Part shown: in pieces, positions 1 to 61,912 of the stretch | Position numbering within the stretch: the first letter of the stretch is position 1 | How the letters are laid out: each line of letters opens with the position of its first letter | Origin: a virus | Length of the DNA: 61,912 bases | IMG/VR virus record: IMGVR_UViG_3300045988_115461 | Direction: 5' to 3' (one strand) | Position numbers and translations under genes: made by a program | The notes under the pieces: model-generated | Databases searched by the model: none | What the model was told of the DNA's origin: nothing | What the model saw: the letters and a program-made list of their open reading frames with translations, nothing else

Positions 1-7895: not shown

Positions 7896-8643
7896 ATATA
7901 AATTTTACGCCACTATTCTTGACTCCTTTTGGGGGTATTTGAATAGTGATGTGGTTTGGGAAAAATACTGGGGGTGGTCTGAAAATCCACCCCACACACC
8001 CGAACAGTTTCACGAGTTGCAGTTTCAAGAACTCATTGATCGCATTAATCGTAAACCTTTCGATAGCGAAGCTGCGGATAAAGGGACAGCGTTTAACGAA
8101 TTGGTGGATGCTCTTATAGAAAATAGGAAACCTAATAAGATGAACGTAGAGAGAAATGCCGAGAATACTTGCTATACGGTTGTTTACAATAACCGTACAT
8201 TCGTTTTTCCCATCTCTCTTTGCCGTGAGTTTGTTGATTACTTTAAAGGCGCATTGACCCAGATTAGAGTAGAAGCAATCCTGCCAACTGCATACGGTAA
8301 TGTTTTGGTTTACGGTCTGATTGACGAGTTGATGCCTACCACCGTTCACGACATCAAAACGACCGGAAGTTATACGGTTGGAAAGTTTAAGGATCATCAT
8401 CAACACCTTGTTTATTTGTATTGTCTGAATAAAAACGGTATTCCAATAAAAGACTTTGAATATAATATTGTTGAATTTGGGAAAAATGGAAACGTTGTTG
8501 GTACTTATACTGAACTATACAATTATAATCCAGATACATACATGCCAAAACTTACTTCTATATGCGAAGAATTTATTTGTTTTCTCAATGAAAACAAAGA
8601 CTTAATAACTGATTTGAAGATATTTGGTAAAGATGGAAAATGA
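7882..8643 (+). CDS. PD-(D/E)xK-type nuclease (putative recombination exonuclease)
   Basis: Start at MQQLKYKFYAT. The motif VHDIKTTGSY lies downstream of GLIDEL. The gene follows the Sak4-like ATPase. Confidence 0.5.
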   Translation: MQQLKYKFYATILDSFWGYLNSDVVWEKYWGWSENPPHTPEQFHELQFQELIDRINRKPFDSEAADKGTAFNELVDALIENRKPNKMNVERNAENTCYTVVYNNRTFVFPISLCREFVDYFKGALTQIRVEAILPTAYGNVLVYGLIDELMPTTVHDIKTTGSYTVGKFKDHHQHLVYLYCLNKNGIPIKDFEYNIVEFGKNGNVVGTYTELYNYNPDTYMPKLTSICEEFICFLNENKDLITDLKIFGKDGK

Positions 8644-9190
8644 AATTTGGAAAGATATTCAAGGATATGAAGGTTTGTATCAAATATCAAATTTAGGTAG
8701 GGTACGTTCTATTGATAGAATTGTTGGGTATAGATATAAAGGGAAACAAAGGGTCTATAAAGGTCGTATTTTAAAGCAAATGACAAGAAATGGATATTTA
8801 TATGTGAGTCTATCGAAAGAAAATGTATTAAAACAGAAAAATATTCATCGACTTGTAGCTAATGCTTTTCTACCTAATCCATCAAAATTACCGATTATTA
8901 ATCATATAGATGAAAATAAGAAAAATAATATGGTTTCTAATTTAGAATGGTGTACTTGTGCCTATAATACCAATTATGGCAGTGGTAGAAAGAAACAAGC
9001 TGAATCACAACAAAAGGTTGTATTGCAATACGATAGAAATGGGAATTTGTTAAATCAATACCCATCTGTAACGATAGCCGCATTACAGAATGGCTACAAC
9101 TTAAAGACTGTATCCCAATGTTGTCGTGGATGTACAAAAAGCGCATATAATTATATATGGAAATATAAATATGATATTCAATCTGAATAA
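8633..9190 (+). CDS. HNH homing endonuclease with a NUMOD4 motif
   Basis: WKDIQGYEGLYQISNLGRVRS (NUMOD4) and HRLVANAF...INHIDENKKNNMVSNLEW (HNH_3). Confidence 0.85.
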   Translation: MENEIWKDIQGYEGLYQISNLGRVRSIDRIVGYRYKGKQRVYKGRILKQMTRNGYLYVSLSKENVLKQKNIHRLVANAFLPNPSKLPIINHIDENKKNNMVSNLEWCTCAYNTNYGSGRKKQAESQQKVVLQYDRNGNLLNQYPSVTIAALQNGYNLKTVSQCCRGCTKSAYNYIWKYKYDIQSE

Positions 9191-9608
9191 CCCCTATGAG
9201 GCAGACAAATTCAAAGAATATGTAAATAGAATGTATCAGCAAAAATCAGTAGTTGAAGTAAAAAAGAAATTACCTAATCGCACGCTCGCTCAGAACTCTT
9301 ATTTACATCTTCTTTTAGGGTACTTTGGCAGTGAATACGGTTGCAGCCTCGATGAAGCAAAAATTGACTTCTATAAGAGGACTTGCAACCGTGATTTATT
9401 TGAACGAAGGATAGTCAACAAGAAAGGGATGGAAGTAACCTGCCTGCGTAGTTCTGCCGAACTAACAACTGGTGAAATGACTTTATCTATTGAGCGATTC
9501 CGTAATTGGAGCGCATCTGTTGCTGATATATACTTGCCAGCAGCAAACGAACATCAAATGCTGATATATGCCCAGCAGGAAATACAGCGAAATCAAGAAT
9601 TTATATGA
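9171..9608 (+). CDS. ninB: NinB/Orf-like recombination mediator
   Basis: NRTLAQNSYLHLLLGY...RSSAELTTGEMTLSIERFRNW parallels lambda NinB (RSLDQNRKLWACLGDV...STSRMRVGEFAELLE). Confidence 0.5.
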   Translation: MIFNLNNPYEADKFKEYVNRMYQQKSVVEVKKKLPNRTLAQNSYLHLLLGYFGSEYGCSLDEAKIDFYKRTCNRDLFERRIVNKKGMEVTCLRSSAELTTGEMTLSIERFRNWSASVADIYLPAANEHQMLIYAQQEIQRNQEFI

Positions 9609-9790
9609 CAGCATACATAAACACGGTGGCCGAAGCTCACGAAGAAGAAAACAGAGCTTTGGCCTTACTTCATTCTGTAAAGAATACAGAAAAGAAAATG
9701 ATAAAAGAAGGCTGGCTGGTAACTCTTTCGATCGGTACCGCTCTGATCGAGACTACCAACCCGGAGAAATATAAATCACTTATACTTTAA
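9605..9790 (+). CDS. Hypothetical protein (61 aa)
   Basis: ORF whose start overlaps the upstream stop (ATGA). Confidence 0.45.
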   Translation: MTAYINTVAEAHEEENRALALLHSVKNTEKKMIKEGWLVTLSIGTALIETTNPEKYKSLIL

Positions 9791-9793
9791 ATT

Positions 9794-10078
9794 ATGACAC
9801 GAAAAGAGAACATTGAAAGATTGCAGAACCTGGTACAGGAAAAGAGGCAGGAGATTACCGCTCTGCAAAGTCAAATTGGTGAAGAAATGGTTGCTGACTT
9901 TTATGAGTCGCATGGACTTAAAGAAGGCCAACACTTCTTTTATCAGGAGAAGGAGTGCATTGGCGTTGAATTGGCAGCAAATTCATACTTTTTGAAAGCT
10001 CTTCCTCTTACCGCAAAAGGTGAAGTCTCAAAGAAGGGACTGATAATTTATAGTGACAAATCTGTTAAACCGTTATAG
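9794..10078 (+). CDS. Hypothetical protein (94 aa)
   Basis: ORF only. Confidence 0.5.
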   Translation: MTRKENIERLQNLVQEKRQEITALQSQIGEEMVADFYESHGLKEGQHFFYQEKECIGVELAANSYFLKALPLTAKGEVSKKGLIIYSDKSVKPL

Positions 10079-10079
10079 T

Positions 10080-10511
10080 ATGGATAAGTTTTTAGGCCAA
10101 GAAATCCCCGAAAAGGATAGATGGCAATTTTTACAGGATAATGCCGATGCAGTGGAAGAGATTGGCTATACCCACCGTTTTACACCAGATGAGTTGGCAC
10201 AAAAGAAAGAATCTCTCGCTGAAACTTCAATCAAAATCAATGATATTGAAGTCGAGAAGAAAGAAGTCGTAGACGGGTATAAAGAACGACTTAAACCTTT
10301 GAATGAGGTGAAAGTAAAACTTCTTGAAAACATCAAGAAGGGCTCTGAATATGTGGATAATGAAGAGTGCGCTAAAATACTCTTTCATGAAGAAAAGATG
10401 GTCGGGTATTATAATCAACTAGGGGAATTGGTTTATTCCCGTCCGATCATGCCTCAAGAAATGCAAAAGACAATTTTTAATATGAATCGTAAAACAGGAA
10501 CAAATGACTGA
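10080..10511 (+). CDS. Hypothetical protein
   Basis: ATG 10080 (MDKFLGQEIPEK) lies directly after the upstream stop. Confidence 0.5.
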   Translation: MDKFLGQEIPEKDRWQFLQDNADAVEEIGYTHRFTPDELAQKKESLAETSIKINDIEVEKKEVVDGYKERLKPLNEVKVKLLENIKKGSEYVDNEECAKILFHEEKMVGYYNQLGELVYSRPIMPQEMQKTIFNMNRKTGTND

Positions 10512-11241
10512 AAGTAAATTAAACGTGGTTGTGCCGAAAGATTACAACGGTGCACCAATTGAAGTTGTATTGAGAGAAGGTGAAGCTGCTAAACAACTTC
10601 CCAAAAGAGAACCTATTCCAGTAAATATTACTGGAACGATTGATAGTCCTTTACGTTGGCTTGAAAAGCGTGTTGAATTAATCAATCAGAAGACTGCTAA
10701 TATCACGGTAAACCGTGATGATATGGAGATCAGCCTGATAGATAAAGAAAACGACTACTATAATAATGGTATTCGTGGTGTATTGGAAGCTTCCAAAGAA
10801 ATGAAGGAGTTTGGCATTAACGGCGATAAGAAATGGGATCCAATTAAACTATCCAAATTTTTGAAGATGCACCGTGCCTTTTTTACTGACAAGTCACAGA
10901 ATATGATGCTTGTTTCTACCTTGAAGAACTTCAAAGCTAAAGTAAACCAGGACATCGAGCGCAGCAAGGAAGAAAACGGTAGCAAGGTGGATAACTACTC
11001 GCAGGTGGTTGATTCAAATTTACCGAAGTCTTTCAAGCTGAATATTCCTCTTTTCAAAGGCTTTGCTTGCGAAGAAATCGAAGTTGAGATTTACGCAGAC
11101 GTTGACGGTCGAGATGTTTCCTTATCTCTTGTGTCCGCTGGTGCAAATGAAGCGATTGAAGAATATAAAAATAAAGTAATTGACGAACAACTGGATGCGA
11201 TCAGACAGATTGCTCCTGATATTGTAATCATTGAAGTATAA
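10504..11241 (+). CDS. Hypothetical protein (245 aa)
   Basis: ORF overlapping the upstream gene by 8 nt. Confidence 0.55.
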   Translation: MTESKLNVVVPKDYNGAPIEVVLREGEAAKQLPKREPIPVNITGTIDSPLRWLEKRVELINQKTANITVNRDDMEISLIDKENDYYNNGIRGVLEASKEMKEFGINGDKKWDPIKLSKFLKMHRAFFTDKSQNMMLVSTLKNFKAKVNQDIERSKEENGSKVDNYSQVVDSNLPKSFKLNIPLFKGFACEEIEVEIYADVDGRDVSLSLVSAGANEAIEEYKNKVIDEQLDAIRQIAPDIVIIEV

Positions 11242-11392
11242 TTAATTAACAAACAAAGCCGCTGTAAAGGACAGCGTGAGGAGAATGCCCTCTGTTTATA
11301 TTATTAATTTTATTATCCCGGTGTCTGGTGGTTCGGTATCCGGGAACAGTTACAGTCGTGAGACAGGAGTTTATGTGTAATAATCGCGAATA

Positions 11393-11496
11393 GCCGGGTG
11401 AAAGTCCCGGCATACGGGCGGTCAGTGTTCTGGGATGAAACGTTACAGAGTGCGCACGATGTAAAGAGATCGGTTCGATACCGGTACCGTCCACAA
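11393..11496 (+). ncRNA. Structured tRNA-like non-coding element B (paralog of 5316..5411)
   Basis: Hairpin gccgggtgaaagtcccggc. Acceptor-like helix gggcggt (11416..11422) with accgtcc (11486..11492). T-arm-like atcgg-ttcgata-ccggt. The element ends in acaa. Confidence 0.55.
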
Positions 11497-11586
11497 ACCC
11501 AAGCGAAGTGATGCGAAAGTGGCTTTAGCTCTGCAGAGCAAATTTTATCGGTACGCAGCCATCGGTACGTTGGCAATGATGTTAGC

Positions 11587-11615
11587 GCCCCGGGGAATCC
11601 GCTCCGGGGCTTTTT
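11587..11615 (+). terminator. Rho-independent terminator closing the 11.24-11.62 kb non-coding region
   Basis: gccccgg / ccggggc 7-bp stem followed by ttttt. Confidence 0.7.
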
Positions 11616-11636
11616 ACTGAACAAAATTTTATCACC

Positions 11637-11750
11637 ATGAATATAGAATCTTTAAACAGTTGGTCAGAGGCTTTATCGATAGTCGCTGCCATTCTCGGTA
11701 TCATGGCTCTTATCTGGATAGGCCTATGTTTAATAAATCAAAAAAAATAG
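11637..11750 (+). CDS. Small membrane protein (37 aa)
   Basis: MNIESLNSWSEALSIVAAILGIMALIWIGLCLINQKK; below the ORF-track cutoff. Confidence 0.35.
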   Translation: MNIESLNSWSEALSIVAAILGIMALIWIGLCLINQKK

Positions 11751-11824
11751 ACGATGGTAATGGACTTTGGGCGGGAACCGGATTATGAACCGGATGATTT
11801 TGACAACTATAATTTCGACTGATT

Positions 11825-12301
11825 ATGTATTACATAAAACGAACTAAGGCTAAAAAGAAAGACAAGCCTTTGCCCCTGTTTGATAAGGCAGGGGTAACAG
11901 TAAAGAAGAAGCCGGATTTAAAAGCTAAACTCGACAAAGAGTTTTCCCTTTTTATCCGGCTTCGTGATGTAATGCCGAACGGATATTTTAGATGTATCTC
12001 GTGCGGTCAGATAAAACCGTTTGGGCAAGCAGATTGTGGTCACTATTTCAGCCGCACGCATATAGCTACCCGCTTTGATGAGAATAATTGCCATGCCGAA
12101 TGCCGCCACTGCAATAGGTTCAAAGCTGACCATCTGGAAGGCTATCGGGTAAATCTGATAGCTAAAATCGGGCAACAGAAATTTGACTTACTGAAAGTGA
12201 AAGCTGCCAGTACTTCTAAGATGTCAGATTTTGAATATGAGCAGCTAATCAAGTATTACAAAACACTTAATAAGAAGTTACGAAAGGAGAAAGGGCTATG
12301 A
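11825..12301 (+). CDS. ninG: NinG-like recombination protein
   Basis: The Cys/His pattern RCISCGQ...DCGHYFSR...NCHAECRHCN is typical of lambda NinG-family proteins. Confidence 0.7.
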   Translation: MYYIKRTKAKKKDKPLPLFDKAGVTVKKKPDLKAKLDKEFSLFIRLRDVMPNGYFRCISCGQIKPFGQADCGHYFSRTHIATRFDENNCHAECRHCNRFKADHLEGYRVNLIAKIGQQKFDLLKVKAASTSKMSDFEYEQLIKYYKTLNKKLRKEKGL

Positions 12302-13470
12302 GTTATGTATTACGAGATTACCAACAGAAAGCCTCTGATGCTGCCGTTTCTTTCTTCAACAACAAGGCGAAGAAAACAAACGCCATTATGGTGTTACCCA
12401 CAGGGTCGGGAAAGAGCCTTATCATAGCGGATATAGCCGCAAGGCTTGACGGGCACACCTTAGTGTTTCAGCCCAGCAAGGAAATACTCGAGCAAAATTT
12501 CAAGAAGCTATGTTCTTACGGCATCTTAGATTGTTCGATATATTCAGCTTCTTTTGGAAGAAAAGAAATATCAAGGATCACATTCGCCACGATCGGTAGT
12601 GTAATAAATCATCCGGATTTGTTTTCTCATTTCCAGTCTATCATTATAGATGAGTGTCACTTGGTAAATCCTAAAGAAGGGATGTATAAGACATTCTTAG
12701 AACTTCTCAAATGCAAGGTTCTTGGTTTAACGGCAACGCCATATCGATTAAGTAGTTCGCAAGAGTTTGGTTCTATGCTGAAATTCATTACCCGAACACG
12801 TCCGGCTATATTCAAGGATGTAATCTATCATGTGCAGGTTTCTACCTTACTTGATATGGGATATCTGACAAAACTAAATTACTATTCAATGAATCCGGTA
12901 GGATGGAACGAACTTAACTTGAAAGTAAATACTACCGGTGCCGACTATACCGATAAATCAGTACAAAGAGAGTATGAGCGAATAGACTTCTACAGTTATG
13001 TTGTCCATATTGTCCAACGACTACTTAATCCGAAACAAGGTGGAAAACGGAAAGGCATTCTTGTTTTTACCCGGTTCTTGAAAGAGGCAGAGAAGTTGAC
13101 TTGGTCAATTCCTGGCTGTGCTATCGTTTCGGGCGAAACTCCAAAGAAAGAACGAGAACAAATACTTGAGGCTTTCAAGTCTGGCCGGATACCAGTTGTC
13201 GCTAATGTTGGGGTACTCACGACCGGTTTCGATTATCCAGAACTTGATACGGTCGTTATGGCGCGTCCTACGATGTCATTGGCGATGTGGTACCAAATAG
13301 TCGGCCGGGCAATTCGTCCGCATTCGTCTAAAGAATCAGGTTGGATTGTTGACCTATGTGGAAATATCAAACGATTTGGGGAAGTGAAAGACCTAAAGTT
13401 GGTTGATGGAGGTAATGGTAAATGGGCGGTATATTCAAAAAGCAGACAATTAACTAACGTATATTTTTGA
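12298..13470 (+). CDS. Superfamily-2 DEAD/DEAH-box DNA helicase
   Basis: Motif I VLPTGSGKS, motif II IIDECH, motif III LTATP, motif VI QIVGRAIRP. Confidence 0.9.
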   Translation: MSYVLRDYQQKASDAAVSFFNNKAKKTNAIMVLPTGSGKSLIIADIAARLDGHTLVFQPSKEILEQNFKKLCSYGILDCSIYSASFGRKEISRITFATIGSVINHPDLFSHFQSIIIDECHLVNPKEGMYKTFLELLKCKVLGLTATPYRLSSSQEFGSMLKFITRTRPAIFKDVIYHVQVSTLLDMGYLTKLNYYSMNPVGWNELNLKVNTTGADYTDKSVQREYERIDFYSYVVHIVQRLLNPKQGGKRKGILVFTRFLKEAEKLTWSIPGCAIVSGETPKKEREQILEAFKSGRIPVVANVGVLTTGFDYPELDTVVMARPTMSLAMWYQIVGRAIRPHSSKESGWIVDLCGNIKRFGEVKDLKLVDGGNGKWAVYSKSRQLTNVYF

Positions 13471-13471
13471 T

Positions 13472-13666
13472 ATGGACATACTAAGCATAATTAATCGCCT
13501 TCAAGAAAAGAGACGATTGGAAAAGATAACACCGGATCATGTGCCGGAAGTGGAGTTAATGAACACAATCCATGCAGAGGCGAGAAAAGAACTTAATGAG
13601 CTTTTTGTTTCTGGTAAGATTGGAATTACTAAGACGCTTAATTCAAAGGCTATTTATATAAAATAG
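13472..13666 (+). CDS. Hypothetical protein (64 aa)
   Basis: ORF only. Confidence 0.45.
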   Translation: MDILSIINRLQEKRRLEKITPDHVPEVELMNTIHAEARKELNELFVSGKIGITKTLNSKAIYIK

Positions 13667-13672
13667 ATAAAC

Positions 13673-14563
13673 ATGAAAAACTACTTTCCACATGATAGTG
13701 ATGCAAGAAGCGATGATAAAATTATCGCTTTACGTATAAAGCATAAATGGGAAGGATACGGGTTATACTGGGCGTTGATAGAAAAATTAAGAGAAAGCAA
13801 AAATTATACTCTAAAAGCCGATTATAATGTTTTGGCTTTTGATTTACGTGCTGATGCCGCAATTCTAAAAAGTGTAATAAATGACTTCGGGTTATTTGCC
13901 TTCACCAATAATGGTGAGTGTTTCTACTCCGAATCTCTAAATACACGTATGCAGCCATTGGACGAAAAAAGAGCAAAACTTTCTGATGCCGGTAAACGAG
14001 GAAATGAAAAGAGGTGGAAAAATGGTTCGAATAGGTCTGCGTCTCAATCGCCACCTGATAATAATTCTTTCGCCACCCAATCGCCACCCGATAGCCACCC
14101 AATCGCCCAACTATCGCAAGAAGAGATTAGAGAAGAAGTAGATAATAGTAAACCTAAAGAAACCTCTACTAGCGTAGAGGCAAAGAAAGCCGAACAAGCA
14201 AAGAAACTTGCCGCAGCTAAAGCCGCTACGCTCAAACGGAGGGATGAATTTTATAATTCTCTGGTTCCTTATGTGGAACGATACGGGAAGGAAATGATCC
14301 GGGCTTTCTTTGATTACTGGTCTGAACTCAATAAGTCAGAAACTAAGATGAGATTTGAAACGAATAAAACATGGGAGGTCGCAAAAAGACTTGCCACATG
14401 GTTTAATAAGGAAAAATTCAATGGAAAATCAAGTAGCACGATACCAAAGGCCGGATTTGGATCTTTTACCAAGTCTACCGGAAACAAAGCCGCAAGCCGT
14501 GAAACTGTGGGCCAATTCGCCAGAGCCGTACTGGAACAGTATAAATCCAAAGACGGCGATTGA
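13673..14563 (+). CDS. DUF4373 (Lin1244/Lin1753-like) replication organiser-type protein
   Basis: The N-terminus MKNYFPHDSDARSDDKIIALRIKHKWEGYGLYWALIEKL is characteristic of this family. Confidence 0.65.
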   Translation: MKNYFPHDSDARSDDKIIALRIKHKWEGYGLYWALIEKLRESKNYTLKADYNVLAFDLRADAAILKSVINDFGLFAFTNNGECFYSESLNTRMQPLDEKRAKLSDAGKRGNEKRWKNGSNRSASQSPPDNNSFATQSPPDSHPIAQLSQEEIREEVDNSKPKETSTSVEAKKAEQAKKLAAAKAATLKRRDEFYNSLVPYVERYGKEMIRAFFDYWSELNKSETKMRFETNKTWEVAKRLATWFNKEKFNGKSSSTIPKAGFGSFTKSTGNKAASRETVGQFARAVLEQYKSKDGD

Positions 14564-15050
14564 TGTCTTTAAATCGATCTCGCCTTCTATCGTGGAATTA
14601 TCGATGACTTATGATGACATCTTCGTAAACTCGCTAATGTACACATGGTTTGAGCAATTCGTGAATTTCTACTCAACTAATGGAACGATGGACCCCGTTC
14701 AAATTAAAGATACTATAGATCTTGTTCGTGAAGAATACCCACATTATAAACCGGAGGACTTCAAGCTCTTTTTCAAAATGGCCAAGAAAGGTTATTTCGG
14801 ACAAGTCTTTGGCCGTATAGACGGCGAGGTCATAATGAATTGGATGGCAAAGTATGACATCCATAGGGACACTCAGGCGCAAAACGAGGCTATTAAGGCA
14901 GCTGATGCTTTTCGTCCTCGTGTCCAAGCGAAGGAAAGCATCGGACTAACTTGGGATGAATATCAAAAATGGAAGAAAAATCAAAAAAGCAATGGAAAAA
15001 GTAAACGAATTAAGGGATGTCCCTTTGGGCCATTTGGTCAAGATCGGTAG
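14421..15050 (+). CDS. Hypothetical protein (start uncertain: 14421 or 14604)
   Basis: ORF 14355..15050. ATG 14421 would overlap the upstream gene by 143 nt; ATG 14604 gives no overlap. Confidence 0.45.
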   Translation: MENQVARYQRPDLDLLPSLPETKPQAVKLWANSPEPYWNSINPKTAIDVFKSISPSIVELSMTYDDIFVNSLMYTWFEQFVNFYSTNGTMDPVQIKDTIDLVREEYPHYKPEDFKLFFKMAKKGYFGQVFGRIDGEVIMNWMAKYDIHRDTQAQNEAIKAADAFRPRVQAKESIGLTWDEYQKWKKNQKSNGKSKRIKGCPFGPFGQDR

Positions 15051-15231
15051 ATTATATTATGCTGCGATAGAGTTTCTACCGCAAGGAAATACTAAAGGAA
15101 ACGTTTGTGTAGGATGCTCCTTTCGTGATGATGGAGGAGGTATAGAAGAGTGCAGGTACTCCAGCGCTTGCATGGCGCACAAGAGGCCAGATCACGAGAG
15201 TGTGGTGTTTGCCAAAACCAAGGAGATATGA
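14992..15231 (+). CDS. Small Cys-rich protein
   Basis: CVGCSF...ECRYSSACMAHKR. Its stop overlaps the dcm start (ATGA at 15228). Confidence 0.4.
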   Translation: MEKVNELRDVPLGHLVKIGRLYYAAIEFLPQGNTKGNVCVGCSFRDDGGGIEECRYSSACMAHKRPDHESVVFAKTKEI

Positions 15232-16301
15232 CACATGGATCATTATTTTCTGGCGTGGGCGGATTTGACCTTGCCGCCGAATGGATGGGATGGGAGAACC
15301 TGTTCCATTGCGAGATTAACGAGTGGTGCCAAAAGGTACTGCGGTTTCATTTCCCAAAAAGCATTCAATATGAAGATATTACAAGAACTGATTTCACTCC
15401 GTGGAGAGGGAAGGTTGACGTACTCACAGGAGGGTTTCCTTGCCAGCCATTTTCAACGGCAGGAAAGCGAAGGGGAGCGGAAGATGACCGTTATCTCTGG
15501 CCGGAAATGCTTCGGGCAATACGGGAGATACGACCCGCTTGGGTCATTGGTGAGAACGTTGCTGGAATCACCAGCATGGTACAACCCGGCAGTGAGGTTA
15601 CGGTGGAAAGTCAAGCCTCTTTGTTTGAAACGTCTGACAAGGAAACGCTACTCGAGCAAGAATACGTTATCGAGACCGTCTGCCGAGATCTTGAGCGTGA
15701 GGGATATTCCGTCCAGCCGATTCTTATTCCAGCTTGCGGTGTCGGAGCGCCACACAAGAGGTACAGGGTATGGTTCATTGCTTCCGACCGTTCAGACGCA
15801 AGGATTGAAGGTTTGCGACAAAAACGGAAAGACAAGGTTCATGGATGTCTCGTTGCTACCGACACCTACGGCGAGAAGCTACAAAAATGGCTCAAAAATA
15901 ACGGACGGGAGATCGAGGAGGAAAATATCGCAAGGCTGGACAATGGAGTTGAACGATCTTGCTGTATCAGGGCTTTTGCCGACTCCGACAATGAGAGATT
16001 ATCAACCATCGGTATCACCGACAGGATTAGTTCGGAAGAACGGGAAAAGAAGAGACGATGCCTTATGCAATATACCAGTAATGATTGGCCAGCATTGTCA
16101 GCAGAACGATGGAAAGACTTCCCAACTCAACCCCCTGTTTGTCGAAGAAATGATGGGTTACCCTTTGATGTGGACTACCTTGCCATTTCTTTCACAAAAT
16201 GGAGACAAGAGTCAATAAAAGCCTATGGAAATGCGATAGTTCCACAAGTAGCATTTGAGATATTCAAGGCGATAGAAACATCAACCTTTCATCATAGTTG
16301 A
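15228..16301 (+). CDS. dcm: DNA (cytosine-5)-methyltransferase
   Basis: Motif I LFSGVGGFD, motif IV GGFPCQPFS, motif VI IGENV, motif VIII GAPHKRYRVWFIA, motif X AYGNAIVPQVA. Confidence 0.9.
   Translation: MTHGSLFSGVGGFDLAAEWMGWENLFHCEINEWCQKVLRFHFPKSIQYEDITRTDFTPWRGKVDVLTGGFPCQPFSTAGKRRGAEDDRYLWPEMLRAIREIRPAWVIGENVAGITSMVQPGSEVTVESQASLFETSDKETLLEQEYVIETVCRDLEREGYSVQPILIPACGVGAPHKRYRVWFIASDRSDARIEGLRQKRKDKVHGCLVATDTYGEKLQKWLKNNGREIEEENIARLDNGVERSCCIRAFADSDNERLSTIGITDRISSEEREKKRRCLMQYTSNDWPALSAERWKDFPTQPPVCRRNDGLPFDVDYLAISFTKWRQESIKAYGNAIVPQVAFEIFKAIETSTFHHS
15484..16218 (+). other. Alternative (+1) frame ORF fully inside dcm, carrying LLPTPTA-type repeats and an LNPLFVEEMMGYP motif
   Basis: The frame is open from 15235 to 16218 (327 codons). 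An internal ATG at 15484 gives MTVISGRKC... It has three LLPT motifs and a C-terminal motif-IX-like string. Confidence 0.35.
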
Positions 16302-16347
16302 AAGCTGCATTTATCTATGATGAGAGCAAGGAAAAATAAAATAATAT

Positions 16348-18855
16348 ATGAAATACATAGATTTTTTAAAAAACAAAATGGCCATTAGCCATAATACTGG
16401 ATTTGAGATAAAAACGGACGAATTGACACCGTCGCTCTATCCTCATGTGAAAGATACCGTTCGTTGGGCGGTAGCCGGTGGTTGCAGAGCTATATTCTCC
16501 AGCTTCGGTATGCAAAAGACAGTCACCCAGCTGGAAATACTCCGGGTAATCCTGAACGATAAAGGAGGCAAGGGGTTGATCGTTTGCCCCAAGCGTGTGG
16601 TAGTCGAGTTCCTGACACAAGCGGAACAACACTTGCACATGAAAGTAACCTATGTACGAACAATGGCTGATGTGATGATATGTCCGACCGATATCATGGT
16701 GACTAACTACGAACGTGTTCGCGACGGTGAAGAAGGGGTTAGGATAGATCCAGCGTATTTTACTGTCACTTCACTGGATGAAGCAAGTGTGCTTCGAGGA
16801 TTCGGGACCAAGACCTATCAAGAGTTCCTTCCCTTGTTCTCGGATGTGCCTTATCGGTTTGTCGCCACGGCCACACCTTCACCTAACAGATACAAAGAAC
16901 TGATACACTATGCCGGCTATCTTGGTGTGATGGACACAGGGCAGGCTCTTACGCGATTCTTTCAGCGTGACAGTACGAAAGCGAATAACTTGACACTTTA
17001 TCCGCATAAGGAAAAGGAGTTTTGGTTGTGGGTATCCACATGGGCTTTGTTCTTAACTAAACCATCTGACTTGGGCTATCCGGATACTGGTTATGAGTTG
17101 CCGGAACTCCGTGTGCATGAAGAGATCGTGAGTGTGGACAATTCTACGGCTGGTACCGACCGTGACGGACAAGTGAAGATGTTCCGTGAGGCTGCTCTAG
17201 GATTGGCAGATGCGGCAAAAGAACGCAGGGACAATATGGAAGAGAAGATTGCCCGTGTGGTGGAAATCATCAACCGCCCAGAAAACAAGGACGACCATTT
17301 TCTTTTGTGGCATGATTTAGAATCTGAACGAATAGCCTTATGTAATGCGATTCCAAGCTGTAAGGCCGTATATGGTTCGCAGGATGATGAAGAAGCCGAC
17401 AAGGTGATAGCCGACTTCAAGGACGGTAGGCTGAAATATTTGGCAGCAAAACCGGAGATGCTTGGTGAAGGTCTTAACTTTCAGTATCACTGTCATAAAG
17501 CAATCATGTTCATTGACTACCGTTTCAACGATAAGTTCCAAGCGATAGCCCGTATATATCGCTTTATGCAGCAGCATCCCGTTGATCTCTATCTGGTCTA
17601 TGCCGAAAGCGAGGGTGAAATATTTAAGAGCTTCATGCAGAAATGGGCGCAACACCGGGAAATGGTTTCCAAAATGACCGACATTGTCCGTGAAAACGGT
17701 CTGTTCGGTTTACAGGCCGAGGAAAAGATGATGCGTTGGATGTTTGCCAGTCGGGAAGAGAAATCCGGCAAACTGTGGAAGGCAATCAATAACGACAATG
17801 TCCTTGAATGCCAAAAGATGGGAAGTGACTCTGTGGACCTGATTGTAACCAGCATCCCGTTCTCCAACCACTATGAATATACGCCTACCTATAACGATTT
17901 CGGGCATAATGAGAGTAATGATAAGTTCTTTACACAGATGGATTACCTTACACCGGAGTTAATGCGTATCTTAAAACCGGGTCGGTTAGCCTGTATTCAT
18001 GTGAAAGACCGTGTATTGTTCGGCAACGCCACGGGTGACGGTATGCCAACTATTGATCCATTCAGTGAAATGACAGTATTTCATTACATGAAGCATGGCT
18101 TTCGTTATATGGGCCGTATCACGGTAGACACGGATGTAGTGAGGGAAAATAATCAGACCTATCGTTTGGGCTATACCGAGATGTGCAAGGATGGCTCCAA
18201 GATGGGAATCGGATGCCCTGAATATGTATTGCTTTTTCGCAAGTTGCCTACCGATACCTCCCGTGCTTATGCAGACCAGCCTGTCACGAAGGACAAGAGC
18301 GAATACTCGCTGGCCCGTTGGCAGATCGATGCCCATGCAAGTTGGAAATCCTCCGGCAATTCATTGTTGTCATACGAAGATATGAAAGGTGCCGGAATAG
18401 ATAAGATTCGGCATTTGTTCCGTAACTACGAACGTGAGCATATCTATAACTATGAGGAACATGTGTCGTTCGCAGAAGAGTTAGAGGCATACGGGAAATT
18501 ACCCAAAACATTTATGGCCGTTGATCCTGTAAGTAAAAAAGATTGGATATGGGATGATGTCGTCCGGATGCGTACGCTCAATACGAGGCAGTCACAAAAG
18601 AAGAGACAGAATCATATTTGCCCTCTTCAGTTAGATATCGTTGAAAGGCTGATTGAACGGTATTCAAACAAGGGGGAATTGATATTTGACCCGTTCGGAG
18701 GTATCGGTACCGTTCCTTATTGCGCTGTCAAGTTGGGACGTAAGGGCTTGTCTACCGAATTGAATTATGATTATTGGAAAGACGGACTTACTTATCTACG
18801 GGAAATTGAGATGGAGGTAAGTGCGCCGACATTGTTTGACTTAATAGCGATGTAA
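16348..18855 (+). CDS. SNF2-like helicase fused to an N6A/N4C-type DNA methyltransferase
   Basis: The N-half has SLDEASVLR (DEAx), ATATPSPN and a helicase-C-like region. The C-half has motif IV-like VTSIPFSNHY and motif I DPFGGIGT (beta-class order). Confidence 0.75.
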   Translation: MKYIDFLKNKMAISHNTGFEIKTDELTPSLYPHVKDTVRWAVAGGCRAIFSSFGMQKTVTQLEILRVILNDKGGKGLIVCPKRVVVEFLTQAEQHLHMKVTYVRTMADVMICPTDIMVTNYERVRDGEEGVRIDPAYFTVTSLDEASVLRGFGTKTYQEFLPLFSDVPYRFVATATPSPNRYKELIHYAGYLGVMDTGQALTRFFQRDSTKANNLTLYPHKEKEFWLWVSTWALFLTKPSDLGYPDTGYELPELRVHEEIVSVDNSTAGTDRDGQVKMFREAALGLADAAKERRDNMEEKIARVVEIINRPENKDDHFLLWHDLESERIALCNAIPSCKAVYGSQDDEEADKVIADFKDGRLKYLAAKPEMLGEGLNFQYHCHKAIMFIDYRFNDKFQAIARIYRFMQQHPVDLYLVYAESEGEIFKSFMQKWAQHREMVSKMTDIVRENGLFGLQAEEKMMRWMFASREEKSGKLWKAINNDNVLECQKMGSDSVDLIVTSIPFSNHYEYTPTYNDFGHNESNDKFFTQMDYLTPELMRILKPGRLACIHVKDRVLFGNATGDGMPTIDPFSEMTVFHYMKHGFRYMGRITVDTDVVRENNQTYRLGYTEMCKDGSKMGIGCPEYVLLFRKLPTDTSRAYADQPVTKDKSEYSLARWQIDAHASWKSSGNSLLSYEDMKGAGIDKIRHLFRNYEREHIYNYEEHVSFAEELEAYGKLPKTFMAVDPVSKKDWIWDDVVRMRTLNTRQSQKKRQNHICPLQLDIVERLIERYSNKGELIFDPFGGIGTVPYCAVKLGRKGLSTELNYDYWKDGLTYLREIEMEVSAPTLFDLIAM

Positions 18856-18857
18856 TC

Positions 18858-19007
18858 ATGAGAAATAAAGAACTAATAGCTCTATTACAAGAGCAAGACC
18901 CGGAAGCGGAGGTAATGATACGCACGTCCGATGGAGAGTATGAGTACGATCCGGTGGACGTGACGTATGACGAAGAGATAGAATGTATAATTATTCAGGA
19001 GGGGTAA
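18858..19007 (+). CDS. Small acidic protein (49 aa)
   Basis: ATG 18858 lies 2 nt after the methyltransferase stop; below the track cutoff. Confidence 0.35.
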   Translation: MRNKELIALLQEQDPEAEVMIRTSDGEYEYDPVDVTYDEEIECIIIQEG

Positions 19008-19046
19008 ATATGGATAATAAGAAATATTTTAACAACGAATTATAAT

Positions 19047-19679
19047 ATGAATCAAATTTGCACGAATAAAGAACAATCATCACGCCTGTTAGAGGCCGGG
19101 GTGAGACCGGATACGGCGGACATGGTAATCCTATATATTGACGATGAATGCAATGTAGCAGGATGGAAAGATATTCGGAAGGACGATAAAGGTCAGCTTT
19201 ACTATGATGTATATGGGGAGACATATATATTGAGAAAAGAAATACTCCCAGTAGATAATCCATATTACGATCATTCTTATCAAAATGATTGCCCCGCTTG
19301 GTCCCTATCCGCTTTAATAGACATGATGCCTCCAGCTATTGATAGATTAGGTACGCTTTATTTATGCGCAGGATTAAACGCTAAAACATATAATGCCGAT
19401 AATAAGGTGAAGGCTCATCAATACAGCATTGAATACGGGATAAACCGTGCATCACATAGATATGATGATCCGATTGAAGCATTGATAGAGACTATAGAAT
19501 GGCTTATCAAGGAAGGGCACCTTAACAATAAATACCTAGCGGTTAAATGCGGCGATTGCCGACTTATCGAGGATGAAGACGCTAACGGGGAAGCTTGGTG
19601 TTCATTGCACCAAAAGCCGGTAAGGTGCGATAGTAGAGCTTGTGAGGATATTTTAGAGAAAGGAGGATCAAATGATTAA
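19047..19679 (+). CDS. Hypothetical protein (210 aa)
   Basis: ORF only. Confidence 0.55.
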   Translation: MNQICTNKEQSSRLLEAGVRPDTADMVILYIDDECNVAGWKDIRKDDKGQLYYDVYGETYILRKEILPVDNPYYDHSYQNDCPAWSLSALIDMMPPAIDRLGTLYLCAGLNAKTYNADNKVKAHQYSIEYGINRASHRYDDPIEALIETIEWLIKEGHLNNKYLAVKCGDCRLIEDEDANGEAWCSLHQKPVRCDSRACEDILEKGGSND

Positions 19680-19784
19680 GGCAATACTACCCGCAGTCAT
19701 TATGCTTTCAGTAATATTCATATAACAAGGGGTTTGAAGCAGGATGCGAATATGTGATAGGTTTAATTAAAAAAGAAAATAAAT

Positions 19785-20369
19785 ATGAGCAAGATTGATT
19801 TCAACGCACTCCGTGACCGTGCGTACAAATGCGCATGCGAGCACGGGTTTCATGACACGGAGTTGAGCAATGGACATCTTCTGATGCTAGTGATAACAGA
19901 GCTTTCTGAGGCCGTGGAAGCGGACAGGAAAGGTCTATACGCAAGAAGGAAGGTTTTTGAGGATTGGATAATCTTAATGGATGATCCTAAAACAAAAGAT
20001 GAAGAATTTATATATGCCTTCAAAAGCAATATTAAAGATACCGTTGAAGATGAGCTTAGTGATGCCTGCATCCGCTTGCTGGATCTCGCAGGATCGTTAG
20101 ATATCAGCCTTGAAGATATCTACGATTTCATAAAAGAGCCGGAATATAAAGACTGGGATGATGCTTTAAAGGAAATGTCTTTTACTGAGAGGATGTTCTT
20201 TTTAACATCTATCCTAACCAACGATGGGGATATAGCGGAAGTAATCAAGGCTTCGATCGTAGTTATATTTCTTAACGCAGATTTACTGTATATAGATCTC
20301 CTATGGCACATCGAGCAGAAAATGAAATACAACGAATTAAGGGAGAATAAACATGGAAAGAAATATTGA
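19785..20369 (+). CDS. MazG-like nucleotide pyrophosphohydrolase (putative)
   Basis: ITELSEAVEADRKG and EDELSDACIRLLDL resemble the ExxE/ExxD metal-binding helices of all-alpha NTP-PPases. Confidence 0.45.
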   Translation: MSKIDFNALRDRAYKCACEHGFHDTELSNGHLLMLVITELSEAVEADRKGLYARRKVFEDWIILMDDPKTKDEEFIYAFKSNIKDTVEDELSDACIRLLDLAGSLDISLEDIYDFIKEPEYKDWDDALKEMSFTERMFFLTSILTNDGDIAEVIKASIVVIFLNADLLYIDLLWHIEQKMKYNELRENKHGKKY

Positions 20370-20739
20370 TATGGGACAGACAGTAGAAGAAGCAGCAAAA
20401 TTATTTTCCAATAGATGTAGGATCGCTAATTGTCAATCATCATTAGACTATCCTTATGATGATATAGATATGATAAATGCTTTCAAAGCCGGTGCCGAAT
20501 GGCAGGCAAAGCAATCCCCGTGGATAAAAGCTAAAGATCAATTACCTAACGTAGATGAAGATGATATATCAGAACAGAGCGAACCTGTATTAGTCATAGT
20601 TTCCGCTAAAGGGCATTACGAACCGGAAATATTGGTTTATAATAAACATTATCATGTATGGGATACGGCAGACGGAGATGATTACAGTTGCAATATCTCT
20701 GATGATGATTTGTGGATGTCAATACCGGAGTTTAATTAA
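20353..20739 (+). CDS. DUF551-like protein
   Basis: SPWIKAKDQLPN resembles the DUF551 signature. An alternative start lies at 20371. Confidence 0.45.
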   Translation: MERNIDMGQTVEEAAKLFSNRCRIANCQSSLDYPYDDIDMINAFKAGAEWQAKQSPWIKAKDQLPNVDEDDISEQSEPVLVIVSAKGHYEPEILVYNKHYHVWDTADGDDYSCNISDDDLWMSIPEFN

Positions 20740-20759
20740 CAACTATAAATAAAGGAATC

Positions 20760-21002
20760 ATGGATAAACAAGAGCTAATAAAAGAAATAATACGTCTTGA
20801 ATCGGAAATCAATAAAAAAGAAGAAGAACTTGCTGCAATTTGTGAAAAAGAAATTCAGCCTTTGATTTCTGCAAAAAAGTACCAAGACGCTAAGAGATAT
20901 GTGTTTGATTTCTACCGAGATTGTGTAGATGAAAGAGGCAATAGCATATCAATCGAGAAAGATGTGATTGTCGCTAAATTGAATAGTTTAATCAGTAATT
21001 AA
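20760..21002 (+). CDS. Hypothetical protein (80 aa)
   Basis: ORF only. Confidence 0.45.
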   Translation: MDKQELIKEIIRLESEINKKEEELAAICEKEIQPLISAKKYQDAKRYVFDFYRDCVDERGNSISIEKDVIVAKLNSLISN

Positions 21003-21006
21003 TAAA

Positions 21007-21219
21007 ATGTGCATACTCATTTACGATTGGGATGTGGAAATACAATCCTCAAAACAACTAGAGGATCATTTCCCGCAAATCACGAAAATGATCCCAGCGG
21101 AAGGGTATGACAATATCATACCAGAATCTTGCCTGTGCCAAGTGGACATAGAGAATACTCTTGATAGTGCCGGAATAAAGTATATTGAAGATTGCGGGGA
21201 CTATATAATCATTAAATAA
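21007..21219 (+). CDS. Hypothetical protein (70 aa)
   Basis: ORF only. Confidence 0.4.
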   Translation: MCILIYDWDVEIQSSKQLEDHFPQITKMIPAEGYDNIIPESCLCQVDIENTLDSAGIKYIEDCGDYIIIK

Positions 21220-21428
21220 TAAATAAATTGAAATCATGAGATTAAGACAAGCCAAGAAGATAATGAAAAACTTCCGGTTATATCCCGGGATGTTATGGAT
21301 ATACAGAACCGAAAGGTTCTGTGAACTTTGCATAAACACAAGAGGCAACGCCCCGAACCACCAGTAACGTCACCTCTCCACACGATTATTTAGTGCAAAT
21401 ATACTATTTACTTTAAAATAATCGTGCC

Positions 21429-21845
21429 ATGTTTTCAGAAATTGCGGAAATAAAATCCATCAGAGAGCAGAAATCAAAGTTATCGGAGAGGGAAAAAGAG
21501 CTAACAGAACCTATATTGACTGATCTTGACATGATAGGAACGTTATATAGGTGGTTCCAAGAAATTATTTCTCAAAAGGAGACGTTTAGGGTAGGGAATG
21601 TTACTCAGCGAAAGAAATTTATCTTTATCATCCTTTTTTTGTATTCTCCAAGCGCTCTTGCCGGTGGAAAGATGAAAAACGGCCTTAGAAATAAATTAGC
21701 GGAGGTCTTAGGCGTTAGTGCGCAAACAGCCATATCCGATAACCGGAATAATTTGGTTTTCTCATATCAGTTGTATAAGTATTTCCGGCAGGATGTGGAT
21801 TGGATATATGGGGAGATACTGGAGATATTAAAGGCCGGAGTTTAG
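21429..21845 (+). CDS. Hypothetical protein, possible C-terminal DNA-binding helix
   Basis: ORF; LRNKLAEVLGVSAQTAISDNRNN is HTH-like. Confidence 0.5.
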   Translation: MFSEIAEIKSIREQKSKLSEREKELTEPILTDLDMIGTLYRWFQEIISQKETFRVGNVTQRKKFIFIILFLYSPSALAGGKMKNGLRNKLAEVLGVSAQTAISDNRNNLVFSYQLYKYFRQDVDWIYGEILEILKAGV

Positions 21846-22300
21846 TGCTCCGGCTTAATTTTATAGAATAAGTTTACATCTATATCGAGATTTTTATATA
21901 ATGTTTCTACTCCTTCTTTCAACAGATTATCACACATTTGCTTTAATATAAATTCCGTAGGAAACAATATTTCTTTAGATGATACTTCGTCAAAATGGTG
22001 ATACATGGTATTGTCATTGCCAACATAAACTTTAGGAAAGTTGTTTCCTTTGAATTGGTCAGATGTAATATCTACATCAAAGCCATCGCAATACACCCAT
22101 GTATGAGGATAGTTTCTATAGAATGGAGTTTTTTGCCTTATTTCAACAAAGTGAGATTTTTTGCATAATATATCGTAAATCCATATAGAACTCAGTGCGC
22201 AAAAACCATTAGGGAAAGATGTGAAGTATCCACGTTTTTGACATTGCTCGACTTCTTTTCTGATGTTCCATGCAATATTGTATATAGTTTCTTTCTTCAT
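21842..22300 (-). CDS. Hypothetical 152-aa protein, possible papain-like Cys-His-Asp fold
   Basis: Minus-strand gene inside a plus-strand region. It has ordered GFCALSS, YPHTWVY and FDVDITSDQ motifs. The function call is speculative. Confidence 0.5.
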   Translation of the reverse strand: MKKETIYNIAWNIRKEVEQCQKRGYFTSFPNGFCALSSIWIYDILCKKSHFVEIRQKTPFYRNYPHTWVYCDGFDVDITSDQFKGNNFPKVYVGNDNTMYHHFDEVSSKEILFPTEFILKQMCDNLLKEGVETLYKNLDIDVNLFYKIKPEH

Positions 22301-22306
22301 ATTTTT

Positions 22307-22606
22307 TTATTTATAGTACTCTTTCCCTCGTATATTCTTATGTTCCGGTATATGTGGTTCTCTGTCAAAATGTATTTTACCTCCGCAGTGGGGGCAGGTG
22401 ATCGTGTTGGCATCATCTTTTATATCCATATCATCAAAAAAGAAGTCGCCAACCTTGCATCCAATAACATCTGCTATTTTCTGTAATGTTCCTACTGTTG
22501 GATTTCTACTAAGGTTTTGGGCAAGTGTAACCCTTGTTATACCCATTTTTTTTGCAACTGCTTCCATTGTGAAGCCTTTCTGCTTGATTATTGTCTTTAC
22601 TTCCAT
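22307..22606 (-). CDS. XRE-family HTH regulator with a C-terminal zinc-ribbon-like CPHCGG motif
   Basis: FTMEAVAKKMGITRVTLAQNLSRNPTVGTLQKIADVIG (HTH), then TCPHCGGKIHF. Confidence 0.75.
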   Translation of the reverse strand: MEVKTIIKQKGFTMEAVAKKMGITRVTLAQNLSRNPTVGTLQKIADVIGCKVGDFFFDDMDIKDDANTITCPHCGGKIHFDREPHIPEHKNIRGKEYYK

Positions 22607-22629
22607 AAATGTATGATTTTAATCAATTG

Positions 22630-22637
22630 CAAATATA
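22630..22637 (-). promoter_or_regulatory. -7 box (TATATTTG on the minus strand) for the XRE regulator
   Basis: caaatata lies 24 nt upstream of start 22606. Confidence 0.45.
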
Positions 22638-22712
22638 GAGTTAAAAATCGAATAAACAAATTAGATTTAGCTGTTTTGATTGAATATAGTCATTTGTATT
22701 AAAATATATTTA

Positions 22713-22811
22713 GATTATAATCATACTTGTGTTAAGCTTGTTAATATATGATAATAATCATACGAATAATGCGTTTGTTTCTTGTTTGTATGATTATAAT
22801 CATTATGTTTG
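22713..22811. promoter_or_regulatory. Three operator-like palindromes ATGATTATAATCAT plus a rightward -7 box TATGTTTG
   Basis: A perfect 14-bp palindrome lies at 22790..22803, with imperfect copies at 22713..22725 and 22747..22762. The -7 box lies at 22804..22811. Confidence 0.6.
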
Positions 22812-22854
22812 CATCATCAGAAACGAAGTAATAACAAATAAAACATATACGATC

Positions 22855-23109
22855 ATGGCAACAAAAAAAATTGATGAGAAGAAAACATTGAAGTATGCAG
22901 TAGCATTCTACTTCTGTACATCAGGTAAGATAAACTTCATGTTAGGCAATAAAATGTATCAGCACATAAACACTGTTTATGACCAAAGAGAAGATGGCAG
23001 AGGCTTCAATACCTGTGAAGTTGTTTATAACTACAAGGTTCAAAAGTATGAGGTTCTGAATGTAGATTCAGAAATAGGTAACAAAGAGATTACGATATTA
23101 AATGTTTAA
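22855..23109 (+). CDS. Hypothetical protein (84 aa)
   Basis: ATG 22855 (MATKKIDEKK) is preceded by acgatcatg. Confidence 0.5.
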   Translation: MATKKIDEKKTLKYAVAFYFCTSGKINFMLGNKMYQHINTVYDQREDGRGFNTCEVVYNYKVQKYEVLNVDSEIGNKEITILNV

Positions 23110-23145
23110 CCGACGGGGCGAAAGCCCTGCGTAACATAGAAGATT

Positions 23146-23292
23146 ATGACAAAAGAAGAAGTTTATAAATTGGCAACAGTTGAGAACCCAATTATTAACG
23201 ATAACGGCAATAGAATAGAGTTTGCCAATGGTGATATGTATGCAAAGCAATCAATCACTAATTTGTATCGTAAAGTAAAAGTTTATTTTTAA
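23146..23292 (+). CDS. Small hypothetical protein (48 aa)
   Basis: ATG 23146 to TAA 23292; below the track cutoff. Confidence 0.35.
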   Translation: MTKEEVYKLATVENPIINDNGNRIEFANGDMYAKQSITNLYRKVKVYF

Positions 23293-23328
23293 TTCGGTAG
23301 CCTTTGGGCTACCACAATACACACGATT

Positions 23329-23595
23329 ATGAGACGATCCCATAAAGCAGATTTTGAAAATATGGTTAATGCAAAACAGTTAAAAGTCTATGATAGCCTT
23401 TCAGATGTAATGCCTAATACAGATAACGAGCTTGTAAAAGGACAGGTAGTTGATGTTGTTAATGGCTATGGCTGTATAGTTGGTCCGTTCGAGATATTAG
23501 GATTCTGTGATCCTTGTGCATCTGGTAGATGTGTTTACTTAGATTGGGATTGCTATTGGTTCGCTAAGAGACCTATTGATATAATAGTAAAGTAA
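23329..23595 (+). CDS. Hypothetical protein (88 aa)
   Basis: ORF with the CACGATTATG start motif. Confidence 0.5.
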   Translation: MRRSHKADFENMVNAKQLKVYDSLSDVMPNTDNELVKGQVVDVVNGYGCIVGPFEILGFCDPCASGRCVYLDWDCYWFAKRPIDIIVK

Positions 23596-23799
23596 ATGAT
23601 TATGAAAGCAGATTTAGTTTTAGTTATCAGCCCTAAAGCCCCATTGATGAAGCAACTGGGCAAAGTATTGGGTAAGTTATGTTCTATGTGCGACTTTTCT
23701 ACCATAGAAAGAGGCGAGAAGTATGTCACGATACAGCATGATGAAACCGGTCTTGTAGTGGCTTATACGAGTGAAGAAAGATTGAATGTGAAACTTTAA
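23596..23799 (+). CDS. Hypothetical protein (67 aa)
   Basis: ORF directly abutting the upstream stop. Confidence 0.45.
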   Translation: MIMKADLVLVISPKAPLMKQLGKVLGKLCSMCDFSTIERGEKYVTIQHDETGLVVAYTSEERLNVKL

Positions 23800-23811
23800 A
23801 TATAGATTATT

Positions 23812-24162
23812 ATGGGTGAAATAGCAGATAGTTTAATAAGTGGTAAATTTGATTGCATCACAGGTGAATATTTAGGTGAGGCGGTTGGTTATCCCAGAAC
23901 ACATGCTTATGGTAGGCGTGAATATATGCCATCTGTTGAAAAGAAACCTACCAGCAAGGCAAATGTCTGTATTTCAAATATGTGCAAGAACAGAGGCTTT
24001 GACAATTGCGAAAAGGTTGAATTAGTTGCCAAATTCTTGTATAGTAAAGGTTACAAACAATTGCCTAATCTATCTCATCAGTATAAAATCATTCATAGCC
24101 AGTACAAGAATGATTTTAAAAAGTTTTTGGTTGAACAAGTAAAGCAAAGAAAGGATGAATAA
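23812..24162 (+). CDS. Hypothetical protein (116 aa)
   Basis: ORF only. Confidence 0.5.
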   Translation: MGEIADSLISGKFDCITGEYLGEAVGYPRTHAYGRREYMPSVEKKPTSKANVCISNMCKNRGFDNCEKVELVAKFLYSKGYKQLPNLSHQYKIIHSQYKNDFKKFLVEQVKQRKDE

Positions 24163-24442
24163 TATATTTACTATTTGTCATTCAGAAGAGGAAGCCAACG
24201 AAGTGGGGCACTTCATAATGGGGAAAGGTTACGAGGGTGTTCAAAATGATAGTTATAGATATTGCCGTGAAGCGATTTGGTGGGCTTTCAAAGAAGCTAA
24301 AAGACACCATTTATATTGTATCTATATTGGTGTTATAGGTTGCAAAATGGTTGTGTCCAGAACCAAGCGAGGTCTTAGACGAAATGGTCTTAAATACATA
24401 GAGAAAAGGCGAATGTTTTACAAATTATTAAGTAAGTATTGA
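24155..24442 (+). CDS. Hypothetical protein (95 aa)
   Basis: ORF overlapping the upstream gene by 8 nt. Confidence 0.45.
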   Translation: MNNIFTICHSEEEANEVGHFIMGKGYEGVQNDSYRYCREAIWWAFKEAKRHHLYCIYIGVIGCKMVVSRTKRGLRRNGLKYIEKRRMFYKLLSKY

Positions 24443-24452
24443 TAAATAGCTT

Positions 24453-24659
24453 ATGAACTCAATTTACGTAAACGGTTGCAGCGTATGTCAACCCGGTAAA
24501 GAGAATTACACTACCTACACAACAAAGTTGAGAGGTAAGAGAGTGAGAATGTGCCAGTACGATTACCGTACTGAAAGTGGTGAACTGTTTTCTTGTTGTG
24601 CGCCTACTTTAGAGGCGTGCAGAGAGAAAAGGGATAAATGGCTTAGTTTACGACAATAA
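24453..24659 (+). CDS. Small Cys-rich protein (68 aa)
   Basis: CSVCQPG...CQYD...CCAPTLEAC. Confidence 0.45.
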   Translation: MNSIYVNGCSVCQPGKENYTTYTTKLRGKRVRMCQYDYRTESGELFSCCAPTLEACREKRDKWLSLRQ

Positions 24660-24695
24660 ATCGATTGTCATAAATAACGATTGAAGATGTTTCTG

Positions 24696-24703
24696 TATCT
24701 TTG
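24696..24703 (+). promoter_or_regulatory. -7 box TATCTTTG upstream of the tRNA
   Basis: TAnnTTTG match 28 nt upstream of tRNA position 1. Confidence 0.4.
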
Positions 24704-24730
24704 GTTATGGTTGTACCTTAGTGGTATGAT

Positions 24731-24803
24731 CGCGGGTTAGAGCAGTGGTCAGCTCGTCACTTCGACTTGGTGAAGGTCAACGGTTCGATTCCGTTACCCG
24801 CAA
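24731..24803 (+). tRNA. tRNA with an initiator-type scaffold and a non-CAU anticodon loop (UCGACUU; nominal anticodon GAC)
   Basis: A 73-nt cloverleaf folds by hand: acceptor cgcgggt/acccgca with a C1xA72 mismatch, D-arm gagc-agtggtca-gctc, anticodon arm tcact-tcgactt-ggtga, variable loop aggtc, T-arm aacgg-ttcgatt-ccgtt. No CCA is encoded. Confidence 0.75.
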
Positions 24804-24836
24804 CTACTTAGTTATTAATTGAAAAATGACACGATT

Positions 24837-25226
24837 ATGAATATTTTGACGCTTTCGATTAAACAGAAGTTTTTTGATGAAATTTTAGCCGGTAATAAAA
24901 CACAAGAGTTTAGAGAGATCCGGCCTAATACTTCTCAAAAATATGTCCGGTATAAAGTTGATGACAAAGAATATAAGCATTTTGAAGAAGTACCAGAAGA
25001 TCAAGAACCCGAAGTGGTGCCGGTTGAATACGATGCTATTAAGTTTCTAACCGGTGAGTACAAGGGTACACGTCCATTTGCGATCGTCGAAATAAAAGGG
25101 GCGAAAGTAGAGATCTTGACTGATGAAGACGGCGATGAAATCCCTTATGAAGTCGATGGCGTTGAATACGTAATGGCTCAGATCGTTTATGATCTAGGTA
25201 AGGTATTAGATAAATCCAATGTTTAA
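24837..25226 (+). CDS. ASCH-domain (PUA-like) protein
   Basis: LTLSIKQKFFDEILAGNKTQEFREIR...AIKFLTGEYKGTRPFAIVEIKG. The start is taken at the CACGATTATG motif (track ORF starts at 24819). Confidence 0.65.
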   Translation: MNILTLSIKQKFFDEILAGNKTQEFREIRPNTSQKYVRYKVDDKEYKHFEEVPEDQEPEVVPVEYDAIKFLTGEYKGTRPFAIVEIKGAKVEILTDEDGDEIPYEVDGVEYVMAQIVYDLGKVLDKSNV

Positions 25227-25408
25227 CCATTAATAATTTGCTGAGTCGGTAGAAGAACTAACAGAACGGGTTTTGCGACCTCTAATTACAGAGGCGGCCG
25301 TAGAGGTTTGACGGTACCAGGAACAAACAGAGTTTCTCAAGGTGGTAGATTTATTACCAGAAATCAGCAGTACAGGAATGTGCGTGCTGGCTTAGGCATG
25401 AGTTCGGG

Positions 25409-26077
25409 ATGACCTTGCTTGAGAGAACATATAGGACGATAGACCTCGTTAGAGTAAAATCTAATGAGGCTATCGTTTTTTGTTCTCTGGGTAAGGATAG
25501 CCTTGTGTTGCTGGATCTGATCTATCCTGAATTTGACCGGATTGTATGTGTATTCATGTACTTTGTTGAAGGATTAGAACATATCGAAAGGTATATCAAG
25601 TGGATAAAAGCTAAATATCCGAAAGTTGAGTTTGTTCAGGTGCCACACTGGAATCTTACTTATATTCTCCGATCCGGTATGTATTGTGTGCCTAATCCGA
25701 AGATAAAGCTCTTGAAGCTGGCAGATGTTGATTTAGCTATGCGGTTAAGGTTTGGCATCGACTTCGTTTTTTACGGGATGAAGAAAGCCGATAGCATGAA
25801 CCGCCGGTTAATGTTGAATACCTATCCGGATTATGAAAACGCAGGGAAGGTTTATCCTCTGGCCGATTGGACGCAAAGAGATGTGCTTACTTACATGAGA
25901 CAGAAAGGACTTCCCGAACCAGTCCGGTATTCAAACAAGGCATCTGGCGGTATCGGGTTCAATCTTGATTGTTTCTTATGGCTTCGTAAGAATTACCCGG
26001 ATGATTTGAGGAGGATTATCAAAATTTTTCCAATGAGTGAAAGAATTTTATTTGAATATGACAATGGAACTAAGTAA
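25409..26077 (+). CDS. PAPS-reductase-family (adenine-nucleotide alpha-hydrolase) protein
   Basis: A PP-loop-like VFCSLGKDSLVLLDL; the size and the position next to a ParB-like gene resemble IbrA/DndC-type proteins. Confidence 0.65.
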   Translation: MTLLERTYRTIDLVRVKSNEAIVFCSLGKDSLVLLDLIYPEFDRIVCVFMYFVEGLEHIERYIKWIKAKYPKVEFVQVPHWNLTYILRSGMYCVPNPKIKLLKLADVDLAMRLRFGIDFVFYGMKKADSMNRRLMLNTYPDYENAGKVYPLADWTQRDVLTYMRQKGLPEPVRYSNKASGGIGFNLDCFLWLRKNYPDDLRRIIKIFPMSERILFEYDNGTK

Positions 26078-26804
26078 ATACATAAAGAGTGAATCGGTAG
26101 AACTTAATCGTTCTGCCATTCACTTTGCGGACTACAATCCCCGAAAACTATCCGAGGAGTCACGCAAGACCTTGAAGCGTGGTATTAAGAAATTCGGTCT
26201 GGTTGGTGGAATTGCAGTGAACAAGCGTACCGGTCTGACCGTAGTCAGCGGGCATCAGCGTTTGTCCGTCATGGATGAATTGCAGAAGTATCCGGAGAAT
26301 GACTACAAGATCCGAGTTGATGTGATTGATGTAGACGAAAAGCAGGAGAAGGAACTAAATATTTTAATGAACAATCCAAATGCGCAAGGTACATGGGATT
26401 TCGATGCCCTTGCACAGCTTGTTCCCGATATTGATTGGAAAGACGCAGGTCTGACCGATGCCGATCTAAACATGATTGGCGTTGATTATCTGTTGCAGAC
26501 CGAAGCGGAAAACTCCATTGCAGAAGCTCTCTCCGATATGATGTCACCTGTCACCGAACAGAAAGAAGCCGAGAAAGCCGCCAAGCAATTAGAGCGTGCA
26601 GAGAAGGTTGCCCACATGAAAGAAGTCAAGCAGCAGGTAAAGGAGAACGCACAGAAGACAGCCGAGGATATGGATGCCTATGTGATGTTGTCCTTTGATA
26701 CCTACGAGGCGAAAGCTGCTTTCATGGCAAGATTTGGGTATGATCCGGATATGAAGTTTATAAAAGGAGAGGTGTTCTCTGACCAAGTAGAAAGGGTGGA
26801 TTGA
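26037..26804 (+). CDS. ParB/Srx N-terminal-domain protein
   Basis: IHFADYNPRKL...FGLVGGIAVNKRTGLTVVSGHQRL. The start is uncertain (26037, 26058 or 26064). Confidence 0.65.
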   Translation: MKEFYLNMTMELSKYIKSESVELNRSAIHFADYNPRKLSEESRKTLKRGIKKFGLVGGIAVNKRTGLTVVSGHQRLSVMDELQKYPENDYKIRVDVIDVDEKQEKELNILMNNPNAQGTWDFDALAQLVPDIDWKDAGLTDADLNMIGVDYLLQTEAENSIAEALSDMMSPVTEQKEAEKAAKQLERAEKVAHMKEVKQQVKENAQKTAEDMDAYVMLSFDTYEAKAAFMARFGYDPDMKFIKGEVFSDQVERVD

Positions 26805-26805
26805 T

Positions 26806-27441
26806 ATGATAGAGCCTAAGCATGATTACGCAGGAGATAAATTTTATGAAGATGTTTTTGCATTTGCCTTTCAGGGGATGACAGATGCAGAGGTGGCTTA
26901 TAGTCTTGGATTAACACCAGAAGTCTTTTCTCGGATGAAAAATGGAAAATATGAAGGGTGGAATGAAGAAGAAAATGATTATCGTAGCGAAAGATTATCT
27001 CAAGTGTTAGTGCGTGCTCGTATGAAAGTTAATTCTATTGTTCGTGGTGCATATTTGAAAGGAGCTTTGGGCGGGAAAAAGATAAAGAGTATCACGAAGC
27101 GTTATGTTCAGGATAGATGTCTGTGTGAAGGAAAAGATAAAGAGTGTGTCCAATGTGGTGGTACTGGATGGGTGCAACTCACGGATAAGGCTATATCTCA
27201 AGAAACAGAAGCAGAACTTCCTCCCAATATGCAGGCACTTTCTACATGGCTTTATCATCATGATGAAGAATGGAGAAAGTTGGAATCCACATCAAAAGTT
27301 GATATTACAACTAATGGGAAAGACATGGTAACGCCCCCTTCTGTAAATATTCAAGTTGTAGCCAATGACCCCCAATTATTGGAATTACAAGATAAGTCTG
27401 TAACATTAAAACAGGATAAAGAGTCGGGCAAGACGAACTAA
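26806..27441 (+). CDS. Putative terminase small subunit
   Basis: Lies immediately upstream of the large terminase. It has an N-terminal HTH-like MTDAEVAYSLGLTPEVFSRMK and a CxxC..CxxC cluster. Confidence 0.45.
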   Translation: MIEPKHDYAGDKFYEDVFAFAFQGMTDAEVAYSLGLTPEVFSRMKNGKYEGWNEEENDYRSERLSQVLVRARMKVNSIVRGAYLKGALGGKKIKSITKRYVQDRCLCEGKDKECVQCGGTGWVQLTDKAISQETEAELPPNMQALSTWLYHHDEEWRKLESTSKVDITTNGKDMVTPPSVNIQVVANDPQLLELQDKSVTLKQDKESGKTN

Positions 27442-27443
27442 AT

Positions 27444-28643
27444 ATGAAATGCACCCCGATTCTCTATCGGGCTATGAACGCTTTGAATAGTGGTCGGTTT
27501 AATGTAATGGTCTTTGAAGGAGGTTCTCGCTCATCAAAGACCTATTCGCTTATTCAGTTCTTTATCATCTATGCCATTAATAATTGGCAACGTTCTAACC
27601 GTGTTGTCATAGCCCGCAAAAAAGGAACATGGCTGGCATCTACGGTATGGACGGACTTTAAAAATATACTCTTAGAACTTGGTTTGTTTAATTGCTGTCG
27701 AATAAATAATACAATCAAAACGATTCAACTTTATACTACTACATTTGAGTTTGTAGGACTCGACGATGTTCAGAGACTTCATGGATTAACTACAGACATA
27801 TTTTGGATTAATGAGGCTATGGAGGCATTGAAGGATGACTTTGACCAATTGGAACAAAGATGCTCTCGTTTTGCTATTCTTGATTACAATCCATCGGCAG
27901 AGGAACATTGGATTTATGACAATGTATGTACACGTGATGATTGTTACTTTGACCATTCGACTATGTTGGATAATCCGTTTATCCCGGAGAATATGAAACG
28001 GAAAATATTATCCTACGAGCCTACTGAATACAACTATTCACAAGGTACGGCGGATAAGCGTAAATGGCTTATATATGGACTTGGTAAGCGTGCAAAAATT
28101 GAAGGTCTGATATTTGAAAATTACACTATCATTAAGGACGTTCCTATATGGGTTAAACGTAGATGGTACGGATTGGACTTTGGGTATAGCAATGATCCAA
28201 CTGCCTGTTCTGAAAATGGATTCTTGGATAATACCATTTATATAGATGAAAAATTCTACGAGACGAATTTGCTTTCCTCTGATATAATAAAGAAGTTCAA
28301 GAAACTTCCTAAACTTAAAATATGGTCGGAGAGTGCAGATCCTCGTTTAATTGCAGAGATACACAATGCAGGGTTCAATATTCACCCAGTGCAAAAATAT
28401 GCCGGTTCGGTAGAAGCTGGTATTGATTTTATGAAATCAAAGAAAATATATATCACAGAAAACTCACTTAATGCAAAAAAAGAATTAGATAATTACACCT
28501 ATCAGCAAGACAAGAACGGGAAGTGGCTTAACGAGCCGGTTGATGACTTTAATCATATTTTGGATGAAGTGCGGTATTGTTGTATGATGGAATTAATGGG
28601 AAAACGTCCCGTTGTAGACCATTCTGGAGTATTTGGACATTAA
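27444..28643 (+). CDS. Terminase large subunit (PBSX-like)
   Basis: A Walker A-like FEGGSRSSKT, a nuclease-half DFGYSNDPTA, and the usual size and position. Confidence 0.85.
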   Translation: MKCTPILYRAMNALNSGRFNVMVFEGGSRSSKTYSLIQFFIIYAINNWQRSNRVVIARKKGTWLASTVWTDFKNILLELGLFNCCRINNTIKTIQLYTTTFEFVGLDDVQRLHGLTTDIFWINEAMEALKDDFDQLEQRCSRFAILDYNPSAEEHWIYDNVCTRDDCYFDHSTMLDNPFIPENMKRKILSYEPTEYNYSQGTADKRKWLIYGLGKRAKIEGLIFENYTIIKDVPIWVKRRWYGLDFGYSNDPTACSENGFLDNTIYIDEKFYETNLLSSDIIKKFKKLPKLKIWSESADPRLIAEIHNAGFNIHPVQKYAGSVEAGIDFMKSKKIYITENSLNAKKELDNYTYQQDKNGKWLNEPVDDFNHILDEVRYCCMMELMGKRPVVDHSGVFGH

Positions 28644-28654
28644 AATATAATCAA

Positions 28655-30127
28655 ATGAAAACGATAGACGAAATTTTAGCACTCGAAGATATAGACCGGA
28701 AAATCTACTATCTGAAAAAAGGTCGTAAAACTCAGCTTCCAGACCGGGAGAAACTATATGCTGATTGGGACCCCAATAAGCATGAAATCATTATGGATGA
28801 AGAAAAGTATCCACAGATAGAAATCACTATTGAGCAGGAGAAAGAGGTATTTGACGAAAAGACAGGCAAGACTACTGTCATCCCGAAAAAGACAAAGAAG
28901 GTTGATCCTAACCGGATTGCCCTTCCTCTTGAACAGGATATCGTGAACATCCAAACGGCTTTCACCGTTGGTACTGAGCCAAAGATGAACTGTACTCCAG
29001 ATGAATCGGAGAAAGGTATCTTTGAAGCTTTGAAGCAAGTCCTGAAGAAGAATAAAATCAAATATCAGAACCGGAAGATTGTTCGTTCTTGGCTATCAGA
29101 ACAGGAAATAGCTGAATACTGGTATGTAACAAAAGACGATGGCTTCTGGGCGAAGTTAAAGGCAAAAGTAGCCAATCTATTTGGCAAATCTATGCCTCAA
29201 TACAAACTACGTAGTGTTCTTTGGTCACCGTTCCGGGGTGATAAGCTATATCCTTTCTTTGATGATTCTGGCGATATGGTCGCTTTCTCTCGTGAGTACA
29301 AAAAGAAAGACCTGGACGACCACGAAATCACCTGTTTTATGACTGTGACGAAAGATGTAGTTTACCAGTGGGAGTTAGACAAAGGTTGGGAGATGGTTCC
29401 CGCTTTCAAGCATGGCTTTAAGAAATTACCAGTAGTATATAGCTACCGACTGGAGGCATATTGTGAGAAGATAAAGACTATTCGTGTACGTTTGGAAAAA
29501 CTTCTTTCCAGCTATGCTGATTGTATCGACTATCATTTTTTTCCTATCCTAAAACTGTTCGGAGATGTAGAAAAGATGTCCGGTGAGTTCAGGAGCCGTG
29601 TTGTTCAGTTGACGGGAGAGGGGGCAGACGCAGTATATTTGACTTGGAATCAAACCAGCGATCCTGTTCGAGTCGAGTTTGAAAATCATTTTAACCAAGC
29701 GTATGCGCTAACTAATACTCCGCGTATATCATTTGATCAGCTAAAAGGGAGTGGTAACGCATTATCAGGTGTTTCCTTCCGTTATGTCTTTATGGGAGCG
29801 CACATGGCAGTAGAAAATTCAGCAGAAGAAATCGGAGCTTTTATGCAGAGACGTATTAATTTCCTCATATCGGCACTTGGCTCAATCAATACTAATTTCG
29901 AAAAACCTTCCGAAACAATTGATGTTGAAGTTGAAATTCAACCCTATATTATTGATAATTTGGATGATAAAGTATCTACTGCTGTCTCCGCTGTAAATGG
30001 TGGAATATGGTCACGCCGAGAAGGTATCTTGTTTGCCGGAAACATGGATCGCATCGACGAAGAGCTGAAAGAGATTGAAGAAGGGCAAGCTGCAAAGACG
30101 AAAATCGAAAGAATAGAACAAAAATAG
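28655..30127 (+). CDS. Portal protein
   Basis: A 490-aa ORF directly after the terminase; ATG 28655 (MKTIDEILALED). Confidence 0.7.
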   Translation: MKTIDEILALEDIDRKIYYLKKGRKTQLPDREKLYADWDPNKHEIIMDEEKYPQIEITIEQEKEVFDEKTGKTTVIPKKTKKVDPNRIALPLEQDIVNIQTAFTVGTEPKMNCTPDESEKGIFEALKQVLKKNKIKYQNRKIVRSWLSEQEIAEYWYVTKDDGFWAKLKAKVANLFGKSMPQYKLRSVLWSPFRGDKLYPFFDDSGDMVAFSREYKKKDLDDHEITCFMTVTKDVVYQWELDKGWEMVPAFKHGFKKLPVVYSYRLEAYCEKIKTIRVRLEKLLSSYADCIDYHFFPILKLFGDVEKMSGEFRSRVVQLTGEGADAVYLTWNQTSDPVRVEFENHFNQAYALTNTPRISFDQLKGSGNALSGVSFRYVFMGAHMAVENSAEEIGAFMQRRINFLISALGSINTNFEKPSETIDVEVEIQPYIIDNLDDKVSTAVSAVNGGIWSRREGILFAGNMDRIDEELKEIEEGQAAKTKIERIEQK

Positions 30128-30251
30128 GTGGCTTAGTTAGAAAAATTACGAGGTTTATAAATTCGTGTATTTAAAAATAGAACATTTTAATCATTTTAGT
30201 CATGGGAAAGAAGAAGCCTAAGAAGAAAGGCGGTAAAGGCTGCTGATCAGG

Positions 30252-30289
30252 ATAGCGGTTGCTCCGGTGGGGTAGCCGCTATTTTTTTT
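30252..30289 (+). terminator. Rho-independent terminator after the portal region
   Basis: atagcgg / ccgctat stem followed by tttttttt. Confidence 0.7.
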
Positions 30290-30341
30290 ATATTCATAGT
30301 AAAATAATGAATACTATGTTTGTTTGTATTCGTAATATTAC

Positions 30342-30349
30342 TATATTTG
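30342..30349 (+). promoter_or_regulatory. -7 box TATATTTG for the hicAB cassette
   Basis: TAnnTTTG match 24 nt upstream of the hicA ATG, with TTTG repeats about 20 nt further upstream. Confidence 0.5.
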
Positions 30350-30372
30350 CATAGTAATTAAGTCCAAGCGTT

Positions 30373-30561
30373 ATGAGTTACAAATCAATTAAAGACGTTG
30401 TAACTATGTTGCAAGAAAACGGTTTTGAATTTAAGAGTCAGAAAGGTAGCCACTTGAAGTTTGTCAAAGGCGACAAGACAGTTATCGTACCGAATCATAA
30501 CAGCAAAGGCGTTGAGAAAGGCACTTATTACAGCATTTTGAGACAAGCGGGGCTAAAGTAG
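30373..30561 (+). CDS. hicA: HicA-family mRNA interferase toxin
   Basis: A 62-aa protein with LQENGFEFKSQKGSHLKFVKGDKTVIVPNH, typical of the HicA/YcfA fold. Confidence 0.85.
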   Translation: MSYKSIKDVVTMLQENGFEFKSQKGSHLKFVKGDKTVIVPNHNSKGVEKGTYYSILRQAGLK

Positions 30562-30597
30562 CCCCCCTTGTTCTCATTTAAAAAAATAGGAGGTAAT

Positions 30598-30990
30598 ATG
30601 AAAACGGTAGAAGTAATTGTTGAACATGCGGGAAAGAATCTAAGTGCGTACATCGAAGGTGCTCCGGTCATTACTGTTGGTAACGACATGAAAGAGATTG
30701 AGGATAATATGAAAGAGGCTATCGAATTGTACTTAGAAGACAATCCTAATCCAGTAGAGATTCTGACCGGAGAATTTGAGCTAAAGTTTAAGATCGATGC
30801 TGCCACTTTTATCAATTACTACAGCAGCATCTTCACGAAAGCGGCATTAAGCCGGATAACCGGCATCAATGAACGTCAGTTGTGGCATTATGCTGCCGGA
30901 GTGCATAAACCCCGCAAACAACAACTGGAGAAGATTCAGAAAGGTATTCAGTCTTTGAGTAAGGAATTGTCGGTTATAAATTTATTGTGA
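30598..30990 (+). CDS. hicB: HicB-family antitoxin with a C-terminal HTH
   Basis: The N-domain has VEHAGKNLSAYIEGAPVITVGNDMKEIEDNMKEAIELYLE, and the C-terminus is HTH-like (LSRITGINERQLWHYAAG). AGGAGG lies 5 nt upstream of the ATG. Confidence 0.75.
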   Translation: MKTVEVIVEHAGKNLSAYIEGAPVITVGNDMKEIEDNMKEAIELYLEDNPNPVEILTGEFELKFKIDAATFINYYSSIFTKAALSRITGINERQLWHYAAGVHKPRKQQLEKIQKGIQSLSKELSVINLL

Positions 30991-30992
30991 TA

Positions 30993-31934
30993 ATGGAAAA
31001 TACAGAAATTGTTTTAAATTTTCCTGTACATAAATTGAATAGTGAAATAACAGAGAAAATTTCAAAAATTCGATCATCGCAAATTCCAGAACAAATTCAA
31101 AAAGGATTGCAAAATGAAATTATGTGGGTTGATCTCTTAGGGAAGATTACTACGGTCGCTGAGTTAGATTCTCTTAATAGAGTCAAGTTATCTTCTGCAT
31201 ATTGCCAGTTCTTATGGATCATATGTGATATAGCAATTAAAACTTATGATGCTAATGTTTTAGAATTGGAATTGGCAAAAGAAACAAAGGAAATAAAAGA
31301 CGCTTTAATTAAAATGGTAAAACTGTCTCAAAAAAGAACAAAAGAAATTGATGTGTTAAACGAAATTATAGATCATCAGGCTGTTTTTGAGAAGGCTTTT
31401 TCTGAATTTGGACTAGCAGAACAATTGATAACAACTAAATTCACAAAGGAGGATGTTAGCCGTTTTAATTGTTTGGATATGACCAGTGATTATGGAAGTA
31501 AAACTAATTCAGTCTATTGTTATGGTATAATTTTTATTCTTTTGCATGAATTAGCTCATTTCCGATTTGGGCATATTTGTCCTACTAAAGAAGATGAGAA
31601 AGATGCAGATAGTTTGGCCTTTTGGGATATTTATTATGACGTTCTAGATACAGATAAGATTACTGCGACTCTTGGGGTTATTTCAGCTCTTTTTTCATTA
31701 CTGTTTTTTTCAAAGGATTTAAATGGAGATGAACAACATCCTGACGAAGACAAAAGAGTATTTGAAATATTTGACATAGTGCGAGACGATTGTGCTAATT
31801 ACGCAGGATTGATAGTACAATTTTTTAAACTATGGGCTTTCTATTGGAATATAAAAGATTTTCCTTCTATGTCAGAAACATATGAACAAACCTTAGATGA
31901 TATTAAGAATTGGCTTGAAAAAAAGAAAAAATAA
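30993..31934 (+). CDS. HExxH zinc-metallopeptidase-like protein (COG2856/ImmA-like motif)
   Basis: LLHELAHFRFGH. Alternative GTG start at 30987 overlapping the hicB stop. Confidence 0.55.
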   Translation: MENTEIVLNFPVHKLNSEITEKISKIRSSQIPEQIQKGLQNEIMWVDLLGKITTVAELDSLNRVKLSSAYCQFLWIICDIAIKTYDANVLELELAKETKEIKDALIKMVKLSQKRTKEIDVLNEIIDHQAVFEKAFSEFGLAEQLITTKFTKEDVSRFNCLDMTSDYGSKTNSVYCYGIIFILLHELAHFRFGHICPTKEDEKDADSLAFWDIYYDVLDTDKITATLGVISALFSLLFFSKDLNGDEQHPDEDKRVFEIFDIVRDDCANYAGLIVQFFKLWAFYWNIKDFPSMSETYEQTLDDIKNWLEKKKK

Positions 31935-31941
31935 AATCGTT

Positions 31942-31975
31942 AGGCGTGATTCCTACCCGGTTTCACGCCTTTTTA
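31942..31975 (+). terminator. Rho-independent terminator after the hicAB-peptidase cassette
   Basis: aggcgtga / tcacgcct 8-bp stem followed by ttttt. Confidence 0.75.
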
Positions 31976-32171
31976 TATATATTCAGCACATTGCCTCTTA
32001 ATGTGCTTTTCTTCTCCCTTCAAAATTTCCCCTTCTATTCCCATCCATTTACTTTTATGCTGATTTTACGACAATAGCTCTATTGTCATGTATTCCGTAT
32101 TCTGAAATTTCTTATCTATACATAACCTATCTACTTTTATACCAAAGATTTTAAACGAAAATTCATACGGT

Positions 32172-32807
32172 ATGAAAGAAAAGATTTTAGCATTACTCAA
32201 AACCAAATTCCCTGGGGTTGATGAAGCTACTTTAAGCCGGATCGCTGAAAAGAAAGCGGTCGGTGTTACGGACGAAAGCCAATTACAGACAATTGCGGAT
32301 GGAGTAGGCTTTCAGGACGTGTTAAATTCCTATGGTGATTTCCGGGCTAATACAGCCGTTACCTCCGCAGTGACTAACTACGAGAAGAAACACGGCTTGA
32401 AGGACGGTAAGCCAATCGAAATCGAGAAACCGGTAGAAAAGCCTGTTGAGAAACCTGCTGATGACATGGCAACCATCATCGCCAATGCAGTGAGCGCAGC
32501 CATGAAACCTCTCTCCGATAAACTTACTCAGTTTGAGACAGAGAAGTTACAGGCTACCCGTCAGGAGCAGATTTTGGCAAAGGCTAAAGAGTATGGTATT
32601 CCCGAATCGCAAGCAAAGCGTTACGGTATTCCTGAGGACGCAGACTTGGATGCTTATTTCAAGGATGTAAAGCAGGAATTGACGAACGAAGGCTTTGAGG
32701 GCGTGAGAAGTCCCGAAGTAGGTGGTGATACGAAAACGGAAGCGGAATCTATCGCCAGCATGATTAGCGAGGGGACAAAAACGATTGTTGAACAAAACAA
32801 AAATTAA
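32172..32807 (+). CDS. Putative head scaffolding protein
   Basis: A helical, charged 211-aa ORF immediately upstream of the capsid genes. Confidence 0.45.
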   Translation: MKEKILALLKTKFPGVDEATLSRIAEKKAVGVTDESQLQTIADGVGFQDVLNSYGDFRANTAVTSAVTNYEKKHGLKDGKPIEIEKPVEKPVEKPADDMATIIANAVSAAMKPLSDKLTQFETEKLQATRQEQILAKAKEYGIPESQAKRYGIPEDADLDAYFKDVKQELTNEGFEGVRSPEVGGDTKTEAESIASMISEGTKTIVEQNKN

Positions 32808-32809
32808 TC

Positions 32810-33409
32810 ATGGCAGCAGGTACTAAGTACAATTTAATCCCTGAAAAGGAGGTGCAAGAATTTTACCGTGTTGAATCCGGTGTCAGAAAGAGCGGCCCGT
32901 GGAAGTTGGATATTACCAATCTGGTGGTAGGATCTTTCTTACCTGTGTTCACCCCGGTTCAGGCTGATTTGGTAAAGCGCACACTTGTTCCCGTCCGCAA
33001 CGTGAAAGTTGTGGAAGTTTATGCTAATGGAGCAGATGCTTTATCTATCAAAATCGCAAAAAAATCGCTGGCTTATGTTGGTATGTTCATTGGGAACGGC
33101 ACTAAAGGTGCAGAGGTTTCCGCTATCGACAAATCAAACGAAAACTACGACGTTCTGACTATCAAAGCCGCTTTCGGTGCTGATATTGAGAAAGACACTG
33201 TTCTTTTTGAAGCCACAGCAGTAGGAGGCACAAAGAAGAAGCATACTGCAAACTTCGTTCTCTTCGACGCAAAGAAAGTTGAAGACGATGGCGCTGTTCT
33301 CTGCACTCTCTTGATGCAGGCGTATGAAGTGAAGGAAAGCAAATTGATCCTCCCGATCCATGATCTGGATAAGGCCGGATTAACAAGTCGTTTCCAGTTT
33401 GAGTATTAA
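32810..33409 (+). CDS. Head structural protein (decoration-protein position)
   Basis: Lies between the scaffold-like gene and the major capsid gene (lambda Nu3-D-E-like order). Called by synteny only. Confidence 0.35.
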   Translation: MAAGTKYNLIPEKEVQEFYRVESGVRKSGPWKLDITNLVVGSFLPVFTPVQADLVKRTLVPVRNVKVVEVYANGADALSIKIAKKSLAYVGMFIGNGTKGAEVSAIDKSNENYDVLTIKAAFGADIEKDTVLFEATAVGGTKKKHTANFVLFDAKKVEDDGAVLCTLLMQAYEVKESKLILPIHDLDKAGLTSRFQFEY

Positions 33410-33426
33410 TCATAAAAAGTTTAGAT

Positions 33427-34506
33427 ATGAATTTGACCATACAAACTTTATTTACAGATCCTAACATCGTAAAAGCGGTGATTGACCGTGTGCTTCAATT
33501 GAGATTGGATACAATCTACTGGAAGCAGTACGGTGATTTCTTGGAGACCAAACAGCGTGTTTTCAAGACCTATTTAGGAACGGTTACAGGTGTCGTTGCC
33601 GGGTCTATCCTTGGTAAGAATGACCAGAAACCGTTGAGAGAAAGACGTAACCTTGGAAGCGGTTACACCGAAATCGCTTATCTGGGTGACCGTTATCAGA
33701 TGGACATCGAACGTCTGTCTCAGTTGCAGGACATCATTGATAAATTCAATGCCGCTAATACCGCAGATCAGCGTACTATCTTACAGGAGATTATCGACTT
33801 CATTGTTGATGATTACCGCCAGATCTTGCTTGCTCCGCACAAGCGTATGGATATTGTTGTTCCTGAATTGTTGATGACCGGCAAAGCAGAGGTTCATTTA
33901 GCGGACAATAAAGAAAATATTGAGTTGCTCGATATTGAGTTGCCATTCCATTTCCTTACTCCAGAAGTTGCAGCAAAAGATAAGTTTATCTCTTACTTGC
34001 AGCAGGAGATTCAGAAGCTTAAAGCCAAATACGGTGTGTTCTCCAAAATGATTATGTCTCGTAACACATTCATGAAGAATATTGTAGGTGCTTCCGAGTT
34101 CGGGGATAAGTTCAAGATGATTCTTGGCGAGCGTGAGTTCATGGTTAATGCTGGATTGGTTACAGACCAAATGGCATCTAGCGTATTTACAGGTATCGGT
34201 CTTCCGGCAATTGAAATCAAGGAAGATTACGTTGAGAATCAAAACGGAGAGAACGTACAGATTTATCCAGACGACCGTATCACCCTGTTGCGGTCTGACA
34301 AAGTGATGAAGATGCGCCACCACAAGCCGTATGTAATGACAGACCCAGTACCGGGACGTTCTTACAATACAGCGGAAGGTCAGATGTCCGTATGCAACTA
34401 TCGTGACGAAGAGGGTAGATACATGGAATACACCGCCGAATGGATTCCCGAGTTTACCGCTCCGAACAAGATTGTGAACTTCGATCTTTCTACGATGAAC
34501 GCATGA
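33427..34506 (+). CDS. Major capsid protein (gpE-like size and position)
   Basis: A 359-aa ORF in the capsid position. Confidence 0.6.
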   Translation: MNLTIQTLFTDPNIVKAVIDRVLQLRLDTIYWKQYGDFLETKQRVFKTYLGTVTGVVAGSILGKNDQKPLRERRNLGSGYTEIAYLGDRYQMDIERLSQLQDIIDKFNAANTADQRTILQEIIDFIVDDYRQILLAPHKRMDIVVPELLMTGKAEVHLADNKENIELLDIELPFHFLTPEVAAKDKFISYLQQEIQKLKAKYGVFSKMIMSRNTFMKNIVGASEFGDKFKMILGEREFMVNAGLVTDQMASSVFTGIGLPAIEIKEDYVENQNGENVQIYPDDRITLLRSDKVMKMRHHKPYVMTDPVPGRSYNTAEGQMSVCNYRDEEGRYMEYTAEWIPEFTAPNKIVNFDLSTMNA

Positions 34507-34817
34507 CGGTAAATGAATACATATCACAGAGGTTTCAGACCTTCGGCGTTCAGTTGTCGGAGGCTGACCTTCTAGATATGTGTCTTTCCTCGAAGATAAG
34601 CGGAGAGGATGAGATGAGCGAGGATTGCCAAACGCGGGTGTCGGTGGCGATTGCGAAGTTCATCCCCTCTCTTTTACTTCGTGCTACCTCAATCAGTGAA
34701 AGCGGTTTTTCTATGTCTTGGAATATCGAAGGGATTAAACAGTACTATTCTTTCCTCTGTAAACAATACGGACTAAAGGATGAACTGAGTAACAAACCTA
34801 AAGTTTCTTTCTGGTGA
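34503..34817 (+). CDS. Head-tail connector protein
   Basis: ATGA overlap with the capsid stop; small protein in the connector position. Confidence 0.45.
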   Translation: MTVNEYISQRFQTFGVQLSEADLLDMCLSSKISGEDEMSEDCQTRVSVAIAKFIPSLLLRATSISESGFSMSWNIEGIKQYYSFLCKQYGLKDELSNKPKVSFW

Positions 34818-35146
34818 TGATATTCGCTCCACACATATTACAGGTTAAAGTGACTAAGCCGATGGATAAGGATGATTTCGGTCGACCGATTCCCGGTACC
34901 GGTGGTGAAAGCTGGCAGGAGGTATGTAAATGTCGTTGTGATGATGTGAGTGCGGAAAAGAAAGTTTCCATCAATGGTGTTCTGTATGATTTCAAATATA
35001 AGGTAGTCTTTGACAAGCCGACAAAGGTTGAAGCAGGAGTAGAAGTCCGTTGTTTGAATCTTGATGGAAGCATAAGAGGGGAGGGGATTGCTAAAAGTCC
35101 TTTGGAGACAAACTATTTTTCCTACAGAGTAATATGGTTGGAATAG
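34814..35146 (+). CDS. Head closure / head-tail adaptor protein
   Basis: Overlapping start; called by synteny. Confidence 0.4.
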   Translation: MMIFAPHILQVKVTKPMDKDDFGRPIPGTGGESWQEVCKCRCDDVSAEKKVSINGVLYDFKYKVVFDKPTKVEAGVEVRCLNLDGSIRGEGIAKSPLETNYFSYRVIWLE

Positions 35147-35436
35147 ATGCAGACTTTTCGGATGTTGACCAGTTCTTTGAGGACGGAACAAGCGAAGTTG
35201 TTGCTGGTATGAAAGAAGAGGGAGAGTCATTTGTTGAAGATGCAAAAGCTACCGGGAGCTATCAAGACCACACAAAACATTTGAGAGAATCGAATGATTA
35301 TGAGGTTGACGAAGATGGCTTGACTCTGAAAAACGAAGCTGATTATGCTTCATTCGTGGAATCCAAAGGTTTTGAAGTTGCAGGAAGTGCAGCGTTAAGA
35401 ACATTAGAACGATGTAAAAGAAGATTTGAACGATGA
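35134..35436 (+). CDS. Head-tail joining protein (HK97 gp10-like position)
   Basis: Called by synteny only. Confidence 0.35.
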   Translation: MVGIDADFSDVDQFFEDGTSEVVAGMKEEGESFVEDAKATGSYQDHTKHLRESNDYEVDEDGLTLKNEADYASFVESKGFEVAGSAALRTLERCKRRFER

Positions 35437-35825
35437 TAGTAACTACCGACATAGGAAACATTCTCTACCGGGATTGCAAGGCTTTCGGGATAGACATAGT
35501 ACCGGACGGTGAAACGCTGACGGGTGAATTGAAGTCTGAAAGGATTGCTATCCACGCAAAGAAGCAACAGCCGGGAACTTATTGGAAGAAGTCTTTTGCG
35601 GAAGTGAATCTTTGCGTTCCTGATTTAGGAGAAAACTCCGCTAATTCCATTCGTTTGGGTGAACTCGAACGAAGAGCCAACAAGCTGTTTGATGATGTAG
35701 TAAGCACCTATGACGGCACAACCTATCGTTACTCGATTGATTCAATTGGCACAGAAGTGGACACGGATTTAAAGTGTCATTATGTGAATGTGAGAATTTT
35801 GTTTGAAGTATTAAACGTAAAATGA
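35433..35825 (+). CDS. Tail completion protein
   Basis: Called by synteny only. Confidence 0.35.
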   Translation: MIVTTDIGNILYRDCKAFGIDIVPDGETLTGELKSERIAIHAKKQQPGTYWKKSFAEVNLCVPDLGENSANSIRLGELERRANKLFDDVVSTYDGTTYRYSIDSIGTEVDTDLKCHYVNVRILFEVLNVK

Positions 35826-35831
35826 GAAAAT

Positions 35832-36371
35832 ATGAAACCATTTATTGGAATTAAAAAGATTTGGTACGGTGCGGTTATAACTGCTGCCGTTACACCTGCT
35901 TCCTTAAAAACGTGGTTAGGAACTGCCACAGAAGTGAAGAACTCCCATCAGGACACTTGGGGATACACAGAAGATGACCCGACTACGACTGATTACATCA
36001 ATGAGTTGACCGGAAAGGTTTACTACAAGGACGTTACCGCTAAAGGTGCAAGAACTATGGCATTTACTATGGGAGAATATTCCTTTGAAGACAAGAAGGA
36101 GTTGCAAGGCGGTGAGCTTGTAAAAGACGGTCAGGCTGTTGTTGGCTGGCATGAACCGGATGTCGCAGAGGTTATCAACAAGGCGATTGTCGGTCAGACT
36201 AAAACCGGTAATTACATTGTGTTTACCAATGCCTCTATAATCGGTAAAGGTAACTTCGTTGAGAAGAATATCGGACTGGGTGTTTCTGCTGTCGCAATGG
36301 AAAATCCAACTGCTAGTGTAGCTGGTGAGTACTGGATTGATGGTGAAAAAGTGGATGCTCCTGCAGCATAA
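35832..36371 (+). CDS. Major tail protein
   Basis: A 179-aa ORF upstream of the chaperone pair and tape measure, followed by a strong terminator. Confidence 0.55.
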   Translation: MKPFIGIKKIWYGAVITAAVTPASLKTWLGTATEVKNSHQDTWGYTEDDPTTTDYINELTGKVYYKDVTAKGARTMAFTMGEYSFEDKKELQGGELVKDGQAVVGWHEPDVAEVINKAIVGQTKTGNYIVFTNASIIGKGNFVEKNIGLGVSAVAMENPTASVAGEYWIDGEKVDAPAA

Positions 36372-36402
36372 ATTTAAGGTGAAAAATAATGTTTTCAGGA
36401 TG

Positions 36403-36430
36403 GCGGTGGGTGATTGCTCACCGCTTTTTT
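36403..36430 (+). terminator. Rho-independent terminator after the major tail gene
   Basis: gcggtg / caccgc stem followed by tttttt. Confidence 0.7.
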
Positions 36431-36441
36431 AATTTCAATAC

Positions 36442-36825
36442 ATGGAAAAAGCTTCAAAAATAGTAAGTGCAGCCGTTTTAGGAAAAGACTTTGAAACGGT
36501 GTTTGTGAATGGTAAAGCCTACGTAATCCATCCTCCAACTATTCATAAGATAGCCGGTGCCGGATATTACCTCTCCGATTTGAAAGATGGGATTACGGTA
36601 ATGGATATGCTTCGATCATTAAAGGATGTTGATACGGCTTCTCGCGCGCTCTCGTGGCTCATACAAGGCGATGAAACTCTGCATGAAGAATTGTCTCATG
36701 GAACATTCGATGAAGTGATAGAGGCTTTAGCAACAGGTCTTTCAATGATTTCTGCTGAAAATTTTTACAAGCTGTCAGTTTTAGCCAAGAACGTTGCTCT
36801 ACTGACAGCAAAGCAACGGTCGTAG
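36442..36825 (+). CDS. Tail assembly chaperone (G-like)
   Basis: Lies between the major tail and tape measure genes. Confidence 0.6.
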   Translation: MEKASKIVSAAVLGKDFETVFVNGKAYVIHPPTIHKIAGAGYYLSDLKDGITVMDMLRSLKDVDTASRALSWLIQGDETLHEELSHGTFDEVIEALATGLSMISAENFYKLSVLAKNVALLTAKQRS

Positions 36826-37028
36826 GAAACAACTGTTTACTGGGACAGATAGCAACGTTCATGGAAAATCTGCATCTGTCTTATGATGAAGTCGTGTACA
36901 AGATACCATATAGAAACATGGTTATTATACAAAAGGACAAGCTCCATACTGTGTACGGAGAAGTTATGGAGGAAGTATCAGAAGAAGAATTTTTCAAAAC
37001 CAAGGGTAAGAACCCATTAAAACAATAA
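36442..37028 (+). CDS. Tail assembly chaperone frameshift fusion (G-T-like), joined by a -1 slip at 36765
   Basis: The -1 frame, open from 36759 to 37028, ends 3 nt before the tape measure ATG. This is the canonical G/GT arrangement. Confidence 0.5.
36759..36765 (+). other. Candidate -1 programmed frameshift heptamer A_AAT_TTT
   Basis: An X_XXY_YYZ heptamer in the G frame. The -1 frame opens exactly here (stop TGA at 36756..36758) and runs to 37028. Confidence 0.55.
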
Positions 37029-37031
37029 TAT

Positions 37032-40000
37032 ATGCCGAAGCTCGTATTCCGTGTGGCTTCCGATTGGGAGGAAGTCGTAAAATTAAGAAATGAGATAGCT
37101 AAGTTAAAGCAAGAGTTGAAGGGTATGGATAGCACACAGTCTCCTGCCGATTTTAAAACACTCAATACCCAGCTTGCTGCATCCACGCAACGAATGAATG
37201 AGTTGGTAACGAATGCTGCTAAAGCTGGTGCGGAGATGGAAACTGGCTTCAAGAGGAAGATATTCGCTGCTTCACAGTCTGTTAATGGGTTTACTGAAAA
37301 GATTATCGCTCAAAAGGCAGTAGTTAAGGATGTGGAAGCCGATGTTAAGCGTCTCGGTGATGCTTATCGCACTGCATTGAAACGTAATCCATTGTCTGCA
37401 AACAGTAAATTAGCTGAATATACATCTGCAAAAAAGGCTCTTGATGAAGAAAAGTCCGCTTTGTTCGGATTGACACAGGAGCAAGCGAATGCCCGACTAT
37501 CTGTGAAGAAACTTCGTGACGAGTATTCTCTTTACAAGGATGATGCAAAAGGTATAACAGAGGTTAATAATGGGATTACTATTTCATGGAAGCAAGCATT
37601 AGGTGTTATCGGTGGTGCTGCTATGCTAAAATCCCTTGTTTCTGATATTACTCATGTAAGGATGGAAATAGATTCGGTGGAAAAATCTTTTGCAGCTTTA
37701 TTAAAATCAGAAGACAAAGCAAAGGAGATGATTGGAGGTTTAAAAGAACTTTCAATCAAAAGCGGATTAAATACCTATGGAACAGCTCAAACACTTCTCG
37801 GCTTTAATGTTGATGCAGAGAAGATACTTCCAACATTGAAAAGCATAGGAGATATAACAATGGGGAATAATGAGAAGTTTTCCTCAATGACACTTGCCTT
37901 TGCTCAGATGTCTGCCGCTGGCAGACTGATGGGGCAAGACCTTAATCAGATGATTAATGCGGGTTTCAATCCTTTGCAGGTTATTTCTGAAAAGACGGGT
38001 AAGTCCATTGCTGTTTTAAAGAAAGAAATGGAGCAAGGTGCTATTTCATCTGAAATGGTAGCGGATGCTTTTGCCACTGCCACTGCCGAAGGAGGTCGTT
38101 TTTATAATATGCTCGAAAAGCAAAACACTGGAATTAGAGGCGAGAAAAACAGACAGAGCGCAGTAATTAAGGAGAAATTGAATGAAATAGGCGAAGCAAA
38201 TGAGAAGATTATAGCAGGTTCGTATCGCGTTACCACTTTTTTGATCGAGAACTATGAGACTATCGGCAAAATATTGGTTGGGCTTGTTGCTACTTATGGA
38301 ACGTATAGGACTGCCGTAATGTTGGTTACTGCTGCCGATAGTAAACATACTCTTGTGGAGATTGGGCTTACTAATGCCCGGATATTGGCACGAAAAGCAC
38401 AACTTGCATTGAATGCTGCCATGCTCACTAATCCTTACGTGTTATTGGCTGTTGCTGTAGGAGGGCTTGCTACAGCAATGTGGGCAATGTCTGATAGTAC
38501 AACTGCTGCTGCACGTGCCCAAAAGGAATATAACGACATTAAAGATACAGCATCTAAAAAAGAACAGAAACATAAACAAAAGATAGAGGAACTTCTTACA
38601 GCTGCACGCGATGAAAGTTTGGCAACTCTCACCCGTCAAAAATCTTTGGAGGAACTCCGAAAGGAATATCCGAAAATCTTTGGACAATATGATATTGAGA
38701 AGTTAAAGTTGGAAGATATTCTGAAATTGAAACAACAGATTAACGAAGAGGATTCAAACCGCTCTGTTCAAGGTAGAAAAGATGATTATACTTCTCTAAA
38801 ACAAATGGTTGCTAACCAACGGAGATATTTACAGCTGTTTGACAATCCAGAGCTTCGCAAAAATATGTCTGATGCCGATATGCAAATATGGAAAATGTTT
38901 GCAGGTAAACAGTCCTACGTGCAGGTACGTGAACAGATGGGGAAAAACTCCGAACTACTAAAGAAGTATCAGAAAGATGTATTGGATGATAATATCTCCG
39001 CTTATAAAGCCAATCTTAAAAACTATTCTAAAGAAAGATTAGAGGCTGAATTAAAAATGGCCCAATCTTCTGCATCAAAGCGTAATGGTTTTAATGTTGA
39101 TGGAATGATGGTCAAAGGTGGGGATTTAGAAAGTATTATCTCATCTATAAATGGCGCGTTGTCAGAAAAGAAATCTCCTAATACCTATAAGCAAGATTAC
39201 GAGGAAGCTAAGAAAGATTGGGAGGATGCCCAAAAAGACCTATCTGAAATAGAAAAGGATAAATCTAAGTTTACCTCAAAGCAATATGAAGAAGCTAAGA
39301 AACGGAAAGATACTGCTGAAAAGGCATATAAAGATTTGGGCGGTATTACAGGTAGTTCATTAAGCAAACAAGAGAATCAATCCGAAAAACTCCGCCAGCA
39401 AACGGAGAAATACAATCTTCTCCTTAACAAACAAGCATTAGAGCAACAACGTTTTGCCGAAGACTTACAAATGAAAGTCGATGAATCCCGAATCAAAGCA
39501 ATGAATGAAGGCTCAAAGAAAACCATTGCCCAGATGGAACTCAACTTTGAGAAAGAGATGCAAGCTATTGATCGGCAAAAAGAGGATGCTTTACGTAAGA
39601 AAATAGAAGATGCCCGCTCTGCTTTTGAGTCTAATCCTAAAAACAAGGGAAAGTCGTTTGATGCTACCGGAATCGAATTGTCGGATGATGAGAACAAATA
39701 CTTTGACGAGCTTTATAAAGCTGCCATCGCCAATAATGAAAAGGCATATTCCGAACTCGCAAACCAATATCTTTCATATACAGACCAACGTCTTGCAATA
39801 GAAAAGAAGTTCAATGATGATGTTGCTTTGTTGCAAGAAGCCCGTAAAAGAGCTGAAGCAAAAGGCGATACGGATGAGGTAGCAAAGATAGACCGCAGTA
39901 TTGGTAAGCGTACAGAAACAAAGAATGAAGACGTTTTCAAACTCGATGCCGAACAATTCAAAAAAAGCATGAATTGGGAGCAAGTTTTTGGCAACCTAGA

Positions 40001-41741
40001 TAAGGTTTCTACCGATACATTGAAAAAGTTGAAGTCCAATCTTAAAGACTTTATTTCAGCTCAAAAAGACCTTTCTCCCGAGAACCTGAAAGAGCTTGTC
40101 GATGCTATTGAGAGGATAGATGATAAAGTTTCAGAGCGTAACCCCTTCGAAGCGATGAGCACTTCTTTCAAGTCGCTAAAAACGGCCACCGATGCGGAAC
40201 GCGAAGCGCAGGAAGCATACAACAAGGCTCTTAAAGAAGACACAGACGAAGAGAAGAAGAACGCTAAAGCCACCCTTGAAAGTGCTAAAAACAACAAGCA
40301 GAAAGCCCTGTCGGAGGCTACCACTGCATTGCATAAAGGCGTGGATGAAATCGGTCGGTATGTCGAAGCTGGCAATCAGGTTATCGGCATTATGGAAACA
40401 CTTGGGGTAAAGACACCAGAATGGTTGGAGGGCGCGATGTCTGGCTTTGGTGAGATGCTGAACGGTCTTGAAAAGATGGATCTCACTAAGCCGATGTCGA
40501 TTGTCACAGGTGGTTTGCAGACGATAAAAGGGGCATTAACGAGTGTAGTTTCTTTGGGCGGTCTTATTCCAGGATTCGGAGGTGCCGATTACTCCCGTTA
40601 CAACAAGATGAAAGAAGAATATGACACCCTTGTTGATGTATGGGATACGCTTATTAGTAAAAAACAGCAGTATATTGATATATCCTATGGTGATGAAGCG
40701 CGCAAAGTCGGGCAAGAAACATTGGATCTACTGGATAAGAAGGCAAAAAGCAATGTTACACTTGGTCTAGAAAGGCTTAATGCCGGTGCAAGTATCGGCT
40801 CTCATTCTATTGGCGTTCGTCAGCGGAAGGGAATGTCTAAAGAGGGATGGGATGAACTTCGTAAGGCAGCGCAATCCATAGGGTTCGACTACAATTCGGT
40901 TGCCGATGATCGTATGACCGGACTGTTTGACCTTACCGCCGATCAGTTATCCGAATTGCAGGATGAAGCTCCTACATTTTGGGCAAAATTGGACGGTGAT
41001 GTTCAGGAATACCTTCAAAATGTCATTGACTGCAATACGGAGATAGAAAGCATGAAGGACAAACTGAACGAAACCATGACCGGTGTCTCTTTTGATTCTT
41101 TCTATGATAGTTTTATATCCACTCTTTCAGATATGGATAAGAGCAGCAAGGATATGGCGGATGATTTCGGGGAATATCTTAAAACTGCAATCCTCTCCAA
41201 CCTGGTAGCGAATAAATATCGTGATAAGATTGAAGCGTTGTATAATGATTGGGCTAGTAAATCCGATTCGGATGATGACGGCATATTTGATCTTACCGCA
41301 GAGGAATCCGAACAATTAAAAGCTGCCCAACGAGCCTTGGCGGAGCAAATGATGGCCGAAAGGGATGCGATGGCCAATGCTTTTGGTTGGAACTCCGGTA
41401 AATATTCTCAATCATCCTCTAAAGGAGGATTTCAGGCTATGTCGCAAGATACCGGAAGCGAATTGAATGGACGCTTTACCGCCTTGCAGATGGCAGGTGA
41501 AGAGATAAAGAGTCAGAACGCCCTTCAATCTCAGTCTTTGAATATTCTAACGATGAAAGCGGATGCCATTCTCTCGGTAAATACAGAAACGAGAAACATT
41601 GCAGATGATACACGGGACTTGATAGCAAATTCCTATCTTGAACTTGTACAGATATCAGAGAATACAGGAGCTATCGTGAAGCCTATTCAGCAGATTCAGA
41701 AAGATATAGCGGAAGTAAAGAAGAACACATCTAAATTATAA
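37032..41741 (+). CDS. Tape measure protein
   Basis: 1569 aa, highly helical/charged with a hydrophobic central segment, downstream of the chaperones. Confidence 0.9.
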   Translation: MPKLVFRVASDWEEVVKLRNEIAKLKQELKGMDSTQSPADFKTLNTQLAASTQRMNELVTNAAKAGAEMETGFKRKIFAASQSVNGFTEKIIAQKAVVKDVEADVKRLGDAYRTALKRNPLSANSKLAEYTSAKKALDEEKSALFGLTQEQANARLSVKKLRDEYSLYKDDAKGITEVNNGITISWKQALGVIGGAAMLKSLVSDITHVRMEIDSVEKSFAALLKSEDKAKEMIGGLKELSIKSGLNTYGTAQTLLGFNVDAEKILPTLKSIGDITMGNNEKFSSMTLAFAQMSAAGRLMGQDLNQMINAGFNPLQVISEKTGKSIAVLKKEMEQGAISSEMVADAFATATAEGGRFYNMLEKQNTGIRGEKNRQSAVIKEKLNEIGEANEKIIAGSYRVTTFLIENYETIGKILVGLVATYGTYRTAVMLVTAADSKHTLVEIGLTNARILARKAQLALNAAMLTNPYVLLAVAVGGLATAMWAMSDSTTAAARAQKEYNDIKDTASKKEQKHKQKIEELLTAARDESLATLTRQKSLEELRKEYPKIFGQYDIEKLKLEDILKLKQQINEEDSNRSVQGRKDDYTSLKQMVANQRRYLQLFDNPELRKNMSDADMQIWKMFAGKQSYVQVREQMGKNSELLKKYQKDVLDDNISAYKANLKNYSKERLEAELKMAQSSASKRNGFNVDGMMVKGGDLESIISSINGALSEKKSPNTYKQDYEEAKKDWEDAQKDLSEIEKDKSKFTSKQYEEAKKRKDTAEKAYKDLGGITGSSLSKQENQSEKLRQQTEKYNLLLNKQALEQQRFAEDLQMKVDESRIKAMNEGSKKTIAQMELNFEKEMQAIDRQKEDALRKKIEDARSAFESNPKNKGKSFDATGIELSDDENKYFDELYKAAIANNEKAYSELANQYLSYTDQRLAIEKKFNDDVALLQEARKRAEAKGDTDEVAKIDRSIGKRTETKNEDVFKLDAEQFKKSMNWEQVFGNLDKVSTDTLKKLKSNLKDFISAQKDLSPENLKELVDAIERIDDKVSERNPFEAMSTSFKSLKTATDAEREAQEAYNKALKEDTDEEKKNAKATLESAKNNKQKALSEATTALHKGVDEIGRYVEAGNQVIGIMETLGVKTPEWLEGAMSGFGEMLNGLEKMDLTKPMSIVTGGLQTIKGALTSVVSLGGLIPGFGGADYSRYNKMKEEYDTLVDVWDTLISKKQQYIDISYGDEARKVGQETLDLLDKKAKSNVTLGLERLNAGASIGSHSIGVRQRKGMSKEGWDELRKAAQSIGFDYNSVADDRMTGLFDLTADQLSELQDEAPTFWAKLDGDVQEYLQNVIDCNTEIESMKDKLNETMTGVSFDSFYDSFISTLSDMDKSSKDMADDFGEYLKTAILSNLVANKYRDKIEALYNDWASKSDSDDDGIFDLTAEESEQLKAAQRALAEQMMAERDAMANAFGWNSGKYSQSSSKGGFQAMSQDTGSELNGRFTALQMAGEEIKSQNALQSQSLNILTMKADAILSVNTETRNIADDTRDLIANSYLELVQISENTGAIVKPIQQIQKDIAEVKKNTSKL

Positions 41742-41744
41742 ATT

Positions 41745-42164
41745 ATGACAAATGACTTAAAAATTAACGGCCTTGATGCCTACCGGCAATGGGGTATAAG
41801 AATGGGTGATGGTTTCCTTGATACAATCGGTGCACCCGCGCCTATGAAAGAATTTATTGAAAACAAATCCCGATTGGAACATGGGAAACGGGTTATAACC
41901 AATAATCCTAAAGTAGATGAACGAGAAATAACACTATCTTTCACTATAGAAGGTAATTCTCAATCAGATTATCAGACAAAAAGAAAGGCATTCTTCGATG
42001 AATTATATAAAGGGGCAGTAGATATTCAAATTCCTGCTAACAGTAGCGAGATTTATCATTTGATTTATCTTGGGAAGAGTATTACCTATGCGCAGAGTTT
42101 AGACCGGACATTTGGTAAAATTTCGAGTAAGTTTTCGGAACCGAATCCGTCTATTCGTACTTAA
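41745..42164 (+). CDS. Distal tail protein-like
   Basis: Lies directly after the tape measure gene. Confidence 0.35.
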   Translation: MTNDLKINGLDAYRQWGIRMGDGFLDTIGAPAPMKEFIENKSRLEHGKRVITNNPKVDEREITLSFTIEGNSQSDYQTKRKAFFDELYKGAVDIQIPANSSEIYHLIYLGKSITYAQSLDRTFGKISSKFSEPNPSIRT

Positions 42165-42243
42165 TTCACGACATTGGGCCTATTGTCGTATATAGGAATA
42201 TTCATAAATTGGATACCCTTTTTTTATCTTCGATCTTTGAAGA

Positions 42244-45200
42244 ATGATCGAGATAAAGGACATATCAGGCAAGGTCAAGTTTAGCACACCGATCAATGTG
42301 GGGGCGAAAGGCCGGTTCATGCTGATGAAGGAGGATTATATAACCATCCCTTTCAGCACGGACATACCTGTTGATCTCAAGCGTGGCGATTACGTGGATC
42401 TCAGAGGAGTGTTTGATGATGCCTTGGGCGGGAAACTGGCGAAAGTATATAAATACCTCACTCTTCAGAATCCATCCGTTATTCCGGGTAAATACAGTTA
42501 CGAGCTAAGGTTTGACGCTTATTATTACGAGTGGAATACGAAAATCTTCAAATTCACTCCGGAAAGTCACGGTCAGGAAGCTGGCTGGAATCTTACAGCC
42601 CCCCTCGATATTCACCTAGGCCTGTTCCTACGTAATCTGAAAGCGAACGGATATACATACAACGGAGTTGATTACATTTTCGACATAGATTCCACGGTTG
42701 AGAACAAGGCGTTTTTGATGACATACGATAATATTCATTTGTTGGACGCCCTCTTTTCGATGGCATCGAAAGATAAATGGAACTGTGATTGTTGGATAAC
42801 CGATAATGTCATACACTTTGGCCGTTGCGAGTTCGGTGACGCTGTCGACATTGAACTAGGCGTTGAAGCGGCCGCCATGACCCGAAGCGAAAGCAAGGGT
42901 ACTTATGCCACCCGCGTTTATGTGTTCGGAGGTACAAGAAATATACCGGCCAACTATCGTCCGGTGGATGAGCAGGCAGTAGTAAATGGAGTTGTTCAGA
43001 AGCGGCTCATGCTTCCGGAGGGTACTCCTTGCATAGATGCTTATCCCGGTATGACCGACACCGAAGCGGTGGAGGACGTAGTGGTATTTGACGATGTGTT
43101 TCCGAAACGGATCGGCACGTTGTCAGACGTGACTACCGTAGACAGGGATACGGAGACAGACGGTGAAGTCACCGGCCAGTTCAAAGCCTACCAGTACCAA
43201 GATCCCGGTCTCGATTTCAAAGAAGATTATATATTGGAGGGGGAAGAGCTGAAAATCACCTTCCAGTCCGGCAAACTGAACGGGATGGTGTTCGGTGTAA
43301 CGTTCAAGCCTGAAGGGACGGACAAAGGCAGCCAGATATGGGAGATCATAGCGAACGAGGATTATGGGCGTTTGCTTCCCGATGAGATAATGTGCCCGGA
43401 GAATGGAGATGAATATGTTCTTTCCGGATTTAATATCCAACTCGTTTCCGACCAGTATATACCGGAAGCGGAAAAAGAGTTATTAGCCAAAGGACAGGAG
43501 TATGTAAAGAAAACAAGTATCGATGACGGTACATACCCAACTACCTTGGACTCCGAGTGGGTCTATCAGGATCAGATAAACAGGACGTATGACGCGGGCC
43601 AGAGGATCCGGTTGATAAACCCCGCTTTCTTCCCGTCTGATGGACGGATCAGCCGTGTGATCGGCTGGGAAATGAACTTGGATATACCTTACGATTCCCC
43701 TGTCTATACGATCGGAGAAAGTACACAATACAGCCGGATCGGTGAGCTGGAGGATAAGGTGGACACGCTTACCTATAAAGGACAGACCTATACCGGTGGT
43801 GGTGGAAGCGGCGTATATATCATACGAACGAATGATTCCACGCCAGCCAGCGACAGCAACGTGTTCTCCGCCCTTCGCTCGTTGACGACATTCTTACGCA
43901 AGGACAAACCGGATGTAGCGGGCTTTGATATTACATTTGAGCAAGATATTATTCTATCCGGCGAGAAATCCTCCATCTACTCAGACCGTTATGCGGGCGG
44001 TTTCGGCCATGAGAACGGGTTCCGCCTGCTCGCCGACGGCACGATGTGGCTGAAGGACCTGAGGGTGAAGAATGACTCCATGTTCGCCGGTTCCCTATCC
44101 TCTCCTACATTCGCCTCCGGTTTCCCGAACGGGACGGGATTCATGATAGCGCCTTACAAGGTGACGAACGCCGCCGGTGTGGAGGAGACTAAATACAAGC
44201 TGGAGATCGATTCGATCTCGGTACGCAACGAGCTTAAAGTATATACGTTCGTGGTCTCGCAACTGCTTGGCGAGAATGATAACCGCATCTTCGCCGGAAT
44301 GATGGAGGTGGATCATTACGACCCGGAGACCGGCCGGATCTACTTGGATACCGACGGGGGCAGGTTGTACAACCCGTTCCGGGAAGGCGATATCCTCATG
44401 GTACAGCAGTTTCAAGGCGATCCTACCTTGCAGAACGACTACAAGATGACCAAGTCGTACGAGCTGAAGGTGGTGGAAGTGGCCGTAGGGGACCTCTCCG
44501 ACGGCGAGAACCGTCTGGACTGGCTCCGTTTCACGAATTTCGTGGGAAATCTGTCGGACATCGCCAAGAGGGATACCCTTTGCCGTGTGGACAACCCGGA
44601 TAACTCCACCCGTAGCGGCATCATGAAGATCACCACGGTGGATGAGTTCGGCACGCCCTACATGGACGTGATCCGTGGGATGAAGACCGATCCGGAAAAC
44701 TGCGTGAAAGTAAGGGTGGGAAACATGAACGGTCTGGTAACGCCTTATTTCGGGAGGCTGGAGGGCGATGGTATATACGTGGAGAATCTTTACGCCCGTG
44801 GGCAGTTCATGCTCGATACGGGGGAGAACGTGAAGACCAAGTTCGAGATCGTGGAAGGCAGGCTTTCCAGCGAGATGTCTTCCGTGCGCTACGAGCTATC
44901 GGAGAAGGATAATTGCCTCACGAACGCCTCTTTCTCCGCTGATACGGTAGGATGGGTACTCGGTAACGACGTTTCGCTATTCACGGTGAAGGAGCGTTTC
45001 ATGGCCGTGAACGATTCCTTCTACGCTGAGAAGGATAAGGTTACAGGAATCGTGGAGGTATCCAGCCGCAAGGCCCTTTATATCAAGAACTCGGGAGTAA
45101 AGCAATTAAACTCCTACCTGAAGAACAAACCGGACGGCCAACTGGAGATGCCCGACGGGACGAAGGTATGGCCTAGCTATTACGTATCGTTCATGTACAT

Positions 45201-46647
45201 GGTAAAGACCGCCGGTACGTTAACGTCCGGATTCTCCGGACAGGGGCTTCACGTAAGCAAACCGTTGGCGATTACGGATACCTTCGTTCAAGAGGAATTT
45301 TCCGGCAAATGGAACGGAACAGGTGATTTCATCTTGAATTATACGGGGGAAATATATATCTACAACGTCCAGATGTCCACGCATCCCGTGGAGGATCTAC
45401 GGTTGGAGATGTCCACCCTTTTTCTGCAGACGGACGAGAAGATCGGCATGTACGCCCAAAAGATCGACACGTTGAACGGCACGGTGACGGACATGGGGGT
45501 AGAATTGGATAATACGACCAGCACGTTATCCTTGTATGTTGACAAGACTGACAGCATAAACCAGACAGTGACAAGCCTAGGCTTAAAGCTGGACGGTGTA
45601 GATGAGAGCTTGACGCTGTACGCCAAGAAGACCGACGTATCCGGGCTGAAAACCGAGATGGAGGCGGCTATCAAGGTGAACGCTGACAATATTAATCTGA
45701 AGGTATCTAAGGATAGTATCATATCGAGCATCAACCAGACGGCGGAGACGATCAAGATAAACGCTAGCCGACTCAATTTGAACGGTTTCGTGACATTTTC
45801 CATGTTTGACCTAAGCACCCAGAATACGATCAAGAACAAGGTTAGCTCAGGTGATCTAGGATCGATGGCGTGGAAAGATGGTGTCTCTTCCGATGATCTG
45901 TCTTGGGCATTAAGTCAAGAAATATCGAACAAGGTCAATCTGACTACCTTAAACAACACTCTTTTAGGTTATACGAAAAGTGGGTCTATCACAAAAGAAG
46001 ACCTGGCCAAAGCCCTTCAAGCGGAATTAACAGGGAAACTTACAGGTAGCGCCAGTGTGGGAGCGAACAAATTGGCGAGCGTGATAATAAACGGACAGAC
46101 GCTTATAGCGGGAGGGTATATTCAAGCGGACTTGATAAACGTTAAAGACCTTGTCGTAGGCAGTACCTTGAGTATCGGTGCGTTCTCCTTGAATAGTTAT
46201 AATGGTCTTAACTGGACTGGCTCTGACTATTTCGGTAATACCTCCTTTAGGTTGACTGTAGGGGGAGGATATACATACAATACCGGAACAAGTTGTAAAA
46301 CCATGGTAGGGGCTTGGAGCAATTCCGCTGATACCCATGCATGTATATCTGGTATATGCAACACTTTTGGCGTAGCCATATATGGATCAACAGACGGATG
46401 GGGATCGAATTTTCCTCCGGATGGATCTAAGTACGCAGGCTTTTTCAGTGGGTCGGTATTTGCTACGGGCCAAATGCGTTGTTCCGGATTTTCTATTTAT
46501 AAGAGTTCTGACATGTACCGCTATCATTATCCCGGAGTTTCTTTCAACCCCGCAGATTTCGACTTAGACAATATCCGTCTTCGTGTTATGGGCGGCATAA
46601 TCGTCGGAGTGACCGATGATAACGGAAATATTTTATTAGGATCATAG
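42244..46647 (+). CDS. Large tail-tip / baseplate-hub protein with fibre-like C-terminal repeats
   Basis: A 1467-aa ORF after the Dit-like gene. The C-terminal third has coiled/fibre-like segments (TLNGTVTDMGVELDNTTSTLSLYVDKTDSINQTVTSLGLKLDG). Confidence 0.55.
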   Translation: MIEIKDISGKVKFSTPINVGAKGRFMLMKEDYITIPFSTDIPVDLKRGDYVDLRGVFDDALGGKLAKVYKYLTLQNPSVIPGKYSYELRFDAYYYEWNTKIFKFTPESHGQEAGWNLTAPLDIHLGLFLRNLKANGYTYNGVDYIFDIDSTVENKAFLMTYDNIHLLDALFSMASKDKWNCDCWITDNVIHFGRCEFGDAVDIELGVEAAAMTRSESKGTYATRVYVFGGTRNIPANYRPVDEQAVVNGVVQKRLMLPEGTPCIDAYPGMTDTEAVEDVVVFDDVFPKRIGTLSDVTTVDRDTETDGEVTGQFKAYQYQDPGLDFKEDYILEGEELKITFQSGKLNGMVFGVTFKPEGTDKGSQIWEIIANEDYGRLLPDEIMCPENGDEYVLSGFNIQLVSDQYIPEAEKELLAKGQEYVKKTSIDDGTYPTTLDSEWVYQDQINRTYDAGQRIRLINPAFFPSDGRISRVIGWEMNLDIPYDSPVYTIGESTQYSRIGELEDKVDTLTYKGQTYTGGGGSGVYIIRTNDSTPASDSNVFSALRSLTTFLRKDKPDVAGFDITFEQDIILSGEKSSIYSDRYAGGFGHENGFRLLADGTMWLKDLRVKNDSMFAGSLSSPTFASGFPNGTGFMIAPYKVTNAAGVEETKYKLEIDSISVRNELKVYTFVVSQLLGENDNRIFAGMMEVDHYDPETGRIYLDTDGGRLYNPFREGDILMVQQFQGDPTLQNDYKMTKSYELKVVEVAVGDLSDGENRLDWLRFTNFVGNLSDIAKRDTLCRVDNPDNSTRSGIMKITTVDEFGTPYMDVIRGMKTDPENCVKVRVGNMNGLVTPYFGRLEGDGIYVENLYARGQFMLDTGENVKTKFEIVEGRLSSEMSSVRYELSEKDNCLTNASFSADTVGWVLGNDVSLFTVKERFMAVNDSFYAEKDKVTGIVEVSSRKALYIKNSGVKQLNSYLKNKPDGQLEMPDGTKVWPSYYVSFMYMVKTAGTLTSGFSGQGLHVSKPLAITDTFVQEEFSGKWNGTGDFILNYTGEIYIYNVQMSTHPVEDLRLEMSTLFLQTDEKIGMYAQKIDTLNGTVTDMGVELDNTTSTLSLYVDKTDSINQTVTSLGLKLDGVDESLTLYAKKTDVSGLKTEMEAAIKVNADNINLKVSKDSIISSINQTAETIKINASRLNLNGFVTFSMFDLSTQNTIKNKVSSGDLGSMAWKDGVSSDDLSWALSQEISNKVNLTTLNNTLLGYTKSGSITKEDLAKALQAELTGKLTGSASVGANKLASVIINGQTLIAGGYIQADLINVKDLVVGSTLSIGAFSLNSYNGLNWTGSDYFGNTSFRLTVGGGYTYNTGTSCKTMVGAWSNSADTHACISGICNTFGVAIYGSTDGWGSNFPPDGSKYAGFFSGSVFATGQMRCSGFSIYKSSDMYRYHYPGVSFNPADFDLDNIRLRVMGGIIVGVTDDNGNILLGS

Positions 46648-46670
46648 ATTTTTTTAAAAACAGTAGAATT

Positions 46671-46967
46671 ATGAAAGTAGATTTCAGTAAAGTAAGTATT
46701 AACGCTACAGTAGAAGGCGATCCCGTAGTTATTGACTTGACAAAAGAGGTAGGAAACTTGGTCTATGGACGTACGGCGGATATCGCTGTCTCTGATTTCG
46801 GAAAGAAGATATACTACAGCAAGGAAGCTATCGATGTTCCGAGACCTATGGCTGAGTCCATCAAGGAGATTATCATGGGATCATCCTTTATCGCCCCCTT
46901 GAAAAATGCCATGAACGAGTTACTAACCCCTAAAACGAAAAAAGATGGAAACAACGACAATCAATAA
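46671..46967 (+). CDS. Hypothetical tail-module protein (98 aa)
   Basis: ORF only. Confidence 0.45.
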   Translation: MKVDFSKVSINATVEGDPVVIDLTKEVGNLVYGRTADIAVSDFGKKIYYSKEAIDVPRPMAESIKEIIMGSSFIAPLKNAMNELLTPKTKKDGNNDNQ

Positions 46968-47226
46968 GTCCTTGACGGAAGCCCTTTCTTCCACGGGTTT
47001 CGTAAAGATAGAGGCATCCCGAAAAGAAAGCGAGCCATTCCAGCATATAGATGCCTACATATACGATGCCGGTACCCGTATCGGCTATGCTTCCGTAGAC
47101 CGGGGGAAAAGGCTCTCTTTCTTCCAAGAATCCCCGGACAGCCTTACCGGAGAGGAATGGGTAAGCGCATATACGAAGGTGCAAAACGCTTTCGACAGGA
47201 TATTTAACGAGACGGTAACCCTATAA
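46945..47226 (+). CDS. Hypothetical tail-module protein (93 aa)
   Basis: ORF overlapping the upstream gene by 23 nt. Confidence 0.4.
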   Translation: METTTINKSLTEALSSTGFVKIEASRKESEPFQHIDAYIYDAGTRIGYASVDRGKRLSFFQESPDSLTGEEWVSAYTKVQNAFDRIFNETVTL

Positions 47227-47240
47227 GCAATCTTGATCCC

Positions 47241-50200
47241 ATGGCATATACTCTCGAAGAAATTAAAGAACTGGTCGAGACTTTAACCCCGATCGTAAAG
47301 AACGCTATAGAGGCGGGTTCCCTTAGCGTAGAGGATCTCCGTGTAGCGGAGAGCATGGACTTCGTAAACTCTTTGCCGGCCTTGGAGGAGAAAGGTCTTA
47401 ACGTCTCTTACGTGAAGGTCCGGCTGAAAGACTTGCTCGGTAAATTGGACGGGGATTATGCCAAGGAGCTGGAGGCGATCAAGAAATTGCTGGAAAAGAA
47501 GGTGGATAACGGCTACTCGAAAGACGGTAATCTGTATCTTACCTCCGGGGGCATTGTCGTATCGGACGCTATCCCGGTAGGCTCCGGAAGCGGGGGCGGC
47601 GGCGGGGCTAGCTCGCTGGGCGAGCTTACCAACGTGGATGATATCGTAGACCAAGATCCGGACGAGTCCCGTGTGCTGGTGCAAGAGGCCGGTAGCTCGC
47701 TCTGGACGGTGAAGAACCTCTCCGAGATCGGAGGTGGAGGTGGTGGTGGCGGCGTGACCATGAAACTCGTGAGCGTCACCGATACGCTCATCACCACGGT
47801 AGAGGGGGCCGCCGTCACCGTGGGATACAATTTCACGAGCGTCTATCAGGATGACGGTTCCGAGACCGGGCCGGGAACGGCCACTTACACCGTGAACAGC
47901 CAGAAGGTGGGCATGGTATCCATCTCGCAGGGCAATAATTATTTCGATCCGACGGAACACTTGATCACCGGCTCCAACACGGTAAGGGTAACCGTGTTGG
48001 ATAGCACGGGATCGTCACGTTCCCTATCCTATACGATTGAGGTGATATCCATGTCCATATCCTCCTCCATAGACCCGGCGCTCGTCTATTCCGGGGAGAT
48101 CGTGTATCGCTATACGCCCGTGGGGGCCATCAACAAGACGGTGCATTTTGTACTGGACGGGAAGGAGTTGGGAACGGTGGAGACCAGCGCCTCGAACCGG
48201 CAATTGACCTACGTGATCCCTAGGCAGACGCATGGGGCGCACTTGCTCCAAGTCTACATGACGGCCCTTATCAACGAGGAGCTGATCCGGAGCAACACGC
48301 TTACCAACGACCTTATCTGTATCGTGGAGGGGGATAACACGCCTATCGTGGCCTCTTCTTTCGCCCAGACCGCCGCGCGGCAATACGACCGGCTCACGAT
48401 CCCCTTCGTGGTCTATACGCCAGACTCCTCGCTATCGGAGGTTACGCTATCGGCGAACAACGCCACGGTATCCACGCAGAGCGTAGACCGCACCTTGCAC
48501 GAGTGGAATTACCGTATTCCCCAGTCGGGAGATCTCTCCCTAAAGATATCCAGCGGGTCGGCCTCCCGGACCTTTACGCTCACCGTATCCCCCGCCGAGG
48601 TGATCGTGGAGCCGGAGAAGGCGAACCTGCAACTCTGGCTGACCTCGCAGAACCGGAGCAATAATGACAATAACCGTAACGAGTGGAAATACGGGGATAT
48701 ATCCGCGGATCTGACCGGCTTCAACTTCAAGACGAACGGCTGGATCTCGGAACGGGATAGCACCTCCCTCCGTGTGTCGGGTGACGCCCGTGTGCGTATC
48801 CCGCTGAAGATATTCAAGGATGATTTCCGGGCCACGGGTAAGACCATCGAGTTCGAGTTCTCCACCCGCGACGTGACCGATTACGAGGCTATCGCTATCG
48901 AGTGCGTGAACGGGGGAATCGGCCTTCAGATATCTTCCCAGAAAGCGGTGTTCTCGTCCGAGCAGACCACGATCGACACCCGGTTCAAGGAGGAGGAGAG
49001 GGTTCGCATCTCCTTCGTGGTTGAGAAACGCACGCTAAACCGTTTAATATACATCTATATCAACGGCATCATGTCCGGGGCGGCGCAATATCCGTCGGAG
49101 GATAATTTCCAGCAGAAGGTTCCGCAGGATATCGTGATCGGTAGCGAGGGCTGTACGATCGACCTGTATAACATCCGTGTCTACGATAACGACTTGAACC
49201 AATACCAGATGCTCGATAACTTCATAGGCGATCTGGACGATTACGACAAGGCGCTGGCTATCTACAACCGGAACCAAGTATATAATGATTATGGGGATAT
49301 CACCTATCAAAAGGTGTTGGAGCGATTGCCTTGCTTGATCTTCGAGGGGCCGTTGCCTACTTATAAAGGCGATAAGAAAACAAACAAGGTCTATTTTACG
49401 GACTTGCAAGAACCCGGGCGATCTTTCTCTTGCGAGAACGTCCAGAATGACGTGCAAGGTACCTCCTCCCAATATTATCCGAGGAAGAACTGGAAGTTCA
49501 AGTTCAAGGCCGATATCACCTACACGGAGAGCGGAAGGACATCGCCCACATACGCGTTACGGGCGGATAGTATCCCCGTGAACGCCTTTTGCGTGAAAGC
49601 GGATTTCGCCGAGTCTTCCGGTACGCACAACACGGGTATGGCCAAGGTCATCAATTCCCTATTGATAGAGATGGGGCTTACCACCCCGCCCCAAAAGACA
49701 AACAAGGAGGTCCGCACAACGGTAGACGGCTACCCGATAGCCATCTTCCACCGTGAGACGGCCAGTGATACGCTCGAGTTCGTGGGTAAGTATAATTTCA
49801 ACAACGACAAGTCCACCGCCGAGACCTTTGGGTTTTCTGATGGTGATGAGAGCTGGGAATTCTCGAACAACACCTCCGATCGTTGCCTCTTCAAGTCCGC
49901 CGATTTCTCCGGGACGGACTGGATGAACGACTTCGAGTCCCGCTATCCGGACGATGACGCTATCAACGCCGAGTACGAGGCGGGCACCCGCAAGCCGGAG
50001 AAGCTTATGGCCGTTACCTCATGGGTCGTATCCACCAAGGATAACTTGGAGAAATTCAAGAACGAGGTTCGGAATCATTTCAACCTTGATAACTTGATCG
50101 CCTACTACCTTATCACCGAGTTGTTCGGTATGGTGGACCAGCGGGCGAAGAACATGTTCCTTACCTATTTCCATGAGGAGGGGAAATGGATCTTTATCTT

Positions 50201-53200
50201 CTATGATAACGACACCTGTTTCGGCCTGAATAACGAGGGGTTGATCGCTTTCGGATACAATATAGAGTATCACGACAAGATAGGTACGCTAAACGTCTGG
50301 AACGGTGAAAGTAGCGTGTTGTGGAACAACCTTGAGAAATGTTTCCCTTCCGAGATCGAGGCGATGTACAAGGATATCCGTACCCGTGGATTGCTCTCGT
50401 ACGACTTGATCATGTCCGTGTTGAACGGCGAGCAATCGGACAAATGGTGCGAGGCGATCTACAACGCCGACGGTCGTTTCAAGTATATCGACCCGCTGAT
50501 AGAGGAGGGCAACGGGTCTTACCTGTACGCCGCCCAAGGCTCCCGTATCGAGAACCGTAAGTGGTGGACGTATAACCGCTTCCTTTATGTCGATAGCAAG
50601 TACACGGCGGGCAGTTTCCTCTCGGATTTCGCGACCTTGCGTCTCTATACGCCCCGGGAATGGACGGGCGTGTCCCCGTCGGCCAACATGACGATCATCC
50701 CGTACGCCGATCAGTATACCCGTGTAAAGTACGGTTCCTACATGGTGGGGCAACGTACCTACAAGGACGTGCCGGTATTGATTGAGGCCCCCGACATCGT
50801 GTTTAATGACACCGAGACGATCATCTATGGGGCGAGCCGGGTGAAATCTTTTGGGGATATGTCGGGGTTGTACGCCGGTACGATCGACGTATCCAAGGCT
50901 ACCCGCCTCTCTGAGTTGTTGATCGGTAGCGGCGTGTCGGGCTATCAGAACACGAACCTTACCGTACTCTCGATCGGAACGAACAACATGCTCCGCAAGC
51001 TGGACATCCGTAATTGCCCGAACTTGAGGCAGGCGGTGGATATCTCCGGATGCGAGAACATGGAGGAGGTCTACGCCCAAGGCACGTCCATCACCTCCGT
51101 GGTGTTGCCTGCCGCCGGTATCCTCTCCAAGCTGTATCTCCCGGCTACCCTCACGGGCTTAACCCTCCGTAATCAATCCAAGCTTACGGACGCTTATTTC
51201 GAAATAGCGGGGGTGGAGAGGCTTACGACGATCGTTTGCGAGGATACGGGGATCAACGTGTTCTATCTTATAACTCGGTGCTTGGGTATCAAGAACCCGG
51301 TGTTGAACCGTGTCCGCCTTATCAATATCAATGCCTCGGCACCGAACCTGAACGACCTCTATAAATTGATCAAGGTGGGTGGTATCGACGAGAACGGCAA
51401 TAACGTACAGACCGCCGTCATAACGGGAAAATACCACGCCATATCCGCTACCAGCGATAAGCTAGCCAAGTGCCGGGCGGCTTTTCCGGAGCTGGAGATC
51501 ACCTATACGACGCTCTTACCGCCGACTATCACGACATTCGTGTTTAGATCCTCTCAATCCAAGACGATTACCAACGCTGTGTTCGAATGCGGGGATTATG
51601 AGTACGAGAAAGTAAATGAATATACCTATAAGGTAACGGCTGATGATGATTCCATAGTCCCCATTATCTTCAAGTGCGATAACCACAAGGATTTCTCCGC
51701 CGAATATCTCGTGTCCGGAACTCGTACGCAGGAATACACGATCACATACATCCCCTTGCGTACCATCCGGGTAAAGGTCTACGGCCAATCCGTCTATCTC
51801 TCCGGTGCCATGATCACCACCGATACCAAGAGCTACACGACCGACGCAAACGGATACGTCTATATCCGTGGCGGCGAGGCGATGAAAGGAACCGTATCAG
51901 CGTTGGGCTACGGAAGCAACACGTTTGATTTTCCAGCTATCACGAATGACACGAGCCATACGCTGGAGGTGTATGCTGTGGTAGATGTAAAGTTCGTGGT
52001 GAAGAGTCAAGATAACGTCCTAATCGAGGGGGCAACCGTTTCTTGTGATGGAAAGTCAAAAGAGACTAATCTATACGGGGAGTGTATATTGCAGATAACC
52101 AAGGGAACGTATGACTATGACATTACGCATCCTAACTATTTTGATTATAAAGGGCAGGTAACGGTCGGAACGTCTGCTATGAGCGTCAATGTCTTTATCG
52201 TCTTAAACCCTGTAATCTTGAAGCCAGAGGAAAACGGGAACATACAAATGATGTTGGTCGGTACATCTTGCTCTATCAGCGTCACTTCTCCTACCTCCTC
52301 CTATGTGATAGACTGGGGGGATGGTACGACAGAAAACGCTTCGGGAACAGGATCTAAGTCCTATAGCCATACCTATACGGATAACGGCTATCATAACGCC
52401 GAAATACTTTCTTGTGAGGATGTAACATACGCCATAGGATCAACTTCATGTCTCGCTGCATATTGGAGTATTGGTGATAGCACCGTAGTTGATATCACGT
52501 TTTATAAATGCTCCAAATTGATCTATTTTGGAAATGTTTTTAAGAATGATAAAAAAAGGACTAAAGTCTCAGAGTTGCTGTATGGCTGCACCAATATCAC
52601 TTCGGTTGATCTGACTCCTCTGGCTGGATTGGTGAACGTTACGAATGCCTCAAGGTTGCTGTCTGGCTGCACCAATATCACCTCGGTTGATCTGACTCCG
52701 CTGGCATCGTGGGTTAATGTCACGAATGCCTCAGAGTTGTTGAATGGCTGCTCTAAACTCGTCTCGGTTGATCTGACTCCGCTGGCATCGTGGGTGAACG
52801 TTACGAATGCCTCAAGGTTGCTGTTTGCTTGCTTCAAACTCACCTCAGTTGATCTGAGCCCGCTGGCATCGTGGGTTAATGTGTTTAACGCAAATTATTT
52901 TATGCATGGCTGTGTCAGCTTGGCCTCGGTTGATCTGACCCCGCTGGCATCATGGATGAAAGTTGATAACGTCAGAAATATGCTGTCTGGCTGCACCAAT
53001 ATCACCTCGGTTGATCTGACTCCGCTGGCATCGTGGGTTAATGTCACGAATGCCTCAGAGTTGTTGAATGACTGCTCTAAACTCGTCTCGGTTGATCTGA
53101 CTCCGCTGGCATCGTGGGCGAAGGTAATCTACAATTCATCATTGATAGTTGGTTGCTCCAAGCTGATTTTTATCAGCGTTCTATCCACTACTCTCTTCAC

Positions 53201-53342
53201 CCTCTCCTACGGAGCCTTGACGAACGGTAACTCCTGTCCGATCTACGTGCCGGACGAGGCGGTAGATACCTATAAGATGGCCACGAACTGGTCCGCTTAC
53301 GCAAGTCGTATCAAACCCATATCAGAAAAAACGGAGTCATGA
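47241..53342 (+). CDS. Giant tail fibre / receptor-binding protein with a CotH-like central domain and C-terminal BspA-type leucine-rich repeats
   Basis: 2033 aa with Gly tracts near the N-terminus. CotH-like strings are NWKFKFK, ADFAESSGTHNTGMAKVINSLL and DQRAKNMFLTYFHEEGKWIFIFYDNDTCFG. Seven 27-aa LRR units occupy the C-terminus. Confidence 0.7.
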   Translation: MAYTLEEIKELVETLTPIVKNAIEAGSLSVEDLRVAESMDFVNSLPALEEKGLNVSYVKVRLKDLLGKLDGDYAKELEAIKKLLEKKVDNGYSKDGNLYLTSGGIVVSDAIPVGSGSGGGGGASSLGELTNVDDIVDQDPDESRVLVQEAGSSLWTVKNLSEIGGGGGGGGVTMKLVSVTDTLITTVEGAAVTVGYNFTSVYQDDGSETGPGTATYTVNSQKVGMVSISQGNNYFDPTEHLITGSNTVRVTVLDSTGSSRSLSYTIEVISMSISSSIDPALVYSGEIVYRYTPVGAINKTVHFVLDGKELGTVETSASNRQLTYVIPRQTHGAHLLQVYMTALINEELIRSNTLTNDLICIVEGDNTPIVASSFAQTAARQYDRLTIPFVVYTPDSSLSEVTLSANNATVSTQSVDRTLHEWNYRIPQSGDLSLKISSGSASRTFTLTVSPAEVIVEPEKANLQLWLTSQNRSNNDNNRNEWKYGDISADLTGFNFKTNGWISERDSTSLRVSGDARVRIPLKIFKDDFRATGKTIEFEFSTRDVTDYEAIAIECVNGGIGLQISSQKAVFSSEQTTIDTRFKEEERVRISFVVEKRTLNRLIYIYINGIMSGAAQYPSEDNFQQKVPQDIVIGSEGCTIDLYNIRVYDNDLNQYQMLDNFIGDLDDYDKALAIYNRNQVYNDYGDITYQKVLERLPCLIFEGPLPTYKGDKKTNKVYFTDLQEPGRSFSCENVQNDVQGTSSQYYPRKNWKFKFKADITYTESGRTSPTYALRADSIPVNAFCVKADFAESSGTHNTGMAKVINSLLIEMGLTTPPQKTNKEVRTTVDGYPIAIFHRETASDTLEFVGKYNFNNDKSTAETFGFSDGDESWEFSNNTSDRCLFKSADFSGTDWMNDFESRYPDDDAINAEYEAGTRKPEKLMAVTSWVVSTKDNLEKFKNEVRNHFNLDNLIAYYLITELFGMVDQRAKNMFLTYFHEEGKWIFIFYDNDTCFGLNNEGLIAFGYNIEYHDKIGTLNVWNGESSVLWNNLEKCFPSEIEAMYKDIRTRGLLSYDLIMSVLNGEQSDKWCEAIYNADGRFKYIDPLIEEGNGSYLYAAQGSRIENRKWWTYNRFLYVDSKYTAGSFLSDFATLRLYTPREWTGVSPSANMTIIPYADQYTRVKYGSYMVGQRTYKDVPVLIEAPDIVFNDTETIIYGASRVKSFGDMSGLYAGTIDVSKATRLSELLIGSGVSGYQNTNLTVLSIGTNNMLRKLDIRNCPNLRQAVDISGCENMEEVYAQGTSITSVVLPAAGILSKLYLPATLTGLTLRNQSKLTDAYFEIAGVERLTTIVCEDTGINVFYLITRCLGIKNPVLNRVRLININASAPNLNDLYKLIKVGGIDENGNNVQTAVITGKYHAISATSDKLAKCRAAFPELEITYTTLLPPTITTFVFRSSQSKTITNAVFECGDYEYEKVNEYTYKVTADDDSIVPIIFKCDNHKDFSAEYLVSGTRTQEYTITYIPLRTIRVKVYGQSVYLSGAMITTDTKSYTTDANGYVYIRGGEAMKGTVSALGYGSNTFDFPAITNDTSHTLEVYAVVDVKFVVKSQDNVLIEGATVSCDGKSKETNLYGECILQITKGTYDYDITHPNYFDYKGQVTVGTSAMSVNVFIVLNPVILKPEENGNIQMMLVGTSCSISVTSPTSSYVIDWGDGTTENASGTGSKSYSHTYTDNGYHNAEILSCEDVTYAIGSTSCLAAYWSIGDSTVVDITFYKCSKLIYFGNVFKNDKKRTKVSELLYGCTNITSVDLTPLAGLVNVTNASRLLSGCTNITSVDLTPLASWVNVTNASELLNGCSKLVSVDLTPLASWVNVTNASRLLFACFKLTSVDLSPLASWVNVFNANYFMHGCVSLASVDLTPLASWMKVDNVRNMLSGCTNITSVDLTPLASWVNVTNASELLNDCSKLVSVDLTPLASWAKVIYNSSLIVGCSKLIFISVLSTTLFTLSYGALTNGNSCPIYVPDEAVDTYKMATNWSAYASRIKPISEKTES
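52584..53150 (+). repeat. Seven tandem 81-bp coding repeats (27-aa LRR units)
   Basis: Unit starts (GC(T/S)N/KL..) at 52584, 52665, 52746, 52827, 52908, 52989 and 53070. 52657..52794 and 52981..53118 are identical except for one base. Confidence 0.9.
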
Positions 53343-53719
53343 GAACAGACGAATCGAACAACAAGCATCTGATAGCGGAGGACGGCAAGGTCTTCCGCCG
53401 TATCAGTGACGGATGGATAGCCGGACCGGAAATCTATCTGGGCAAGACCTATCACCTAGGCGGCGACAGGCTGGATACCCCCTTGGAAGAACTCCCCGGG
53501 CACTATGAGGAGATCGACGATCCGGTAGCCGCCGAGACCGTATTGCTTGACGAGGATACCGATATGAAAGAAGCGGTGAGGCCAATGATAGCCGCCGATG
53601 CCTCCACCGAACCTCCCGACGATCTTCCTCCGGAACCCCAAAAGGTGACACTGGCCGATTATCGTGCCTTGGAGAGGAAAGTGGAGATGATGATGAGATT
53701 ATTAGGAATCAACATATAA
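53339..53719 (+). CDS. Hypothetical acidic protein (126 aa)
   Basis: ATGA overlap with the fibre stop. Confidence 0.5.
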   Translation: MRTDESNNKHLIAEDGKVFRRISDGWIAGPEIYLGKTYHLGGDRLDTPLEELPGHYEEIDDPVAAETVLLDEDTDMKEAVRPMIAADASTEPPDDLPPEPQKVTLADYRALERKVEMMMRLLGINI

Positions 53720-53741
53720 TAACAATTAAAGGATCGGAAGT

Positions 53742-54209
53742 ATGAAAGAATTAAATGAGATTTTTATCGTGGCGTGGATAGTATTCGGATTATACATGCT
53801 TGTGTTTTTCGCTGCCATGGCAGATCTATGTAGCGGGATAAGAAAGGCTAAGTTACGTGGCGAGGTAAGATCCAGCTACGGTTTCAAGCGGACGGTTGAC
53901 AAGTTGGCGAGGTATTACAACCTGCTTATCGCTTTGACCGTTGTGGATTGCATGCAGATGGCCGGCATATGGTATCTGGACATTTTCTACGGGTACCATA
54001 TACCTATATTCCCGGTTGTAACGATGATCGGGGCTATCGGTCTTGGGATTATCGAGGTGAAATCCATTTTCGAGAAGGCAGAAGACAAGGTCCGTAACGA
54101 TTACCAGCAAGTGTTGATGCTGGCTGGAGAGATCGCCAAGCACCGGACTGATCCGGAGGAGATAGCGAAAGCGGTTGTTGATTATATAAATAAGGGGAGT
54201 GGAAAATGA
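53742..54209 (+). CDS. Holin-family membrane protein
   Basis: Several TM helices, and DLCSGIRKAKLRGEVRSSYGFKRTVDK resembles the phage holin_4 signature. Confidence 0.6.
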   Translation: MKELNEIFIVAWIVFGLYMLVFFAAMADLCSGIRKAKLRGEVRSSYGFKRTVDKLARYYNLLIALTVVDCMQMAGIWYLDIFYGYHIPIFPVVTMIGAIGLGIIEVKSIFEKAEDKVRNDYQQVLMLAGEIAKHRTDPEEIAKAVVDYINKGSGK

Positions 54210-54613
54210 GAAATAATAGTCTGCCCAGAGGGTTGAGAAACAACAACCCCGGGAACATCAGGAGGAACAACGATGTCTTCCAAGGCGAGAAGACAAGCTC
54301 TGATCGAGAGTTTAAACAATTCAAGTTGATGGCATACGGTTACAGGGCGATCTTCAAAATCCTGTCTAACTATTACCGGAACTATAAGCTGGATACGATC
54401 CGCAAGATGATAGGAAGATGGGCACCACCGAAAGAGAACCATACGGAAAAGTACATTCAATTTGTATCTGACTACGCTGGAATCCCGGCTGACGATCCGA
54501 TCAATATTAACAACCGAGAACAGATGATTCGGATTGTGGCAGGGATGAGCCGTTTTGAGAATGGGAGAGAAGCGGATATGTCGGATGTTATTGCGGGGTG
54601 GACTTTGTTGTAA
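54206..54613 (+). CDS. Putative lysis-module enzyme (RNNNPGNIR family)
   Basis: ATGA overlap with the holin stop. It has the GLRNNNPGNIR motif. The enzymatic class is not established from sequence alone. Confidence 0.35.
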   Translation: MRNNSLPRGLRNNNPGNIRRNNDVFQGEKTSSDREFKQFKLMAYGYRAIFKILSNYYRNYKLDTIRKMIGRWAPPKENHTEKYIQFVSDYAGIPADDPININNREQMIRIVAGMSRFENGREADMSDVIAGWTLL

Positions 54614-54725
54614 TTAACATGGGAAATGACAGACCGTGTTTGCGTTCTTTGATATAGTGGGGGCATTGTTTTTAATTCTGATGCTATTTTTAGCATTGAA
54701 AATTCTATTTTATGTATGATTTTCC

Positions 54726-61912: not shown

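Follow-up and report, generated by a model that had tools for sequence, protein, structure and literature searches.

A phage dcm gene with two overlapping reading frames that probably encodes a heterodimeric C5 cytosine methyltransferase resembling M.EcoHK31I

In monomeric C5 cytosine methyltransferases (C5-MTases), motifs I-VIII and X form the large domain, and the variable region and motif IX form the small domain (PMC3404938). M.EcoHK31I from E. coli (recognition sequence YGGCCR; Lee, Kam and Shaw, 1995) needs two polypeptides, alpha and beta, for its activity. Its beta chain, which bears motif IX, is encoded wholly within the alpha gene but in a different frame, and removal of the beta start codons by changes that are silent in alpha abolished methylation (PMC2836561, PMC3404938). 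Here we describe a dcm gene with a comparable layout in a 61,912-nucleotide stretch of viral DNA (the window; IMG/VR record IMGVR_UViG_3300045988_115461). The initial annotation, made from the letters alone, had noticed two long overlapping reading frames in this gene and had offered three explanations for them: an overprinted second protein, an isoform produced by frameshifting from frame A to frame B and back to A, or alternative initiation at two closely spaced ATGs.

The coordinates of the frames were confirmed, and the gene does carry two ORFs on the same strand, frame A and a +1 ORF contained within it, frame B (Table 1). Frame B is open from 15232 to the TAA at 16216-16218, a span of 328 codons with ATGs at 15235, 15370 and 15484, and the third frame of the gene has 23 stops. 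The span first assigned to frame B thus holds as far as its end at 16218 is concerned, but its opening part, 15235-15369, is open only in this window and contains stops in relatives. The distance from the frame-B stop to motif X, given before as about 10 nt, is 3 nt. Counted from ATG 15370, frame B lies wholly within frame A, as it does in all 243 related loci, and the two frames overlap by about 850 nt, with about 100 codons constrained in both. The analysis confirms that the gene has two coding frames, one for a catalytic chain and one, nested in the +1 frame, predicted to give a second chain with the putative DNA-recognition part that the first lacks.

Table 1. Features of the two reading frames of the dcm gene, with positions in the window.
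Feature	Position	Strand	Remarks
Frame A CDS, alpha-like chain, 357 aa	15228..16301	+	ATG 15228 to TGA 16301; catalytic chain of a C5 cytosine methyltransferase
Frame A motif I, LFSGVGGFD, AdoMet binding	15243..15269	+	Aligns with M.HhaI from residue 16
Frame A motif IV, GGFPCQPFS, catalytic Cys	15429..15455	+	M.HhaI alignment
Frame A motif VI, GENVAG	15549..15566	+	M.HhaI alignment
Frame A motif VIII, APHKRYRVWFIA	15747..15782	+	Selection passes from A to B just downstream
Frame A hydrophilic linker	15783..16184	+	Stop-free, protein sequence unconserved; variable region and motif IX of B are read from the same nucleotides
Frame A motif X, AYGNAIVPQV	16221..16250	+	Aligns to M.HhaI QFGNSVVINV
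Frame B CDS, beta-like chain, 282 aa	15370..16218	+	Best-conserved start ATG 15370 to TAA 16218
Frame B N-terminal region, ERKMTVISGRKC..PLGSLVRTLLES..W..FLFQLAVSERHT	15475..15756	+	Overlaps frame A motifs V-VIII; constrained in both frames
Possible alternative frame B start, MTVISGRK	15484..15486	+	GGGGAG precedes; frame-A synonymous constraint begins here
Frame B variable region, three LLPTP-type units	15775..16005	+	B position 3 most variable
LLPTP unit 1, SLLPTVQTQG	15775-15804	+	Frame B
LLPTP unit 2, SLLPTPTARSYKNG	15850-15891	+	Frame B
LLPTP unit 3, GLLPTPTMRDYQ	15970-16005	+	Frame B
Frame B motif IX, DGKTSQLNPLFVEEMMGYPLMWT	16108..16176	+	Aligns to M.HhaI 268-289 NGKTRKLHPRECARVMGYPDSY

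Frame A matched PF00145 at 141.4 bits in a Pfam profile search (cutoff 22) and TIGR00675 at 113.6 bits (cutoff 100.65). It aligned to M.HhaI with motifs I, IV, VI, VIII and X in place, as had been read from the letters, and the identical protein is recorded as 'DNA (cytosine-5)-methyltransferase 1' on 126 contigs. It has no motif IX of its own, and the C-terminal fragment of frame A alone gave no match to PF00145. Frame A therefore has the composition of an alpha chain of the M.EcoHK31I type (motifs I-VIII and X, without IX) and not that of a single chain with the variable region and motif IX alongside the catalytic motifs, since IX lies in frame B. The linker that separates motif VIII from motif X, taken over 96 genes, has a KD of -1.21, consists to 74% of polar or charged residues, Gly and Pro, and varies in length from 88 to 291 aa.

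Frame B matched phrog_1008 ('DNA methyltransferase', E = 6e-23), and a 282-aa product is called in this frame by gene callers. The threefold motif noticed earlier is present as three LLPTP-type units. Related genes have 1-7 such units, and in all lineages examined these occupy the +1 frame relative to the catalytic motifs. LLPTPxAxDYK may correspond to the 'TL' core of a canonical target-recognition domain (TRD), but a profile built from the last unit together with motif IX found no methyltransferase in the PDB. The proposal that the C-terminal block of frame B resembles motif IX was borne out by two matches, each of them weak taken alone: the sub-alignment with M.HhaI scores 5.5 bits, and a fragment joining motif IX of B to motif X of A matches PF00145 positions 246-323 at 18.8 bits, under the cutoff of 22. 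Entropies at the positions of the block are 0.30/0.42/1.11, with frame-A synonymous identity there reaching 0.96, and in Streptomyces and Megaera genes the block is in phase with motif X. By these alignments the block is a genuine C5-MTase motif IX, carried by the beta-like chain. Structure prediction by AlphaFold gave a pLDDT of 34 for beta (12-sequence alignment) and of 29 for an A-B-A chimera (no alignment), values too low for the models to be informative.

Variability by codon position revealed which frame is under selection in each part of the gene. Within residues 1-60, and again in motif X, variability peaks at position 3 of frame A, and in motif X synonymous identity has returned to baseline. 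Through the variable region and motif IX it peaks at position 3 of frame B, and in the linker stretch position 1 of A, which is position 3 of B, is the most variable at 1.1-1.8 bits. In motifs I-VIII and in X the selected frame is A; in the variable region and motif IX it is B. Upstream of this part, synonymous constraint in frame A climbs from residue ~81. Over motif IV, synonymous sites are at baseline (0.40-0.43), and frame B is therefore unconstrained over that stretch. By contrast, over the N-terminal region of frame B third-base (synonymous) identity is 0.53 versus 0.36-0.37 in the flanks, and the cross-phylum identity of the +1 translation is 0.41 and 0.37 versus 0.31 and 0.30 after permutation (z = 17 and 11.5; controls outside B, z = 0.2 and 1.8). 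Thus, the check for suppressed synonymous variation in homologues that had been suggested found constraint in both frames, extending over about 100 codons.

Permuting the synonymous codons of B leads to an expectation of about 6 stops in frame A within the variable region (probability of none below 0.005 per gene), and synonymous permutation between motifs IV and VIII to about 2 stops in the other frame. Since no stop was observed in those stretches in 102 genes, the openness of the frames goes beyond chance. The earlier impression that frame B does not read like noise is thus upheld by permutation, z scores and codon-position variability.

Related loci (n = 243) comprised 163 found via frame B and 80 selected through frame A alone. 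All 163 of the former have MTase homology in frame B-1, and all 80 of the latter have a +1 ORF matching the frame-B HMM, of at least 210 codons in 78 cases, with the third frame closed. Database homologues of the frame-B translation, which the initial annotation had recommended looking for, do exist: the frame-B profile finds 8825 cluster representatives. The hosts span four phyla (Bacteroidota, Bacillota, Actinomycetota and Pseudomonadota), and the nested arrangement also occurs in Paenibacillus, Streptomyces, B. thuringiensis and Ca. Megaera, in coliphages K1G and N15 and in Salmonella phage SW3.

In many alleles frame B is intact while frame A is broken, by TGA in place of Trp codons, by a TAG inserted in motif I or by frameshifts in the linker, so that a role of beta without alpha is possible. 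In copies interrupted by TGA, the remainder of frame A is otherwise intact. Global recoding of TGA or TAG was rejected as the cause of these interruptions, with neighbouring ORFs unaffected and no suppressor tRNA. Gene calls of frame B alone were dropped as a sign of better coding potential in B because frame A of those contigs is interrupted by the TAG insertion in motif I.

Could frame B be a genuine second protein, overprinted on dcm, whose main role is not that of an MTase subunit but, for example, that of a regulator or an anti-defence factor? We consider this unlikely. In all 243 loci frame B never occurs apart from a C5-MTase frame, it ends in the very motif IX that is missing from frame A, and frame A itself lacks a conserved variable region. 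Frame B found no match in Pfam, NCBIfam or among PDB sequences and its N-terminal ~100 residues have no assigned function, as such a separate protein might, and B is intact in many loci whose frame A has stops or frameshifts, but the TGA-interrupted copies of A are otherwise intact.

How translation of frame B begins bears on the remaining explanations. An ATG occupies the alignment column of 15370 in 99 of 111 genes, in 85 genes it is the earliest ATG within the open span, and the stretch 15235-15369 is free of synonymous constraint, which argues against alternative initiation at 15228/15235. In 8 of 11 Bacillota-type genes the first frame-B start has a Shine-Dalgarno sequence upstream of it, against a background of 0.10 (P = 2e-6, from about four independent lineages). 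With a conserved ATG 15370 and, in the Bacillota-type genes, a Shine-Dalgarno sequence, independent initiation of beta is supported at the level of sequence signals. ATG 15484 was rejected as a universal beta start, an ATG being present within 3 codons in only 76 of the 111 genes.

These start signals, together with about 100 codons of B that are open and constrained upstream of any supposed shift site, count against a single chain made by two programmed frameshifts, +1 past motif VIII and -1 past motif IX, which would yield the order I-VIII, variable region, IX, X. Such a chain would explain why selection follows exactly the pattern A, B, A, and in the A-B-A chimera the spacing of IX to X is canonical compared with M.HhaI and the PF00145 score rises to 146.1 bits versus 141.4 for frame A. 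However, frame A remains stop-free for ~135-290 codons through the B region, which is unneeded under this model, and the return to A precedes motif IX in Streptomyces and Megaera and follows it here. Entropy profiles show no invariant nucleotide block at either junction. Neither a fixed, conserved shift site nor a zero frame free to close was therefore seen in the entropy profiles, the junctions or the openness of A. The M.EcoHK31I precedent consists of two separate polypeptides, and we know of no gene with two efficient frameshifts, which we also count against this model. The chimera was also used to search for single-chain relatives: of the best 120 matches, those read that scored above the frame-A protein itself were mostly A-to-B frameshift fusions that end at the B stop without motif X and have scattered junctions, and a further one, P0286, was frame A throughout, internally duplicated. 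More distant single-chain relatives may exist. The frameshifted isoform of the initial annotation, with A staying open, the N-terminal half of B selected with its own start and junctions that vary by lineage, is thus very improbable.

Finally, that frame B is a non-functional by-product of frame A conservation and codon usage, which could account for part of the similarity between motifs IV and VIII (permuted identity ~0.30), is already contradicted by the selection pattern, in which B is itself the selected frame in the variable region and motif IX, by the 78 of 80 frame-A-selected loci with B open and the third frame closed, and by permutation z scores of 11-17 with flat controls, and it also runs against the conservation of B between Bacteroidota-type and Bacillota-type genes (27-39% identity), so that we give it next to no credence.

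We conclude that the gene probably encodes a heterodimeric C5 cytosine methyltransferase like M.EcoHK31I, in which beta, bearing motif IX, is nested in the alpha gene. Among the three mechanisms proposed at the outset, the best fit is a second protein read from the other frame, although it would not be an unrelated protein but a complementary part of the same enzyme. Alpha would have only a hydrophilic spacer in place of the small domain of a monomeric enzyme, and this spacer would be held stop-free so that translation reaches motif X. Beta would be translated independently from an internal +1 start, with ATG 15370 as the main candidate and possibly 15484 as well, and would supply an N-terminal region of ~100 residues, three LLPTP-type units at the position of the variable region, and motif IX. 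The N-terminal region of beta may be the part that binds alpha, by analogy with M.EcoHK31I. Association of alpha and beta would rebuild the two-domain enzyme, which would then methylate the phage DNA. We infer beta translation, two-chain assembly and target recognition by the LLPTP units. No restriction enzyme gene was found near the methylase gene, which therefore looks like an orphan, protective phage methylase.

The nested design, known before from one E. coli enzyme, M.EcoHK31I, is, as far as homologous sequences tell, present in thousands of phage genes. The beta frame has no Pfam or NCBIfam model and no name in public sources. It is annotated as 'hypothetical protein', 'internal gene' or 'Mte8-like', and no characterisation of 'Mte8' was found in the literature searched. 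Alpha is annotated as a complete Dcm despite having no motif IX and no conserved variable region. Should beta prove necessary for activity, what is predicted from alpha alone about methylation in phages, its specificity and their capacity for anti-restriction is incomplete for thousands of genes. More tentatively, at a little under even odds, M.EcoHK31I could be the only characterised representative of a very large group of phage and prophage C5-MTases that annotation has missed, in which the whole DNA-recognising small domain is a separate +1-frame polypeptide, built from 1-7 LLPTP units in a modular array that may or may not include motif IX. If so, thousands of genes annotated 'Dcm' would encode only one half of the enzyme, specificity could change as beta gains and loses units while alpha stays untouched, and alpha dosage might be tuned separately, for example by UGA-for-Trp readthrough. 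At ~850 nt and across four host phyla, the dual-coding region would rank among the longest and most widely conserved same-strand examples in phages. Naturally split C5-MTases serve as scaffolds for targeted methylation (PMC2836561), and a large natural alpha/beta family would extend this toolbox.

Going by its published description, M.EcoHK31I resembles the gene described here in having a nested beta ORF with several in-frame Met candidates and an N-terminal part before motif IX. It differs in that its TRD is 'predicted' in alpha, a placement not found here, where the whole variable region (1-7 LLPTP-type units) is selected in the beta frame and the alpha linker is unconserved. It also belongs to a restriction-modification pair, whereas this gene appears to be a phage orphan methylase. 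Its chains measure 309 and 176 aa, compared with 357 and 282 aa here.

M.AquI (CYCGRG) is likewise a C5-MTase made from two polypeptides and split around the variable region. However, its alpha chain contains motifs I-VIII as well as a portion of the variable region, and its beta chain the rest together with IX and X, whereas here beta is fully nested and motif X resides in alpha. The M.AquI ORFs are consecutive and overlap only briefly. The multispecific C5-MTases of Bacillus phages (SPR and phi3T type) carry tandem modules, in varying number, between motifs VIII and IX. There the modules belong to a single chain and are TRDs established by experiment, and the LLPTP units are likened to them by layout only. 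With the B block placed between motifs VIII and X of A, the order and spacing of motifs are those of M.HhaI and M.HaeIII, but these enzymes, whose structures are solved, are single chains read in one frame, and their variable regions have no detectable similarity to the LLPTP units. Finally, the gene shares with viral overprinted genes (reviewed in PMC8227390) a long same-strand overlap, selection on both frames and suppression of synonymous change. In a typical overprinted pair the two proteins have unrelated functions and one is evolutionarily young, whereas both frames here would be parts of one ancient enzyme fold, conserved across four host phyla.

The dcm gene carries two overlapping reading frames, as the initial annotation had claimed: frame A, the alpha-like catalytic chain, and frame B, a beta-like chain in the +1 frame; the third frame has 23 stops over this stretch, and translation in the window follows the standard genetic code. 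Separate searches of the two translations, which that annotation had proposed, identified frame A as a C5 cytosine methyltransferase (PF00145, 141 bits; TIGR00675, 114 bits) and matched frame B residues 60-316 to PHROG 1008 ('DNA methyltransferase', E = 6e-23), but gave frame B no match in Pfam, NCBIfam or PDB sequences.

Features of the dcm region and the tRNA gene of the window
Feature	Coordinates	Strand	Description
Lin1244_N-like ORF upstream of dcm	13673-14563	+	296 aa
DUF6633-like ORF upstream of dcm	14355-15050	+	231 aa from TTG start
Frame A (dcm)	15228-16301	+	357 aa, ATG to TGA
Frame B (+1), open span	15232 to TAA 16216-16218	+	328 codons; ATGs at 15235, 15370, 15484
Gene directly downstream of dcm	16348-18855	+	835 aa; SNF2-type helicase (PF00176, PF00271) + N6/N4 DNA methylase (PF01555)
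tRNA-Val (GAC)	24731-24804	+	sole tRNA gene of the 62-kb window

The nested arrangement is widespread. By tblastn, frame B has matches at 41-52% identity in phages of Bacteroides and Porphyromonas, and at about 27% in 48 phages of Paenibacillus larvae. The genes of the window, Paenibacillus phage Diva, BKO1-TP3 and BS-TP4 each have an open +1 frame that reaches from around motif III/IV to just ahead of motif X, and 21-28 stops in the third frame; the +1 frames have in common KMTVTSGRK..PLGSLVRxLLES, LLFRLVPSxRxT, repeated LLPTPxAxD units and QLNPxFVExxMGFPxxWT. A frame-B alignment brought in 159 more loci, and at every one of them methyltransferase homology lies in frame B-1 on the same DNA. 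As a guard against selection bias, 80 loci were gathered via frame A only (41-98% identity): every one has a +1 ORF matching the frame-B HMM, of at least 210 codons in 78, and a third frame open for just 11-132 codons. The same nesting is present in one plasmid each from Streptomyces and Ca. Megaera, in B. thuringiensis plasmid p05, in coliphages K1G and N15 and in Salmonella phage SW3. A frame-B profile matched 8825 cluster representatives (clustering at 50% identity), 3668 of them at E ≤ 1e-10; of the best 120 relatives in the first database search just one had a Pfam domain, and five frame-B proteins checked by record are unnamed in every source.

In a +1 overlap the wobble position of A is position 2 of B, and position 1 of A is position 3 of B. 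Position variability was profiled over 111 unique genes. Through the first 60 residues of A, and again in motif X, variability is highest at A position 3 (1.3-1.6 bits), as in ordinary single coding with A selected; in the overlap with motifs IV-VIII that position is still the most variable, lowered to 0.84-1.30, and A is dominant; from the end of motif VIII to the frame-B stop the most variable position is B position 3 (1.1-1.8 bits), and B is selected. At LNPLFVEEMMGYPL in frame B, B positions 1, 2 and 3 have 0.30, 0.42 and 1.11 bits. Because the most variable position switches segment by segment, the selected reading begins in A for motifs I-VIII, passes to B for the variable region with the IX-like block, and comes back to A for motif X. 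The frame-A stretch between motifs VIII and X (88-291 aa, KD -1.21, 74% polar, charged, Gly or Pro; only about 55 residues in B. thuringiensis) looks like a linker, in which the profile showed no residue-level constraint apart from stop avoidance, since B position 3 varies almost freely across it.

Both frames are maintained across the whole overlap. Permuting the dominant frame's synonymous codons, with its protein and codon usage left exact, produced about six frame-A stops in the B-dominated stretch, the median gene being stop-free in fewer than 1/200 permutations, and, from motif IV to motif VIII, about two stops in frame B (median P of none, 0.057); the observed number was zero in 102/102 genes. 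Suppressed synonymous variation, for which a check had been advised, was found: when Bacteroidota-type genes are compared with Bacillota-type genes, codons for an identical residue have the same third base at a frequency of 0.53 in the overlap and 0.36-0.37 in the A-only flanks. On a fine scale this third-base identity stays at baseline at residues 1-40 and motif IV, increases from about A residue 81, reaches 0.96 over the frame-B IX block and is back at baseline directly past the frame-B stop. Cross-phylum identity of the +1 translation exceeded synonymous permutation in the overlap (0.411 vs 0.312, z = 17, and 0.373 vs 0.295, z = 11.5), z values that are inflated because pairs are not independent; control segments outside B showed no excess (z = 0.2 and 1.8).

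What frame B contributes was read from a chimera, A(1-185)+B(185-321)+A(322-357), aligned to M.HhaI. Frame-B DGKTSQLNPLFVEEMMGYPLMW falls opposite NGKTRKLHPRECARVMGYPDSY (motif IX), and frame-A KAYGNAIV opposite KQFGNSVV (motif X) at canonical spacing. The C-terminal B(IX)+A(X) fragment matches PF00145 positions 246-323 (E = 1.2e-3), and translating those nucleotides in frame A alone gives no match. The initial reading of this block as motif IX is thereby upheld, through matches that are each weak and persuasive only in combination. In Streptomyces and Megaera, near-identical IX blocks (RLSPLFVEWMMGLPPGHVT, RLNPDWVEWLMGYPISWTD) lie in frame A, in phase with motif X, and the LLPTP units remain in the +1 frame; lineages thus differ in the point of return to frame A, with the units constantly +1. 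These units, repeated blocks of the variable region, number 1 to 7 per gene (three in the window). From their position they may correspond to the canonical TRD, a correspondence not seen in a profile search of the PDB.

Frame B is probably expressed from a conserved internal start. ATG 15370 (A codons TAT-GAA) occurs in 99/111 genes, has no earlier ATG within the open span in 85 and is the start chosen by gene callers; ATG 15484, where constraint begins, is in 76/111 only. A start at ATG 15235, one of the explanations first offered, is not supported, positions 15235-15369 being open in the window alone. In Bacillota-type genes the open span starts 0-2 codons ahead of an ATG, and GGAGG, GAGG or GGAG lies at -18 to -4 in 8/11 (within-gene background 0.10, P = 2e-6), a count resting on about four independent lineages. 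We infer that beta would be translated from ATG 15370 and assemble with alpha.

Alleles in which frame A is broken but frame B intact hint at a beta function unrelated to methyltransferase, a reading that leaves aside that beta holds exactly the parts that alpha is without. Such alleles include those of Bacteroidales genomes (loci L102, L104-L110, L114, L115, L117, L120-L125), in which frame A has 2-4 in-frame stops, frame B is intact and there are no frameshifts; 35/37 TGA codons lie exactly at a conserved Trp, in combinations that differ by lineage. The sites correspond to window W19 (15282-15284), W59 (15402-15404) and W325 (16200-16202), the Trp codons followed by A (TGGA). Neighbouring ORFs have no TGA interruption, and the 6-kb loci no suppressor tRNA; leaky UGA-to-Trp readthrough attenuating alpha, or context-specific decay, could be the cause. 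Loci L163-L165, L169, L005 and L007/L174 (~60-98% identity) have a common 6-nt insertion placing TAG in motif I (FSGI*VGG, not FSGVGG; window 15255-15262), and a different 5' end without the window's ATG. Past the insertion their frame A is open (415 codons in L174), and their frame B is intact. Because of this TAG, metagenome gene callers give only the 282-aa frame-B protein there.

A single chain made by double frameshifting agrees with the A/B/A selection pattern and the canonical chimera, yet is unlikely: it explains neither the openness of frame A through the B region, nor the constraint and start signals of the N-terminal half of frame B, nor the variation of the A/B boundaries. No single-chain relative of the canonical kind turned up among the best matches to the chimera; those read that outscored frame A's own protein were mostly A-to-B frameshift fusions ending at the frame-B stop. 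Single-base indels fuse A to B in phase in database proteins P0055, P0115, P0240, P0259, P0167, P0280, P0283, P0284, P0287 and P0380 and at loci L081 and L098, the join falling at many different points (past motif I-III, past motif IV or within the linker). Some fusions occur on several long contigs (P0284 on 7) and in NCBI; motif X is absent from the fused ORFs read, and all but P0280, cut off inside motif IX, reach the frame-B stop. At L058 the dcm homolog is interrupted in its 3' part (about 3300-3800) by an insert that resembles an HNH/AP2-type homing endonuclease, and P0158 has weak HNH_3 and AP2 matches within a frame-B-like protein. That frame B is a by-product of frame A is contradicted by selection on B up to its stop, by the +1 ORF at every frame-A-selected locus and by the excess +1 identity over flat controls.

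Around dcm lie replication-module genes (Lin1244_N, DUF6633) and the fusion of SNF2 helicase with N6_N4 methylase, and none of the genes next to it in the window encodes a restriction enzyme. The close relatives L163-L165 have a 269-aa Dam-type methylase (PF02086) in place of the fusion. As listed, the two upstream ORFs overlap by ~200 nt on the same strand, and the DUF6633-like ORF probably starts later than its TTG. Annotators have recorded the nested ORF twice, each time without explanation: in K1G (GU196277.1 26586-27410) ORF30 inside ORF31 is a 'putative Mte8-like protein', a label for which the literature searched gave no characterisation, and in Diva (KP296791.1 31248-32300) DIVA_50, nested at +1 in dcm (DIVA_49), is the depositors' 'g49 internal gene'. 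In RefSeq both ORFs are called 'DNA methyltransferase'. The same +1 ORF is present, unannotated, in N15 gp58 and in the dcm of Salmonella SW3, and in papers on P. larvae phages two cytosine methyltransferase products appear with the nesting undiscussed.

The two-polypeptide C5 methyltransferases known as of 2012 were M.AquI and M.EcoHK31I only (PMC3404938). M.EcoHK31I needs both chains, with motifs I-VIII, X and the predicted TRD in alpha and motif IX in beta; silent removal of the beta start codons, internal Met included, abolished methylation, and the N-terminal ~42 residues of beta are required to associate with alpha (PMC2836561). We liken the window gene to it by architecture, from published descriptions of M.EcoHK31I: both have a nested beta with motif IX, and motifs I-VIII and X in alpha. 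A difference from M.EcoHK31I is that in the window gene selection acts on the beta frame through the entire variable region. Nested C5 methyltransferases of the M.EcoHK31I type appear to be far more numerous than the searchable literature suggests.

Follow-up and report, generated by a model that had tools for sequence, protein, structure and literature searches.

The 73-nt tRNA gene at positions 24731-24803 of the window (the whole 61,912-nt stretch of viral DNA analysed) is, on comparative grounds, a functional tRNA gene of a family widespread in temperate Bacteroidota phages. The family tRNA is a mosaic in which an initiator-type acceptor stem, D-arm and variable loop are combined with a tRNA-Val-type anticodon arm. 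The role of an initiator body with a valine anticodon in a natural phage tRNA is undescribed in the literature searched, where no description of an initiator-bodied phage Val tRNA was found. The leading reading, to which a probability of about 35% is given, is that it may serve as an initiation-pathway tRNA for GUY codons, if its identity rules are those of E. coli.

The tRNA gene

The features of the gene are as follows.

24731..24803, + strand: tRNA gene, 73 nt, found by ARAGORN, Rfam and covariation; CCA is unencoded and C-T-A follows
24731-24737 and 24796-24802, + strand: acceptor stem CGCGGGT/ACCCGCA, with C1 (24731) opposite A72 (24802)
24740-24755, + strand: D-arm, with D-stem GAGC/GCTC and A11:U24
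24757-24761 and 24769-24773, + strand: anticodon stem TCACT/GGTGA, terminal pair U31.G39
24762-24768, + strand: anticodon loop U32 C33 G34 A35 C36 U37 U38 (T-C-G-A-C-T-T)
24764-24766, + strand: anticodon GAC, flanked by C33 (24763) and U37 (24767)
24774-24778, + strand: variable loop AGGTC
24779-24795, + strand: T-arm
24803, + strand: discriminator A73

Every sequence feature that the first-pass annotation had listed for the tRNA was found here on direct reading. ARAGORN calls the gene tRNA-Val(GAC). With Rfam RF00005 it scores 50.4 bits, above the gathering score of 29 (whole-window E = 7.5e-8), and the four-helix cloverleaf, the T-loop TTCGAnT and the D-loop GG of that family are all present; the whole-window Rfam scan in gathering mode missed it, which is a filter artefact. 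With the covariance model of the phage family itself the score is 97.8 bits. This is a genuine tRNA, far beyond chance. A blastn search of the window tRNA against E. coli genomes gave no match, reflecting the limit of sensitivity of the search; the E. coli reference tRNA sequences used for comparison were verified. No base-pairing target was found for the invariant CUUUGACUUGG block, with 4 matches against 1.8 expected, one of them the tRNA gene itself.

Conservation and covariation in the family

The carriers are temperate Bacteroidota phages. The family comprises at least 48 distinct alleles and is found in hundreds of viral contigs and in 23 bacterial genomes (Bacteroidota), where the gene sits internal to prophages. 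In a 34-allele alignment, on which the covariation test was made (position-by-position counts refer to 48 alleles), 99.7% of the cells are paired and compensatory double changes are present at 10 of the 20 pairs; none of 500 shuffles matched this pairing and slid registers were likewise nowhere near it. The covariation is located in the anticodon stem, the T stem and the acceptor pairs 6:67 and 7:66, and these two acceptor pairs and the entire T-stem are free to vary among the 48 alleles. G.U pairs are found on the + strand only and therefore selection acts on the RNA. The idea of a pseudo-tRNA was abandoned, since all four helices are kept by compensatory changes and the loop is under strong purifying selection. 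Copies that look degenerate or remodelled are limited to the L125-type and to L483/484, which are without the canonical D-loop GG and T-loop TTCGA and retain the acceptor and anticodon arms. The gene is moreover a homing-endonuclease target; homing endonuclease genes typically home into conserved genes, and this fits a conserved, valuable tRNA gene. A kinship with tRNA-like elements A and B, also proposed from the sequence at first, was not borne out: the sole other tRNA-like match (11416-11493), at 17.9 bits, pairs G1:C72 normally and has no cloverleaf middle. A GAC tRNA with an initiator body and C1 x C72 was also seen at one locus (L152), where it adjoins an integrase in an unrelated context.

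Initiator-type body

The initiator likeness of the acceptor, D-arm and variable loop was confirmed: identity to E. coli tRNA-fMet reaches 13-15 of 15 positions in the acceptor, as many as 10 of 11 in the D-stem region and 5 of 5 in the variable loop, and the likeness extends to bacterial tRNA-fMet including phage copies, whereas only 1 of 15 acceptor positions is shared with tRNA-Val. Pair 1:72 is non-Watson-Crick in 47 of the 48 alleles and never G:C or C:G, in six combinations (C.A in 36, A.A in 6, G.A in 2, besides C.U, U.C and U.U). G2:C71 and C3:G70 are present in 47/48 alleles and also in the window, while G4:C69, G5:C68 and A11:U24 are present in all 48. The initiator-specific determinants are thus the most conserved part of the family tRNA. 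The paired 1:72 and pyrimidine 11:purine 24 of elongators are absent from the window tRNA, which has C1 x A72 and A11:U24.

Valine-type anticodon arm

The anticodon arm is not initiator-like and for this reason the tRNA is no normal AUG initiator, as had been noted at first pass. The window carries GAC instead of CAU, the MetRS identity element, and A29:U41, C30:G40 and U31.G39 in place of three G:C pairs (29-31/39-41); the main clade has A, G or U at position 29 with C30:G40 and U31.G39, and the three G:C pairs are absent there too. E. coli tRNA-Val(GAC) (valV/valW) agrees with the phage arm at 7 of 10 positions of the stem and 6 of 7 of the loop, and GAC, A73, the CAC/GUG stem core and the loop UUGAC-U are shared. 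Unlike that tRNA, the phage tRNA is unpaired at 1:72, has A11:U24 for Y11:R24 and U37 for A37; unlike tRNA-fMet, it has U37 and a T-loop of the TTCGAnT type. GAC is invariant across the main clade although three pairs of the anticodon stem covary. G34, A35, C36 and A73 are invariant in the GAC clade, and the E. coli ValRS identity elements A35, C36 and A73 are all present in the window tRNA.

Of the 48 alleles, 34 have the loop UUGACUU and 4 have UCGACUU; three of these four are close relatives within the window lineage, and the fourth, L600, acquired the loop independently. Position 37 is a pyrimidine in 47/48 alleles (almost always U37) and position 33 is U in 43/48; the window tRNA, with C33 and U37, has neither the U33 nor the purine 37 of elongators. 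It differs from a U33 allele (L204) by two bases only. C33 is a derived minority state of certain lineages that has arisen at least twice. It is also found in a CAU tRNA occupying the same slot (L477/478), and it recurs independently beside GAC, including in the unrelated elongator-type phage tRNA-Val genes L007 and L037. C33, which had been taken as a defining oddity, is a variant that the family loop tolerates and that recurs; the oddities common to the whole family are the unpaired 1:72, U37 and the absence of the G:C run. A nine-nucleotide loop through opening of the U-G pair was likewise set aside, as pair 31:39 is U.G, C:G or G:C across the wider family and the loop is of 7 nt. The ARAGORN call and the canonical U33 of the relatives go half way towards an ordinary tRNA-Val with a canonical loop, but the window tRNA is not an ordinary isotype because the initiator-type body and U37 remain; its description as an odd elongator was supported.

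Descent by anticodon switching

As judged from its relatives, the family tRNA evolved from a phage-borne initiator tRNA through replacement of the anticodon arm, because AAC, GGU and CAU anticodons are carried by relatives in the same slot. The CAU tRNA of L477/478 has the three G:C pairs and A37. AAC, also a valine anticodon, is carried by syntenic relatives; to our knowledge tRNA-Val(AAC) is not normally used by bacteria, and hence the tRNA of the AAC clade does not duplicate one of the host. One lineage carries GGU (Thr), so not every lineage specifies valine. Two samples of phage tRNAs with an initiator body contained GAC, AAC and GGU as their only clean non-CAU anticodons.

Late promoter and downstream genes

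The following elements surround the gene.

24652..24669, + strand: palindrome GACAAT-AAATCG-ATTGTC, overlapping the stop codon of the DUF3873 gene, read directly
24696..24703, + strand: TATCTTTG, a -7 promoter box of Bacteroides type (TAnnTTTG) that lies 27 nt upstream of the first tRNA base
24714..24721, + strand: TACCTTAG, a one-mismatch copy of a second -7 box; BS-TP2-type relatives have TACCTTTG there, ~62 nt from the palindrome
24837..25226, + strand: ASCH-like gene (129 aa), the first protein gene downstream, starting 33 nt past the tRNA
25409-26077: PAPS-reductase-like gene, after the ASCH-like gene
26058-26804: ParB-like gene
26806-27441: TerS
27444-28643: TerL
181-1449: integrase
3171-3881: CI-like repressor

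The TAnnTTTG box which the first-pass annotation had assigned to the tRNA is present as TATCTTTG, although the motif alone is at chance frequency in the window (58 against 52.9 expected). It is retained 10-35 nt upstream of the tRNA across very different upstream contexts, and it is this conservation in diverged relatives, not the occurrence of the motif, that supports the promoter assignment. Upstream of the box, the motif [G/A]ACAAT-N6-ATTGT[C/T] is present in 22 of 35 representatives of the tRNA clade and at 41 of 59 loci of the L475-L533 set, which includes a tRNA-less sister clade, and the spacing from palindrome to promoter-proximal box is ~62 nt in the loci inspected. The palindrome is probably a binding site for a regulator of the late promoter. 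As the tRNA is the first element 3' of a conserved late-operon promoter, its synthesis probably begins when the late genes are switched on, to judge by position. In lambdoid Stx phages the ileZ-argN-argO tRNA genes lie just downstream of the late promoter and similarly head the late transcript of a temperate phage, but those are ordinary elongators for rare codons.

No terminator was found between the tRNA and the ASCH-like gene in the window. The ASCH-like protein scores 18.4 bits with Pfam ASCH, under the cut-off of 21.2; PF04266 is found on some homologs; in the motif G19-x-K21-x-x-E24-x-R26, residues G19, E24 and R26 are invariant in A3 and K21, E24 and R26 in A6. Its AlphaFold2 model has a pLDDT of 92.8, and the best Foldseek matches are the ASCH structures 3iuw, 1xne and 1wk2 with weak E-values; PDB sequence searches with the protein gave no match. 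The tRNA is next to an ASCH gene at 78 of 79 tRNA-bearing loci, and at the locus L253 it stands alone and is followed by a terminator-like hairpin. In the sister clade (~45 loci) the promoter directly precedes the ASCH gene with no tRNA. The ASCH protein was therefore rejected as an obligate partner of the tRNA, and the tRNA is accessory, as the sister clade does without it. A looser functional link is possible, since ASCH proteins are reported to deacetylate ac4C in tRNA (bioRxiv 10.64898/2026.02.27.708502) and the present protein retains the catalytic K/E motif. A structured RNA was considered for the 182-nt gap that follows the ASCH gene and rejected, the gap being poorly conserved with z = -1.8.

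A possible initiation-pathway tRNA

Non-Met initiation at non-AUG codons has been carried out with engineered initiator tRNAs for decades; we know of no natural tRNA dedicated to it. Under E. coli identity rules, the host ValRS would charge the phage tRNA with valine through A35, C36 and A73, and the host methionyl-tRNA formyltransferase (MTF) would recognise it for formylation by the unpaired 1:72 together with G2:C71, C3:G70 and A11:U24. The same 1:72 mismatch, along with the formyl group, would exclude it from EF-Tu and peptidyl-tRNA hydrolase, and it would enter through IF2 and the P site like its ancestor, which is the least certain step. A minority of polypeptides would then be started with (formyl-)valine at GUC/GUU codons in the late phase, with low or conditional efficiency and poor P-site binding because the anticodon stem is without the three G:C pairs. 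This reading requires no partner enzyme from the phage, and no phage formyltransferase, deformylase, aminoacyl-tRNA synthetase, RNA-repair enzyme or transferase was found among 45 proteins encoded in the non-structural early region or beyond the tail genes; a separate scan annotated the genes next to the tRNA.

Among the closest known systems is the G34C36 (GAC) mutant of the E. coli initiator from the Schulman and RajBhandary laboratories, which ValRS charges with valine and MTF formylates, and which initiates at GUC (PMC2268962). The 1:72 mismatch, G2:C71, C3:G70, A11:U24, AGGUC, A73 and GAC are common to both. The laboratory tRNA has the three G:C pairs, A37 and the initiator loop, whereas in the phage tRNA the stem is tRNA-Val-like, position 37 is U and, in the window, position 33 is C; the phage tRNA, moreover, is natural, widespread and phage-encoded. 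In the '3GC'/C30:G40 mutants of the E. coli initiator the acceptor is kept and the G29-G31:C39-C41 run is destroyed, and the main clade has exactly C30:G40. Those engineered loss-of-function tRNAs, with a CUA anticodon, are charged and formylated but work poorly in the P site (PMC2268962), whereas in the phage tRNA the same state is held by selection across dozens of alleles. The natural counterpart of an engineered construct has thus been made many times over, with selection keeping the features for formylation and EF-Tu avoidance.

The initiation reading is favoured by the conserved initiator determinants, the conserved Val anticodon and the CAU tRNA in the same slot (L477/478). The missing three G:C pairs, the GGU lineage and the tRNA-less sister clade count against it, the loss of loop motifs in L483/484 is odd for a tRNA working on the ribosome, and pyrimidine 37 should weaken codon pairing. 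No GUY-initiated gene was found, as the intergenic gaps hold no open frame lacking a canonical start and only one weak antisense candidate, and the late genes have no in-frame GUY extensions; the ASCH gene starts with ATG in GAC, AAC, GGU and CAU phages alike. In a more far-reaching proposal, which is speculative and somewhat unlikely, anticodon-switched initiator tRNAs (GAC/AAC for Val, GGU for Thr), turned on along with the late operon, would start proteins with formyl-valine or formyl-threonine at non-AUG, non-near-cognate codons. If true, such a phage-private initiation channel would be invisible to gene finders, could time lysis or yield hidden protein isoforms, and would keep working when a host defence attacks tRNA-fMet.

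Alternative explanations

The candidate meanings of the tRNA are an alternative initiator, a translation-excluded aminoacyl carrier or a defence countermeasure. In the second of these, which is unlikely, the charged tRNA (Val, in one lineage Thr) would be deliberately kept out of translation, the 1:72 mismatch barring EF-Tu and the missing G:C pairs barring the P site. It would supply the amino acid to a non-ribosomal transferase, or would soak up or regulate a factor recognising the acceptor end of initiators (MTF, IF2 or an acceptor-directed toxin). Staphylococcal non-proteinogenic tRNA-Gly species, which escape EF-Tu, follow a parallel logic. By E. coli genetics, the conserved set of 1:72 mismatch, C30:G40 and pyrimidine 37 is inactive in both elongation and initiation (PMC2268962). 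Moreover, the amino acids implied by the anticodons seen, Val and Thr, are isosteric, the elbow motifs lost in L483/484 are those used by the ribosome, and no GUY-start genes were seen in the gaps or as late-gene extensions. On the other hand, no candidate transferase was found among the 45 phage proteins scanned, the ASCH, PAPS-reductase-like and ParB-like neighbours are present in the tRNA-less sister clade as well, the invariant 11-nt anticodon stem-loop would be needless for a pure acceptor-end decoy, and a real CAU initiator would be an equally good one.

Less likely still, the gene may encode an ordinary elongator tRNA-Val for GUC/GUU, whose unusual loop (U37, sometimes C33) and foreign acceptor stem would evade host tRNA nucleases or toxins triggered late in infection. 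The close likeness of its anticodon arm to true tRNA-Val(GAC), the recurrence of C33 beside GAC in elongator-type genes and a probable expression with the late genes, judged by promoter position, speak for this; we know of no Val-specific nuclease. Resistance to host anticodon nucleases has been proposed for phage tRNAs with anticodon-loop mutations, which are reported at nuclease sites (van den Berg et al. 2023, PMC10264068). Those tRNAs also have non-canonical loop positions beside an unchanged anticodon and no sign of codon supplementation, but in that model they are ordinary elongators set against host tRNAs, whereas the body of the present tRNA is wholly initiator-type. An elongator would hardly keep, in 47/48 alleles and through six combinations, a 1:72 mismatch that is one substitution from loss, together with the formylation determinants. 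Codon supplementation was rejected, as GTC is the rarest Val codon of the phage (15%) and its late and early genes barely differ.

It is improbable that the gene is a cis-acting element, i.e. a tRNA-shaped leader cut by RNase P and a 3' endonuclease to set the 5' end and stability of the ASCH/terminase mRNA, with the freed RNA roleless. Its position would suit this, as it comes after the late promoter and before the first late gene, the leader is very short and no terminator intervenes; so would the sister clade, where the same promoter directly precedes the ASCH gene. However, only an acceptor/T minihelix is needed for processing, which leaves GAC/AAC, U37, A73, A11:U24 and the selected 1:72 mismatch unexplained, and the lone tRNA of L253 ends in a terminator-like hairpin.

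That the window allele is a dying copy inactivated by C33 atop U37 is very improbable. The near-universal U33 is indeed broken, and the minimum free energy fold of the window RNA favours a hairpin GACUU/AGGUC over the anticodon stem; this hairpin is unconserved and broken in the common AGGCC alleles, and was rejected. C33 is present in at least 6 viral contigs and in three closely related alleles with intact cloverleaves, whose linked ASCH alleles are of two strongly diverged types (100% and 58% identity to that of the window), and it is found independently in L600 and in the CAU slot tRNA of L477/478. The integration signal proposed at first pass, a remnant or part of an attachment site in a host tRNA gene, is effectively refuted: the phage is temperate, with an integrase and a CI-like repressor, but the tRNA is complete, lies at 24.7 kb at the early/late boundary, 24 kb from the integrase, has its own promoter and RNA-level covariation, and is internal to prophages in the 23 bacterial genomes.

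Occurrence in gut phages

The tRNA belongs to Bacteroides prophages that are very common in the gut. A cultivable carrier-host pair exists in BS-TP2 and Bacteroides salyersiae, which makes the role of the tRNA directly testable. In a set of 930 gut viromes from healthy donors in China, BS-TP2 was detected in 33.5% (PMC12694917). Its GenBank record carries no annotation of the tRNA, and for this reason the family tRNA is probably missed or mislabelled more widely in gut virome annotation.

The tRNA gene and its genomic setting

The window begins and ends with the same ~50 nt (1-50 and 61863-61912; TTTGTTATTTGTTTGGTCCGCATGTAGCTG...), so the record represents a phage genome in full, assembled as a circle of about 61.9 kb (61.86 kb). 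The phage is temperate, with an integrase and an S24/CI-type repressor. Among cultured phages its closest relative is Bacteroides phage BS-TP2, which is likewise temperate and infects B. salyersiae; of 930 gut viromes from healthy donors in China, 33.5% were positive for it (PMC12694917). The homologous tRNA has been left unannotated in the BS-TP2 record. The tRNA gene is located at the boundary between the early genes and the packaging/late module:

181-1449, integrase
3171-3881, S24/CI-type repressor
24453-24659, DUF3873 gene, on the early-gene side of the boundary
24652-24669, palindrome
24696-24703, intact TAnnTTTG box
24714-24721, one-mismatch copy of the usual box
24731-24803 (+), tRNA under study
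24837-25226, ASCH-like gene, first of the packaging/late module
25409-26077, PAPS-reductase-like gene
26058-26804, ParB-like gene
26806-27441, TerS
27444-28643, TerL

The tRNA reads CGCGGGT TA GAGC AGTGGTCA GCTC G TCACT TCGACTT GGTGA AGGTC AACGG TTCGATT CCGTT ACCCGCA A and is called tRNA-Val(GAC) by ARAGORN. With relaxed filters the Rfam tRNA model gives it 50.4 bits, where the gathering score is 29 (whole-window E = 7.5e-8). In gathering mode, an Rfam scan matched no family anywhere in the window; this is a speed-filter miss and not counter-evidence, and negative gathering-mode scans of long windows are not trustworthy for tRNAs of this kind. The features described in the first-pass annotation are all found in place, namely C1 opposite A72, G2:C71, C3:G70, the GAGC/GCTC D-stem with A11:U24, the variable loop AGGUC, A73, and an anticodon stem devoid of a G:C run, which ends in U31.G39 and closes the loop U-C-G-A-C-U-U with C33 and U37. 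The minimum free energy fold has a GACUU/AGGUC hairpin in place of the anticodon stem, which was rejected as a selected structure because the AGGCC variable loop of common relatives breaks it.

The order tRNA, ASCH-like, PAPS-reductase-like, ParB-like, TerS, TerL is kept even where the ASCH proteins are only 36-48% identical, and the ASCH-like ATG follows the tRNA end by ~20-35 nt in nearly every representative. The tRNA is present in 78 of 79 fetched loci with ASCH homologs, the exception being a truncated contig, and no terminator was found between the two genes. A TAnnTTTG box stands 10-35 nt upstream of tRNA position 1 in quite different sequence contexts, and upstream of it lies a palindrome, [G/A]ACAAT-N6-ATTGT[C/T], ~62 nt from the promoter-proximal box in the loci printed. 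The box credited to this tRNA is thus present; the motif by itself occurs at chance frequency in the window, and the evidence for it is its conservation in relatives. In a sister clade (~45 loci) palindrome and box directly precede the ASCH ATG with no tRNA between, so the tRNA has been inserted into the leader that follows a conserved late promoter, probably regulator-dependent, and the ASCH gene can do without the tRNA.

The ASCH-like protein (window 24837-25226 and homologs) retains a G-x-K-x-x-E-x-R motif, whose Lys and Glu have been reported essential for ac4C removal from tRNA (2026 preprint 10.64898/2026.02.27.708502). By analogy, this late-operon gene may have host tRNA modification as its target, with no involvement of the adjoining tRNA.

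Conservation of the tRNA family

Scanning turned up the tRNA in hundreds of viral contigs; the BS-TP2 allele alone is identical in 111 loci. When bacteria were scanned with a single genome for each species, the tRNA occurred in 23 genomes, which are all Bacteroidota (Bacteroides, Parabacteroides, Prevotella, Phocaeicola, Mediterranea, Hallella, Azobacteroides, a Porphyromonadaceae MAG and Chryseobacterium), in prophage context; the remaining 11 matches are chance hits in unrelated DNA. The anticodon arm of the GAC family was not found on any ordinary elongator tRNA in such a scan.

The cloverleaf of the family is proven by an alignment of 34 distinct alleles, in which 99.7% of cells are paired and 10 of 20 pairs have changed on both sides. 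Its covariation score is 0.486 against 0.164 for shuffles, none of 500 reaching the observed value, and all slid registers collapse (41-51% paired). Five of five T-stem pairs and three of five anticodon-stem pairs vary, and G.U pairs appear on the + strand only, which indicates selection on this RNA strand.

Over a wider set of 48 distinct alleles, 1:72 is non-Watson-Crick in 47, in six combinations (C.A 36, A.A 6, G.A 2, C.U, U.C and U.U); the sole paired case is a weak U:A in a CAU allele. G2:C71 and C3:G70 are kept by 47 alleles and G4:C69, G5:C68 and A11:U24 by all 48, while pairs 6:67 and 7:66 and the T-stem are free to vary. All 47 recoded alleles have a pyrimidine at position 37, A being confined to the CAU allele, and the G29-G31:C39-C41 run is kept by no recoded allele. 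Pair 30:40 flips between C:G (37) and G:C (11). The proposed opening into a 9-nt loop fails: 44 alleles have U.G at 31:39, 3 have C:G and 1 has G:C.

Position 33 is U in 43 alleles and C in 5. Of the two loop bases that the first-pass annotation called atypical, U37 is therefore a family-wide oddity and C33 a secondary, minority feature (5/48). The window allele is two bases apart from a U33 allele (L204; L-numbers denote viral contigs or loci and their tRNA alleles). C33 together with GAC is found in at least six viral contigs, in the form of three alleles that belong to the window lineage, are closely related and have all kept the cloverleaf intact; the linked ASCH genes are 100% and 58% identical to that of the window. 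The UCGACUU loop has arisen independently on a different stem in L600, and C33 is also present in the CAU tRNA of L477/478. Since it appears in several lineages beside a U33 majority, C33 is a recurrent, tolerated variant; the defining oddities are the 1:72 mismatch, U37 and the lack of the G:C run.

Two unrelated elongator-type phage tRNA-Val(GAC) genes, L007 3350-3424 (-) and L037 808-880 (+), also carry C33 (loop UCGACAC) with a normal 1:72 pair; L007, from a 618-kb viral contig, has an encoded CCA. Judged from these sequences, C33 beside GAC seems to be a recurring combination among tRNA-Val genes of phages.

Comparison with known tRNAs

Two exact, annotated E. coli genes served as references. 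Of the 15 positions of acceptor stem and discriminator, 13-15 agree with tRNA-fMet and 1-2 with tRNA-Val(GAC), and the D-stem region and variable loop are initiator-type too. The anticodon arm, on the other hand, is identical to tRNA-Val(GAC) at 7/10 stem and 5-6/7 loop positions, and to tRNA-fMet at only 0-4/10 and 1-2/7. Lacking CAU and the three G:C pairs, the phage tRNA falls outside the initiator family; nor is it an ordinary tRNA-Val, as it lacks a paired 1:72, Y11:R24 and a purine at 37. Among known tRNAs it comes closest to two engineered states taken together, the G34C36 initiator tRNA and the C30:G40/3GC stem defect. No description of this tRNA was found in the full-text literature searched, and the BS-TP2 and BV01 papers discuss no phage-encoded tRNA. 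A naturally selected anticodon-switched initiator body would surprise a tRNA specialist, and a cultivable system is on hand for testing.

Origin of the recoded tRNA

In the same slot, the syntenic place between the late promoter and the ASCH-like gene, more divergent phages of the group carry initiator-bodied tRNAs with other anticodons, and L600 one with GAC:

L475/476, L479, L548, L555, L564, L590, L639: AAC (Val), upstream of the ASCH gene; loops CUAACCU or UUAACUU; 1:72 C.A, U.C or A.A
L480/481/L576: GGU (Thr); loop UUGGUUC; 1:72 G.A
L600: GAC with C33
L477/478: CAU, three G:C pairs, A37, U1:A72; regular initiator type

All recoded slot tRNAs combine an unpaired 1:72 with a pyrimidine at 37. 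Initiator-bodied tRNAs of viral contigs comprised 97 CAU, 4 GAC, 1 AAC and one aberrant call in one sample, and 107 CAU, 11 AAC, 4 GAC and 3 GGU in another. The simplest history would be that a phage initiator tRNA came to head the late operon and was then recoded, mostly to valine.

The discriminator is C73 in L475 and L480/481. In L483/L484 (~1400-1475) the slot tRNA has no ARAGORN call; it has an intact acceptor stem and CUACU-UUGACUU-GGUAG arm and a compensatory GAGA/TCTC D-stem, GG is missing from the D-loop and GGCAGAG replaces TTCGAnT in the T-loop, so both elbow partners are altered together. CAU initiator-type phage tRNAs with the loop UUCAUUC (U37, C38) and just two G:C pairs (UGAGG/CCUCA) were seen in L376, L377, L383, L394, L431, L407, L363, L179 and others, and the commonest stem among phage initiator-bodied CAU tRNAs was UCAGG/CCUGA (27/97 in one sample); departures from the canonical anticodon arm are thus common among the initiator tRNAs that phages encode. 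A further GAC tRNA with an initiator-type body, L152 838-912 (-), has C1 x C72, the loop UUGACGA and a UCAGG/CCUGA stem keeping G30:C40 and G31:C39. It adjoins an integrase in an unrelated, GC-richer context and may belong to the host, at the junction with a prophage.

Possible function

The gene encodes a structurally constrained tRNA at the start of the late operon, in which the valine anticodon nucleotides and the initiator acceptor and D-stem determinants are conserved. In E. coli, a 1:72 mismatch disfavours EF-Tu and peptidyl-tRNA hydrolase, and an unpaired 1:72 is the main formylation determinant. Once its anticodon is switched to GAC, the E. coli initiator tRNA receives valine from ValRS and a formyl group from MTF and starts translation at GUC (PMC2268962), and PMC3017606 describes a 3GC-less initiator able to initiate once native initiator tRNA is scarce. 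Under these rules the predicted product would be fVal-tRNA, excluded from elongation and a weak initiator at best.

By this analogy, our leading though tentative reading (probability about 0.35) is that the phage tRNA would stay in the pathway of its ancestor, as a low-efficiency or conditional initiator at GUC/GUU codons in the late phase. It is preferred because it is parsimonious with the CAU ortholog, because it needs no phage partner enzyme (none was found among the phage proteins scanned) and because both the anticodon and the formylation determinants are under selection. Against it stand the missing G:C run, an ASCH start that does not covary with the anticodon, the Thr anticodon of one clade, and L483/484, which have lost the canonical D-/T-loop motifs and kept the acceptor and anticodon arms; a GUC/GUU-initiated gene was looked for in the phage and not found.

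A charged tRNA purposely withheld from translation, an aminoacyl carrier or sponge, would fit the inactivity in both pathways, the Val/Thr isostery and the elbow-less variant; such a role is possible but doubtful, as there is no candidate enzyme and the invariant loop would be unexplained if the acceptor end alone mattered. An elongator tRNA-Val hardened against host tRNA-directed defences, on the model of PMC10264068, is unlikely: the selected 1:72 mismatch contradicts it and codon usage gives no support, even though the Val-like arm and the recurrent C33 fit. A cis-acting processing element is improbable, leaving the conservation of the anticodon unexplained, and death of the window allele still more so, being contradicted by the spread and recurrence of C33. 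The integration signal (attP) suggested earlier is not borne out and is scarcely credible, because 24 kb separate the integrase from the tRNA.

Homing endonucleases and other elements

In at least 12 related contigs (L170 6534-7157, also L125, L133, L158, L174, L183, L191-L194, L232 and L238) an HNH_3 homing-endonuclease ORF (169 aa; 30.5 bits against a cut-off of 24.8) follows the first 44 nt of the tRNA gene, and downstream of it lies a complete but divergent tRNA allele (CGCGGAA..., stem CCACT/GGTGG), which appears partly degenerate in the L125 type. On sequence grounds this arrangement is the classic footprint of a homing endonuclease targeting this tRNA gene. Three further elements were noted in the window:

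4877-4922 (+), long hairpin rich in GC (GGCCCGGUU...GCCGGGC), within a gap of 467 nt (4629-5095)
8633-9190 (+), NUMOD4 + HNH_3 homing-endonuclease gene of the early region
11416-11493 (+), weak tRNA-like element in a 411-nt intergenic gap (family model 17.9 bits, E ~0.02)

Homologs of the NUMOD4 + HNH_3 gene (40-50% identical) lie between the PAPS-reductase-like and ParB-like genes in L120 and L144; with homologs at differing sites, the homing endonucleases are mobile within this phage group. The element at 11416-11493 has a 7-bp acceptor-like stem GGGCGGU/ACCGUCC plus A, a T-arm with GGUUCGAUACC and an irregular 39-nt middle; it received no call from ARAGORN or Rfam and is probably one of the tRNA-like elements of the first-pass annotation. 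The hairpin has a fold z-score of -2.3 and reaches just 13.2 bits with the tRNA family model.
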